In this document: positions 1-57,263 of the stretch, in pieces | How positions within the stretch are numbered: the first letter of the stretch is position 1 | Layout: every line of letters starts with the position of its first letter | Assembly: GCA_040400605.1 (NCBI GenBank) | Contig: JBBAPZ010000012.1 | Span: 1 to 57,263, forward strand | Direction of reading: 5' to 3' | DNA: 57,263 bases | Source of the DNA: Candidatus Sericytochromatia bacterium | GTDB lineage: Bacteria; Cyanobacteriota; Sericytochromatia; S15B-MN24; JAQBPE01 | Translations under genes and position numbers: made by a program | The notes under the pieces: model-generated | Told to the model about the DNA's origin: nothing | Seen by the model: the letters and a program-made list of their open reading frames with translations, nothing else | The model's database searches: none

Positions 1-316
1 CATCTTCAGACAAAGCACCTGGGGGGATGGTCGCTGTGAGCAAACCATCCGGGCTCACGTATACACCACCTTTTTCCGCGGAAATGAGCATCGCGGGTGC
101 AAGATCAACCGGCGCCACTTCCGCAGGCAGCACACCCTCGGTCAAAACCTGTTCCGCCCCCTGGTTTTGCACACCGGCACCAGTCGAACCAGCCAGGACT
201 GTCTTGTTTTCACTGTCGGTTTTGATGGCCAGCGGGGTTTGACAGCCGACCAACACAGCGATGGCCACACCGAGTGACACACTGCCGCCCGTACCGAGAC
301 GACGCCACTTTGTCAT
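1..316 (-). CDS. Lipoprotein of unknown function, truncated at the window edge; possible ZU5-like segment
   Basis: ATG at 316 with upstream GGAGGA. Translation MTKWRRLGTGGSVSLGVAIAVLVGC has a signal peptide and lipobox, followed later by GGVYVSPDGLLTATIPPGALSED. Frame is open to the edge and absent from the ORF track. Confidence 0.7.
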   Translation of the reverse strand, partial: MTKWRRLGTGGSVSLGVAIAVLVGCQTPLAIKTDSENKTVLAGSTGAGVQNQGAEQVLTEGVLPAEVAPVDLAPAMLISAEKGGVYVSPDGLLTATIPPGALSED

Positions 317-524
317 CAATCACTCCTCCGTCTACGATTCGTTTGCGCCAAGCTGACAGCGGGTGCACGGTTGGACGACAATGCATCCCAAGTTTAGTGT
401 ACCCAAGCGGTGCTCACTTATCAGGTTAAAAAAATTTTAAGTCATTTCCATTTGCCTGGAGGTTTGGCTCGTTTGCTCGACGATATCCGGCAAAACAAGC
501 CATCGCATTGTCCATCGGCAGCAT

Positions 525-1514
525 TCAATCGCCGCTTGACTGCTGCTGCCCGCGCTGACGCACAGCCTCATACATGAGAATGCCGCCTGCCACCGAGGCG
601 TTGAGGCTTTCCATCTGACCACCAAGAGGCAACTTGACAGTTGCGTCGCATTTCTGACGGAGCAGGTGCGCGAGACCGAAGCCTTCCGAACCGATGACAA
701 GTACCAATGGTTGTGTCAGGTCGGTGTCATACGGCAATGTGGCGTCACTGATATCTGCGCCGACCAGCCAAAATCCGGCTTTGCGCAGTTTGTCCGCACA
801 TTGCGCCAGATTGCCTACCCGAGCGACGGGCACACGTCCAACGGCGCCTGCGGCCGATTTTGCAGCGACAGGCGTAAGGCCGACCGCGCGTCGATTGGGG
901 ATGATCACCCCTTGGAACGAAGCGGCTTCAGCCGTGCGAATCAACGCACCCAAATTATGCGGATCCTCGATGCCATCCAGCATCAACAATGCCGGGTAAC
1001 GCGAGGCCAACGCACGCTCAATCAATTCGTCGACATCATGGTAAACGGCAGATGCCAACGAGACCACAATCCCTTGATGGTTGGCGTTCAGTGTCAAGGC
1101 ATCCAGTTTTGCGCGTTCGACGAGTTGCAAGGTCGCCCCCTTGGCCTTCGCCAAGGTGCGCACGGTTGTCACAAGCTCCTGATTCCGAATGCCTTTGAGC
1201 ATCCAGATTTTGTTGATTGCCTGTTCACCCTCCAAAGCCGCCAAGGAGGGGTGTCGCCCGTAGACGATATCACCCTTGCTTTCAGTGGGTTGGCTTGCTG
1301 GTGATGCACTGGATGCTCCGGCGCGCACGGAAGGAACCCGCTGCGGCCGCGCAGTGGCGGTCAGGCGATCGCCAGATGCGCGTTTGGCGCGACCCGGCTC
1401 TGATGCTTTTCCAGGCCTGCCAGCAGCCCGTGACCCCTTGGACACACCCGCCGCGGATGCGCGCTGCGCATTTTGAGGCCGCGAGCGCCCGGGGGATTTG
1501 TTCTTAAATACCAT
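525..1514 (-). CDS. rlmB: 23S rRNA (guanosine-2'-O)-methyltransferase RlmB (SpoU/TrmH family) with basic N-terminal extension
   Basis: Motifs YGRH, LDGIEDPHNLGALIRTA, VIGSEGFG, ESLNASVA. Start moved to ATG 1514, overlapping the mrnC end. Confidence 0.93.
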   Translation of the reverse strand: MVFKNKSPGRSRPQNAQRASAAGVSKGSRAAGRPGKASEPGRAKRASGDRLTATARPQRVPSVRAGASSASPASQPTESKGDIVYGRHPSLAALEGEQAINKIWMLKGIRNQELVTTVRTLAKAKGATLQLVERAKLDALTLNANHQGIVVSLASAVYHDVDELIERALASRYPALLMLDGIEDPHNLGALIRTAEAASFQGVIIPNRRAVGLTPVAAKSAAGAVGRVPVARVGNLAQCADKLRKAGFWLVGADISDATLPYDTDLTQPLVLVIGSEGFGLAHLLRQKCDATVKLPLGGQMESLNASVAGGILMYEAVRQRGQQQSSGD

Positions 1515-1908
1515 CGTTAAATTCCTCGAAAATGGTGTCACTCAACGCGAGCAACACGGCAAGTCGTTCCAGGTCTGGTTTCAGCTTGACATAGCCGAAC
1601 ACCGCTTCCAACGCCGTTCCTAACCGATAGTCCGCGATCGAGCCTCGTTGCGGACCGACTGATTTGTGATTGCGAGCCCTTTTAAAAACTTGCAATTCAT
1701 CCGTCAGCAAATGCGCTTGCAAACGATGCGCCAAGCGCGCCTGGCCCGATGCGCTGACACGGTTGACGGTTTTGCGATGCAAATCATCGACCGTTACACC
1801 ACACTCCAACATCCTGAGACGCACATGCAGTTCGTAAATTGCGTCACCGATGTAGGCAAGTGTGCGAATCGGTAAGTGAGCCGCTGGTTTGACAGGTGCC
1901 TGGTTCAT
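1504..1908 (-). CDS. mrnC: Mini-ribonuclease III
   Basis: Motifs LAYIGDAIYEL and YRLGTALEAVFGY. Lies between cysS and rlmB; ATGA overlap with the cysS stop. Confidence 0.9.
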   Translation of the reverse strand: MNQAPVKPAAHLPIRTLAYIGDAIYELHVRLRMLECGVTVDDLHRKTVNRVSASGQARLAHRLQAHLLTDELQVFKRARNHKSVGPQRGSIADYRLGTALEAVFGYVKLKPDLERLAVLLALSDTIFEEFNDGI

Positions 1909-3332
1909 TCCTGCGTGACCGGTTCCGGTTCGATGACGCGCCACGTGGTTGAACCGTCTTTATGGTCGAGCAGTTGCACGTGTAGCGCTGACAACTGCTC
2001 CCGAATGCGATCCGCCAGCGGCCAATTCTTTGCCTGTTTTGCTTCCGCCCGCAACGTGATAATGACTTGCATGAGATCGTCAGCCAAGCCATCCGTGCGC
2101 CCCTCATGCGTTTGTGGCGGCGACAGGTCAAGGCCTAAAATCTGACTGGCAAGATCCCGCATTCGTGTGACCACCTCACGGCAATCGCCAGGCGCTTCGC
2201 CACGTGCCACGCACGCTTGCTGATACTGCTTGATATGATTGGCCGTGATATTGAACTGGGCCAGTGCACCACCTGTATTCAAGTCATTGTCCATCGCCTG
2301 CGCAAACGCCGCCTCAAAGTGACTGGCTAACTCAGCAGGCGCCTTTTCACCACCAAGGCCTTGCTCCCACAATTTTGCCAATTGATTCCTCAGGTTGTTC
2401 CAGCCTTTATCCGCGGCCAGGATGCCCTGCTCAGAAAACTCCAGTTCGTTGCGGTAGCCCGTCATGAGCATAAAAACGCGCAAGGCTTGCGCCCCATAAC
2501 GTTGCAGCATGTCCCGCGTGGTCTTGATGTTGCCCAATGATTTGCTCATTTTTTCCGACTCAAAATTGAGAAAGCCCGTATGCAACCAGTAACGGGCGAA
2601 AGGCTTGCCCGTCAACGACTCGGACTGTGCGATCTCATTTTCATGATGCGGGAACAACAGGTCCATGCCGCCTGCATGAATATCAATGGTGGGCCCCAAA
2701 CATTGATGAACCATGGCAGAACACTCGATGTGCCAACCGGGCCGCCCGGGACCCCAAGGGCTTTCCCACGATGGTTCACCGGGTTTGGCTTTTTTCCATA
2801 ACGCAAAATCCTGCGCAGCCTCTTTGACTGCGCCACCGGGTATCTGCGCATCATCCAGTCGCCGGCCGGAGAGTTTGCCGTATTCGGGGAACGCACGCAC
2901 CCGAAAATAGACGTCGCCATCGACCACGTACGCAATTTGCCGATCACACAAAGCCTGAATGTGCGCAATCATCGCCTGAATCGCTAGCGTTGCCTGGGGG
3001 TAGACATCCGCCCGGTTCACGCCAAGCGCATCCATGTCCATAAAATAGGCATCCATGTACTTTTGCGCCAAAGCAGCCGTTGTGAGGCCTTCACGATGGG
3101 CCGCATCAATGATCTTGTCATCCACATCCGTAAAGTTTTGTACGTACGTGACGCTGTAACCGCGATAAACGAGATACCGCCTCACCACGTCCCACGCCAT
3201 GAAGGTCCGTGCATTGCCGATATGCAGCAACCCGTACACCGTCGGCCCACACACGTACATCGTGACCTGTGGCGGTGCGAGGGGCTTGAATACCTCCAAT
3301 TGACGGGTCAGGCTATTGTAAAAACGTAACAA
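1905..3332 (-). CDS. cysS: Cysteine--tRNA ligase
   Basis: Motifs MYVCGPTVY, HIGNAR, GRPGWHIECSAM, KMSKS. Confidence 0.98.
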   Translation of the reverse strand: MLRFYNSLTRQLEVFKPLAPPQVTMYVCGPTVYGLLHIGNARTFMAWDVVRRYLVYRGYSVTYVQNFTDVDDKIIDAAHREGLTTAALAQKYMDAYFMDMDALGVNRADVYPQATLAIQAMIAHIQALCDRQIAYVVDGDVYFRVRAFPEYGKLSGRRLDDAQIPGGAVKEAAQDFALWKKAKPGEPSWESPWGPGRPGWHIECSAMVHQCLGPTIDIHAGGMDLLFPHHENEIAQSESLTGKPFARYWLHTGFLNFESEKMSKSLGNIKTTRDMLQRYGAQALRVFMLMTGYRNELEFSEQGILAADKGWNNLRNQLAKLWEQGLGGEKAPAELASHFEAAFAQAMDNDLNTGGALAQFNITANHIKQYQQACVARGEAPGDCREVVTRMRDLASQILGLDLSPPQTHEGRTDGLADDLMQVIITLRAEAKQAKNWPLADRIREQLSALHVQLLDHKDGSTTWRVIEPEPVTQE

Positions 3333-3397
3333 AACGCTTCCTTATACTGCAATCGGGCCAGGTGACGTGCCTGGCTGTCAGGGCATACACAGGCGTC

Positions 3398-4069
3398 TCA
3401 GCGCTGCCGCAATTCGCGATTCTCTTGACGCAGCCGGTCGAGTTCCGCTTCAAGGTGTGTCAGGCGATCGTGCAAGGCACCCAGCATCCCCATGACCGGA
3501 TCCGGGAGCGGACCTTGGCGCATCCCCTCAGCCGCAGGCTCCGCTGGCCCTCTCTGCACAACCCTGGCTGGAATGCCAACCACCGTTGAGCCCGCAGGCA
3601 CCGGTTTCGTCACCACCGACCCCGCGCCAACAAATGCACTCGACCCGACCTCAATATTACCCAGGATCGAAGCGCCCGCGCCAATCACCACGTTCGAACC
3701 AATCGTCGGATGCCGCTTGACAGGCTCAAGACTCGTGCCGCCCAAGGTTACCCCTTGGTAAATCAACACGTCATTCCCAATAACGGCGGTCTCACCAATG
3801 ACCACGCCTTGGCCGTGATCAATAAAAACCCCCGCACCAAGTGTCGCCCCCGGATGAATCTCAATACCGGTCAACGCACGGGTGGCGTGTGACATCAGAC
3901 GCGGTAACACTGGCACACCCGATGTATGCAAGTGATGCGCCACACGATGGGCGGAGACCGCGTGCAGCCCCGGATAACACATCAAGACTTCGATCCAGTT
4001 GCGGGCCGCTGGGTCTTTTTTCCATATCGCTTGCACATCGCGCGCAAAGCTCGACAATAAATCGATCAT
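3398..4069 (-). CDS. cysE: Serine O-acetyltransferase
   Basis: Motifs DPAAR, YPGLHA, GIEIHPGA, FIDHG, KRHPT and hexapeptide repeats. Confidence 0.96.
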   Translation of the reverse strand: MIDLLSSFARDVQAIWKKDPAARNWIEVLMCYPGLHAVSAHRVAHHLHTSGVPVLPRLMSHATRALTGIEIHPGATLGAGVFIDHGQGVVIGETAVIGNDVLIYQGVTLGGTSLEPVKRHPTIGSNVVIGAGASILGNIEVGSSAFVGAGSVVTKPVPAGSTVVGIPARVVQRGPAEPAAEGMRQGPLPDPVMGMLGALHDRLTHLEAELDRLRQENRELRQR

Positions 4070-4082
4070 TCCTAGAAACGCC

Positions 4083-5234
4083 CTATTCTTTCCAAAGTTG
4101 TTTCAACCCATCCTTGATGTTATCCAACAATCCCCCGTGATGCTTCTCCTCGCCCGTTCGAAGCGCCTCCAGACGTTCGAGCAGTTCGCGCTCTTCCTCG
4201 CTCACCGCGGCAGGCACCGCGACGAAAATTTCGACGTGCAAATCACCACGGCGCCGCGGGTCGTTCAGATGCGGCACCCCTTGCTGTCGAACGCTAAAGA
4301 CCGTACCCGTTTGCGTCCCCGCAGGAATCTTGAGATCGTGGAACTGCGGATCATCGGATTGCACAAGCAATGGCACTTTGACATCCGCACCCAAAACGGC
4401 CTGACTGTAAGAGATCGCGAAAGAGCGGAAGAGATCCGCATCCCGACGCTGCAAAGTCTCGTCTGCAGCAACATGAATGACGATATACAAATCGCCGTGC
4501 GGGCCTCCACGGCCGCCTGCATCGCCCTTACCCGTCAACCGCAGCCTCGCCCCGTTATCGACACCTGGTGGTACCGTCACCTTGACCTGCTGGTTCACCT
4601 GATGTTTGCCCTTACCTCGACAAGTGCCGCACGGGTTCTCAATCTGCTGCCCTTCACCCTTGCACGCGGGACACGTTACCACCTGCGCAAACTGCCCAAA
4701 CGGACTCCGTGAGACTTGCTGAATTTGCCCGGCACCTTTGCATTGCGAACACGATTGGGGTTGTGTCCCTTCTTTGGCACCACTGCCCCCACACGGCTGA
4801 CATCGTTCCAGATGCGGAATATCCAGGGTTTTTTCAGTTCCGAAAATTGCTTCACGAAAACCAAGCGTGATATCCAACCGCAAATCGGCACCGCGTTCGG
4901 GACCACGACGCCGGGAACGTCCACCCTGACCGCCCCCAAAAAACGCGTCAAAAATATCGCCCAATCCGCCAAAGTCGCCGAAGCCACCATAGTCACCGCC
5001 AAAACCGCCACCCTGATTAAAACCGGCGTGACCATATTGGTCATACACCGCACGCTTTTGCGGATCATTCAGAACCTCGTAGGCCTCTGAAACCTCCTTA
5101 AACTTGCTCTCAGCGTCGGGTTCCTTGTTCACGTCTGGATGATACTTGCGTGCCATCTTACGATAAGCGCGACGAATCGCATCGTCATTGGCGCCTTTTG
5201 CAATACCCAACAATTCGTAGTAATCAGCCTTCAT
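4083..5234 (-). CDS. dnaJ: Chaperone DnaJ
   Basis: J domain with HPD, G/F-rich region and four CxxCxGxG repeats. Confidence 0.98.
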   Translation of the reverse strand: MKADYYELLGIAKGANDDAIRRAYRKMARKYHPDVNKEPDAESKFKEVSEAYEVLNDPQKRAVYDQYGHAGFNQGGGFGGDYGGFGDFGGLGDIFDAFFGGGQGGRSRRRGPERGADLRLDITLGFREAIFGTEKTLDIPHLERCQPCGGSGAKEGTQPQSCSQCKGAGQIQQVSRSPFGQFAQVVTCPACKGEGQQIENPCGTCRGKGKHQVNQQVKVTVPPGVDNGARLRLTGKGDAGGRGGPHGDLYIVIHVAADETLQRRDADLFRSFAISYSQAVLGADVKVPLLVQSDDPQFHDLKIPAGTQTGTVFSVRQQGVPHLNDPRRRGDLHVEIFVAVPAAVSEEERELLERLEALRTGEEKHHGGLLDNIKDGLKQLWKE

Positions 5235-5267
5235 GATCGCTTACCTGACTGGCATTGCCAGAAACGT

Positions 5268-5299
5268 GGGAGACTTGAACTCGAGGGCTCAAGCCTCCC
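5268..5299 (-). other. dnaK-dnaJ intergenic RNA hairpin (mRNA stabiliser or partial terminator)
   Basis: Minus strand GGGAGGCTTGAGC-CCTCGA-GTTCAAGTCTCCC forms a 13-bp stem whose G-U pairs work only on the transcribed strand. No U-tract follows. Confidence 0.6.
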
Positions 5300-5326
5300 G
5301 GAATGGTTTGAGTCGACGTCGCCGCT

Positions 5327-7222
5327 CTATTTAACCTCTTCGTAGTCGGCATCCACGATGGTGTCATCATCCGAACCGCCGGACGTGCCAGAGGTCGATT
5401 GAGTACCCGTTGCACCGCCACTGGCACCGCTTTGGTACATTGCGGAACTCATCGCATACAGTGCCGAATTCACCGCGTCGGTTTTTTCCTTGATGACGGT
5501 GAAATCCTCACCCGACATCACACTACGCAATTCCCCAATGGCTTGATTAACCTTTTCAACCGCACCGGCATCCGCTTTTTCCGCAGACTCCCGCACCGTT
5601 TTTTCCGCTGTGTAAATGGCCGCATCGGCGTTGTTACGCGCTTCAACCGCTTCGCGGCGACGCGCATCTTCACCTGCAAAGCGCTCTGCATCAGCTTTCA
5701 TGCGCTCAATTTCGTTCTTGTTCAACCCGCCGGAGTTGGTGATGGTAATCTTCTGCTCGATACCCGTCGCCTTGTCACGCGCAGACACATGCACAATGCC
5801 GTTGGCATCAATGTCGAAACTGACATCGATCTGCGGCACGCCACGCGGCGCCGGGGGGATGCCCGTCAACTGAAACTTGCCCAGACTCTTGTTGTCTGTA
5901 GCCATTTCACGTTCACCCTGCAAGACGTGAATCTCCACGGACGTCTGACCATCCGCCGCAGTCGAAAAAGTTTGGGACTTCGACGTCGGAATCGTCGTAT
6001 TGCGCTCGATAAGCTTCGTTGAAACCCCACCCAAGGTTTCGATACCGAGCGACAGCGGCGTTACATCGAGCAACAAGACGTCTTTGACTTCGCCACCCAA
6101 TACACCCGCCTGAATGGCCGCACCCAGCGCCACAGCCTCGTCAGGGTTAACCGACTTGTCCGGCTCCTTGCCCAAGAACTTGCGAATGGCATCCTGCACC
6201 GCTGGGATACGCGTCGAACCACCGACCAACAAAACCTTTTCGATGTCTTTGGGCGCCAAACCAGCATCCGACAAGGCCTGACGCACCGGTCCCATCGTCG
6301 CCTCAACCAAGTCAGCGGTCATCTCATCAAACTTGGCCCGGCTCAGGTTCAGATTCAAGTGCTTGGGACCCGACGCGTCGGCGGTGATGAACGGCAGGTT
6401 AATTTCCGTGGTCACCGTACTCGACAATTCGATTTTGGCCTTTTCAGCAGCTTCCTTGAGACGTTGCAAGGCCATCTTGTCCTGACGAAGGTCAATACCC
6501 TCCTGCTTTTTGAATTCACTGACCAACCAATCCATCACGCGATCGTCAAAATCATCGCCCCCCAGGTGGTTGTTGCCACTCGTCGCCTTGACCTCAAACA
6601 CCCCGTCACCGAGTTCCAGTACCGACACGTCAAACGTGCCACCGCCCAAATCGTAAACGATGATGGTGTGATCGTGCCCTTTGTCGGAACCGTAAGCCAA
6701 AGCAGAAGCGGTTGGCTCGTTGATGATGCGCAACACCTCCAAACCGGCGATCGTTCCCGCATCCTTCGTCGCTTGCCGCTGTTGGTCATTGAAGTACGCA
6801 GGACACGTTATAACCGCCTTGGTCACCTTTTCACCCAGATACGCTTCTGCATCCGCCTTTAGTTTCTGGAGAATGACAGCGCTGATCTGTTGCGGAGAGA
6901 ACTGCTCTGCGCCAATCTGGACGGCAGGGTTGCCTGAATTTCCCTGTACAACCTTGTATGGCACGCGCTTGCGGGCCTCTTCCGTATCCGCCCACTGACG
7001 CCCAATGAAGCGTTTGATTGAAAAAATCGTATTTTCCGGATTGGTGATCGCCTGGCGCTTAGCGACTTGACCCACAAGCCGTTCACCCGTCTTGGTGAAT
7101 CCAACAATCGAAGGTGTTGTGCGGTTACCCTCCGCATTCGCAATGACAACCGGCTTGCCGCCCTCCAGGACGCAAACGCAGCTGTTGGTTGTACCCAAGT
7201 CAATTCCAATAACTTTACTCAT
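5327..7222 (-). CDS. dnaK: Chaperone DnaK (Hsp70)
   Basis: Motifs [30 protein letters not shown] and C-terminal DADYEEVK. Start at ATG 7222. Confidence 0.99.
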
Positions 7223-7247
7223 TTCGACCCCCTTGCCTTGATTGGTT

Positions 7248-7886
7248 TTACTCCGACGCCGAATCGGTTGTGGCCGCCTCAGCACCTGCGTTCGTCGTCT
7301 GATTGGCTATCACCCCAGACGTATTGCTCGCTACGCGCACCATCGCGTGGCGGAGCACGCGCCCGTTAAGCGTATATCCCGCGCGAAACACGTCGACGAT
7401 GGTCTGATCCGCCACGTCGTCCATCTCAACCTGCATCACCGCTTCATGCTGGTTGGGGTCAAACAGTTCCCCCTTGCAGGCCATCAGCTTGACGCCTTCT
7501 TTCGACAGCAGGTCTTCCATCTGACGATGGATCATCTGAATGCCTTTCACGACGACCTGTATGTCAGTCGCATTTTCCGCCGAAGCAAGCGCGCGATCAA
7601 AATTGTCCATGACCCCGAGCAGACGCTCAAGAATGCGCTCTCCGGCGAACTGAAGCAGCTGCTCCTTCTCAATGACTTGCCGCCTGCGGAAATTTTCAAA
7701 ATCTGCCGCCAACCGCTTGAACTGCTGCTGCAACTCCGATTCGGGCGCCACTGAGCGAACTTCTTCAGCGCCTGACGCGCCCTCGAATACTTCTTCAGCC
7801 CCGGTTTCATCCGTGACAACTTCTGTTGTCCCGTCCCCTGCCTGATCCGTGCTGTTCTCAGCTTGCTCAATCACATCTTCTGTCAA
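7248..7886 (-). CDS. grpE: Nucleotide exchange factor GrpE
   Basis: Motifs [33 protein letters not shown]. Confidence 0.97.
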
Positions 7887-7949
7887 AGCCGCTGTCCCTT
7901 CTTGATCAATTTAAATCTGAAGACTCTTCTATGGGAATTTTAACACGTT

Positions 7950-9047
7950 TTAAAATCCGGGGCGCCGACTGATGAGTGTTCCCGACGGTTGGCCGAATAA
8001 TCGGGTCAAGGAACGGCTCAAACGATCCGCCACTGCCTCCACCGCCAGCATGGCGCGCCAATAACCGAGGCGGGTGGGGCCAATGACGCCGATTTCACCG
8101 ACGGCCTGGTCGCCGATGTAGTATGGCGCGGTAATCACGCTGCAGTCTTGAAGCTCGGGCAGGGGGTTTTCTCGACCGATGGCAACCGTCACGCTGCAAC
8201 TCCCGCCAAGCGATCGCCTGGGCAAGACCCCTTGCGCCATCAGCATCAACACCTCGGCCAAGGTGGCTTCGCGTTCCAGCAAATTCAACAAACTACGAAT
8301 GCGCTGCGCCTCAACGAACTCGGGTTGCTCAATCAGATGACTGACACTGCTGACCAAAACCCGCGCCTCAGAATGCTTCAGCACCTGAAATTTTTGCCAA
8401 ATCCCGCGAATTGTCGATTCGTATGAGGCCACTTCATCAATCAAGTTCACCAACAACTGGTCAGTCACCTGATCCAGATAACGGCCACACAGGTGATGAT
8501 TCAAAAAGTTGGTCAATAAAGACAATTCCTCAGGCGTGACAACGCCTAGCCATTCAACGACCTGAGACAGGCTTGCGCCGTGTTGCGTGTGTACGATCAA
8601 CATCAACTCGCTCTCGCCCACGGTTAACAACTGCACATAGCCGATGCGACTGACACCCAGATTCGGACTGCGTACAATGGCTGTACAACGGGTCAAGACC
8701 GCTGTCAGTTTCGCCGCTTGCGCCAGCACATCACGAAGGCTGCTCGACGCGAAGGTAAATCGCTCCAGATGAACCCGCATCTCTTCAGTGAGACAGTCGT
8801 CTTGATCCATCAACAAGTCCACAAACACGCGATATCCGGCATCAGACGGTATCCTGCCAGCCGACGTATGGGGTTGGCGCAACAACCCCCCCTCTTCGAG
8901 ATCCGCCATTTCGTTTCGCAAGGTCGCAGGCGATAGCCCAAAATTGAAACGCTTCGATAGCACTCGCGAACCAACCGGTTCCGCGGTCTGTACGTAATCG
9001 TCGACAATCGCTTTTAAGATGGCCTGCTGACGTGAATTGAGAAACAC
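7950..9047 (-). CDS. hrcA: Heat-inducible transcription repressor HrcA
   Basis: Motifs RQQAILKAIV, EPVGS, SPATLRNEMADLE, PHTSAGRIPSD, GVIGPTR. GTG 9047 preferred because of an upstream AGGA; 9074 is an alternative start. Confidence 0.96.
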   Translation of the reverse strand: MFLNSRQQAILKAIVDDYVQTAEPVGSRVLSKRFNFGLSPATLRNEMADLEEGGLLRQPHTSAGRIPSDAGYRVFVDLLMDQDDCLTEEMRVHLERFTFASSSLRDVLAQAAKLTAVLTRCTAIVRSPNLGVSRIGYVQLLTVGESELMLIVHTQHGASLSQVVEWLGVVTPEELSLLTNFLNHHLCGRYLDQVTDQLLVNLIDEVASYESTIRGIWQKFQVLKHSEARVLVSSVSHLIEQPEFVEAQRIRSLLNLLEREATLAEVLMLMAQGVLPRRSLGGSCSVTVAIGRENPLPELQDCSVITAPYYIGDQAVGEIGVIGPTRLGYWRAMLAVEAVADRLSRSLTRLFGQPSGTLISRRPGF

Positions 9048-9075
9048 TTTGCCATTCCTGCAAACATCGCTCACA

Positions 9076-9102
9076 TTAGCACTCGCGGATGGTGAGTGCT
9101 AA
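9076..9102. promoter_or_regulatory. CIRCE operator (HrcA binding site)
   Basis: Perfect TTAGCACTC-N9-GAGTGCTAA just upstream of hrcA. Arms extend to 14 bp (9071-9084 and 9094-9107). Confidence 0.97.
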
Positions 9103-9106
9103 TGTG

Positions 9107-9136
9107 ACTGTAGGACTTTATAACCTCCATTGTCAA
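9107..9136 (-). promoter_or_regulatory. Sigma70-type promoter of the hrcA operon
   Basis: Minus strand TTGACA-N18-TACAGT immediately upstream of CIRCE. Confidence 0.75.
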
Positions 9137-9155
9137 GTGATTTTATGACAGAGGA

Positions 9156-11678
9156 TCACGATCGGGTGGCCAACGGACCTGGGTCGGGCGCATCAGCCAA
9201 GGCGCGAATACGCGCCACATAGGTCTCCAGAAGTTGATCCGCCTGCATGGCGCTCGTCGCATCCGCATACAGGTGGACAATGGGATCGACGGGATCCGGC
9301 AGAATCAACACCCAGCCGCGTGAATCAAAAATTTTTACACCGTCGAGCATTTCCGTTTCCTGGTTTTTGCTCTCTTCAACCATCACGCGCATCACGGTCC
9401 CTTTACGGTCCCACGGACAAGGGATAGCTTCGTGGATATGGTGAATACTGGGGATGCCCTCATTCACCTCTGACAACGGCACTTGCAGTTTTGACAATGC
9501 TTCGATAATTTTGCCCGTCGTTACCATCGCATCGAAGCCGAGGTGAAGCGCCGGGAAAATAAATTTTCCATCCATGGTGCCGGCCATCGTCACACCAGGT
9601 GCCCGTGCGGCTTCCATCATTGCCCGGGCATTCACTTTGGTACGAATGACCTTGGCACCTTGTCTGGATGCGAGTTCCTCGATGATGGATGGCGCACTGA
9701 CAGGGACTGCAATGGTGGCATCCGGTATGATCCGCGAAATGAGCGTCACCATCAACGCCAACAGACGCGCCTCACTCATGATGCGGCCACGGTTGTCAAC
9801 CACATAGACCCGTTCGCCGTTGTCGTCAATCTGAATACCAAACGTGGCGTTCAATGCCGTGACGATGTGCGCGAGTTGCCCACGCAAATCTTCACGGTGT
9901 TTCGGGGTTGGCGGCATATTAGACAGATTGGCATTCAAGACGACCGTTTCGGCACCCATTCGTCCCAGCATGCTCGGTAGCATCACGTTGGTGAACGAAT
10001 TGGCGAAATCAATGACCAGTTTTGGCTTCATGTCGCGAACACGACCTGAATCGATGACGCCTGAAAACGCATTCGAGTAATGTTCCATCACGCGCGCCGG
10101 AAATGAAATGTTCCCAACATCGGTCAAACCGACCCTGCGAAAATCTTCCTTGAAGAAATTCGATTCTATTTTTTTCTCTTCACTTTTACTGATAGACAAA
10201 CCTTTGTGATCCAAAAACTCGAGGATTATCTCGTTGTCGGCATCGGCAGAGAGCCGGATGTGTACCCCGCCCCGTGCATTGAGATCCGGCAAGTGAAAGC
10301 GGCTGATCGGAATGGCCACCGCCTCAAGGTTGTGAACGTTGATGCCCACGGACAACAGGCCAGAGATAAGGGCACGGTTAATCATGCGGCTTGCTGGCGT
10401 GGCATCGCGTCCCACGACCACGGAACTGCCAAGGGGCAAGGTTGCGCCATACGCCGCACCCAGCTTGACTGCAAATTCCGGCGTGATTTCGATATTAACG
10501 AGCCCTTCCACGCCGGTTGCGCCAAACAGCCCGCGCTGTGCCTGGGTGCCCCATATCAGCGAACTGGTCACAATGGCGCCCGCATCAATCGTCTTGTTTG
10601 GCCAGATTTTCACGCCCGACTTGATAACGGCGTGGTCGCCCACGACGCACTCGTTCGCGATGATCGCACCCTCCAGCACATGAGCGCCTTTTTTGACACT
10701 CGTGCCCTTACCGATGACACAACCCCGCAGCGCGGCGTCTTCACCCACATACACATTGTTCCAGAGCACGGGACGCTTCAAGCTCGCGCGCGCGCGAATC
10801 AGGGCATTGTCACCAATCACCGTTCCAGCCGACAAGACCGCGTGAGGCCCGATTTGACAATTGTTGCCAATTACGAGAGGCCCGGACAAACTCGCCGTCG
10901 GAGCAATGATACTTCCCTCGCCAATCCAGATGCCGTCGCTCTGGCGCGGATACGGGATGGTCAAATCAACCTTGCCGTTCAGCACATCGTAGTGAGCCTG
11001 TCGGTAAGACTGCAGATTTCCGATGTCCTCCCAATATCCGTCGGTGACGAAACCGTACATTGGAATCTGGTTTTCGAGCAGTTTTGGGAAAAGATCCTTG
11101 GAAAAGTCCACTTCCATGTCCGCCGGCAACCAATCGAGTACTTGCGGCTCCAAAATGTAGGTGCCTGTGTTAATGGTGTCGGAGAAGACCTCGGACATGG
11201 ACGGTTTTTCAAGGAACCGTTCGATTCGCCCATCCGTGTCCGTGATCACGACGCCAAACTCCAATGGGTTGGGTACCCGTTTGAGAACGATGGAGGCTTG
11301 CGAACCCTTGGCTCGATGCTGGGCGATCGCCTCGCTAAGATTGAGATCGGTCAGTGAATCACCGGAAATCACCAAAAACGTTTCATCAAGGAGATCAGCG
11401 ATGGCCTTGACGCATCCGGCCGTTCCAAGTGGCATCTTTTCTTCCACCGCATAAGTGATGTTGACGCCCCACTCACGACCATCACCAAAATAGTTCTGGA
11501 TCACATGCGGCAGGTAGTACAAGGTAATGATGATGTCGGTGATGCCATGCCGTTTCAGCAGGTTGATGATATGCTCCGCGATGGGACGGTTGACTATCGG
11601 AACCATGGGCTTGGGCAAGTCGCAGGTCAAGGGACGCAAACGCGTACCGGAACCGCCTGCCATCAAGACTGCTTTCAT
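9156..11678 (-). CDS. Mannose-1-phosphate guanylyltransferase / phosphomannomutase-like fusion
   Basis: [17 protein letters not shown] nucleotidyltransferase domain, hexapeptide LbH region, then a PGM/PMM-like domain (LFGATGVEG). 840 aa, typical of the cyanobacterial/actinobacterial fusion. Confidence 0.9.
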
Positions 11679-11738
11679 GGGACGTACCTCCTTCTCATCG
11701 CCATTGATGATGCCAACTCAGGTGTTGCGTCCGCAAAG

Positions 11739-13049
11739 CTAGCGCTTGGCGGTCGATTGTTGAGAAATCGCAGGGGCATCCAACGACGCGTCACGGTGAT
11801 TGCCCGCACGCTGCGCTTTTGCCGCTTGCTCCTCAGATTCTGTTTCGGGCTTCACAATACGACAATAAACGCCTTCTGTCGCTTGGGCAATGCGCGCCCA
11901 GTTGAAAATCGTTTCGACACGTTGACGCCCATTGCGCGCCAAATGTTTGGCGTAATCCGTGTTTTTCAGAACTTCGAGCAAGCCCCACGCCAAGGAATCC
12001 GGATTACCGGCGTACGTGGTAATCCCACTGACGGTGTGCTCAACAATCTCACCCAAACCACCCACATCTGACACCACCGTGGGCAACCCTGCGGCCATAC
12101 CTTCCAACGCCACAATCCCAAAGGGCTCGTACAAACTGGGGAATGTGGCCACATCGGCAACCTGATAGATGCGGTGAAGATCCGTATCAGAGACAAACCC
12201 CGTGAAATTGACATAGGGCGTCACGCCAAGCACTTCGGCACGGTGCTTCAACTCGGCTAGAAATCCACCTTTGCCGGCAATGACGAAGCGGACGGTGGGG
12301 AATTGCGGCAACACTTTGGGAATCGCCTCCAGCAAGATTTGCGCTCCCTTTTCTGCGACCATGCGACCCACGAAAAACACGATTTTCTGGTTGTCTGCCG
12401 CCAAATGACGCCTGAACTGCCGCGCTTCATCCGCCGTCAAGCCCGGTGCGAACTTGCCTGCATCCACACCGTTGGGAATGACATCGAGTTTGTCGACCGG
12501 CACCCCAAAACACCGTTGTACTTCGTCATACATATGACGCGAGCACACAATGACGCGCCAGGCCTCAAAACAGAGCCACCACTCCATTTGATTGACATAA
12601 CCGGAAAAAGCACCCGCAATGTGACCCTGATTGCGTCCCGCTTCGGTCGCATGCACCGTGGCCAACATCGGCACAGCCAGCCCCCGTTTGAGACCGACGC
12701 CCGCATGCGCAACCAGCCAGTCGTGAGCATGAATGACCTCAAAAGGTCTTTCCGTGTGCAAAGCGGTGGCGTAAGCCATCATCCCCAAGTTCAATTGCAT
12801 CACCCAACTCAAGAAATCGGGTGTTTCAAAGTCCAGGTGTTTGACCCGATGGATCCAGACGCCACGAACGCACTCGTGCTCCAATGTGTCGGGGTGATTC
12901 GCGGTGACCACGTGCACATCATGGCCGCGTGCCGCCAAAGCTTCTGAAAGTTCCTCAACGTGACGCGCAATTCCGCCGACAATTCGCGGGGGGTATTCCC
13001 AAGACAACATCAAAATGCGCATTCGTTGCTTCACTTTCGTTTCGACCAC
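11739..13049 (-). CDS. Glycosyltransferase family 4 (GT-B)
   Basis: Motifs MRILMLSWEYPP..GG, HAHDW, VGRMVAEKG, YEPFGIVALE. Confidence 0.92.
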   Translation of the reverse strand: MVETKVKQRMRILMLSWEYPPRIVGGIARHVEELSEALAARGHDVHVVTANHPDTLEHECVRGVWIHRVKHLDFETPDFLSWVMQLNLGMMAYATALHTERPFEVIHAHDWLVAHAGVGLKRGLAVPMLATVHATEAGRNQGHIAGAFSGYVNQMEWWLCFEAWRVIVCSRHMYDEVQRCFGVPVDKLDVIPNGVDAGKFAPGLTADEARQFRRHLAADNQKIVFFVGRMVAEKGAQILLEAIPKVLPQFPTVRFVIAGKGGFLAELKHRAEVLGVTPYVNFTGFVSDTDLHRIYQVADVATFPSLYEPFGIVALEGMAAGLPTVVSDVGGLGEIVEHTVSGITTYAGNPDSLAWGLLEVLKNTDYAKHLARNGRQRVETIFNWARIAQATEGVYCRIVKPETESEEQAAKAQRAGNHRDASLDAPAISQQSTAKR

Positions 13050-13518
13050 GTCTTCGTTGCGAGTGCGATCGCCTGCTCAACCGAACGCCTCGCGACCTTG
13101 CAGGGACGTACGACAGACATCGCCAGCCCGCCTCAAACGATAGCAGATTCAGGTTGGATTCGAAAGGACATGAAACCGTCCCATACCGGCAACTATCCCG
13201 GCGTGCGGGTGACCGCACCGCATCGCTCGGCTTCCCTTGTCACCTATCGTCGACAGATTCTGAAAAAGCCGGTGGACGCTGCATCCATGTTCCCAAACAC
13301 AGTGCTTTCCGAGTGCCCTGCCAGACGAGAGATGGGAACCTCTTTTTGAAGGGTTCAAAACAGTCGGCCACCATTGAATGTTTGCACACCCTGTTTCAGC
13401 AGTGTGAGCTTTCGCTGCAAACATTACGGACGGCAACCGATACGTCGGGTTTAATCAGACACACAGCGGTTGCTGGCGAATGCTCACGCAGCAGGACCCC
13501 ATCCGGTGTGCACGCCGG

Positions 13519-13887
13519 CTAAAACGGCATGCCATCATCGTATGACGCGCCGGCGCTCGGGGCTTCTGAACGTGAACCCAGCAAACGAAGGCGTTCAGCC
13601 GCAATGAGTGGCATCTCCTGTTGCTGGTTGCTGGCATCTTTCCAACGGTTGATCTGCAAACGTCCGATGACTCCAACCAGCTTGCCCTTTTTGACATACT
13701 CAGCGGCAACTTCGGCTTCCTTGCCCCAAAGCTCGACTCGGAACCAGTCCGTTGCATCAACGCCCTCAGTGCGGCGAACAGGACGATCCACGGCCAAATT
13801 GAATGTCGTCCGCGCCCGTCCGTTGTCGAAATACTTGATGTCCGCATCTGCGCCAGCACGTCCGACCAGCACAACCGAATTCAACAT
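13519..13887 (-). CDS. ssb: Single-stranded DNA-binding protein (short, cyanobacterial-like)
   Basis: Motifs MLNSVVLVGRAG, TDWFRVELWGK and acidic tail DDGMPF. GGAGGG RBS before ATG 13887. Confidence 0.95.
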   Translation of the reverse strand: MLNSVVLVGRAGADADIKYFDNGRARTTFNLAVDRPVRRTEGVDATDWFRVELWGKEAEVAAEYVKKGKLVGVIGRLQINRWKDASNQQQEMPLIAAERLRLLGSRSEAPSAGASYDDGMPF

Positions 13888-14641
13888 GGCACCCTCCGAT
13901 TTGATTAAATGCCGACCATTTGTATCGATAACTTCGCCTGAAGGCTTCATCCTATCACACTGAGGGATGGGGCGGCGCAGCGGCGCAGCGAGGCATGGCG
14001 TGAGAACTCAGGCAAGCGCACCCCGCCGTTACCCCGGGTTAGCACTTTTTTGTAGTTGACGGGGGTTAGAGGCGAATTCCCGGCTGTCCGCAGCGTGGGG
14101 GATTGATGGCATGCCTGGCGCAGGACTTGCTCGGCGCTCTAAGCGCCTGTCGGCCTGACAGCCGATCGTAGCCTCCGAACGCAAGAAGTCGGGCAAGTGC
14201 GCTTGTTTGTCATGGTTGGCGGCGAGAACGTCGAAGTGGGACGCGGCGGGAGACTTCCTCCGGGCCGCTCCCTGACGGTCACGGTACTGATGAAGTCTCC
14301 CGTCCGATGGCGCTAACTCCGACAGGCTCCTAGTCAAGCTTTCACTGCAAATGTTAGTATTGAAATTGACGGGGTGTGCTGCTGCTGTCGCCGGATGGTG
14401 CGTGCGATTCGCAGTGATGCATCGGTTCACGTTGGGTTATCGCGATTGAAGTCGTTGCAAGCTTTTTTGTGTGTTGGCGAGTTCCCGTTTGTCCGCGGAT
14501 GATGCGTGTACAAGGCTGTTGGGACTGTCCGCGCGGAATGCTTGCGTGCGCTCAGGTGCGCTTACCCGGTCAAGACAGCGTTTATTGAATGTGGCATCGG
14601 GGCCTTGATTGGTGCTTGGGTGCAGGAACAGGAATGATTCA

Positions 14642-16906
14642 TTGAGAAGAGAAATCATCATTTGCGAGGCCCACGACCTGGCTGTGGTGCTGGAAGACGG
14701 GAAAGCGGTCGAGTTTTTCCTGCGGCATGGGGATCAATTGGTTGGGGATATCATCTGGGGGCAGGTCGAGGCGATCGTTCCTGGCATCGAAGCCGCTTTT
14801 GTGGATATTGGGCAGGATCGTAACGGCTTCATTCACGTGGCCGACTTGCCGGCGGCGCAGGCCCCAAGAAAATTACAAGTGGCGAAGCAACCCGCGATTC
14901 GAGTGAAAGAACGCCTGCTGGTTCAGATCGCCAAGGCACCGACTGGCACGAAGGGTGCGCGTTTAACGGGGCGATTGACGATTCCGGGGCGCTTTTTGGT
15001 TTTGGTTCCCGATGACAACCGCGTGTCCATCTCGCGCCGGATTACGGATGCGCGTGAGCGCGAGCGCTTGCGTCGCTTGACGTTGAAGCTGAAGGATCCT
15101 GGGCACGGGCTGATTGTTCGAACCGAGGCCGTGGATCGCTCGGAAGCTGATTTGCGGCAGGATATCAATGATCTGATCGATATCTGGGCAGACATTTTGC
15201 ATCAGGTTCAAATTGTTGCGCCTCCGGCTTTGCTGCACCGAGACAGTGACTTGGTTCATCGTGTGTTGCGGGATGCGATGACGGCAGAGGTTGAGCGCGT
15301 GGTGGTCGATACGGCCGGTGGGTACACCAAGGCGCGGGAGATACTGGCCGGCTGGATGCCTGAGATGGTTGAGCGTGTGGCAGCGCATGAAGGGTCCGAA
15401 TCAATCATGACCCGTTATCACATCAGTGAAGAATTGGAGGCGGCTATTTCACCGAAGGTTTGGTTGCCCAGTGGCGGCTATATTGTCATCGAACACACCG
15501 AAGCATTGACTGTGATTGACGTGAACTCAGGACGACTGACCCAGAGCAAGTCTTTGGCGGACACTGTTTTGCGCACCAATGTCGAGGCTGCCGCGGAGGT
15601 TGCGCGACAGTTGCGTTTGCGTGATATTGGCGGAATCATCGTCATCGACTTCATTTCAATGGATGACAGCAAGGATCGCAACAAGGTTTGGCAGGCGTTC
15701 AACGAGGCTCTGAAGCAAGACAAGAGTCGTCCGCAGGTCACCAACTTCTCTGAGCATGGTTTGATTGAGGTCTCGCGACGTCGGCAGGGGCAAAATTTGC
15801 TGGAGCAGTTAACCTCGCCTTGCGAAGGTTGCGGTGGTACAGGACGAATCAGGCACAGCCACTTGCTGCCGGAGCTTGTTCCCGTCGCTGTTGCTGAGTT
15901 GCCGATCGCCACGCCTGTTAGTGGCCACACTGTGGCGTCAGTGGATGATTTGGTGATCAGTGATGCCTCCGAGCTGCTGGAAGCTGATTTGAGCGAGCAG
16001 GCGGCGTCGGATGGTGCGACTCGCGAGGGTGGACGTCGCAGGCGTCGGCGCCGTGGCCGTGGTCGTGGTCGTCAGTTGGAGGACGGGCTTGCCGTCGAGG
16101 ATTCGACGCCAGAGGCGGACGTGCTTGCAGACGGGTTGGTTGTTGAAGAGTTTCAGTGGCCGGATGCCGTTCCAGACCAGAAGCCGTCTGAGACAGCGGT
16201 GGTTGAGCCGGCTGCGGTGAGCGGGACAGGGTTTGTTGTGCAGGAAGTCACGCTTGATGAGCTTTTGGGTGGTGTTGTGGCGTCACCTGCTGCAAACGTT
16301 GGCCCGCGGGAACGCGGAGAGGGTGCCAGACGCAACCGCGCCGCCGGTGCATCGCGTGGCCGCGACCAGCGTGTAACGGAGGCATCTCGCCTGACCGGAG
16401 ATGGCCAAGCCGAGCGTTGGTCCAGACAAACGCGACCTGCCCGTGAAGGAGCCGGCGACGCAGGCGCCCCGGCGCCTACCATGCCGAAGCCTACAGCGTC
16501 CAAAGACCTTAGTCGACCTTTGCCTGCGGCACCTGAGGTGGTGCTGGTTTCCCCCGCGTTGGTTGAGACGCCGGCACCGATTGCTGAGCTGGGTCCGCTT
16601 GCGGATGCGGCTGATACGCTGCCGTCCTTGCCCGTGCCGGAACAGCTAAGCACGACGCAGGTGCCCGGTTTGTTCGTGATCAAGAAAAAGTCGCAGGCTG
16701 CAGCCGTTATGCCTTCCGAACCCCAGGCGGATGGCGTGGCAGAGGCAGTAGATGCGCAAAAGGCGCCGACCATCAAGAGAGCCTCGGCGAAAAAAACTTC
16801 TACCAAAACCCCGTCCGCCGAAAAGGTGTCTAAGGCGCCTGCCAACAAGCGCTCCGCATCCAGAAAAGCTGATACAACGGAGTCGATTGAAGCGGCAACG
16901 GTGTAG
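14642..16906 (+). CDS. rne: Ribonuclease E/G family endoribonuclease with long disordered C-terminus
   Basis: S1 domain (AAFVDIG), TVIDVNSG, RQLRLRDIGGIIVIDFI, Zn-link CEGCGGTG and Arg-rich RRRRRRRGRGRGR. TTG 14642 with AGGAA RBS. Confidence 0.93.
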   Translation: MRREIIICEAHDLAVVLEDGKAVEFFLRHGDQLVGDIIWGQVEAIVPGIEAAFVDIGQDRNGFIHVADLPAAQAPRKLQVAKQPAIRVKERLLVQIAKAPTGTKGARLTGRLTIPGRFLVLVPDDNRVSISRRITDARERERLRRLTLKLKDPGHGLIVRTEAVDRSEADLRQDINDLIDIWADILHQVQIVAPPALLHRDSDLVHRVLRDAMTAEVERVVVDTAGGYTKAREILAGWMPEMVERVAAHEGSESIMTRYHISEELEAAISPKVWLPSGGYIVIEHTEALTVIDVNSGRLTQSKSLADTVLRTNVEAAAEVARQLRLRDIGGIIVIDFISMDDSKDRNKVWQAFNEALKQDKSRPQVTNFSEHGLIEVSRRRQGQNLLEQLTSPCEGCGGTGRIRHSHLLPELVPVAVAELPIATPVSGHTVASVDDLVISDASELLEADLSEQAASDGATREGGRRRRRRRGRGRGRQLEDGLAVEDSTPEADVLADGLVVEEFQWPDAVPDQKPSETAVVEPAAVSGTGFVVQEVTLDELLGGVVASPAANVGPRERGEGARRNRAAGASRGRDQRVTEASRLTGDGQAERWSRQTRPAREGAGDAGAPAPTMPKPTASKDLSRPLPAAPEVVLVSPALVETPAPIAELGPLADAADTLPSLPVPEQLSTTQVPGLFVIKKKSQAAAVMPSEPQADGVAEAVDAQKAPTIKRASAKKTSTKTPSAEKVSKAPANKRSASRKADTTESIEAATV

Positions 16907-16957
16907 TGACGCAAACAATCGGAAGGCCCCAGAGCCTGGTTTCGCGGGAGGGGAGCG

Positions 16958-17908
16958 GTGTGTGAACCGGTTCTGGACGCTGAAGTTTGGACAATGGGTG
17001 CGTCAGGTCTTGTCGGTGAGCGTTTGGACCGGGCGTGCCTTGCGCGGTGGCCACAGTTTTCCCGCGCACGTGTGCAGGCTTGGATTGACACGGGGCACAT
17101 CCGGGTCAATGGTATCGCGGTCAAGCCAGCATATCGATTACGGGTAGATGACGTCATACGGCTTGAACCGCCGCCGGTGGTCGATTTGGCGGTTCAACCC
17201 GAGCCGATTCCGTTGGATGTGGTTTATGAGGATGGCGATCTCATTGTTTTGAACAAGCCGCAAGGAATGGTGGTGCATCCAGCGAATGGCGCAACGCAGG
17301 GAACGTTGGTCAATGCATTGCTTCACCATTGTACCGATCTCTCCGGGATCGGTGGCGTGAGTCGACCTGGTATCGTACACCGATTGGACAAAGATACATC
17401 TGGTCTGATGGTCGTTGCCAAACACGATCGAGCGCACATCGGACTATCGGAGCAAATTGCCAAAAAGCAAGCCCAACGGATCTATTGGGCGGTCATCCGC
17501 GGCTCCCTTGCAACACCGGTCGGGCGTATCGAGGCAGCCATAGGCCGTCATCCGCATCATAGGCAAAAAATGGCGGTTCGCCCCGATGGCAAATCTGCCG
17601 CCACGCGCCACACGACCCTTGCTACCGCGAATGGTTATTCGTTGGTCGAACTCACGCTGGAAACCGGCCGGACACACCAGATTCGCGTGCACATGGCACA
17701 TATGAATCATCCGATTGTGGGCGACCCGATCTATGGTGGTGATCGCCACTTGCCTGTCAAACTCGCAGGGCAGGCACTGCACGCCCGAGAGTTATCCTTC
17801 ACTCACCCAGTTACCGATGAAGCGTTACATTTTTTAATAGAACCACCGTCCACCATGCTTAAATTGCTCAGCCATCTTGGATTAAATCCACGGGGTGCAT
17901 CCACTTAA
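16958..17908 (+). CDS. rluD: RluA/RluD-family pseudouridine synthase with S4 domain
   Basis: Motifs ERLD (S4), VHRLDKDTSGL, TGRTHQIRVH, QALHA. Confidence 0.9.
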   Translation: MCEPVLDAEVWTMGASGLVGERLDRACLARWPQFSRARVQAWIDTGHIRVNGIAVKPAYRLRVDDVIRLEPPPVVDLAVQPEPIPLDVVYEDGDLIVLNKPQGMVVHPANGATQGTLVNALLHHCTDLSGIGGVSRPGIVHRLDKDTSGLMVVAKHDRAHIGLSEQIAKKQAQRIYWAVIRGSLATPVGRIEAAIGRHPHHRQKMAVRPDGKSAATRHTTLATANGYSLVELTLETGRTHQIRVHMAHMNHPIVGDPIYGGDRHLPVKLAGQALHARELSFTHPVTDEALHFLIEPPSTMLKLLSHLGLNPRGAST

Positions 17909-18060
17909 ATGCCGGACAAGCAAGCTTGGTGCCTTGTAAACGCATAAATCCAAGCGATGCTTGCCGTGTTTCAACAACAAGCAGTACGGACTGCAGCCGG
18001 ACGATTGGGTATCTTGACCCGAACGTTGTGTCAACTGCGCCATGCGAGACACAAATGCTG

Positions 18061-18173
18061 TGATCGGTGACCCAATCTTGGCTGTTGTTGAATAACAACA
18101 CGTGAATGCCTGAAGTTTAAATTTTGCTACACAAGTTTTGAACACAAACCCAGACGTCAGGGAACGGTGTCGC
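18061..18173 (-). repeat. Dispersed intergenic repeat family A, copy 1
   Basis: Reverse complement TGTTCAAAACTTGTGTAGCAAAATTTAAACTTCAGGCATTCACGTG...CAGCCAAGATTGGGTCACCGATCA aligns with 31411, 36423 and 51898/52081. Confidence 0.8.
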
Positions 18174-18371
18174 TATTTAATAAGATTTTTACTTTTTCTT
18201 ATATCTTTCTGAACCATTTGTGCGCTTCGTCGTGCGATATAGGTTATGACGGGAGATGGTGCGTTGGGGCATTAAGACTTGTTTTGACTGGTGCCGTCTT
18301 GGTGCTGCGGCACGCGTCGTCTCGGCTTTTGGGCGTTTGTCGTTGTGGTGGGATGGGGGGATGACGAAAGG

Positions 18372-18968
18372 ATGTTTGGCGTGAGATTGCGCGAGGGCTG
18401 GCGGCGTCACGTCGGGTGCGTCGGGGCGGTGCTGGTTTTGCTGGGCTGTGGTATCGACGGGCGTCTGGCTGGTGAGAACGTCATTGTTGCACACGATGGG
18501 GTTTCGCGCGGCGATGGCGGCCTTACGGCGGAAGGCTTGATACGTCGATTTCGGGAGTCGGATTATGTCGACTTGCTGCCGGTTCCGCAGGTTGCGTGGG
18601 ACTGGCGGACAATGGATGTTGGTGCGCGGTTTCGGATCCGTGGCAATCTGTATTATCGTCGGGTCCCACGTGATCCGGATGCACTTGAGTTGCTGATTTT
18701 GGATCAGGCTTGGTTGAGCGTGCAGTCGGGAGGGGACGAGCCTTTTGTGTTGTGCGTGCGGGGCTTTGCCAATTTTGAACTGCTGCGCGCGTGGGTGGCG
18801 GACCTAGATGCGCGACCGTATCGGCCGGATCAGGTGATAGGTGTCAACCGAAGTGAGTTGTCAACGGCGTTTGTAACTGTGGGACGGAATCGGTTCACAC
18901 GGAGTGAGCCTTTGCTGGAAGTGGACGCAATTCGGACGTTTCGCGGTTATTTGATGCGTCAGCCTTAA
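18372..18968 (+). CDS. Hypothetical lipoprotein
   Basis: ATG 18372 after GAAAGG; basic N-terminus, hydrophobic stretch and LLGC lipobox. Confidence 0.6.
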   Translation: MFGVRLREGWRRHVGCVGAVLVLLGCGIDGRLAGENVIVAHDGVSRGDGGLTAEGLIRRFRESDYVDLLPVPQVAWDWRTMDVGARFRIRGNLYYRRVPRDPDALELLILDQAWLSVQSGGDEPFVLCVRGFANFELLRAWVADLDARPYRPDQVIGVNRSELSTAFVTVGRNRFTRSEPLLEVDAIRTFRGYLMRQP

Positions 18969-19299
18969 ATATTGGCCGCACATTTTGAGGCGTTGAGGGA
19001 TAGACAATCTTCTGCGGGGTTTGATTGTTGACTGGCCACCTCACAGTTTTTTGTTGTGTCTGGATCGGGTGATATGTTGTCGCAGTTTGTTTGATGTGAC
19101 GGGTCCTGATTGAGTTGCGATTTTTATGAACAACAGGCAGGGCCTGATGGTATAACGGGGCTGTCTTGAAACGCTGTCGTGTTTTGAGTTCAAAAAATCG
19201 TGCATGTGTTGAGGCTAGGTCGTTTGTTCGGTGTGCCATTGGGGGTGGTCTTGGGTACAACATCAGCATTGACCGTGTGAAGCCGAGGTAGGTTCGTAG

Positions 19300-21546
19300 A
19301 TGACAGCCAGCGTCAAGTTTTTCTTTGTTCTGGGCGGCCACCTGCCTGAGCAGGACCTGACGCATTTTTTTGGGGGGCAAGATGATGATCCCCTTGCGGG
19401 TGTGATGATCTCTGCCCGTTTGCCGCCGATAGCAACCGATGAGTATTATCACCGCGTGTTTCCACAGGAGCCGATCACCCACCGCTACGCGCTGTTGACC
19501 GAAGAAGGGGATGCAGCTGTGCCGTTGAATCACATTGATGGGTTATGGGCGAATGTGACCAGACTCAATGTGGCGCGGTCTGTGTCAGATATCCGTGAAT
19601 CGCAGCAGGACTGGTGGCACAAGCTGGATCGATTTGTGTCGGCGATGCGGGACCATGTGAATGATGGTGATGTATTGGTGATTGACATCTCCGCAGGGAT
19701 GCGCGACGTGCCTTTGATGCTGATGATCAGTCTGATGCAGTTACGGGTCTGTTTTGAAACCCTGCACCTTCGACTGGTGACGTGTGGCAAGTTGGAAACG
19801 GGCATTGTGATGCGGGATGTTACCCGTAGTTTTCAGGTGATGGAATGGGCGTTGGCGCTGGCTGGCGTGCGGGAACAAGGGGATTTGAGGGGCTTGAAGG
19901 CGCTGGTCGCGGACTTGCGTGTTCGACGCGGGCAATCTGTTCACAATGACGTGACCGACCCGTGCTGGCAGCACTTGCAGGAACTGCACGATCAAATCGA
20001 GACACTCGAACAGGCGGTGCTTGATTGGCATTATCACGCCATACCGGCTTGCCTGGAGACGATCACGGCGTTTCCTTTACAGATACCTCAAGCGGTTGAG
20101 GGCATTGAATGCGAGTTGCCCGAGTTGTTGCTTCTTGAATTGGCACTCGCTGTCGTCACCGATTGCTTCAGGCTGCCAAGTGACGTCGGGCCCGCGACGG
20201 CGACGTGGCCTTTGTTGAATTCCGGAATTTTCATTGAGCGTTTCACGCGTTGGGGACGCTGGACGGAGGCTGTGTCGCTGGCGACGGCCTTCGTCTGTGA
20301 GCGTGCGGCTTGGTTGCTTGAGCCCTCAGATGATTCAAAAAACACTGCCCAACGTTATGAAAGGTATCAATTGGCGCTTGAAGCGGAGACGGACCACACA
20401 ACGCAAAATTTGCGGGTGCGACTGATGGCCTTGCCGCAGGGCCCCGGGCTGCTTCATGCTTTCGATGGGCTACAAAGGCTGAGACACGTGCTTTTGCACG
20501 GTCAGACGACCACTGGGAATTGGCCAAAAGACTTGGACACCGTGCGGGGGGTGTTAGAGGGTGTCGCGCAGCATTTGCGCGCGCAGACACTGATTGCTGA
20601 TGATAACGCCAAGGTGCCAAGTGTCAAGCGCGGGGGGTTGTTTTTGACACTTGGTGATTCGACGGATTATGTCTCACGCCCTGATGGTGTTCCGGATGCA
20701 GGTCCGGCCTTTTCAGAGGCGGCCGCCGCAGGACACGTTGTCCAATCGTCTGTTTCGAAGCAGCTTGCCGGAATGTCTGGTTACACACAGATGCATGCGA
20801 ACGGCCTCCGCTCATCTCGAGAAACCGGTGACGCGATTGCGGTTCCTGTCGTGACGGATTTGTCCGGACAGGAGTTCAGTCTCAACTTTGTCGATCAGGC
20901 GAATGATGACTCGCGTGATTCGAGTCATTATGCAGGTGTGATTCGGCGCATGATTGATGCGGTGCAAGACGGTGATCGGTTGATTCTGGATTTGACCCAC
21001 GGGTTGGGAGACGTCCCCGTCACGGCTTTGGGGATGGTGATTTTTCTGCGTTATGTCCGATGCGACGTCAATGTGTCACTGATCACGTACGACAACCACA
21101 CTCCCTCCGAACTGTTGAATCTCACACCGATTCGTGATTTGTTTACCCTGGCCGGTGCGCTGGACGTGCTGCGCCGGGGCGTCAATCCGCTACCATTGGC
21201 TGCTTGGCTGAAAATCCAGCAGCATGGACACGTTCAGGGCCTCGGTGATGATTTGGAACATTTGGCACTCGCATTGTTGACGCGTCGTCCGGCAGGCATC
21301 GAGGCGTGCGGTGAGGTGGTCGCAAAACGCCTGCGCGACGATCAGCAGATGGATCAGGCTTGCCAGAGCGTCCCCGGCTTGGCACTCGTGCTGGTGCAAC
21401 TGAAAGCAACCATGCCGCTCCTGCTCGCCGATGGCACATCCTTTCAGCAAACGTTCCATGGCTGGTATCACGCGCGCGGTGCACGGTTGCTTGGGCAGCG
21501 TGAACGAGGCCCACGAGCCGGGCATCTAGATGAGAACCGTTTTTAG
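19300..21546 (+). CDS. Tandem CARF (TM1812/Csx1-like) protein with central HEPN motif: CARF-HEPN-CARF
   Basis: CARF1: FFFVLG...GDVLVIDISAGMRDVPL. HEPN RxxxxH: LRHVLLHG (20482-20499). CARF2: LFLTLG...GDRLILDLTHGLGDVPV. Confidence 0.72.
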   Translation: MTASVKFFFVLGGHLPEQDLTHFFGGQDDDPLAGVMISARLPPIATDEYYHRVFPQEPITHRYALLTEEGDAAVPLNHIDGLWANVTRLNVARSVSDIRESQQDWWHKLDRFVSAMRDHVNDGDVLVIDISAGMRDVPLMLMISLMQLRVCFETLHLRLVTCGKLETGIVMRDVTRSFQVMEWALALAGVREQGDLRGLKALVADLRVRRGQSVHNDVTDPCWQHLQELHDQIETLEQAVLDWHYHAIPACLETITAFPLQIPQAVEGIECELPELLLLELALAVVTDCFRLPSDVGPATATWPLLNSGIFIERFTRWGRWTEAVSLATAFVCERAAWLLEPSDDSKNTAQRYERYQLALEAETDHTTQNLRVRLMALPQGPGLLHAFDGLQRLRHVLLHGQTTTGNWPKDLDTVRGVLEGVAQHLRAQTLIADDNAKVPSVKRGGLFLTLGDSTDYVSRPDGVPDAGPAFSEAAAAGHVVQSSVSKQLAGMSGYTQMHANGLRSSRETGDAIAVPVVTDLSGQEFSLNFVDQANDDSRDSSHYAGVIRRMIDAVQDGDRLILDLTHGLGDVPVTALGMVIFLRYVRCDVNVSLITYDNHTPSELLNLTPIRDLFTLAGALDVLRRGVNPLPLAAWLKIQQHGHVQGLGDDLEHLALALLTRRPAGIEACGEVVAKRLRDDQQMDQACQSVPGLALVLVQLKATMPLLLADGTSFQQTFHGWYHARGARLLGQRERGPRAGHLDENRF

Positions 21547-21859
21547 CCGAGCAGCAACGACGCTTGGGCCGGCGGGGCTTGCTAACTTGACTTCTCGGAT
21601 GCATTGATGATCGGGGTCTTTGCATCGGTTGAAAGGGGGATTGTCTCACGAAATCTGGTCGAGCGCCTGCATCGTGTGCGAATCATCGCATTTGCCGCAT
21701 ACAGTCTGCCAGCGAGACCCCTGTTTGCAGGCGAGAAGACCGTTTGACCGGAGACCAACTGTTAACGTCGAACCGTCCTGAATCACGGATGTGGTGCGTG
21801 GTCGAGTGTCGTCTGTTTAACACCTGAAACAGCCCGTTTTTCGGCTATACCATAGTTCA

Positions 21860-22079
21860 CGGACATTGCTACGACTTGATTTCAGCGGTTACTTCGCGGA
21901 AGTCGGGAGGACTTTTCCAAGTGAAGTGAGCTGACATCGAGAATCTGAATCTGTTGGCAACCCAGTTGACCCTCGCGGCGTTGGAGACGATCACGATTCA
22001 GCGTACGGGTGTTTATCCCCTCAGCATGACGTTTGAGGCACAAGGTGCCAAGTAACGGGGAAAAAGGCGAGATAGCGTT
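21860..22079 (+). ncRNA. Candidate 6S RNA-like rod-shaped non-coding RNA
   Basis: Nested pairings GCTA/TAGC, GTTACTT(21888)/AAGTAAC(22050), GACATC/GGTGTT and CTGAATC/GATTCAG, with side hairpins in the central region. Upstream TACCAT -10-like box, downstream terminator, no credible ORF. Confidence 0.55.
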
Positions 22080-22106
22080 GGGAGGGGCGATCGCCCCTCC
22101 CATTTT
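22079..22106 (+). terminator. Intrinsic terminator (perfect palindrome centred on GCGATCGC)
   Basis: TGGGAGGGGCGATCGCCCCTCCCA followed by TTTT. Confidence 0.75.
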
Positions 22107-22240
22107 GTTCGATAGTCCAGACTTTAGACGTGGTGGTGACGTAAATCATCGTCTTTGGTAACAACTTTGATATCATGGTCGCTGAATTGACCCTTATTAT
22201 GCGACCTATGCGGCGCAGAAATCGTGCGAAAGGAATTGCG

Positions 22241-23080
22241 ATGACTGTCCAGGCGCGCGCGGAACAAGAAGAGCCGTCATCGGTAACCCTATCGGCTTAC
22301 CAGGAGTTGCCCTTCAGTTTGACGCCCAATCCGAGGTTTTTGCACATTGGTACACAACATCGTTCCGCCATCGCCAAGAGCTTGTATCTGGTCGAACACC
22401 GCCAAGGCTTGACGGTTATCTTTGGTGATGTCGGGATGGGAAAAACAACGGTTAGTCGTCATCTGCTGCATCACTTTCTGGATTATCCCGAAAAATATGT
22501 GGTGGCTTATTTACCCAATCCGTCGTATCCATCGGAGCATCAATTGTTGGTGTCGATTTGCGAGGAGTTCGGCATTGCACCGGCGCGCAGCAAACAGGCG
22601 ACTTTGGTACGATTGAACGGTTTCTTTGTGGACAACTATCAAAACGGGCAAATCACGGTTTTACTGATTGACGAAGCGCAGATGCTAAAAGGCCAGCAGT
22701 TTGAATTGTTGCGTCAGTTGCTTAACTTCGAAACGGATCAGCACAAATTAATTCAGATTGTGATGTTTGGCCAAAATGAGCTTCGCACCAAGTTAAAACC
22801 CAAGAAGGCCTTGTGTTCGCGCATCGTGACCCGGTCAACCCTTGAACCGCTCGACATGGCTGACACAGAGGCGATGATTCGTTTTCGCCTCCAAGTCGCC
22901 GGATACGCGCCGGATTACTTCAGTGGCGCAGCGATCAAGCGGATTTACGACGCCAGTAATGGCATTCCACGCGAGATCAATAAAATTTGTCTCTCCGCCT
23001 TCACGCTCGCCGCTTTCAGTCACACAGGCGGTGTATCGCTGGACCTGGTGGAACAGGCCATCGAGGAGATAGGATCATGA
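22241..23080 (+). CDS. ExeA/GspA-like AAA+ ATPase (no TM or peptidoglycan-binding tail)
   Basis: Motifs PFSLTPNPRF, Walker A GDVGMGKT, Walker B LLIDEAQ, GQNEL, SRIV, SNGIPREIN. ATG 22241 with AAGGAA RBS. Confidence 0.88.
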   Translation: MTVQARAEQEEPSSVTLSAYQELPFSLTPNPRFLHIGTQHRSAIAKSLYLVEHRQGLTVIFGDVGMGKTTVSRHLLHHFLDYPEKYVVAYLPNPSYPSEHQLLVSICEEFGIAPARSKQATLVRLNGFFVDNYQNGQITVLLIDEAQMLKGQQFELLRQLLNFETDQHKLIQIVMFGQNELRTKLKPKKALCSRIVTRSTLEPLDMADTEAMIRFRLQVAGYAPDYFSGAAIKRIYDASNGIPREINKICLSAFTLAAFSHTGGVSLDLVEQAIEEIGS

Positions 23081-24075
23081 CGCTGACTGGTTCCAAGCGC
23101 GGCACATTTGCTGCGATGTATGAAGCAAGCAAGGACTTGAGCCTGGATGGCAACCCTCGCCAGGTGCGCCTCGAGGCGTTGGAGGTCCTGCCTGACCAAC
23201 CACGACGAGCCTTTGACGACACGTCGCTACAGGAACTCGCAGACAGCATCAAAGCGCACGGCATTTTACAACCGCTACTGGTGCGGATTGTGCCAGGCAG
23301 TTCACCGACCCGGTATCAGATTGTTGCGGGGGAGCGCCGTTTTCGGGCAGCAAAAATGGCGACGCTGGGCAGCGTTCCGGTTGTAATCAAGAACCTGAAT
23401 GACCAAGCGGCCCTTGAAGTGGCTTTGATCGAAAACCTGCAACGCGACGATATCTCGCCCCTGGAGGAAGCCTACACGCTGAAAAAAATCCTGGATTCGA
23501 GTGAGATGAGCCATCGCGAATTGGGCGAGCGGATCGGCAAAACCAAAGCCTACGTGGAACAGCGCGTCCGACTACTCCGGTATCCGGAAGAGATTCGCAA
23601 CGCGCTCGGTGGTGAACCTGAGACCGCTGCCAGTTTCACGCCCGGTCATGCCAAAGCGGTCGTGCAGCTCGATGATCGCGAAACACGTGAAGCCGCCATC
23701 ACATTGATTCAGCGCGGGGGTCTTTCAGTGCGCGAAGCCGAAAGACGGGTGCAACAACTGAAACAATTGGAAGCCAGCCCTGCGCTGCAGCCTGCTCGTC
23801 ACCGCGCGCTGCAAACAGCAATCCTAAGCCCGGAAGGTTTGAATGATCAAAGCCTGGCCCGACAATTGCAAACGCAAACCACCACCAAGGCGTTGCAAGC
23901 GGCAACAGACCTGGTCGATTGCCGGTCTTTGATGCTTGTCCAACACCTCCAAAAAGCGACCGCAAATGAGGATTGGTGCTTGGATCGCCAAGCACTCATT
24001 GACTTGCTGCGCCAAGATTTGCGAATGCTCGCCCAAGGAAAGGGCTCAGGTGGCGATCAACAGCTCGGCTTGTAA
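23077..24075 (+). CDS. ParB/Spo0J-family CTPase with HTH
   Basis: Motifs QPRRAFD, ELADSIKAHGILQPLLVR, AGERRFRAA, ALIENLQRDD and HTH SHRELGERIGKTKAYV. ATGA overlap with the ATPase stop. Confidence 0.92.
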   Translation: MTLTGSKRGTFAAMYEASKDLSLDGNPRQVRLEALEVLPDQPRRAFDDTSLQELADSIKAHGILQPLLVRIVPGSSPTRYQIVAGERRFRAAKMATLGSVPVVIKNLNDQAALEVALIENLQRDDISPLEEAYTLKKILDSSEMSHRELGERIGKTKAYVEQRVRLLRYPEEIRNALGGEPETAASFTPGHAKAVVQLDDRETREAAITLIQRGGLSVREAERRVQQLKQLEASPALQPARHRALQTAILSPEGLNDQSLARQLQTQTTTKALQAATDLVDCRSLMLVQHLQKATANEDWCLDRQALIDLLRQDLRMLAQGKGSGGDQQLGL

Positions 24076-24546
24076 CAAATAATGAGCGGTTTCGAGCCCC
24101 TCAAGCATGCCAGCTCGAAAACCGCTCTCATAGTCAGCCTCGTCCTCGCGCAAGGACGAAAAGGCGGTTTGCCCTTGTTGCTCCGCCATGATGTTTTCCA
24201 GCTCCAACAGTACGCCGGCGAGCGAATCACGCAAGCGTTCAAGCTGTTGATTAAAGGCGTGACCATCACCGCGCCCCGCTCCCGCCAATACCCGAAATGG
24301 ACGGACCTTGCCAAGGGCTGTGCCCTCGCCGCCCACCACGTCGAAACGACGAGCCCGCGAACCATCGGGCGTGACAACAGTGTCACCACGCCGCACCAAG
24401 ACGTCATTGAGGACATCACTAACCGTCGCGTTACGCTCACGAGCAAGTGACTCGAGGTTGTTGAGGGCTTCCGGAATCAAACGAAACGTTTTCAGTTCGC
24501 GCCGCGCACCGCTCTTGGCTGGCCGGCCCCCGGCTTGTTTGTTCAT
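24046..24546 (-). CDS. Putative ribbon-helix-helix (CopG-like) DNA-binding protein with C-terminal helical region
   Basis: GGRPAK followed by RELKTFRLIPEALNNLESLARERNATVSDVLNDVL fits the RHH beta-alpha-alpha pattern. Convergent with parB, 30-bp overlap. Confidence 0.6.
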   Translation of the reverse strand: MNKQAGGRPAKSGARRELKTFRLIPEALNNLESLARERNATVSDVLNDVLVRRGDTVVTPDGSRARRFDVVGGEGTALGKVRPFRVLAGAGRGDGHAFNQQLERLRDSLAGVLLELENIMAEQQGQTAFSSLREDEADYESGFRAGMLEGLETAHYLLQAELLIAT

Positions 24547-24800
24547 CGTTGGCGTGTTTCTTTCAATGTCAAAAACGAATTGGTGACCGCGATCATTGCA
24601 AAATAAAACGTTAGAGTGTTCGGCCGTCATGGCACACGGACAAGCATACACTACTCGCGATCATCTTGTCCCGACCCGAATCGCCATCAACAAAAATTTT
24701 TTTGAATTCGACGGAATGATGGCGCCTTTGCTCACCAGAGGTGTCTGTTACGGGGTATGCTGAAGCGGTACGTTTGCAAATATGCAGGGGTGGTGCAGCC

Positions 24801-25901
24801 ATGGCCAGCAAAGAGCCCGTCTATGGCGTTCCCGTGAGAGAACCGGTTTATCATTTTCCGTGGCAGACGCTGGATGCCATCATTGCGGGGCGTTCGGCGA
24901 TTGACCTTGAGGGACTTCGTCTGACGACTGCCCAGGCGGCAAATGAATTCATCGCCTCTTACGGTTACAACGTGACAGATGCCGCTGACAGTGCCGAAAT
25001 GGCCCAAATTTGGGATTTGAGTGCGGCATTCATCGCGACGTCTTTGTTGCCTTACGCAGAGGTCACGCACGTACCGTTTGAGTTGCCGCACGAGTATCCA
25101 GACCTTCTTTTGATCGCCTCCACGCCGGACCACCCATTACGGAATTGGGCGTGCTCATTTCTGCGAGTGAGTCACGCCGTCGTCCACGCCCGTTACGGCC
25201 AAGATATGCAGGCATTGGAGAACGGACGAATCCAACTGCTGGAACACTTGAAGCCACACCTGACTGCAGGCGCGGCGGGGACGGTGGTGAGCGATGGCGA
25301 GATGACCATTCCGCTAGTCAGACTCGACTTCAAGACGGAGAAACCGTGGGAAAGCCTTGTTCTGAAGCTCCTTCACAAGGTGGATAACGTGGCTACCGAG
25401 ATTTATGATCATTTGGGCCTGCGGTTTGTGACGCCGGATAAAGCGTATGCGTTGTTGTTGTTGAAGTATTTCAGACTCAACAATCTGTTCTGTTTTGCTA
25501 ACATCAAGCCCAGTCGTTCACTCAATACGTTGGTCGATCTCCTTGAGTTCAAAAGCGGGTTTCAGGAACTCGAATCGGCCTACCTGGCGGGCGAACTCAG
25601 CTTCAAGGCTTTCCAATCCGCCGTTCACAAGCTCGGCACCAACCCTGACACCGGGCATGGGCGCAATCCACATTCTGACCAAGGCTACCAAACCATGCAA
25701 TTTACGGCCCGGATGATGGTGCGTGCCATCCACGGTGATACCATCACCCGAACCTTTATACCCTTTGAAGTTCAAATTATGGACGAAGCCGCTTATCACG
25801 CCAATCGCGCGGGCAAGGCCGAACACGGCGCCTACCGGGAACGGCAGCGCCTCGCCGTGTGCCGCCGTGTGTTTCCCTGGGCACTACCAAACGACACCTA
25901 A
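24801..25901 (+). CDS. TIGR04552-like protein (RelA/SpoT-type nucleotidyltransferase fold)
   Basis: K..ESLVLKLLHK, IYDHLGLRFV, GYQTMQFT, FEVQIMD and H.AYR..Q match the synthetase-like motif order. N-terminal GRSAID region is as I recall for this family. Confidence 0.7.
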   Translation: MASKEPVYGVPVREPVYHFPWQTLDAIIAGRSAIDLEGLRLTTAQAANEFIASYGYNVTDAADSAEMAQIWDLSAAFIATSLLPYAEVTHVPFELPHEYPDLLLIASTPDHPLRNWACSFLRVSHAVVHARYGQDMQALENGRIQLLEHLKPHLTAGAAGTVVSDGEMTIPLVRLDFKTEKPWESLVLKLLHKVDNVATEIYDHLGLRFVTPDKAYALLLLKYFRLNNLFCFANIKPSRSLNTLVDLLEFKSGFQELESAYLAGELSFKAFQSAVHKLGTNPDTGHGRNPHSDQGYQTMQFTARMMVRAIHGDTITRTFIPFEVQIMDEAAYHANRAGKAEHGAYRERQRLAVCRRVFPWALPNDT

Positions 25902-26234
25902 ACTCACCACGGCCGCCCACCTGCGATTGATGATGCGCAAGACGCTCAGTCGCCCCCAGCTTTTAACGGGGGATCGGCAATTCATTGGGCAAAACCTTGC
26001 CAATCAAGCCATCATGCTTTCTATGAAAGATGTTCGGTCCGTAGAACCTGTCGTTTCGGTTTGCAGACAATTCAGCATCACAACGGTGGTTGAAGCGCTG
26101 TTCGATTTGGTGGGCTGGCAAACAAGCGTCGAAAAAAACAGCAGAACTTGGGCATGGTATGCTATGGCACGGTTGTTGGGTCTGCCACAATCCGCAGGAG
26201 TTGTTTATCTGATTCGACAGGAGTGATTCGAACC

Positions 26235-26765
26235 ATGCGCCTTGCCGTGATGCTTGCTGCCGTGACACTGGCCCTTCAGGGTTGTCCGGCTCAGGAAGAA
26301 ACCAAACAAAATACACAAAGTTCAGAAAGTACCAGCGTAGCCGCCTCAACACAACCCGGCACTGCATCAGGCGCTCCTGCCGCGTCAGGCGCTTCCGAGG
26401 CCATTTCAACCGAAGCCAAGGTGACCACCCCGAGTGGGCTCAAATACACGGTGCTCAAAGATGGAGCGCCCGACGCCAAAGTGGCCAAGGCGGGTGACAA
26501 GGTGCAAGTCCATTATACGGGCTGGTTAACCAACGGGACCAAGTTCGATTCGTCGCTTGATCGTAACCAGCCATTCGAATTCAGTGTCGGGCAAGGCATG
26601 GTCATCAAGGGTTGGGATGAAGGTGTTGCGGGCATGAAGGTCGGTGAGAAGCGCAAGTTGGTGATCCCCTCCGACCTGGGTTATGGGGCACAAGGCGCCG
26701 GTGGTGGTGCAATCCCAGGCAATGCGACGCTCATTTTCGAAGTCGAATTGCTTGACATCAAATAG
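26235..26765 (+). CDS. FKBP-type peptidyl-prolyl isomerase, lipoprotein
   Basis: LQGC lipobox; motifs VHYTGWL, FDSS, VIKGWDEG, LIFEVELL. Confidence 0.95.
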   Translation: MRLAVMLAAVTLALQGCPAQEETKQNTQSSESTSVAASTQPGTASGAPAASGASEAISTEAKVTTPSGLKYTVLKDGAPDAKVAKAGDKVQVHYTGWLTNGTKFDSSLDRNQPFEFSVGQGMVIKGWDEGVAGMKVGEKRKLVIPSDLGYGAQGAGGGAIPGNATLIFEVELLDIK

Positions 26766-27570
26766 GGCTGTCCGCTTTCCGGTACAGTTGTCTCTGGCGG
26801 CCATCCTGGCGTTGGTGGTCGCCTTTTGGTCTGGGCCTGCGTGGGCCTGGGGCCATTGGATGCATGCATTGGTGGCCGAGCGTAGTCTGGCCGTTTTACT
26901 GCCCAGGCACCCTGAGTTGTTAGCGAGTCAAGATGCCTGGTGGTTGGCAGCCTGGAGCATCCACCTGCTCGATTTGCAAGCTGCCAGACAGGCGCATCGG
27001 GAGGTCCGGGAACCCGATTTTTCAGCTGCGCCGCCGCGGTCATCGTATCAAAAGACCTTTGTGCGTGCGTGGGTGATGCACCGGGATTTGGATACGGATA
27101 TGACTTGTTTTGTAGCTGGACTGCCGGCCTTTGACGGTGTCGATGGGCGACGCAATGACCTGTTGGTTGGGTTGATCAGTGACGCTCAGCTAAGTGCCTT
27201 GGCGTATGAGGTGGCGCTGTCACAATCACGTTTGGTGTATCGGGCGCTGCACAGTCCGGATGGCACGGCGTGGGCCACCTGGTTTGCTGCGCTTGTGAAT
27301 ATCAACGCGGGTAATTTTTTGCAGGCGGCGCGTTACGACTGGTGGTTGCTGAGTCAAGGGACGGATACTGCGTTGAATGGACGTGCGCGCAACCTGGGTG
27401 CGGAGCGGGATGCGACGTGGCTGCGTGGACCGGCGGCGCGTCAGTTGACGGGTGATTTGATGCCGTGGGCGGTAAGCCTGAGCGCGCGGGCCGTCAAGGC
27501 TTACGAACGAGGGCAGCCGCCAAACAGGGCGAAGCGAACGAATGTCCCTCAGACACTCAGCGGCGAGTGA
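26752..27570 (+). CDS. Secreted protein, possible zinc-dependent phospholipase C / S1-P1 nuclease fold
   Basis: Signal peptide ending AWA, mature N-terminus W1-G-H-W-M-H6, internal HxxxD (MHRDLD). Start uncertain (TTG 26752). Confidence 0.45.
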   Translation: MTSNRAVRFPVQLSLAAILALVVAFWSGPAWAWGHWMHALVAERSLAVLLPRHPELLASQDAWWLAAWSIHLLDLQAARQAHREVREPDFSAAPPRSSYQKTFVRAWVMHRDLDTDMTCFVAGLPAFDGVDGRRNDLLVGLISDAQLSALAYEVALSQSRLVYRALHSPDGTAWATWFAALVNINAGNFLQAARYDWWLLSQGTDTALNGRARNLGAERDATWLRGPAARQLTGDLMPWAVSLSARAVKAYERGQPPNRAKRTNVPQTLSGE

Positions 27571-27575
27571 GGGCC

Positions 27576-28526
27576 TCAGGCGCCGCGAGCGAGGTTGACG
27601 TTTCGTTCCTGAAGGGCCAAATTGACCGCTTTGTGAGCGTTGATGCGACCATAGCCGTAATCCGGGTGGTAGGTGCCGCCAGCAAGTTGATCCGCCGCAC
27701 GCTGCAAGATATTCTTCACTTCGTGAGGGCGCAAATGCGGACAAATCGACCGGACCAGCGCCGCGAGTCCGGTCACGTGGGGCGCTGCCGCGCTGGTGCC
27801 GCCGAAAGTGCCGTACAGGCGACCCTGATGGCGCGGAAACGTTGTCAAGACACCGTCACTGGGCGCTGTCACCGAGATGAAGTTGCCCCTTGGCGAGCAT
27901 GCCGCACGGCGATCGTGGCGATCCGTGCCCCCTGCCGCAATCAAACCCCGAAAATCCCACAAGACTGACCAGGTCCCCGGAAACGGTGGGGCACTGACGG
28001 CTGGACCCGCTGCGCAAACCACTACCACGTTGTGCGCCAGCGCGTAGCGGATGGCATCCGCCAACTCCTCCAGACTCGCATCAGTGAGACCGGCCTCCCA
28101 TTGCACCACCCCCACGGATGCGTTGATCAGACTGGCGCCTTCGCGGACGGCCCAGCGTATCCCTTGCGCGATATGTTCCGCGTTCACCGCACCGGTTTGG
28201 GGCTGATTCACCTTGACCGGCAAAATTTTGCACTCCGGTATGACACCTGCAAAGCCTCGGTTATTGTTACCTCTGGCGGCAATCAACCCCGCCACGGCAG
28301 TACCGTGCCCATTGTCGTCCGCAGCCGAGCGTCGCGGGGCCACCACGTTGTACCCTTTCAGGACACGGCCTGCCAGTTCGGGATGTTCGGCATCGACGCC
28401 TGTATCAACGACTGCAATCACCAGGTCGCGATCGCCTCGGGTCACATTCCAAGCCTGAGGTGCCTCAATCCGCCGCAAAGACCACTGCCAACGCTGCTGT
28501 GTCAACTCATCCATCCCCAAACCCAT
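27576..28526 (-). CDS. Subtilisin-family (S8) serine protease, no signal peptide or propeptide
   Basis: Triad motifs VVDTGVD, NGHGTAVAG, GTSAAAPHV, plus YGYGRINA. Confidence 0.9.
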   Translation of the reverse strand: MGLGMDELTQQRWQWSLRRIEAPQAWNVTRGDRDLVIAVVDTGVDAEHPELAGRVLKGYNVVAPRRSAADDNGHGTAVAGLIAARGNNNRGFAGVIPECKILPVKVNQPQTGAVNAEHIAQGIRWAVREGASLINASVGVVQWEAGLTDASLEELADAIRYALAHNVVVVCAAGPAVSAPPFPGTWSVLWDFRGLIAAGGTDRHDRRAACSPRGNFISVTAPSDGVLTTFPRHQGRLYGTFGGTSAAAPHVTGLAALVRSICPHLRPHEVKNILQRAADQLAGGTYHPDYGYGRINAHKAVNLALQERNVNLARGA

Positions 28527-28590
28527 CCCAATCTTGCTCGCTTGACATATACCCTATATCCGTCAAACCTTAAACCCCTTCAAAGCAGGC

Positions 28591-28723
28591 GCAACCATCA
28601 ATTTCACCAATCGGACGCTAACCATCAGAACAATACGCAAGGCGAAGCAGACCGATGTCGGGTGTTAGGTGCGGCATGGTTACAACGAATATTCAAGGAA
28701 CAATCAGTCAATCTGATGGTTGG
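28591..28723. mobile_element. MITE family B, copy 1 (133 bp)
   Basis: Ends GCAACCATCA...TGATGGTTGG; flanks AAAGCAGGC / GAAGCAGGC (9-bp duplication, 8/9 identical); homologous to 51942-52075. Confidence 0.8.
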
Positions 28724-28770
28724 GAAGCAGGCGGCGGTTGTCAGAATCCCGAAGTCAGGATGGCCAAGCA

Positions 28771-29466
28771 TCACGCCAGTATTGCCTCATGCACGCGGTC
28801 GACGTGAGACAAATCATCAAAAAGGTAATCCGGTTCATGTTGTTGCAGAAACGCCCGGTCATAAATACCGGTCGCCACGGCGATCGCCTTGACCCCAAGG
28901 TCGCGTCCACACAGAATGTCGTGGTGCGTGTCACCAACGATCACCACCTCTTTGCCTGTCCACGAATGGGTCATCAAGCGTGTTGCACGTTCCACGGCGA
29001 CAGGGGGCAGGGCATAGCGGCTTTTTGCATCGCTGCCAAAAGCCCCAACCTGAAAAAAATGATCCAGCGCGAAATGACGCAGCTTGATCCACGCCGTCGC
29101 CTCGATGTTACCGGTCAACAGGCCCACACAAACTTCAGGGTTTCCGGCCAAGCGTTCGAGCAGCGATCGCACGCCAGGAAACATCCGCGCCGTCGGCGAC
29201 TGCGGCAAGGCCTCGGCCAAATAGCGCACGTATCGCTCAAAAACCACATCGAAATGACGCTCTATTTCAGCCACATGCCAACCGTTGCTCGTCATGACCT
29301 CGGTGCAGATTTGCGGATCGGTTTTACCGGCATACTCGAAATTGGACGGATGCGCAAAGTCACCATAAACTTCGTGCATCGCACGACTGATGGATCTCGC
29401 GCTCGCACCCCCTGCACTCAGCAACGTGCCATCAATATCAAACAGTACCAAACGCTTGCGTGCCAC
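28771..29466 (-). CDS. HAD-superfamily hydrolase/phosphatase
   Basis: Motifs LFDIDGTL, LLTGN, VGDTHHD. Confidence 0.92.
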   Translation of the reverse strand: MARKRLVLFDIDGTLLSAGGASARSISRAMHEVYGDFAHPSNFEYAGKTDPQICTEVMTSNGWHVAEIERHFDVVFERYVRYLAEALPQSPTARMFPGVRSLLERLAGNPEVCVGLLTGNIEATAWIKLRHFALDHFFQVGAFGSDAKSRYALPPVAVERATRLMTHSWTGKEVVIVGDTHHDILCGRDLGVKAIAVATGIYDRAFLQQHEPDYLFDDLSHVDRVHEAILA

Positions 29467-29721
29467 TCAACGCCTCACCTAAGCAAGCCCGCCATTCACG
29501 CGCTCAATCACATTCTACCAAAGCTTGCGACCGTTCACAAATCACACCTGTTTTGGGGCGACCACGACCCTTGCGTGGCACCATCGCACGCAGCGTGCCA
29601 GTGGCCACACTCAAGCCCCCTTCTCGCACGTTAAGCAACCGTTCCGCCACGTTTGCCACACCCGGTGGTATCATGCTGAGGCGCAGCATCATGTTGACGA
29701 AATCAGAGAGGTGAACAAACC

Positions 29722-30813
29722 GTGACGGTGCAGATGCAAACGGTGCACAATTTTTACGCGGGACCGGCCACCTTGCCCAAACCGGCCTTGGAACGTGCGC
29801 AGCAAGAACTCTTGAATTTTGCGGGCACGGGGATGTCAGTGATGGAACTGTCCCATCGCTCCAAACCCTACATGGCGCTGCAAGCCGAAGCGGAAACGCT
29901 GGTTCGTGACTTATTGGGCGTGCCATCCGATTATCACGTGCTCTTCTTGCAAGGGGGCGCCAGCCTGCAATTTGGCATGATCCCCTTGAACCTGCTGAGT
30001 CACGGGCGACACGCGCACTATGTCCTGACTGGTGAATGGGCAAGCAAAGCCTACAAGGAGGGGTTACTTTTTGGCGATGCCCGGACTCTGGCGAGCAGCG
30101 AGGACACGCAGTTTGACCACATACCGGCCATTCCCCCGGTGGATCCGGCGGCCTGTTATGTCCACATCACCAGCAACAACACCATCTTTGGTACCCAGTA
30201 TGCAGCGTTTCCGGACACCAACGACGTGCCGCTCATCGCCGACATGTCAAGCGACATCATGGGGCGCCCCATTGATGTCTCACGCTTTGGCTTAATCTAC
30301 GCGGGCGCCCAAAAAAATCTGGGGCCTTCGGGCGTCACGCTTGTGATTGTCCGTGACGACCTCGTCCAGCGAGGAGCATCAGGACTTTCGACCATGCTGA
30401 GTTATCGCACGCACGTCAAAGCGGAATCCATGTTCAACACGCCGCCTTGCTTTGCCATTTATATGCTACGCAACGTCTTGGACTGGCTCAAATCGCTTGG
30501 CGGGCTGGAAGCCGTTGAAACCCTCAACCACCGCAAGAGCGCACGCCTGTACGGCGTCATTGACGCACTGCCTCACGTGTACCGCGGACATGCCCGCAAG
30601 GACAGCCGTTCACATATGAACGTGACCTTCCGATTAATTAATGAGGCACTGGAAGCGCGCTTCATCAAGGAAGCCGAGGCCGCAGGCCTCATCGGCCTTG
30701 CAGGCCATCGCTCGGTTGGCGGATGCCGCGCCTCGCTCTACAATGCTTTGCCCTACGACAGCGTCGAAGCCTTATGCCGTTTCATGGAACGCTTTGCCGA
30801 GCGCAACGGCTAA
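29722..30813 (+). CDS. serC: Phosphoserine aminotransferase
   Basis: Motifs NFYAGPA, SVMELSHRS, YAGAQKNLGPSG, GHRSVGG.RASLYNA. Confidence 0.97.
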   Translation: MTVQMQTVHNFYAGPATLPKPALERAQQELLNFAGTGMSVMELSHRSKPYMALQAEAETLVRDLLGVPSDYHVLFLQGGASLQFGMIPLNLLSHGRHAHYVLTGEWASKAYKEGLLFGDARTLASSEDTQFDHIPAIPPVDPAACYVHITSNNTIFGTQYAAFPDTNDVPLIADMSSDIMGRPIDVSRFGLIYAGAQKNLGPSGVTLVIVRDDLVQRGASGLSTMLSYRTHVKAESMFNTPPCFAIYMLRNVLDWLKSLGGLEAVETLNHRKSARLYGVIDALPHVYRGHARKDSRSHMNVTFRLINEALEARFIKEAEAAGLIGLAGHRSVGGCRASLYNALPYDSVEALCRFMERFAERNG

Positions 30814-30845
30814 CCGTCAAACGATCAGGCGAGCGTCAATTGAAC

Positions 30846-30875
30846 TTGACAAGGGAGGCTGGCGCTCAGTAGGAT
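30846..30875 (+). promoter_or_regulatory. Sigma70-type promoter for the tRNA pair
   Basis: TTGACA-N18-TAGGAT about 35 nt upstream of tRNA-Trp. Confidence 0.6.
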
Positions 30876-30908
30876 AGAGGGCATCGTTGCTTACAAGCGA
30901 CAAATCGT

Positions 30909-30983
30909 GCGCCTATCGTCCAACGGCTAGGACTGCGGTCTCCAAAACCGCCAATCTGGGTTCGAATCCTAGTGGGCGCGCCA
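30909..30983 (+). tRNA. tRNA-Trp (CCA)
   Basis: Acceptor GCGCCTA/TGGGCGC, anticodon arm GCGGT-CTCCAAA-ACCGC, GTTCGAATC T-loop, G73, encoded CCA. Confidence 0.95.
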
Positions 30984-30984
30984 T

Positions 30985-31055
30985 TCCCCCTTCGTCTAAT
31001 GGTAGGACGACAGTTTCTGGTACTGTTTATCGTGGTTCGAATCCATGAGGGGGAG
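30985..31055 (+). tRNA. tRNA-Gln (CTG)
   Basis: Acceptor TCCCCCT/AGGGGGA, anticodon arm ACAGT-TTCTGGT-ACTGT, GTTCGAATC T-loop, G73. Followed by CTA rather than CCA. Confidence 0.93.
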
Positions 31056-31060
31056 CTAGC

Positions 31061-31092
31061 AAGGTTGCCACGGTCAGTTGGCAGCCTTTTTT
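31061..31092 (+). terminator. Intrinsic terminator after tRNAs
   Basis: AAGGTTGCCA...TGGCAGCCTT followed by a T run. Confidence 0.75.
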
Positions 31093-31410
31093 ATTGTGTG
31101 ATGGGTCCGTGGCAACGGAATGTCTTATCGCACGATTGACGCCTGATGAGGGTATCCAGTCGATCACATACCATCCGACAGGTTACCTGACGTGGCATCC
31201 CGAGCCTGGATAAAGCGTGGCAGGGGGTGCGACTTGCCATCGCCTCACCAGACTGACCCCGCACAAGCATCGCGACCACCCCAGGCCGCCATTCGATAGC
31301 TTTCAACCTGGTTAAAAAGTGACACCAACCGATCGCCCCTTCAAAACCAGCCCAACGCCTTGCTGACGTGACCAGCATCAAGTCAGCCTTGGCAACGACA
31401 CATCGACTAT

Positions 31411-31512
31411 TGCTCAAAACTTGTGTAGCAACTGCTAAAACATCACACATTCACGTGCCGTTATACAACAACCTCAATACTGAATCACCAATCAACGCCT
31501 TTCCGTGCAACG
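31411..31512 (+). repeat. Repeat family A, copy 2
   Basis: TGCTCAAAACTTGTGTAGCAACTGCTAAAACATCACACATTCACGTGCCGTTATACAACAAC...TCACCAATCAACGC. Confidence 0.8.
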
Positions 31513-31685
31513 CGACACCAAGAGCAGTTATTCGTCGGACACTCCTGGTCGATTCAAACTCGGTGACGTTGAATAGAGAGCTCAGCGTTGAAACTAATGC
31601 GAAAAAACTAATTTAACTTGACAAGACAAGACTAAATTAAGATGATGAGCAAAAGTTTGCCTGGATCAGGATGGTGGAGGTTGGC

Positions 31686-34298
31686 GTGCGTTTTGAACAG
31701 TTGACCATGAAGGCTCAAGAGGCGATGGGGCGGGCGCAGGCCCGGGCGAGTGAGCAAACGCATCCGCAATTGGAAGTGGAGCACTTGGTGGCGGCGTTGT
31801 TGGACGCGGAGGGGGTTGTTGGCTCGGTATTGAAGCAGGCCGAGGTGGATGTTGGCCGTGTCCGTGCAGAGCTTGATCGTCTGATGGGTGGCTTTGCGCG
31901 GGTGACGGGCGCAGCGGTATCGTTGAGGCCGTCGAGTGCGTTTCAGCGATTGTTGGATGTGGCGTTTAAGGAAGCGGAGCGCTTGAGGGATGAGTATGTG
32001 TCGAGCGAGCACTTGTTGCTGGCTGCGATTGATGAAGCCGTGCGATCGCCCATCGGGGAGTTTTTGCGGCAACAGGGCTTGAGCAAGGAGCGGGTGTATC
32101 AAAGTTTACGGGTGGTGCGCGGGGCACAGCGGGTGGTGGATCAGCACCCGGAGGACAAATATCAGGCCCTTGCGAGGTATACGCAGGATTTGACCGTGCA
32201 GGCCCGGCTTGGGCGCCTGGATCCGGTGATTGGGCGTGATCAGGAAATCCGGCGGGTAATACAGGTGTTATCCAGGCGGACCAAAAACAATCCGGTGCTG
32301 ATCGGAGAGCCCGGAGTAGGCAAAACCGCCATCGTGGAGGGGTTGGCGCAACGCATCGTGTCAGGGGATATCCCGGACGGTCTCAAGGATAAACGCGTCG
32401 TGGCGCTGGATATGGGCGCGCTGATTGCTGGCGCCAAGTATCGGGGCGAATTTGAAGACCGTCTGAAGGCGTTGCTGAAGGAAGTGCACGACGCAGAAGG
32501 TTCGGTCATTTTGTTTATTGATGAATTGCACACCCTGGTCGGTGCCGGTAAGTCGGATGGTGCGATGGATGCCGCCAATTTGCTGAAACCGGCGCTGGCG
32601 AGGGGCGAATTGAAGGCAGTAGGGGCAACCACGCTTGACGAATATCGTTTGTACATCGAAAAGGATCCGGCGTTGGAAAGACGTTTTGCCCCGATATTTG
32701 TCGATGAACCGGGGCTTGACGAGTCTATTTCGATTCTTCGCGGGCTCAAGGAGCGCTATGAAGTCCATCACGGCATCAAAATTCTGGATGCGGCCTTGGT
32801 GGCTGCCTGTCAGTTATCGCACCGCTACATTGCGGATCGCCAACTGCCAGACAAGGCCATCGACCTGATTGATGAGGCTGCGAGTCGTCTGCGGATTGAG
32901 ATTGACTCATTGCCCACGGCACTGGATGAACTGGAACGCAAGATTCGGCAGCTTGAAATCGAACGACAAGCGCTTGCACGCGACGACGGAGATACTGGTG
33001 CACACAAGCGTCTGGCGGTCATTACCACGGAATTGACCCGCTGGCAGCAGGAACGCGATGTCCTTAAAGCGCGCTGGGACAATGAAAAAGCATTAGTCAT
33101 GGAACTCGCCGATACCAAGGCCCGCATTGAGCAGGTGAAGCATCAGGCGATGCAAGCAGAACGGGACAACAACTGGGCCTTGGCAGCCGAATTGCGCTAT
33201 GGTCAGTTAACTGAGCTGAACCGGGCGCTTGAAACCAAGGGCGTGGCGTTGGGTGAACTTCAAAAGCAAGGCAGTTTGCTGAAGCAGGCCGTGGATGAAG
33301 AGGACATTGCACAAGTGGTTTCAGCGTGGACCGGCGTACCGGTACAGAAAATGCTGGAAGCGGATGTCACGAAGTTGCTTGAAATTGAACAACGGTTGCA
33401 AAGTCGCGTCGTGGGACAACAATTGGCCATCCAGGCGGTGGCGAATGCCGTGCGACGGGCGCGAACCGGTCTGCAGGATCCGGCGCGGCCGATCGGCAGC
33501 TTTATTTTTTCAGGGCCGACCGGGGTTGGTAAAACCGAACTGGCGCGCTCATTGGCCCATTTTCTGTTTGATGACGACCAGGCCATGGTCCGCCTCGATA
33601 TGAGCGAGTTTATGGAAAAACACCAAGTCTCACGTCTGGTCGGTGCTCCCCCCGGTTACGTCGGCTACGAAGAAGGCGGGCAACTGACCGAGGCCGTTCG
33701 GCGACGTCCGTACTGTGTGTTGTTACTGGATGAGATCGAAAAAGCCCACCCGGACGTGTTTCATATCCTCCTGCAAGTGCTGGATGAGGGCCGCCTGACG
33801 GACAGCCAAGGGCGTACGGTGGACTTTCGGCAAACCGTCATCATCATGACCAGTAATTTGGGACACACCAACACCATCGCGACAGCCAACGAATCCGACG
33901 GCCACAGCCTGGGAGACAGCGACGGTTTGACACAGCAACTGAAACATTTCTTCCGCCCAGAGTTCTTGAACCGTGTGGACGAGATCATCCCGTTCTCCGC
34001 ATTGACGCTAACTGAAATACAGCAAATCGTGGACATCCAGCTGCAGCAGCTCCAACGCAGGCTCGCCACCCGCAACATCACCATCGACCTCACCGTCGGT
34101 GCGCGCGAATGGCTGGCACGTGCGGGCTTTGACGCCACCTATGGCGCCCGACCGCTCAAGCGTGCCATCCAGACACACATTGAAAACCCGCTGGCACTCG
34201 AACTCCTGCACGGGCGCGTCAGCAACAATCAGCGCGTCACAGTTGACTACCACGGCGACCGCCTTCAATGCGTGCCCCACCAACGGCAAACCGTCTGA
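31686..34298 (+). CDS. clpB: ATP-dependent disaggregase ClpB
   Basis: Clp N domain, NBD1 GEPGVGKT, middle coiled coil, NBD2 [18 protein letters not shown] 31686 with GGAGG RBS. Confidence 0.97.
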
Positions 34299-34572
34299 AA
34301 CAGCCCAACACCTTGTCACCCATCCCGATGCGGCGCGAAGCTCGCCCGCGCGCTTTGCGCCCCACCCCATCAACGGGCTTGACGCCGTGGCGCAAGCCGC
34401 CCCTTGGCCTGCCGCAACGCCGCCAACTGCCGCTGCATCACCCGCAGGGCCGACAACCGAAAACCAGGAACCGCACACGGTTGAAGCAATGCCTGACGAT
34501 GCAGGCTGACGCCAGCCAACAAGCGCGCACGTACCGTTCGATAATGCTCGTTATGACTCGACTGTAACATCA

Positions 34573-35157
34573 TTAGCCCTCTTTCCAGCCACTCACGGCC
34601 ATCACAGCCGGCAACCCCATCTCATCAGCCAGTCGCCGCCCAACCTCCAGCAATTCCTGCTGGTAACGCAAGGCCCGCCGCTTGCCGAGCCCCGGCACCA
34701 GCAACAATTCTTCCAGGGTCACGGGGCGGATTTTGGCCAAAGCATTCACCGTGTTGTTCGGAAAAACCCGATACGGCGGCGTGCGGCGGCGGCGCGCGAT
34801 ATCTTGACGCCAACGGTAATACGCCCGATAGGCACGGGTAGGAGCCAATTGCGTGACCGAACCATCACCCAATCCAAGCAACGCCTGCTCACCAGCCGTA
34901 CTCACATGCAACGCCGGGTAAAAACCGGACTGGCGAAACAGATAACCATCCTCCACCATCCGTGCAATCGCCTTCGCGATATCCATGGCCTGCACCCCAC
35001 TCAATGCACCGTGAAAACGACTGCTCAACAAGTGTTTTTCCGCCATGCGGCCTATCACCTCACCGCGCAACATATACTCAAGCAACACCGGTGACATCAA
35101 ACCGGGATGCTCCTGCACACTCGCCAACACCGTGCGCTCAATCCCCGTTAACGACAT
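34573..35157 (-). CDS. Stand-alone RQC-like winged helix + HRDC domain protein
   Basis: N-half resembles RecQ RQC (LRG..FHGAL..GYL..YPALHVS..G). C-half is HRDC (WRQDIARRRRTPPYRVFPN..LAKIRP.TLEELLLVPGLGKRR..RY). GAGGAG RBS. Confidence 0.78.
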   Translation of the reverse strand: MSLTGIERTVLASVQEHPGLMSPVLLEYMLRGEVIGRMAEKHLLSSRFHGALSGVQAMDIAKAIARMVEDGYLFRQSGFYPALHVSTAGEQALLGLGDGSVTQLAPTRAYRAYYRWRQDIARRRRTPPYRVFPNNTVNALAKIRPVTLEELLLVPGLGKRRALRYQQELLEVGRRLADEMGLPAVMAVSGWKEG

Positions 35158-35754
35158 ACTCAATCTCCTCTGCAACATTCCGGACACAAACTGTTTATAG
35201 ATAAAATAAATAACTAACTTGCTAAAATATCTATATTTTTTAAAATCACTGAGCTATCAAGGAACGGCAACCTTGAAAACCATCGCGTGACGGCGACGGG
35301 GACAGGCTTTGATTGACGCCCCAATTCGGACGGTATTGAATGTCAGCAGGCGTCATCCTCGTGATTCCAGGTTTACGCTCCCGGATCTGGAGGGCCGAAC
35401 TGGCGGGGCTGTTGCCAGACCAACGGCTGTATCGCGTTGTCGGCGATAGACATGACTACCGAGGATCCGTGAGCGATTCTTGAACAGACCTTCTCGGCTT
35501 GGTCAGATACCGTGTTTTTGAAGACGCCACTCGGTAAGTGAATCGAACCACGCGCCAGGGACCATATCCCCAGAACAAACGGTACAAAAATGATGGCGTG
35601 GCTTAGCCTTCACCACGCTCGATGAGCTTGATGATTGACGCTTACACCACTTAAATAAAATAAATTTTCCTGGTTATAAACCTTTTTTTAAACAAGATCA
35701 CCACTGCTGCGGCCGATAAGCGTTCATGTCATCATGGTGTTGTGGTGACGCTGG

Positions 35755-36339
35755 TTGCGGGAGAGTATTGTGTTGGCAGCCTGGAAAAAATGGGGGGCGA
35801 TCGCACTCGTGGGCGCAGCGCTGAGCGCTTGCGGGTACAACACGTTGCCCATTGCACCGTATACTGACCCATTGGCGGGTGACTACGGACCTGGTTTGGG
35901 CTATGGTGGTGGTGGTTTCTTCAATTCGCCCACTGGTGCGGTGGGGGGCTATATGCCATCAACGCCGGCCAATGCGCCTGCGATGGTGAATCCGACGCCG
36001 CCTGAACTAACGTTGAGGCAGGTACGCAAGCAAGTGACAGGCGCGCTTTTGTGGAAGCGTCTCAAGGTCAGCGGCCAGGTCATCAACAATCAAAACGTGG
36101 CATTAAAAGGGGAGTTACGCGTCAGTTTCACGCGACGGGGCAAAGTGGTTGAGACGCAAACCGTGCTGATCCCTGATCTCGTGGATGGACAAGCCAAAAG
36201 CTTTTCACTGACCTCCAAACGCGCGTGTGATGATGTCGAGTTGAATCTGCTGTCAGAAGTGACCATGACGCCGGTGCAATCCGGCGTACCCAATGTCAGC
36301 TTCGGTCAGTCCGGCGGCATGGGTGGTTTTTACGAGTAG
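35755..36339 (+). CDS. Hypothetical lipoprotein, C-terminal beta-sandwich (FxLYD-like)
   Basis: LSAC lipobox, Pro/Gly-rich linker, VSGQVINNQ...VSF...GKVVET pattern. Start may be 35770. Confidence 0.65.
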   Translation: MRESIVLAAWKKWGAIALVGAALSACGYNTLPIAPYTDPLAGDYGPGLGYGGGGFFNSPTGAVGGYMPSTPANAPAMVNPTPPELTLRQVRKQVTGALLWKRLKVSGQVINNQNVALKGELRVSFTRRGKVVETQTVLIPDLVDGQAKSFSLTSKRACDDVELNLLSEVTMTPVQSGVPNVSFGQSGGMGGFYE

Positions 36340-36398
36340 CGGGCATCTGGCACGGTTGTGATGAACCCCAACAAGCCGCACTCGTCACCGGAAACCCA

Positions 36399-36510
36399 GC
36401 GATACGGTGGCGCAAAGTTTTCTGTTCAAAACGTGTGTGGCAAATTCAAAAACGTCAGGCACTCAGGGCTGAAACTGAACGGCAGCCAAGATTTTTTCAT
36501 CAATCAACGT
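36399..36510 (+). repeat. Repeat family A, copy 3
   Basis: GCGATAC...TGTTCAAAACGTGTGTGGCAAATTCAAAAACGTCAGGCACTCA...CAGCCAAGATT...TCATCAATCAACG. Confidence 0.8.
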
Positions 36511-36815
36511 GAGTGTTTATGTTCCTGTGTGCGCAGCCGGTGCCATCCAGCAGATTCCCTGATGGTACGTTAACAGGTATCATTGGGATTGGACACTGAT
36601 CACGGCGTGATTCGCACCTTGTACAATACCTGACGCCTGTCATTGCAACGGAAAGACCAGCAAAGCCGTTGATTTCGGTAGAGTGGCGTATCAGCGTCAG
36701 TATGGGCGTGCACTGGCGCTTCAGGGTTCGCTTGCCTCTGTTTGAATCACCGATTGACAGTTGCGGGAACGCCTCCTAGAATTGGGCGTCTTTCAAGTTT
36801 GGAGAAACATCAACC

Positions 36816-37232
36816 ATGCAAACGATTTCATTGCGCAGACAAGTCACGATCGTGGCCATCATTACCGACGAATTCCGCCAGCAAGCGACCAGCGAATTGC
36901 AGGCAGCGCTGAAACAAACGGATGAAGAATCCCAGGCGATGGAGTTTCAGGCAAAACGGGCGTTGGTCGACATGGAAAAACGGGGGGCTCCCGTAGCGGA
37001 CCTGGATATGGTCAAAGCGCAGATTGACGAGCAACGTCAACGTTTACGCTCACAAAAAGGAGAATTGCTGAACAAATTGGAATTGGTTTCCAAAATGCAA
37101 CTGGGCGAAGAGTTCATTCAAGGTCAAGTGGAAAATTTCGTCGATGTGAGCGTGGGTGACAACCTGTACGCCAAACTCTCAAATCCCCAAATCATCGTCA
37201 AAAATGGCTTGGTCCAAGAAATCCGGGGTTAA
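36816..37232 (+). CDS. YlqD-family protein
   Basis: ISLRRQVTIVAIIT, coiled coil, GQVENFVDVSVGDNL, IIVKNGLVQEIR. Confidence 0.85.
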   Translation: MQTISLRRQVTIVAIITDEFRQQATSELQAALKQTDEESQAMEFQAKRALVDMEKRGAPVADLDMVKAQIDEQRQRLRSQKGELLNKLELVSKMQLGEEFIQGQVENFVDVSVGDNLYAKLSNPQIIVKNGLVQEIRG

Positions 37233-37303
37233 ACCCTCACCTGAGCCAGCCTCCTGGTTGTGGTCCGAAGTCGGGCTACGCCCTCCCCGTGAACCAGTTC
37301 ACC

Positions 37304-37337
37304 GCGCGGTACCGTGCTTGAGGTCCGCGCTTTTTTT
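37304..37337 (+). terminator. Intrinsic terminator after the YlqD-family gene
   Basis: GCGCGG(T)ACC...GGTCCGCGC followed by T7. Confidence 0.65.
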
Positions 37338-37728
37338 CGTTGGTGGGCACTGTACGCGAGGGGTTTCACGGTGCTGTGGTCTGCACCGTTCACCGGACGG
37401 TCACCGCCACCTGACGGTCACACAAACGGGTTGTCACACCAACCGTTCCGCAAAAAGCGCTGTCCGGTTGCACTGTGAAAGGGGCAGTCGACAGTTCTCC
37501 GGACGACATCCGTGGGAATCAAGTCGACGCCTTGTTAAGGATAAACATTCAAGCCACTTATCGAGTGGCTTCGGCTTGCGTGCTAAGTTGTGTCAAACGA
37601 TTATCGAAACGGTGTTTAAAGCACGATTCAACTTGATGACAGTCGACAAGACTCGAACGCACCTCAAAGCGTGCGGCGACAAGGTGTTTGCCGGTGTTTT
37701 TGTCAGGTTGGGTGTATCGCAGGCCGCG

Positions 37729-38520
37729 TTAGGGAACGACTTTATTGAGGCCATCGTCGAGGGCTTGTGACATGAGGTCGAGGCTGGCTTGGTGCGCTGC
37801 GCCGAAGTCGTAATTCAGCAATGAAAAATAGGCCTCGATTGCGCTCGCATCCACGTTGAGGATTGAGGCGGCATGGTTGATGATTGGCGCGCGATAGGCT
37901 GGCATCAGGGATTTTGCCTCCGCGAACATCTGTAACAGGTTGTCTTGTTGTTCCATGCGCAAGGAACGCTGGCAGGCCCAGACGGTATGGACGAATGGGG
38001 TGTGCATCATTTGCCACCACGCTTCACCCAAATCCAACTGATAAAGGTTGTCGGGGGCCTGACGTTTGGCGAGGAAGCCTTCGTCACCGATCAACAGCAC
38101 GGCTGGATAGTATGTCAACAGGGTGTCGAGATTCCCTGGTGTTTCAACGTAATTGGCTTCGACGCCAAAGAGTCGTTGCAACATCCAGCGTATCAAAACG
38201 TTGGCGGTGGCGCCGTGCGGGGGGATGGCGATGGTTGTATCGTGAAGTCGGGCAAAGGGTTTGACCGAAAACAGGGTGGCACTGCCCAGTCGTCCCCAGG
38301 AGCTGATCGACAGCGCCGGTGCGAGGGTGTAGCGTTCGCGGTGCGTCAGGTACTCAACCACGGATAAAGGGCCTGCCGCCAATTCCCCGTCTCGCATCCA
38401 TTGGTCGAGTTCGCCGGGCCGTCCGGTGCGAATGCTGAAGCCTCTTGGTGCAGCCAAGCTTTCACGAATCGGATAACCAAGGGGCAAACCGCTGATAAAA
38501 GGCAATTCCCCGATCACCAT
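37729..38520 (-). CDS. MqnA/MqnD-family protein (chorismate dehydratase-like, divergent)
   Basis: Motifs IGELPF..LPL, G.PGEL, SVVEYL, LLIGDEG, DLGEAW...PFV.VWA, LNYDFG. Confidence 0.75.
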   Translation of the reverse strand: MVIGELPFISGLPLGYPIRESLAAPRGFSIRTGRPGELDQWMRDGELAAGPLSVVEYLTHRERYTLAPALSISSWGRLGSATLFSVKPFARLHDTTIAIPPHGATANVLIRWMLQRLFGVEANYVETPGNLDTLLTYYPAVLLIGDEGFLAKRQAPDNLYQLDLGEAWWQMMHTPFVHTVWACQRSLRMEQQDNLLQMFAEAKSLMPAYRAPIINHAASILNVDASAIEAYFSLLNYDFGAAHQASLDLMSQALDDGLNKVVP

Positions 38521-38597
38521 GGCTTTGATCCCACGCTCCTCATCGAACCTGAACCGGCCAATTATACACGTCGTTCGCACGATCGGTCAGGGATTTT

Positions 38598-40421
38598 TCA
38601 TTCACATTCAAAAACTTGCGCTGAAACGGGACGCTGCTTGGGGTTATGCCATAGGAGCTTTACCGCCTTCGCGGAATCCGTTTCGGGAAAGGCCACATAC
38701 TCCCGTTTCCAGTCGTGGCGTACGAGGCGTGGAACAACAGTTCCGAATGGTTTACCGTTCGCTTGTAGCTGGACTTCAAACCAGGTATCCGGTGGCGTAG
38801 GAGAAGTTTTCAGCCAAAAGCCCTTGATGCGCGTGGAATGCGCCAGCGTCAACGTGAGGCTGTTTTGCGCAGTACCTGCTTGGGCGGGGAGCCAGGCGGT
38901 GTTCCAGTCGAGGTCAATCGCTTGACCGGCTGTAAATCCGGCCGCTTCAGAACTGGCGATCGCACCCGTGAAAGGCAGATTTTTGCGAGGCAAGGGTGGA
39001 TTCGGACGCTCGGTGCCCGATACCTGATACGCGGAGCTCTCGACGTAGATGGGGTGTTCATCCAAGGGCCAATGCAGTGGTGTGTTGGCCTGCGTTCGCC
39101 CCTTGGGGTGACCGAGGTTATCATAAATATGCCAGGCGTGGTCAACAGCGGGCGATCGCAAAATCGCGTGTTTGGCAGCGGTTGGATCCGCCGCCCATGC
39201 GACGATGACCTCGGTCCCGTCGTGCCTGCGGCCGTGGGTGCCTCGGATGTCTCGCGTGTGGATCGCACGCAGGGACGTGATCGGCCCCAAGCGCGCCTGA
39301 GCCTGTTGGTAAGCCCAGAAACCACGGGATCGTTGCGTCAGGGTCGCCCAATCAACCAGGCCCATCTGTTGCCACGATGGATTGCACGTGGCGTAATACA
39401 TCACACTCCGGACATCCGTTGCCAGTGCTGTCGCATAAAGCTTGGTGATGTAGTCTGCCTGTGTGATGGGCTCCGCAGCCGTGTAACCGGTTTCCGAGCA
39501 GGTCAGGGGTTTGTTGTAACCTGCCTGCTTCAACACGGCAGCCATGGCGTCTCTCACGTGCTCGAACGCCTGCAGCGCCTTTTCTGAGCCAGGTTTGCCA
39601 TAAGCGTGAAAATCAAGCTGATCAAAATACGGCCCGCCGCCGTGCTCAAGAATCGCTTGAAGGTAATGCGGGTGTCCAAGGCCGCCGACAAGAATCTGCG
39701 ATTGCGGGTCAATCCGTTTCAGCACGATGGATGCAACCTGCAACAGCCGCACATAATCCTTGGCCGAACCTTGCCAGGAACGCCGCGGGTGGGTCGATGC
39801 CTCGTGATCCCCATCCGGATAATCCGGCTCATTCCAGATTTGCCAGTGTTGGATCCGCCCCCGGTAGCGTGTGGCCATGTGCGCCAACGCATATGCCCAC
39901 GTGTTTTTCGGATTGCACGCACCGCCCGCATCCGGCGTATCGGTGCCATTGGCATAGATCGGCTCGTCAAGGCCACGTGGGGGGCTGAAGCGGGCCGTTG
40001 CCTGATCCTTTGTGTTCGTCGCCGCCCATAAAGGTGTATCACTCACCATAGCAACAATGTCCATCCGATGACGCGTGATTTGCCTGACCATATCGTCAAA
40101 ATCTGACAGATGCGGATGCTGGCCCGGCGCTGGCTCATAATGACGCCACAGGACCCCTTCACGACTGACCTGAACGCCCAGTTCGAGATGTTGGGCGATA
40201 CCGCGCTCACGCGTACCGTCCCACGCACCCCGACCGGTACTTTCATTGAATTTGGGGACGTATTGCATGCCAAACAAGCGCTCAGTGGTCACCGGTCGCC
40301 ACGCCTCGGCAACCGGTGCCGCCTGCAACGAGCGCGCAACGCCCCATCCCGATACCATCAACCCACAGGCAACGATCCACCACTTCAAGTGCAAACCCCT
40401 TTTAACCATCTTCAACGCCAT
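38598..40421 (-). CDS. Secreted clan GH-A glycoside hydrolase (GH39/GH5-like) with C-terminal discoidin/CBM32-like domain
   Basis: Signal peptide, WQIWNEPD acid/base motif, FHAYG, CSETG nucleophile motif, ASS...AIDLDWNTAW. Start uncertain. Confidence 0.75.
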   Translation of the reverse strand: MALKMVKRGLHLKWWIVACGLMVSGWGVARSLQAAPVAEAWRPVTTERLFGMQYVPKFNESTGRGAWDGTRERGIAQHLELGVQVSREGVLWRHYEPAPGQHPHLSDFDDMVRQITRHRMDIVAMVSDTPLWAATNTKDQATARFSPPRGLDEPIYANGTDTPDAGGACNPKNTWAYALAHMATRYRGRIQHWQIWNEPDYPDGDHEASTHPRRSWQGSAKDYVRLLQVASIVLKRIDPQSQILVGGLGHPHYLQAILEHGGGPYFDQLDFHAYGKPGSEKALQAFEHVRDAMAAVLKQAGYNKPLTCSETGYTAAEPITQADYITKLYATALATDVRSVMYYATCNPSWQQMGLVDWATLTQRSRGFWAYQQAQARLGPITSLRAIHTRDIRGTHGRRHDGTEVIVAWAADPTAAKHAILRSPAVDHAWHIYDNLGHPKGRTQANTPLHWPLDEHPIYVESSAYQVSGTERPNPPLPRKNLPFTGAIASSEAAGFTAGQAIDLDWNTAWLPAQAGTAQNSLTLTLAHSTRIKGFWLKTSPTPPDTWFEVQLQANGKPFGTVVPRLVRHDWKREYVAFPETDSAKAVKLLWHNPKQRPVSAQVFECE

Positions 40422-40767
40422 CCCCAAACGATTTGGCGGCTGAATCCAAGACCGGTCGCGTCCTGCCTTTTTTCGAATCCAGGGCCTTCGCAACACCGCG
40501 CGATCAAGCCCGCTGTCACATCGTCGTGAAACGGACTCACCCCAAGGGGGTTAGCCCAACATCACTGCGGGTCAAGTCAGCCTTGGGAAACGTCATGCCG
40601 CCAACATGCGTGGTTTAGCGTAACGCCAACGTGCGCCTGCCATGTTCGGTCATACTGACCAAACCGATTGGGCTGTCACAGTCCAAATCGAGCGTCCAAC
40701 GGTTTTTCAGGCGGCTTGCGATATTCTGACGTGTCGGACGGACGCGGAGTGGAAGGCCAAAATCCGC

Positions 40768-42297
40768 TTAAAACTTCTGTTCGACCATCTGGCTATCCAG
40801 TTGTTCCAGGTATTCTTGGGCGACCTCGTAGGAAACGAGGTCTTGGCGAATGGCGTTGAGCACGGCGCTTTTTTCGATGTGCTTGAGCCGTTGACCGATT
40901 TCTTGCAGCACATCATCCCAATGGTCCTGAAATTCGGTCCCGAGCCGTCGCAATTCGCGTTCGGCGCCGGCGATGCTGACCTGGGTGCGTGCGCGCAGGC
41001 GTTCGAAATTGGAATTGGACAAGATACCGGACTCGTACAGGGTGACCAGCTCCTGTTGCACCGCACGGCCGGTGATGAGCCGCAATTGTTCACGCTCGAA
41101 CCGTTGACGCCGTGACGACGGGGTAGCTAGTCCCAAACGGCGGATGACAGGCGCCAAGGTAATGCCTTGAACCAGCAGCGACATCATCACGACGCCAAAC
41201 ACCACGGTGACGAGATCGCGATAGCCGGGCAGCTGCATCGGCAAAGAGGCAGCCAACACCATGGTCAGCGAACCTTTGATATTGCCCAATTGCATCAAGT
41301 GTTGCCAATTAAGGGGTACCTGTTCACGACCAAATCGACCGAGCACCCAAAATACAGGATAGATGAGCGACGCCCGTCCCAGCTGCACCGCGGCAAAGCT
41401 GATGAGAATGACGGGGAGATACTGCACCCACTGGACACTGTTAACGTTCAGGCCAACCAACAAAAATACGACGGTTGTGACACCAAAGCCCGCATACTCC
41501 CAAAACGAGCCAAGGGCCACTTGACTGGACGGTGCCAAGGCGCGACGCCAGCCGTAATTGCCGAGTACCAATCCTGCGGTCACGACAGAAATGACGCCTG
41601 AGGCGTGAAACTCCTCCGCAACGTGATAGCTGCCAAGGGCCAACAAGGTGCTGAGCATGATTTCGGTGAGGTGATCGCGGGTTTGCAGCAAAGCCAAGGA
41701 GGTCAAAATGCCAACCACCCCGCCGATAATGCCACCCGCCACAATCACCCATACGAGATCGAGGGCGCTTTTGAGGGGATCGAAGTGGCCACTTAAAGTC
41801 CAGTTCAATAATAAGCCGAACAAGACCAGGGCCGTGCCATCGTTGAGAAGGCTTTCGCCCTCGATGAGGGTGCCTAAGCGCTGCGGCACCTTCAGTTCTT
41901 TAAAAGCGGCCAGAATGGCCACCGTGTCCGTGATGGACAGCATGTTGCCCATCAGCAGGGCGATCGGCCAATCAAAGCCCAAGGCGACATGTAGCACCAC
42001 GCCGGTTGTGCCGGTCATCACCACGACGCCCACCGTGGATAGCAAAAAAACGGATTCGAACGATCGTCGCAAGAGCGCGACATCAATCCGGATGGCCGTT
42101 TCAAACAACAAAACTGGCAAGAACAGGTGCAAAACAACCGTCGAATCCAGCGCAAGCTGGGGCAGCAATCCCCACGAACCCAGCAAGAACGCCGTGACGA
42201 CCAATCCTGTGGCGTAAGGGATGCCCAAACGCCTGGCGAAAGCACCAACCAGCGAAGCGGTCGCCAACAGTGCCAAAATGGTCGTCAGATTAAGCAA
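40768..42297 (-). CDS. Na+/H+ antiporter, CPA1 (NhaP-like)
   Basis: Multiple TM helices; motifs FLPVLLFE, SITDTVA, IEGESLLNDG, KGSL. TTG 42297 after a G-rich RBS. Confidence 0.93.
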   Translation of the reverse strand: MLNLTTILALLATASLVGAFARRLGIPYATGLVVTAFLLGSWGLLPQLALDSTVVLHLFLPVLLFETAIRIDVALLRRSFESVFLLSTVGVVVMTGTTGVVLHVALGFDWPIALLMGNMLSITDTVAILAAFKELKVPQRLGTLIEGESLLNDGTALVLFGLLLNWTLSGHFDPLKSALDLVWVIVAGGIIGGVVGILTSLALLQTRDHLTEIMLSTLLALGSYHVAEEFHASGVISVVTAGLVLGNYGWRRALAPSSQVALGSFWEYAGFGVTTVVFLLVGLNVNSVQWVQYLPVILISFAAVQLGRASLIYPVFWVLGRFGREQVPLNWQHLMQLGNIKGSLTMVLAASLPMQLPGYRDLVTVVFGVVMMSLLVQGITLAPVIRRLGLATPSSRRQRFEREQLRLITGRAVQQELVTLYESGILSNSNFERLRARTQVSIAGAERELRRLGTEFQDHWDDVLQEIGQRLKHIEKSAVLNAIRQDLVSYEVAQEYLEQLDSQMVEQKF

Positions 42298-42494
42298 CGT
42301 TAAACCCCCCCTCTCAATTCGCAAAAAAAACTGACAAGCTGCCATGGCGCGCCGGTGGCAACAAGCGCGCGATGGGAGACCGGTCTGCGCGCTCAAAATT
42401 CAAGCACGACACTCGGTTCTATCTGGCGATCGCTGTCGCTTTGGCCACACAGGTGATGGTTCAGTTGTCTTAAAACCCGTGATACAATTCAATC

Positions 42495-43340
42495 ATGAAT
42501 TCGGGCTCATCATGCGACAAACCTACCAGTGTATCATCCGAGCGGCCCTCCACGATTTACGGGCCCGTTGATTCGTGGCGCCTTGGGCGATCGCTCGGTG
42601 TGGATTTGCTGTTCCAGTCGTCCATCTGTTCGTTTCGTTGCACCTATTGTCAGTTGGGACGCATCGAGGTTCACACCCGCCAACGTCAGGTATTCGTGAC
42701 AACGGAGCGGGTGCTTGACGATCTGGCCCGTTCGGACTGGCAAAGCGCGGATGTGCTGACGCTGAGCGGCAGTGGCGAACCGACACTGGCGCTTAATTTG
42801 GGCGAGGTCATCGCGGCGCTTAAATTGCGAACCGACAAGCCTGTGATGGTACTCACCAACAGCACCCTGTTGCAGGATCCGGCGGTCAGGGCGGAACTGT
42901 GCTTGGCCGATAAAGTTTTTTGCAAGCTCGACGCAGCGACTGAACGAACGTTTCAGCTCATTGATCGTCCCGTCGATGGTTTGACGCTGGCCGACATCCA
43001 AGATGGTATTCGCCGTTTTCGTGCCGAATACCGGGGGTATTTGGCCATTCAGATGATGTTTACGACCATCAATTTGGCTGAGGTTGAGGCTTTCAGCAAT
43101 TTTCTGCGCGAACTTCAACCCGACGAGGTGCAGCTCAACACGCCGCTAAGACCAGTCCCGCAGGGATGGTATCTTGACGCGCGTGGCAATCACCGTCTGG
43201 AGGACGCGCCATATCCGAGTGTGCCGCTGAAACACCTTGACCAGGACACCGCTTCCGAACTGGTTCGCGCATTGCGTGAAAAAACGGGTCTTAAGGTGGT
43301 ATCGGTGTATCGGGAACCTTTGGAGCAACACCGTGCGTAA
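42495..43340 (+). CDS. Radical SAM protein
   Basis: YGPVDSWRLGRSLGVD, CSFRCTYC (CxxxCxxC), SGSGEPTL, LTNS, KLDA. Confidence 0.9.
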   Translation: MNSGSSCDKPTSVSSERPSTIYGPVDSWRLGRSLGVDLLFQSSICSFRCTYCQLGRIEVHTRQRQVFVTTERVLDDLARSDWQSADVLTLSGSGEPTLALNLGEVIAALKLRTDKPVMVLTNSTLLQDPAVRAELCLADKVFCKLDAATERTFQLIDRPVDGLTLADIQDGIRRFRAEYRGYLAIQMMFTTINLAEVEAFSNFLRELQPDEVQLNTPLRPVPQGWYLDARGNHRLEDAPYPSVPLKHLDQDTASELVRALREKTGLKVVSVYREPLEQHRA

Positions 43341-43611
43341 TGGTGCGCCAAGCTGACATCAGCCGGTTCCTGCAAGCGCGTCCCGGATTTGCCCGAGGCC
43401 GGTTGCCTCATCTGGGCGCCGGCTTTCTTGATCCGGTGATCGGATGCTTCCGCCTTAAAATCACAGCAAATGTGAGCGTAAAAGGTTAAGAAATCAATCG
43501 AGATTGGTAAGATGCTATCAAATTGAAGCAGTCAGCCAACGAAATCGCGCGGGCTGTGTTCCTGATGGTTCAAGATTGGCATCCCACGGTGATAAGAGGA
43601 AGGGTCTTCAA

Positions 43612-44304
43612 ATGGCCGAGAAAATTCTGCTCGTCGACGACGAGGAAATGATTGTCGAATCGATTGAATACGCGCTGTTGCAAGAAGGTTATGAAGTCGC
43701 ACGGGCTTCGAATGGCCAGGAAGCCCTTCAACAAGTGCAGATAACCAAGCCGAACCTGATCGTGCTGGACTTGATGCTGCCGCAGCTCAGTGGTCTGGAA
43801 GTCTGTCGGTTGCTTCGTCGCGAACACAATGACGTTCCCATCATCATGTTGACTGCCAAAGGCGAAGAAATCGATCGCGTGATCGGACTCGAGGTTGGCG
43901 CAGATGATTATTTGATCAAACCGTTCAGTCTGCGAGAACTGGTGGCGCGTATCAAGGCTTTGCTGCGCCGGAGCAAAACCGGGGACACAGACAGCAAACA
44001 GACCAAGGTTTACACTCACCAGGACCTGATGGTGAACCTTTCCGAGCATCGGGTAACAGTTGGGGACCGGGTGGTTGAATTATCACCCAAGGAATTCAAG
44101 ATTCTGGCAATGCTGATGTCGACACCGGGACGTGTCTTCAGTCGGGAAGAACTGTTGGAACAGGTATGGGGCCTTGATTTTTACGGCGACACGAAGACTG
44201 TGGATGTGCACATCCGCTGGTTGCGAGAAAAAATCGAAGCAGACCCCAGCGTCCCACGCTACGTGCAAACCGTCCGCGGCTTCGGGTATCGACTCGGCGC
44301 GTAA
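43612..44304 (+). CDS. OmpR/PhoB-family response regulator (no adjacent histidine kinase)
   Basis: LLVDDE, LDLMLP, LTAK, KPF, and wHTH TVDVHIRWLREKIE..TVRGFGY. Confidence 0.95.
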   Translation: MAEKILLVDDEEMIVESIEYALLQEGYEVARASNGQEALQQVQITKPNLIVLDLMLPQLSGLEVCRLLRREHNDVPIIMLTAKGEEIDRVIGLEVGADDYLIKPFSLRELVARIKALLRRSKTGDTDSKQTKVYTHQDLMVNLSEHRVTVGDRVVELSPKEFKILAMLMSTPGRVFSREELLEQVWGLDFYGDTKTVDVHIRWLREKIEADPSVPRYVQTVRGFGYRLGA

Positions 44305-44326
44305 CGACTCCAGTCGAAGATACGGT

Positions 44327-44361
44327 AGGGCCTGACCAGTCAAGTGTGGTCGGCCCTTTTT
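44327..44361 (+). terminator. Intrinsic terminator after the response regulator
   Basis: AGGGCC(T)GACCA...TGGTCGGCCCT followed by a T run. Confidence 0.7.
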
Positions 44362-44494
44362 ATGTTAACCGGGCTGAAATATGATCGCGATCACAGTCCA
44401 GATCGGTGGAAAGCGTTAACATAATGCGTTAAGATAAGCAAGCGGGATCAGGATTCGTCCGGCGCCGACGCCATCAGAAAGGAACCCACGTCCC

Positions 44495-46495
44495 ATGTCG
44501 CCAGATCGAACGGGTATGCGTCAGGACCTAGACAGAATTGGTCCTTACGAAATTTTATCTGAAATTACCCGTTCGCAAACGGGGCGCGTCTATTTGGCGC
44601 AATCACCCGGTTCCAAGCAGATGTTGGCGATCAAGGAGATGTTGATTGAAGCCGAGTCCGGCCTTTCCGTGGCGGAACAGATTCAACGCTTTGAACGCGA
44701 GTCTGAGATCCACTTGGCATTGAAGCACGCGAACATTGTGCCAGCGATTGATGCCGGCGTGGAGACCGACCCTCGCAGTGGCGTGACGCGTCACTACCTG
44801 GTCATGGCGTATCAGGCCGGTCATTCGTGGCATTCGATGCTGGATGATGAACAGGAGCGCAAGGCATTGACCTTGCCGCGCATTTTGGATCTCGGCGCCC
44901 AATTGTGCAAGGCATTGCACTACATGCACGAGAATGGGGTGTTTCATCGGGACATCAAGCCGAGCAATTTGTTAATCTCGCCCATCGGTCAATTGAAGGT
45001 GACTGATTTTGGTATGGCGCGACGCGCTTTTGGTCCTGGGATCACGCAATCGAAAATGATAATGGGCACATTGAATTACATGGCGCCTGAGCAATTGGTG
45101 GATGCAACGGCAGTCGATGGTCGTTCCGATGTATTTGCAGCGGGTGTGATTCTTTACAAGACACTGACCGGTCAATTACCGTTCGCGGCGAAAAACGCGA
45201 CTGAGGTGGCGCACAACCTGCTGTATGCGGAGCCGCTTTCACCGAAAGCGTTGAACGCCTTGCTCCCCGACTCGTTGTGTGAAAAGTTGTTGAAGGCATT
45301 GAACAAGGATCCGGATTATCGCTATTTGTCGGCGGAAAGTTTGGCGCGCGACATTGAGGCGGAGTTACAGAATCCGCAACTGTATGTGTCGCAAGGCAAG
45401 TTGTATCAGATGGCGTCGAGCCATTCCGAAGCGAGTGCTGCGTTTCAGACGGCATTGAATCTGGACCCGGAGGCCGCGTGTGCGTGGTATGGTCTGGGCG
45501 AATCATTTGAGGCACTGGGTCAGGAAGAGCAGGCGCTGGAGTGTTTTTTAAAGGTGGTATCGCTGGATCCGGTGCGGGTTTCGGCTTATCAGAAGTTGGG
45601 TCACGGGTACTCCCGGCACAACAATGCGCAGGCTGCTTTGAAGATGTTGCAGCGTGCGTGGGTTTTGGATCCCAAGGATCGCGACACGTGTTTTTTGCTT
45701 GCGCAGGCGTATACAGAACTCGAGCAGTTTCAAGAAGCGTGCGATCAGTTCGTGTTGCTGGCCGAGCAATATCCGGAGTGGGCGCAAGCTCATTTTGAAG
45801 TCGGGCGCTTGCGGTATCGGATGGGTCAGACTGAAAAAGCGCTGGCTGCGTTCCGGCAGGCGTGTGCGTTGTCGCCAACGGATCCGGATATGTTGTTTAA
45901 CCTGGCTTCGTTGTACCAAGAACGGGGTGATCTGATCCAGGCACGCAGCAACTACGAGGCTTTGGTTCAATTCAACCCGCATCATGGCCGTGGCCGTCAT
46001 AATCTGGCGTGTTGTCTTCTGGCGCTGGGTTTGCATGCTGAAGCGGAAACGGAAACGCTGCAGACCTTGGAGGTCGAACCGGAGTGGAGTCAGACGTGGT
46101 ACCTGTTGGGTCATATCTATGATGCATCGGGCCGGGGCGCGTTGGCACTCGAAGCCTATCACAAGGCTGTGGACTTTGACGCCGGCAACATGGATGCGTT
46201 GCTGACCTTGGGGCAGGCTTACTTTCGGCAATATCAGCCAAATGCGGCGGCGGATATTTTTGCTAAAGCGACCCAGCACAGTGGGGAGCATCAAGCGCAG
46301 GCGTTTTTCTTTCTGGCGCAGACGCACCGGGTGAGGGGGCGCGCAGACGATGCGATTCAAGCCGTGAATTGTTGCTTGCGCTTGCAACCGGAGCCGGAGT
46401 TGGCGCGTGCGGCACAAGAGCTGTTAAAAGCCTTGGGAGGCAACCGTAGCACGCCGTTTCCGACAAACCGTCCGGATCACCGTCTGGCGCGCTGA
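44495..46495 (+). CDS. Hanks-type Ser/Thr protein kinase with C-terminal TPR array
   Basis: LAIKE, HRDIKPSN, DFG, YMAPE and about ten TPR-like repeats; no TM segment. Confidence 0.93.
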   Translation: MSPDRTGMRQDLDRIGPYEILSEITRSQTGRVYLAQSPGSKQMLAIKEMLIEAESGLSVAEQIQRFERESEIHLALKHANIVPAIDAGVETDPRSGVTRHYLVMAYQAGHSWHSMLDDEQERKALTLPRILDLGAQLCKALHYMHENGVFHRDIKPSNLLISPIGQLKVTDFGMARRAFGPGITQSKMIMGTLNYMAPEQLVDATAVDGRSDVFAAGVILYKTLTGQLPFAAKNATEVAHNLLYAEPLSPKALNALLPDSLCEKLLKALNKDPDYRYLSAESLARDIEAELQNPQLYVSQGKLYQMASSHSEASAAFQTALNLDPEAACAWYGLGESFEALGQEEQALECFLKVVSLDPVRVSAYQKLGHGYSRHNNAQAALKMLQRAWVLDPKDRDTCFLLAQAYTELEQFQEACDQFVLLAEQYPEWAQAHFEVGRLRYRMGQTEKALAAFRQACALSPTDPDMLFNLASLYQERGDLIQARSNYEALVQFNPHHGRGRHNLACCLLALGLHAEAETETLQTLEVEPEWSQTWYLLGHIYDASGRGALALEAYHKAVDFDAGNMDALLTLGQAYFRQYQPNAAADIFAKATQHSGEHQAQAFFFLAQTHRVRGRADDAIQAVNCCLRLQPEPELARAAQELLKALGGNRSTPFPTNRPDHRLAR

Positions 46496-46718
46496 CGGAC
46501 TACACGTTTCGCCCGCCATCTGTCAACGACGCCCTTGAAGCTTGAGTCCTTTAGCGGGGCAGGTATGTCACGGTTTCAACCCATCGAAACCGACACAGGT
46601 GATGGACATACAGCAGGTGACGCGCTGCCCCCCAGAGGTGGTGGTCGCAACCAAAATCGGGTTAACGCCTGAATCGTGTCACAAGCACTGCTTTAGACAA
46701 TCGAGAGGCTGTTCATCC

Positions 46719-46750
46719 TTCACGACCGGTCGAGACAAGCCGGTCGTGAA
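46719..46750. terminator. Hairpin between convergent genes (possible terminator)
   Basis: TTCACGACCGG-N10-CCGGTCGTGAA perfect 11-bp inverted repeat. Confidence 0.55.
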
Positions 46751-46771
46751 CGGTGGTGATTGAAAGTGGGC

Positions 46772-47272
46772 TTAAGGCTGGGTAACAACAGTCGGTTTGA
46801 CGATCGGTAACCCGGCTTCGAGCCAAGCGTTCATCCCGCCCACCAGCACGGCCAACCGACTGAAGCCGTGTTGTGTTCGGAGGGCTTCGGCTGCAGCGAT
46901 CGCTGACGCCTCAGCCGGGCACGTGCAGTACAGCAGGACATAGCGATCCTTCGGCAACGCTGATGAGCGGGTCGCAATCTGGTCCAACGGAAGGCTGAGG
47001 GCTCCCTCAATGTGTTGCGTCGCATAAGATGCTGCTGATCGCACATCCACAACAACAAAACTTTCGCCGGCTTGCTTGCGGGACTGCACGTCAGCCGGTG
47101 ACAACTTCAGGTATGTCCCACCTGCCGGCAAAGGGGCAGCACTGGCCTCGGCGGCTGTCACCGGCGTTTGCGGTACTAACGGTGCCTGACAGGCTGCGAT
47201 ACCGCCAACCAGGACCGTTCCCAAAATCAATCCCAACCATGCCTTGGCCATCATCTTCATCCTCACGTTCAC
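46772..47272 (-). CDS. Rhodanese-domain lipoprotein
   Basis: IAAC lipobox, VVDVRS, HIEGA, YCTCP, LVGGMNAW. Confidence 0.88.
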   Translation of the reverse strand: MNVRMKMMAKAWLGLILGTVLVGGIAACQAPLVPQTPVTAAEASAAPLPAGGTYLKLSPADVQSRKQAGESFVVVDVRSAASYATQHIEGALSLPLDQIATRSSALPKDRYVLLYCTCPAEASAIAAAEALRTQHGFSRLAVLVGGMNAWLEAGLPIVKPTVVTQP

Positions 47273-47317
47273 GAATGCTGCTGGTTATCGGAACCCTTCC
47301 TCAGCCGATGTACCCAT

Positions 47318-50300
47318 TCAAGGGGCATATTGAAACACAACCTGGCGGGAACGGTTCACTTCCACGATGCGGCCTTGGCCTGCGTGATGCACCACAATGT
47401 GGCCATCGGGCAGCAACCACGCCGCAACCGGCGTGAGCATTTGCAAACCGAAGCGCCCCACGGTCGGCCAGCATTCGGCGTTGCCACCATATTGCCACGT
47501 CAGTTCGCGCTCTGGGTTCACTTCGATGACACGGTGGTTTTGTGTATCGGCAATCAAGGTGTTGCCATTACTGAGCCGTGAGGCGTGTTCAGGATGGGAC
47601 AGCAATCCCGGTTCCACGCCGCTGCGGCCCATTTGGCCGTAGAACCATACGAGCTTCCCTTGCGCATTGAACTCAAGCACGGTGTGGCCGCCCCAATCGA
47701 CAATCAGCACATTGCCGCCGGGGAGGAGTGTGGCGTAGGTTGGGGCGTACAGCGGTGTTTTGGCGCCGTCGAAACGCCAGACCAGTTCTGAGCGCTCATT
47801 GACCACCACAATGCGCCGGTTGGATTGGTCGGCAATCACGGTGTGGCCGTTGGTGAGGCGTTCCGCGCTACGGGGATTGGCCAGTGATTGCGATCCGGTG
47901 CCCAGTTTGCCTGCTTGGCCGAATTCCCAGATTGTTTGCCCTTGTGGATTGACCTCCAGAACACGGTGGTTGCCGGTATCGGTAATCAACGTATTGCCGT
48001 TGCGCAGACGTTTGACGTAGTGTGGGCGATCCAAGGCCAGTTGATTACCCAGGTGGGTGTTGAGTCCACTGAATTGCCACGTGAGCTGTTTTTGGCGATC
48101 CAATTCCCAGACGCGGTTGGACTGGCGGTCCGCATGCAAAAATCGACTCGGCAACTGAATTGGGGTTTCACTTTCGGCGCAAACCGTCAAAGGCTGACTG
48201 TTGGCTTTTGGGGCACCTTGGGTGAGTGTAACCGTGGTACGGGCAGAGACGTTGGGGGGGATCAGGTGGTATTCCCACACGATGTGCAAGTCGGGGGTCA
48301 CTTCGCACAAGCCCTGACGCCCGGCGATTAGCGTATTGCCAGAAGCGAGGCGTTTCACCAGGTGGGGGTCCCGCACACCCAGGCCGCCTTGAACGAGGCT
48401 TGGCTTGTAGGTCCAGATAATCTGCCCCAGGAGATCAATCTCCAGCACACGTTGATTGCCTGTGTCGGCGATCAACGTATTACCGTCCAGCAACCGGACA
48501 CTTGAACCAGGGTCATCCAGTTGATTCACGGCACTGCCTTGCCCGCTTCCCAAGCGATTCCCGGCATTGCCATACTGCCAAACAATGCCTTTAGTCACAT
48601 CCACTTCAATCACCCGATGGTTACCACCATCGGTGACCAGATAACGACCGTGGCCCAAAACATCGCAATAAACCGGTTTGAACAGACCCGTGCCGGAACA
48701 GCCCATTTCGCCGTGACTGAAGACGGCACGCCCTTCCGCATCCAATTCCACGATGCGATTATGCCCGGTATCCGTGACCAGGGTATGACCATTGGCCAGC
48801 CGAAGTGCATGGCGCGGGGCTTTCAACTTGGCGTCATCACGGGAATGCCAAACCGCCGTACGCTGGTTGGTCAACTCAACAACCCGATTACCACCGACAT
48901 CCACGACCAGGGTGTGGCCGTTGCCCAAGCGCGCGGCGTGGGCAAAGCCCGTGAATTGACGGGCCAATGTATCACCTTCCGGTTGGTACGACCAGTGCAC
49001 CATGCCGGTGCGGTCCATTTCAGCCACTTGGCGTTTCAGCGGGTTAATCAACAAAAAGCGATCCCCTGCCAGTTGGCCCCAGTCATCCGCCACGCGCGAA
49101 CGATGCGGCTCCCCCTGACCGGGTGACTTTGTCGTTGTTGAAACATTGACCACAGCACCAACCCGCACGGTGGCACTCGGCGTAACCGGCGGGGGCGGCT
49201 TGGGCGTGCCCCCTGTTTCAACCTGGACAAAGTGCTGTTCCAGCAGGCGTGGATAGCGTTCGTCAAGGAACGCTTCAAATTCACCTGGCGTCAGCGGCAG
49301 GACGACCAAGCGGGCATCTTGGGCCAGGTCTTTGGCAAATTGCAGCACTTTGGGATCTTGGGGTTTGGATGTTGCGACAATAAACTCCCCGTTTAATAAA
49401 TTGAGGGGCAAGCAATCGCGTTCGCGGATGAGCCTTTCTGGCAACTGCGCAACAATTGCGGGATTGATTGGCACCGTTTGCAAGGAAAGCAAGCTCGTCG
49501 ATTGCTCACCACGCACCTGCATCCGGGCCGCGGCCACATTCTCCCGGCTTAGCAAGCCCATTTCAACCAAGACATCGCCAAGATCCGGCGGTTCCGGACA
49601 CCACGTCGCCGGTGCGGGAAAACCCAACGTCAGAGGCATTGTTTTCAAGGTGGTTTGATGCACCAACCGATGCTGCCGGGTGCGATCAAACACCAGCAAG
49701 TGGTGACTCTCTCGTGTATCCGGCGCGTAAGCCAGCAAAAAGATATAAGGATCCTCGTCGGTGCCAACCAGCGCATTCAAGGGGCGATCGCCGATGCCTT
49801 TGCCCGGCAAATTGACCGTATGCTTCACCCGCAGGTCAGGCGCCGACAGCGCGATCATCCCGAGCTCGCTCGGTCCCTTCACAAAGCATACCAACAGACG
49901 TGTGCCGTCTGGAGAAAGCGTCAGCGCTCCCAAGGGCCCGGTCGGAAACATTTGATGCCGAACCTTGAAACTGGCGACGTCAATGATCGCCAGGCGCGGA
50001 GTCAGGCCGTCGGTGGCGTAAATTGTGCGGGCATCCGGTGAGATGACGCAACCGATGCCGCAGGTATGCCCTGCGGGCCGCAGTGCGATCGCCCCACGTT
50101 GCTCAAGCGAGGCCGTCAGCACCACATGCAGCGTGCCAAGCCCACGATTGACAGCGACGACAAACTCGCCGTGCGGCGCACAAATCAAATCCACCGGACC
50201 ACTGGCACCGGGTGGGTTCAGCCAGGGGCTCGGCAAATTGGATAAAGACGGACTCAGGCTGCGTCTTGGCTCCTCACCAATGTACAGAAACCCGCCACGC

Positions 50301-50701
50301 GCCGTAGGGATGAGCCCCAATCTCGGCGCATGATCAGTTGGGAACCACTTCCGGGAACCGGCAGGGTCACCCGGTTCAAGTATCAAAATGGCGCCATCGC
50401 AATAGCGCGTCCAACCAACAGGCTGAAATGCGCCATCACCAGGGTCACCTGCAACCAACTCGAGCGTTTTGATGGTCTCACCGGTTTTCGGCGAGATGGC
50501 ATGCAGCGACTTTCCATCCGCGCTGGGTACGAATGCAGCAGTGTGCGTGATGTGGTCAGGCGCATCGGCCTTGGCGAGGTGTTCACGGGCGTGTGCCAGT
50601 TGTTCCGCACCAATCAAGCCCTGCTGCAAGAGAAACTCCGCGAGGAGCTCCTGCGAGAATGGGCGCGCGTCTTGCGTGTTTGTTGGCAACTCACCCGTCA
50701 T
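47318..50701 (-). CDS. Large multidomain protein: split MshEN (T2SSE_N)-like domain, YVTN-like propeller, two NHL-like propellers
   Basis: LLAEFLLQQGLI..EQL and DLGDVLVEMGLLSRE motifs, MshEN_C-like LPERLIRE..CLP, SPDARTIY/SPDGTRL blades, and many PxxAxRLxNGxTLIxDxxNxRV repeats. Confidence 0.75.
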   Translation of the reverse strand: MTGELPTNTQDARPFSQELLAEFLLQQGLIGAEQLAHAREHLAKADAPDHITHTAAFVPSADGKSLHAISPKTGETIKTLELVAGDPGDGAFQPVGWTRYCDGAILILEPGDPAGSRKWFPTDHAPRLGLIPTARGGFLYIGEEPRRSLSPSLSNLPSPWLNPPGASGPVDLICAPHGEFVVAVNRGLGTLHVVLTASLEQRGAIALRPAGHTCGIGCVISPDARTIYATDGLTPRLAIIDVASFKVRHQMFPTGPLGALTLSPDGTRLLVCFVKGPSELGMIALSAPDLRVKHTVNLPGKGIGDRPLNALVGTDEDPYIFLLAYAPDTRESHHLLVFDRTRQHRLVHQTTLKTMPLTLGFPAPATWCPEPPDLGDVLVEMGLLSRENVAAARMQVRGEQSTSLLSLQTVPINPAIVAQLPERLIRERDCLPLNLLNGEFIVATSKPQDPKVLQFAKDLAQDARLVVLPLTPGEFEAFLDERYPRLLEQHFVQVETGGTPKPPPPVTPSATVRVGAVVNVSTTTKSPGQGEPHRSRVADDWGQLAGDRFLLINPLKRQVAEMDRTGMVHWSYQPEGDTLARQFTGFAHAARLGNGHTLVVDVGGNRVVELTNQRTAVWHSRDDAKLKAPRHALRLANGHTLVTDTGHNRIVELDAEGRAVFSHGEMGCSGTGLFKPVYCDVLGHGRYLVTDGGNHRVIEVDVTKGIVWQYGNAGNRLGSGQGSAVNQLDDPGSSVRLLDGNTLIADTGNQRVLEIDLLGQIIWTYKPSLVQGGLGVRDPHLVKRLASGNTLIAGRQGLCEVTPDLHIVWEYHLIPPNVSARTTVTLTQGAPKANSQPLTVCAESETPIQLPSRFLHADRQSNRVWELDRQKQLTWQFSGLNTHLGNQLALDRPHYVKRLRNGNTLITDTGNHRVLEVNPQGQTIWEFGQAGKLGTGSQSLANPRSAERLTNGHTVIADQSNRRIVVVNERSELVWRFDGAKTPLYAPTYATLLPGGNVLIVDWGGHTVLEFNAQGKLVWFYGQMGRSGVEPGLLSHPEHASRLSNGNTLIADTQNHRVIEVNPERELTWQYGGNAECWPTVGRFGLQMLTPVAAWLLPDGHIVVHHAGQGRIVEVNRSRQVVFQYAP

Positions 50702-50849
50702 AGCCACCCCATCCAAAGCTTGAACGTGCAATCATAGCGCTGTTCCGGCGCACGGTAACCTCCCTGATTGACACCGAAGCCGGTCGTCTGTGAGGAACCC
50801 CTTGTTGGGATTGAAAAACGTGTGCTAGGGGAATTATAACTGAAGGAGG

Positions 50850-51839
50850 GTGTTGTCGTTGGATCAGTCGCCGGAATCCCACAATAAAAAAGGTGATCCG
50901 CGATCAGGTTGGATGGATCGCGCCGTCCCGGAAGTCGTGCGTCCCGACACCACAACGCCCGAAAAAGGGGCTTGGGACGCCCCCGTTCCCGCATCCGACC
51001 CGGTGGTGCGGGCCGCCTATTCCCGCACAGGCGCCCTTCCATCCCTGGATGCCAGACCCGCTACACCCGGTACGGACGCCTTGGTGATTCACCGCAATCA
51101 CCGACAAGCCAGAGCCATCAACTTTGAAGTGGAAGGCATTCACTGGCGTGCAGGGTTCGCACCGGATCCTGGTCAATCCCCACTCAATCCCCATTATCTG
51201 GCCGCCACGCCGCCGGAAAACAATGTCTCAACGAGCACCGGCGTGCTCTTGCAGCCTGTAGAAGCCGCCTTGGAAAGTGTCCTGCGCGACCTCGTTCCCC
51301 CTGCCTTGCTCTCACTGGCAGATAACATCTTCGGCCCCAAGCGCATGCTGGGACGCTGTGTGCTTTACTACATTCCGACAGGACCCGGTGCGCAAGTCGG
51401 CATGATCGCCTGGTACATTGAAACGCCCATCGCCAAAGGTCATCTGCTTTTTTTACAGACCAACATCAAAAAAGCCAACCCCGCCATCATGGCTCAAATG
51501 CATCAAACCTTTCAAGCCTCACTCAAAGCCCGTGGCAGTGCACCTACCACGGCAGGCAGTTTCGATTTTTGGCGCGAACTATCCGATGCCTCACGCCAAA
51601 TCGAGTTTTCCCTGCGCCACGCCGGTTGGGACCAAAACGAATTCAAACAAGCCATCCAAAGTTCACGCAGTGCCGCCGAGGCTCGGCTTTATGATTCACT
51701 CTTGCAGGTTGGGCGTCTGTTGTACGATCTCCTGGAGACGTTGCTGGTCAAATGGCCACAACGCCTGATCGTCTGGCTGGTCATTACCACAAGTCGCGCC
51801 TTGCTCCTCCTGATTAAACAACCACCGCAACGTAAATAA
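50850..51839 (+). CDS. Hypothetical protein
   Basis: 329-aa ORF with GGAGG RBS, filling the gap divergent from the NHL gene; no recognised motif. Confidence 0.6.
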   Translation: MLSLDQSPESHNKKGDPRSGWMDRAVPEVVRPDTTTPEKGAWDAPVPASDPVVRAAYSRTGALPSLDARPATPGTDALVIHRNHRQARAINFEVEGIHWRAGFAPDPGQSPLNPHYLAATPPENNVSTSTGVLLQPVEAALESVLRDLVPPALLSLADNIFGPKRMLGRCVLYYIPTGPGAQVGMIAWYIETPIAKGHLLFLQTNIKKANPAIMAQMHQTFQASLKARGSAPTTAGSFDFWRELSDASRQIEFSLRHAGWDQNEFKQAIQSSRSAAEARLYDSLLQVGRLLYDLLETLLVKWPQRLIVWLVITTSRALLLLIKQPPQRK

Positions 51840-51873
51840 TCGCCCCAAATGGCGAACAGCACAGACCCCGTGG

Positions 51874-52146
51874 GCGATACATTAGCGCATCGGTTTCCGT
51901 TCAATTTGTGCGACAAACGCTAAAACATCAGGCCCCTCACCCCAACCATCAATTTTACTGATTGGACGCCGACCATCAGAACAAGACGCAAGCGTAAGCA
52001 GACCGTTTTCGGATGTTGCACGCGGCATGGCCACAACCAGCATTTAACGCACAATTCAGTTAATCTGATGGATGGCCTCTCACCTGCTGTTACTCAAAAA
52101 CAATGAAAATCTAATCACCAATCAACGCGTTTCCGTATAACGTCGC
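51874..52146 (+). repeat. Repeat family A, copy 4, interrupted by MITE B
   Basis: Left part GCGATAC...GTTCAATTTGTGCGACAAACGCTAAAACATCAGGC and right part CACCTGCTGTTACTCAA...AATCACCAATCAACGCGTTTCCGT match the other A copies. Confidence 0.72.
51942..52075. mobile_element. MITE family B, copy 2 (134 bp)
   Basis: Ends CCAACCATCA...TGATGGATGG; flanks CCCCTCACC / CCTCTCACC (9 bp, 8/9 identical); homologous to 28591-28723. Confidence 0.8.
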
Positions 52147-52403
52147 TTGCGACCTGCAGCTTGCGCTCGCTGCTCCCTCCTTACCAGATACAGCAAGCAG
52201 ATGGGACCAGGCAACAGGCACCCCGTTTCAACGGCAAACAGCACGAACTTGAGGTGGACCATTAGGTGTTATGACATACCTGTTGTGCTCGCTGTTCCAC
52301 GCTTGCCCAGATAAAATTAACCCAAAATCTGTCATAGATTAAATCATTCTTAGGAAAGGAATCTGAAGCGAGCCAGGATAACCCGGTATGATGGTTCAGA
52401 GGG

Positions 52404-52967
52404 TTGTGTGTGTTTTACAAGTGTTATTATCACCCCAAAATTGACGGACTGCATTCGTGTCAGGGTTGTCGCCTGCCAATTTGCGACGACTGCAGGAATG
52501 ATCTCAACTATTGTCCGGAGTGCGTGGAAAGGCAGGCAGCGGTGGCCCATTTGCGTTTGGTGCGACAGGCCCAAATGATCAGTGGTCATCACCATGTCAG
52601 TCGGTCAGGGCGTCTGCGCCTTGCCCTGCGTCAAGTGGGGGGAGGGCGAACCCAACAATTACAAATGGCAACGGCGATCCTGCATGGCGTCGTGGACGAG
52701 GCGCTGCCGCGTGCGGCCGCAGCCCGCACAGCGGCGCTTGGCAAGTCCGGGATACATGACGTGATGGCGAAGCCAAAGCAGCGTGTGAAGGCAATGCCGG
52801 ACGTGCACGCGGCAGTAACCGTTATTCCGCGCAGATTGGGTACGTTGATGGCATTTTGCGCCAGTATTGCCGTGCTGCTCGGGCTACTATCTGCGGGTCG
52901 ATGGGTGTATCATGATGGGCTGGAGGCTCACAAGCCGTTGTATGTTCGTCAGCGCCCCGTGCAGTAA
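52404..52967 (+). CDS. B-box-like zinc finger membrane protein
   Basis: CYYHP...CQGC..PICDDC...CPEC plus a C-terminal hydrophobic helix. Confidence 0.7.
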   Translation: MCVFYKCYYHPKIDGLHSCQGCRLPICDDCRNDLNYCPECVERQAAVAHLRLVRQAQMISGHHHVSRSGRLRLALRQVGGGRTQQLQMATAILHGVVDEALPRAAAARTAALGKSGIHDVMAKPKQRVKAMPDVHAAVTVIPRRLGTLMAFCASIAVLLGLLSAGRWVYHDGLEAHKPLYVRQRPVQ

Positions 52968-53036
52968 AGGCCCGGTTAAAAGGCGAGTGCCAATCGTTCG
53001 ATAGATCTTGGTCAAGTTTGAAAGTACCTCATTCAC

Positions 53037-54704
53037 ATGGCTCGAATTGCGCGTCTGCCGCTTCTAATCGCCAATCAGATCGCTGCTGGCGAGGTCATTG
53101 AACGTCCCGCTTCGGTGGTCAAGGAGCTGGTGGAAAATGCGATTGATGCCAAGGCTTCGCGCATCACCATCGAGGTAAAAGAGGGTGGCCGTTGGATCAA
53201 GGTGGTTGATGACGGCTTCGGCATTGCATCCGATCAACTGGCACTGGCCTTCGAGCGTTTCGCCACCAGCAAACTCCGTGATGAGGGTGAGCTGTGGAAC
53301 TTGACGACACACGGTTTTCGCGGCGAGGCGCTGGCAAGCATCGCGTCGATTGCAAAACTTGTCTGTCAATCGCGTGCGAAAGACGAATTGGATGGCGCAC
53401 TTATCGAAATTGCCGGGGGCGCGATCATTCGTTCGCGCGCGCAAGCGTGTGCGCAAGGTTGCAGCATCGTGGTCAGCGACCTGTTTTACAATACGCCGGC
53501 GAGGCTCAAGTTTTTGCGATCGCCACTCACAGAGCAAGGTCACATTTACGATGTGGTCTTGGGACTTGGTTTGTGCCATCCGCACCTCGATTTCAAGTTA
53601 ATCATCAACGGGCGCGAAGCCCTTAACACCATCGGGTACGCGACGCTCCGTGAGGTAGTGACCCAGGTTTTCAAGGATGTCTCAGCGGACCACTATCTCG
53701 ATGTCGCGCACGCAGATGCCTGCGGAAAAATCCATGGGATCATCACCAAGCCGGATTATGCGCGCTCCGACCGGGCCCGGCAATATCTCTTCGTCAACCG
53801 ACGCTGGGTCAGGCACGCACTGCTTGCCAAAGCGGTTGAAGAGACTTTTCAAGGCCATTTAAGCGCCCCAATGTACCCCGCTTTCACCCTGTTTTTGGAA
53901 CTGGATCCGCAACGTGTGGATGTTAACGTCCATCCAACCAAAAAAGAAGTTCGCCTGAATCAGACCCAGCGCACCCACTATCTGGTCAAAGAAGCCATCG
54001 CCAAAGCCCTCGGTTCCGCGCCCCCGCGAAACCATGCACCACACGAGGCGTGGACGAGCCGGCGCGTGGACTTGCAGCTTGCAAACGGTTCTGCGCCAAG
54101 TGGTCACGATGCTGCCGTTGAAGGGCATCCAGGCTTTTCACTCACGCTGCATACGCTGGCTTCCCTTCCTTGGCTGACACATTGGAAAAATCGTTACCTG
54201 TTGTGCGAACACCCTCACGGGTTGTTGATTATCGCTCGTCGGCACCTGCTGGAAGCCATCACCCGAGCAGCATTGACCCAACAACGCTGGCCATGGGATG
54301 GGCTTGATGAACCAATCGTGCTCCAGGGCACCCATGCGCATCACGCAACCCTCATCGATGACTGGAAGAACATGGGTATCCCCATCACTGTGCTGACGGC
54401 CGATTTGTGGCATATAGCATCGAAGCCTCAAGTCTTCGCCTGTGCGGCGTTTCGCCAGGCCATTCGACGCGCGTGGCGGCTGGGCATCGTGGCGGACGGC
54501 ACAGGTGCCAATCACGGGCAAGAGCCGCTTGTATCGGCAATGGCCCTCCAGTTGGAGACTGCGTGGCAGCCAGACACGCTGCGGCGCTGGCTTGATACCT
54601 TCGCGATGAACCCGGGTGATGGACCCGAAGCCCGACTGAGCGGTGTCCTCATTTTCGCCGATGATATCGCATCCCAATTGGAGCCCGACGACCACCCGTT
54701 ATGA
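53037..54704 (+). CDS. mutL: DNA mismatch repair protein MutL with degenerate C-terminal endonuclease motifs
   Basis: NQIAAGEVIERPASVVKELVENAIDA, GFRGEALASI, FYNTPARLKFL, DVNVHPTKKEV. Confidence 0.93.
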   Translation: MARIARLPLLIANQIAAGEVIERPASVVKELVENAIDAKASRITIEVKEGGRWIKVVDDGFGIASDQLALAFERFATSKLRDEGELWNLTTHGFRGEALASIASIAKLVCQSRAKDELDGALIEIAGGAIIRSRAQACAQGCSIVVSDLFYNTPARLKFLRSPLTEQGHIYDVVLGLGLCHPHLDFKLIINGREALNTIGYATLREVVTQVFKDVSADHYLDVAHADACGKIHGIITKPDYARSDRARQYLFVNRRWVRHALLAKAVEETFQGHLSAPMYPAFTLFLELDPQRVDVNVHPTKKEVRLNQTQRTHYLVKEAIAKALGSAPPRNHAPHEAWTSRRVDLQLANGSAPSGHDAAVEGHPGFSLTLHTLASLPWLTHWKNRYLLCEHPHGLLIIARRHLLEAITRAALTQQRWPWDGLDEPIVLQGTHAHHATLIDDWKNMGIPITVLTADLWHIASKPQVFACAAFRQAIRRAWRLGIVADGTGANHGQEPLVSAMALQLETAWQPDTLRRWLDTFAMNPGDGPEARLSGVLIFADDIASQLEPDDHPL

Positions 54705-54792
54705 CCAAAACCCGGCAACGCGGGTTATGCCAAGTGCGCGTGATGCCGACAACCGTCGCCTTCAAGTCGGGTCACACGGGTAACCCGGTGAC

Positions 54793-56127
54793 TTAATAGA
54801 GCCAGACCCCTTGAACGCGCGGGCCCCAAAACCCTTGCTCAAACGCGGCGTTAGTGCCACTGGCGGTATCACGCTGCCATTGCACGCCAAGATCCAGCGC
54901 AACGGGTCGCAGACCCACTCGCAGTGCCGCGTAAGCGCCAAATCGCGTCATCGGAAACACATTAACAACGCCCGGAACGGTCATCGCCCCCGTGAAATAT
55001 TGTTGCCACTCGGTCTGAAGCAGAAACGCCAGACCCTTCGTGATACCGAAACCCGTGCCGAGCCCCAAATGAAAACCGTATCCAGTCGAACCACTGGAGC
55101 CGTAACGGGTCAGCACCGCTGCGGCGGGCGCGGGCTCGTCTTGCGTTTGAATCGTGCTTTGGGCAAACACCGTACGCAAGCTTAAACCAGGCTCCACCAT
55201 CACTTCCCAGTCGTACGCAAGCGGGAGGCGTCCGCGCACGACAAAGCGCCCGTGATACTGATCCCTGCGATGCTCAAGCAAAGCGCCCGGAATCAATTCT
55301 CCCAACTCATCCACGCGGTAGGCCAAGCCACCACCACTTAAACCAATCCCCACGAAGGGCGTGAACATATGCATCCAATCGACGTGGCCAGCGATCGTGA
55401 ATGGCACCGCGACTCTCCAGGCCCCTGCCGGTTGGTTTTCCAGGAAACTGAGTACCCCGATACCGCCAAAGCGAAGCGCTGAGAGGAAAACACCGGCTCG
55501 CGGCGGCGTTGCCCGTGACTCCGGCGCACGGGTCGCCAACGAGGGTGACTCCTTTGTTGGAACGATGTCGCGGGGTAGCGGCAGTGGGCTCCGTGTGGGG
55601 CGCGGGAAGGGCAGCCACCGCGTTTGGAGCGCTGGATGCCTGACCGATTCCGGTGTAATGTGCACTTGCGGTCTTGAAGGGCTGGGGCGTTTGACAATGG
55701 AGCGGCGCGTCGAACGTGGCAATTTTCCCCGATAACTCAGACGCCAACCAGTCTGGGTGGCCGCGACACGCCAGTGTGTACCCCAAGGCACGCTCAAGCG
55801 TACCAGCACGACGGCATGACCCGATGGTTCGATGCGCCATTCCACCGATTCGAAAGGGGCATCGTGTTGATTGGTTCGCAGGTGAAAGGGGCCGCGACGT
55901 TTTGGGTCGCGCCACGCGAGGCTCAGAACCCGCGGGTCGTCAGTTTGGGTGATGAGCGGCGCAACCCGAACAGGCACCCCTTCGAGCAACAAGTGTTGCC
56001 CCGTGATGTCGTGGCGGCTGTGCCAGGGCACAGCCGCCTGTCCGAGTGCGGGCGTTGCCAGGTGAATCAGCCCCACGGCAACGACACACCACACACGCGG
56101 CCCACGTAACCAATCGACCATGCTCAC
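54793..56127 (-). CDS. Putative outer-membrane beta-barrel protein with periplasmic N-domain
   Basis: Signal peptide, Pro/Arg linker, amphipathic beta strands and C-terminal aromatic motif GVWLY. Confidence 0.6.
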   Translation of the reverse strand: MSMVDWLRGPRVWCVVAVGLIHLATPALGQAAVPWHSRHDITGQHLLLEGVPVRVAPLITQTDDPRVLSLAWRDPKRRGPFHLRTNQHDAPFESVEWRIEPSGHAVVLVRLSVPWGTHWRVAATQTGWRLSYRGKLPRSTRRSIVKRPSPSRPQVHITPESVRHPALQTRWLPFPRPTRSPLPLPRDIVPTKESPSLATRAPESRATPPRAGVFLSALRFGGIGVLSFLENQPAGAWRVAVPFTIAGHVDWMHMFTPFVGIGLSGGGLAYRVDELGELIPGALLEHRRDQYHGRFVVRGRLPLAYDWEVMVEPGLSLRTVFAQSTIQTQDEPAPAAAVLTRYGSSGSTGYGFHLGLGTGFGITKGLAFLLQTEWQQYFTGAMTVPGVVNVFPMTRFGAYAALRVGLRPVALDLGVQWQRDTASGTNAAFEQGFWGPRVQGVWLY

Positions 56128-56498
56128 GGTGCGTTCGCCTCGCCGACATTCGGAGCAGCACCAGGTTTGAGAAACACCAACGACGCAAAGGTCTCCTCGC
56201 CATCATCGATAAACACATCCACCAGGTACATGCCACTGGATAACGAAGCGGTGTTAAACTGCACGGTAAAATCGTCGTCCGGGCTATCATCAAAGGGCTC
56301 GTCAAAGCCTGGTTGTGCCCCGCGCAATCTAAAAACTGCCTTTTTGGCACCTGCAGGTGCCTGTAAACGCAAGCTCACCAGGCCATCTAAACCGGGTTGG
56401 GGCAGCTTATCTGATGCCTGGTTGGCGCTCAACGGGCTGAGTACACAAGCGTTCAGGCACGCAAAACCCACAGCGAGTGTCAACCAACGGGCGGGCAC
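56124..56498 (-). CDS. Small hypothetical lipoprotein (Ig-like)
   Basis: GTG 56498 after GGAGGAG; LNAC lipobox; FNTASLSSGMY beta-sandwich signature. Confidence 0.6.
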   Translation of the reverse strand: MPARWLTLAVGFACLNACVLSPLSANQASDKLPQPGLDGLVSLRLQAPAGAKKAVFRLRGAQPGFDEPFDDSPDDDFTVQFNTASLSSGMYLVDVFIDDGEETFASLVFLKPGAAPNVGEANAP

Positions 56499-57148
56499 GC
56501 GCGTGACTCCTCCCGTTTGGCGTAAAGACAGTAGTCCTTCAAGATGCACCCACCGCAGCGAGGTCGTTGTGCAACGCAACATTCGCGTCCGTGCCAGATT
56601 AACCAGTGGTGTGCCGCGGCCCACTTTTCTCGCGGAATGTGACGCTGCAGCTGAGTCTCGACCTTTTGGACATGATCAGCGCACGCCAGGCCCAGTCGAT
56701 TGGCGACCCGAAACACATGGGTATCAACTGGGATTGCCGGGATCCCAAAGGCATTGCTCAGCACGACATTGGCCGTCTTTCTGCCCACGCCCGGCAAAGC
56801 CTCCAACGCCTGGCGGGTTTTGGGTACCAGCCCACCATGCCGAGACACCAGCAAACGTGCCGTTTCCGATAAATAGCGTGCTTTGGCGTGGCATAAACCA
56901 ATTTTGGCAATCCAAGGTTGCAAGGACTCTGGTTCCTGCGTCGCCAACGCCTCAGGCGTCGGAAAGCGATCAAACAAAGGCCCCGTCACCACATTGACCA
57001 TCTTGTCCGTACTCTGCGCGGACAAGATGACCGCTACGAGCAATTCATAAGCATTGCGATAATGGAGCGCCGTTCCGCGTCCGCCATAATGCCGCTCAAG
57101 CAAAGCCAGGACAACACTGCGTTGTTCGGGGGGTAAAAACCGGCGCAC
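56480..57148 (-). CDS. nth: Endonuclease III
   Basis: LVAVILSAQSTD, HhH LPGVGRKTANVV, VDTHV and [4Fe-4S] CxxxxxxCxxCxxxxxC. Confidence 0.96.
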   Translation of the reverse strand: MRRFLPPEQRSVVLALLERHYGGRGTALHYRNAYELLVAVILSAQSTDKMVNVVTGPLFDRFPTPEALATQEPESLQPWIAKIGLCHAKARYLSETARLLVSRHGGLVPKTRQALEALPGVGRKTANVVLSNAFGIPAIPVDTHVFRVANRLGLACADHVQKVETQLQRHIPREKWAAAHHWLIWHGRECCVAQRPRCGGCILKDYCLYAKREESRACPPVG

Positions 57149-57149
57149 G

Positions 57150-57263
57150 TCACCTCAACCGACCACTGACACGCCACGCTGCAGGAGATGACAATGGCGA
57201 AGGCCCCGGCGTGGTTGTGGCACTTGGCGAGGATGCCGGCGTGGTTGTGGCACTGGCACTTGG
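57150..57263 (-). CDS. 3' end of an upstream gene with a Pro/Ser/Thr-rich repeat tail (partial)
   Basis: Minus frame PSASATTTPASSPSATTTPGPSPLSSPAAWRVSGRLR*, stop adjacent to the nth start; GGCGTGGTTGTGGCACT occurs twice. Confidence 0.55.
   Translation of the reverse strand, partial: PSASATTTPASSPSATTTPGPSPLSSPAAWRVSGRLR

Follow-up and report, generated by a model that had tools for sequence, protein, structure and literature searches.

A truncated tandem Csx1 protein in a Sericytochromatia genome, a probable remnant without RNase activity from a type III system since lost

The open reading frame P0001, situated in a window of 57,263 nucleotides on contig JBBAPZ010000012.1 of a Candidatus Sericytochromatia bacterium, encodes a TIGR02221-type Csx1 protein duplicated in tandem, (CARF-helical-HEPN)x2, of which three quarters are present and the second HEPN domain (HEPN2) is absent. 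We consider it somewhat more probable than all the alternatives combined (roughly 55%) that this protein is a relic, dead as an RNase, of a type III system that has been lost. The ancestor, a Csx1 gene of TIGR02221 type, was duplicated in tandem, giving a one-chain pseudo-dimer with a CARF1/CARF2 pocket and a HEPN1/HEPN2 RNase site. The type III system would then have been lost in the P0001 lineage and the effector disarmed, HEPN2 being cut off and the HEPN1 Asn and the CARF2 Arg being lost. The surviving protein would still fold as a CARF1-CARF2 pair, most likely without cOA-triggered RNA cleavage, and would be decaying slowly under weak residual selection, chiefly on repeat 1. The tandem ancestry, the altered residues, the rapid divergence, and the failure to find a cyclase in the assembly are observations; that RNase activity and an ancestral type III partner were lost, and in what order, is inferred from them.

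P0001 is a genuine ORF of 748 amino acid residues. All of the motifs named in an earlier note on this DNA are present in its translation: FFFVLG (19318-19335) and LFLTLG (20638-20655), DISAGMRDVP (at 19684) and DLTHGLGDVP (at 20989), and RHVLLH (at 20482). The two TM1812-type CARF units described there are likewise confirmed, each half separately matching the TIGR02221/TM1812 CARF model with E values of 1.3e-6 and 2.6e-10. The whole protein scores 66.7 bits against TIGR02221, which is below the curated cut-off of 76.25 that full-length relatives pass with 80.4, 145.8, and 104.6 bits; the PADLOC Csx1/CARF2 models match it with E values down to 2.4e-28. The AlphaFold model, built on a 5-row alignment, has a mean pLDDT of 61 and a pTM of 0.64, and its first fold matches are Csx1/Csm6 structures. 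Repeat 1 (aa 3-431) superimposes on the entire Csx1 part of Marinitoga Csx1-Crn2 (8y7g_B, residues 2-435) with a Z score of 14.3 and an rmsd of 4.3 over 378 aligned residues, and the inter-CARF part (aa 178-431) aligns with the HTH-HEPN portion of Csx1 (8y7f_A, Z 11.7). The CARF-HEPN-CARF architecture proposed in the earlier note gives way to the order CARF-helical-HEPN-CARF-helical, that is, a truncated tandem (Table 1). An assembly artefact at the end of the ORF was excluded: that end is present both in L006 (99.86% identity across 19,852 bases) and in one X3-run contig (18350-21903), each of which differs at one place in the gene.

Table 1. Features of the P0001 locus, in coordinates of the window
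Feature	Position	Strand	Remark
Truncated tandem Csx1, CARF1-helical1-HEPN1-CARF2-helical2-tail	19300..21546	+	P0001 ORF; from fold and relatives
CARF1, ~aa 1-195	19300..19884	+	Motif I divergent; boundary approximate
Helical (HTH-like) connector, repeat 1, ~aa 196-300	19885..20199	+	8y75 CARF-HTH aligned to aa 3-291
HEPN1, ~aa 301-430	20200..20589	+	Motif at 20482-20499
CARF2, ~aa 441-625	20620..21174	+	N-terminal half fast-evolving, modelled poorly
Helical connector, repeat 2	21175..21489	+	Similarity to P0008 stops at aa 728 (21483), the expected HEPN2 start
Short tail without counterpart in full-length relatives	21490..21546	+	First part common to sister orthologue
Non-coding, expected place of HEPN2	21547..21873		No statistically supported remnant
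Short 36-base multi-copy repeat	21874..21909		At least 5 other copies in the genome
Orphan 3' end (final 46 codons plus terminator hairpin) from a multi-copy gene family	21915..22102	+	Copies on contigs C10 and C55
Upstream orphan ORF, 198 aa	18372..18968	+	One homologue found, in the sister species, 85.9%

A phmmer search returned 17 relatives of P0001. P0003, the orthologue in a sister species (83.3% identity), is truncated identically, and since the first part of the tail is common to both proteins the loss of HEPN2 predates their split. Complete tandems with two CARF and two HEPN motifs are P0008 (870 aa, 42% identity), P0010 (969 aa), and P0012 (888 aa), all of which keep both HEPN motifs and both pocket Arg residues; P0008, the nearest full-length relative, has R-N-x3-H in each HEPN and Arg in each pocket. 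P0009 looks like a repeat-2 fragment, and the remaining 12 are single units of 391-460 residues. Both quick trees, one of 41 rows and one of 23, unite the first repeats in a clade of their own (SH-aLRT 92-93) and the second repeats in another (91-93). The 41-row tree places both repeats inside a Csx1 subclade (99) together with single-unit proteins of two genomes of the same order (G013 and G019). A duplication private to P0001 and P0003, with their repeats held together, was rejected (p-AU 8.5e-93), as was one private to P0001, P0003, P0008, and P0009 (p 0.01). From the repeat clades and the rejected topologies it therefore follows that Csx1 underwent a single old tandem duplication, after which HEPN2 was lost in the P0001 lineage; the deep nodes are uncertain because the branches are long. 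The stem leading to P0001 and P0003 measures 0.89-0.93 for repeat 1 and 1.11-1.55 for repeat 2, against 0.29-0.33 and 0.26-0.44 for the branches of P0008 itself. An alignment search for further tandem relatives recovered only P0008, P0010, and P0012, and the tandem form was absent from the 19 genome loci and the viral contigs searched, from 400 other genomes of the phylum, and from 46 others of the class.

A motif II pattern containing Thr was used to find 37 related units; the motif II His is present in 29 of these and the Arg in 36. Asn follows the Arg in 34 of 36 HEPN motifs. Unit 1 of P0001 reads S-A-G-M-R and retains R135; unit 2 reads T-H-G-L-G and carries R570G, so that the pocket Arg is found in one half only. 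The earlier note had seen complementary degeneration here, unit 1 keeping the Arg and losing TH, unit 2 keeping THG and losing the Arg. Its reading of unit 2 stands, and so does the Arg of unit 1, but the loss in unit 1 was overstated: the change of T to S is conservative, and because the His is variable among related units (it is also missing from repeat 1 of P0008, P0010, and P0012) unit 1 is close to canonical. Complementarity is further contradicted by the position of the losses, which fall on the long branch that leads to the truncated proteins. Departures from near-invariant columns in P0001 are T131S, Y162C (in CARF1), N396H, R570G, G598D, and W617L, with G598D confined to P0001. Motif I and the adenine-stacking aromatic residue (Y164 in Marinitoga) are lost from both units. 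As for the RxxxxH motif of HEPN1, which the earlier note expected to be conserved, R395 and H400 are retained; its second position is not, the family Asn being replaced by His396 in P0001 and by Tyr in the sister orthologue. With HEPN2 absent, one R-x4-H-type motif is left per chain, where two R-N-x3-H motifs are expected of Csx1.

Mapped onto Marinitoga Csx1, R135 and position 570 correspond to R132, and position 396 to N402. As described in PMC11317161, R132A abolishes and N402A almost abolishes the RNase activity of that enzyme, whose active site requires two R-x4-H motifs; for Csm6-2, the description in PMC13187428 has R295, H369, R723, and H730 all as essential. Because the equivalents of the altered residues are needed in Marinitoga Csx1, and both HEPN motifs in Csm6-2, RNase activity of P0001 is unlikely by analogy.

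Repeats 1 and 2 were predicted to pair with a score of 0.79, whereas the best control reached 0.00; of 157 solved complexes 116 attain that mark, as do 2 of 215 mismatched pairs, though these figures apply only roughly here. The runs share no fewer than 74% of contacts, and partner pLDDT does not fall below 58. Since tandem halves resemble solved Csx1 dimers, a pass denotes likeness and not binding. An intramolecular CARF1-CARF2 pair is nevertheless plausible from the model, and there is precedent in Csm6-2 (as presented in PMC13187428); to this extent the pseudo-dimer proposed in the earlier note is credible, whereas the evolved complementary asymmetry attached to it is not supported. In full, the proposal has an intramolecular pocket of asymmetric form respond to a non-canonical nucleotide and control an RNase, which would here have to be built from the HEPN1 domains of separate chains. 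The modelled CARF pair, the retention of R395 and H400, and the conservative nature of HEPN1 substitutions (P 0.003) are congruent with it, as are the higher oligomers reported for Csm6-2 and Csx1-Crn2 in the accounts of PMC13187428 and PMC11317161. But the asymmetry is mostly lineage-specific loss, position 396 varies freely, the allosteric path of Csx1 acts by moving both HEPNs of a single CARF dimer and P0001 has no HEPN2, and no cyclase was found in the assembly; with the pocket Arg and HEPN Asn altered at positions needed in Marinitoga Csx1 (PMC11317161), we regard such gating as improbable.

The sister orthologue (P0007) and the orthologues of seven neighbors would appear to represent the same locus in the sister species. 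The CARF protein, at 83.3% identity between the two species, has diverged faster than all six housekeeping neighbors compared (92.8-98.1%, values biased upward since the orthologues were found via 90% clusters). The alignment contains 121 differences in 730 residues with neither indel nor stop; under neutral simulation the probability of no stop is 0.003-0.005 for the whole frame and 0.09 for repeat 2. Substitutions in repeat 1 are conservative (mean BLOSUM +0.30 versus -0.54 under neutrality, 0 of 3000 simulations as good), while those in repeat 2 (-0.40 versus -0.57, P 0.20) are no better than neutral. Repeat 1 thus looks to be under purifying selection and repeat 2 near neutral. Fast divergence and the state of repeat 2 speak for the relic; the open frame, the purifying selection on repeat 1, the conserved CARF1 core and interface residues, and the survival of R135, R395, and H400 speak against it.

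That same contrast in selection could mean that repeat 1 has reverted to an ordinary two-chain Csx1 homodimer and that repeat 2 is a dispensable appendage. Repeat 1 is complete, has a Csx1-like fold, and keeps R135, R395, and H400. Set against this are the His or Tyr in place of Asn396, the Y162C substitution, the failure to find cas10 in the genome, and the prediction that the dimer surface is occupied by the linked repeat 2, and we hold this reversion to be improbable.

The CARF1 core (aa 116-200, a region picked post hoc) has 2 differences in 85 positions, which matches housekeeping conservation, and CARF2 aa 553-582 are identical between the sister orthologues. Residues at the predicted interface vary less than others (12 of 126 versus 106 of 598, p 0.024). 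These observations, with the modelled pair (0.79 versus 0.00), would suit a protein exapted as a nuclease-free binder, in which the CARF1-CARF2 pair with its one Arg serves as a regulator, a sponge, or a ring nuclease for some nucleotide of lesser size or asymmetric shape, which it would bind or degrade, while HEPN1 has a purely structural part. Tandem CARFs are able to switch ligand, as the account of Csm6-2 indicates (PMC13187428). Such a role is hard to reconcile with the loss of motif I and the adenine-stacking aromatic from both units, with the difference of 26 of 80 positions across aa 441-520, and with the signal source not being found in searches of the genome; moreover, recombination could have produced the invariant stretch, and the conserved core is explicable by either selection or recombination. 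We therefore treat exaptation of this kind as doubtful beside the relic reading.

The earlier note found no cas10 in the window, and this holds for the genome as well: the assembly (G000) gave no match to Csm1, Cmr2, Cas10 palm2, RAMP, mCpol, or SMODS, in searches whose controls were positive. Searches for DncV-like and SAVED proteins also gave no match, but carry no weight, their controls being equally silent. A type III locus could be missing from the assembly, since this is 94.55% complete in 174 contigs, and the possibility counts against the relic. The genome does possess a CRISPR array (~387-784) and its sole cas1 (1486-2187) on the 7-kb contig C57 (L036), with cas2-like and Cas9-like ORFs adjoining the array; on its translation the locus would be type II. 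C57 could be bin contamination.

Of the 47 genomes representing the class, 16 gave RAMP matches; RAMPs were found in none of the seven others of the host's family, and in none of ten of family f3. Single-unit homologues adjoin Cmr2, or lie within ~7 kb of it, in genomes G038 and G031, and a long GGDD ORF (recognized by the motif only) is near 9 of the 19 genome loci. The possibility, raised in the earlier note, that homologues are ordinary type III accessories is hence partly borne out, in that the nearest single-unit homologues in the class reside in type III-B loci. Within f3, G013 (99% complete) carries, close to the end of a contig, an intact single-unit Csx1 with cas1 and an APE2256 CARF gene as neighbors (L031, 661-3297 and 6798-7457), and neither Cmr2 nor RAMP was found in that genome. 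G019, of the same order as the P0001 host, has a 157-residue stump of a single-unit Csx1 CARF (L033, 8775-9245), and cas1, Cmr2, and RAMP were not found there; G026 has a homologue piece at a contig edge. This pattern fits repeated loss of type III loci, and the stump, as an example of such decay elsewhere, counts in favor of the relic, although it leaves room for a Cas10-independent role of the Csx1 subclade.

The P0001 gene is located among housekeeping genes, with no type III-D locus, RAMP, or cas10 found there, and was not found in seven other genomes of the family. It lies at a rearrangement breakpoint; in four of six relatives examined, the gene at 528-1541 of the window precedes the AAA gene (22175) by 1.4-1.8 kb. 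A decayed HEPN2 downstream was sought by tblastn, with nothing significant among the matches listed. Nor did a frameshift-aware profile alignment recover one (13.6 versus a shuffle mean of 15.3, 114 of 150 shuffles being as high), and a motif PSSM gave P 0.41 and failed to pick the in-frame RRTVLNHG at 21766. The latter, spotted post hoc, is 102 codons past W722 (109-113 in four relatives) and is only suggestive of a HEPN2 remnant. On C10 another copy of the 36-base repeat lies close to a DDE transposase ORF, at a distance of ~60 bases, from which we surmise that the repeat is probably an IS end remnant; together with the codon part of the orphan gene end (21915-22052) it marks the junction. 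That codon part and the segment 2-328 (minus strand) are the end and start pieces of one lipoprotein-like multi-copy family, and bracket a block rearranged relative to the relatives. A recent foreign island was rejected on the basis of GC3 (0.62 versus 0.55-0.69 in neighbors) and the existence of the sister orthologue.

Other features of the locus may be recorded. By its gene content the host is probably a relative of cyanobacteria that does not photosynthesize. The upstream 198-residue ORF diverges as fast as the CARF gene. Positions 22241-24075 encode an ExeA-like AAA ATPase followed by ParB; the ATPase is conserved, with 77-81% identity, in each of the seven further genomes from the family. 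A TIGR04562-named protein (24801-25901) with a weak RelA/SpoT Pfam match (E 0.014) is kept in relatives and is a possible nucleotide-synthesizing neighbor, with no link to the CARF gene. Rfam gave no match in 17900-22300, and promoter and terminator counts are at chance level.

Marinitoga Csx1-Crn2 (PDB 8Y7G/8Y75) is the best fold match (Z 14.3-14.5) as well as the best profile match (E 3e-29), each repeat of P0001 being a CARF-helical-HEPN-family unit of this kind. It differs in that P0001 has two repeats per chain, lacks HEPN2, has the R132 and N402 equivalents altered, and is without Crn2, and that a type III locus was not found. PADLOC models CARF2--CARF_HEPN_CARF (PDLC01838-01840, 518-547 positions) bear an identical domain string and match with E values down to 3.5e-17, but their best stretches cover CARF parts only, whereas in P0001 CARF2 arose by duplication and has a helical connector of its own. 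The nuclease domains of Can1 are of the PD-(D/E)xK type. In P0001 the inter-CARF part aligns with Csx1 HTH-HEPN and not with such a nuclease; what is shared is the presence of two CARFs per chain, Can1 being described in PMC11229360 as a monomer.

A tandem CARF-HEPN protein with an asymmetric pocket is already known in Csm6-2 (PMC11229360). The enzyme of Actinomyces procaprae (PDB 9W3U-W) is described as CARF-HEPN-CARF-HEPN with a composite asymmetric pocket, as Csm6-derived, and as found in type III-D loci (PMC11229360, PMC13187428); by the latter account, fusion in tandem makes the pocket asymmetric and confers specificity for cA5. Full-length P0008, P0010, and P0012 share this plan, and P0001 does so without HEPN2. 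By comparison, both repeats of P0001 nest among TIGR02221 Csx1 units in the tree. No Csm6-2 chain was among the sequence-search matches listed, and the P0008 model gives a loose fold match to 9w3w_A (Z 10.5, rmsd 15.6, 479 aligned). Tandem Csx1 was not found in the literature searched, which comprised main texts with few subscription papers among them (proteins of this kind may be listed in supplements on CARF classification or in classes derived for PADLOC), and a full-text search for "CARF-HEPN-CARF" returned only PMC11229360. P0008/P0024, P0010, and P0012/P0025, read as intact (CARF-helical-HEPN)x2 proteins with both RxxxxH motifs, are candidate analogues of Csm6-2. The newer item is this intact tandem Csx1 family, which, as far as sequences can tell, would parallel the cA5-sensing Csm6-2 with a probably independent origin. 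A bolder proposal, which we consider unlikely, is that this is a second independent single-chain tandem CARF-HEPN lineage, arising from Csx1 and maybe reading an odd-numbered or asymmetric messenger, and that in the P0001 lineage, after HEPN2 was dropped, the protein was retained in the absence of Cas10 as a one-Arg CARF pseudo-dimer binding a different nucleotide signal. It would then be a domesticated CRISPR effector, acting as a Cas10-independent sensor or sponge.

As a relic, P0001 would offer a clean snapshot of a toxic type III effector disarmed once its cyclase had gone, yet with a conserved CARF1 core. If instead it does bind a nucleotide without Cas10, this would point to an unknown signal. 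The intact tandem Csx1 proteins permit a test of whether independent fusion from a cA4 family shifts the ligand, and single-chain RNases are useful in diagnostics.
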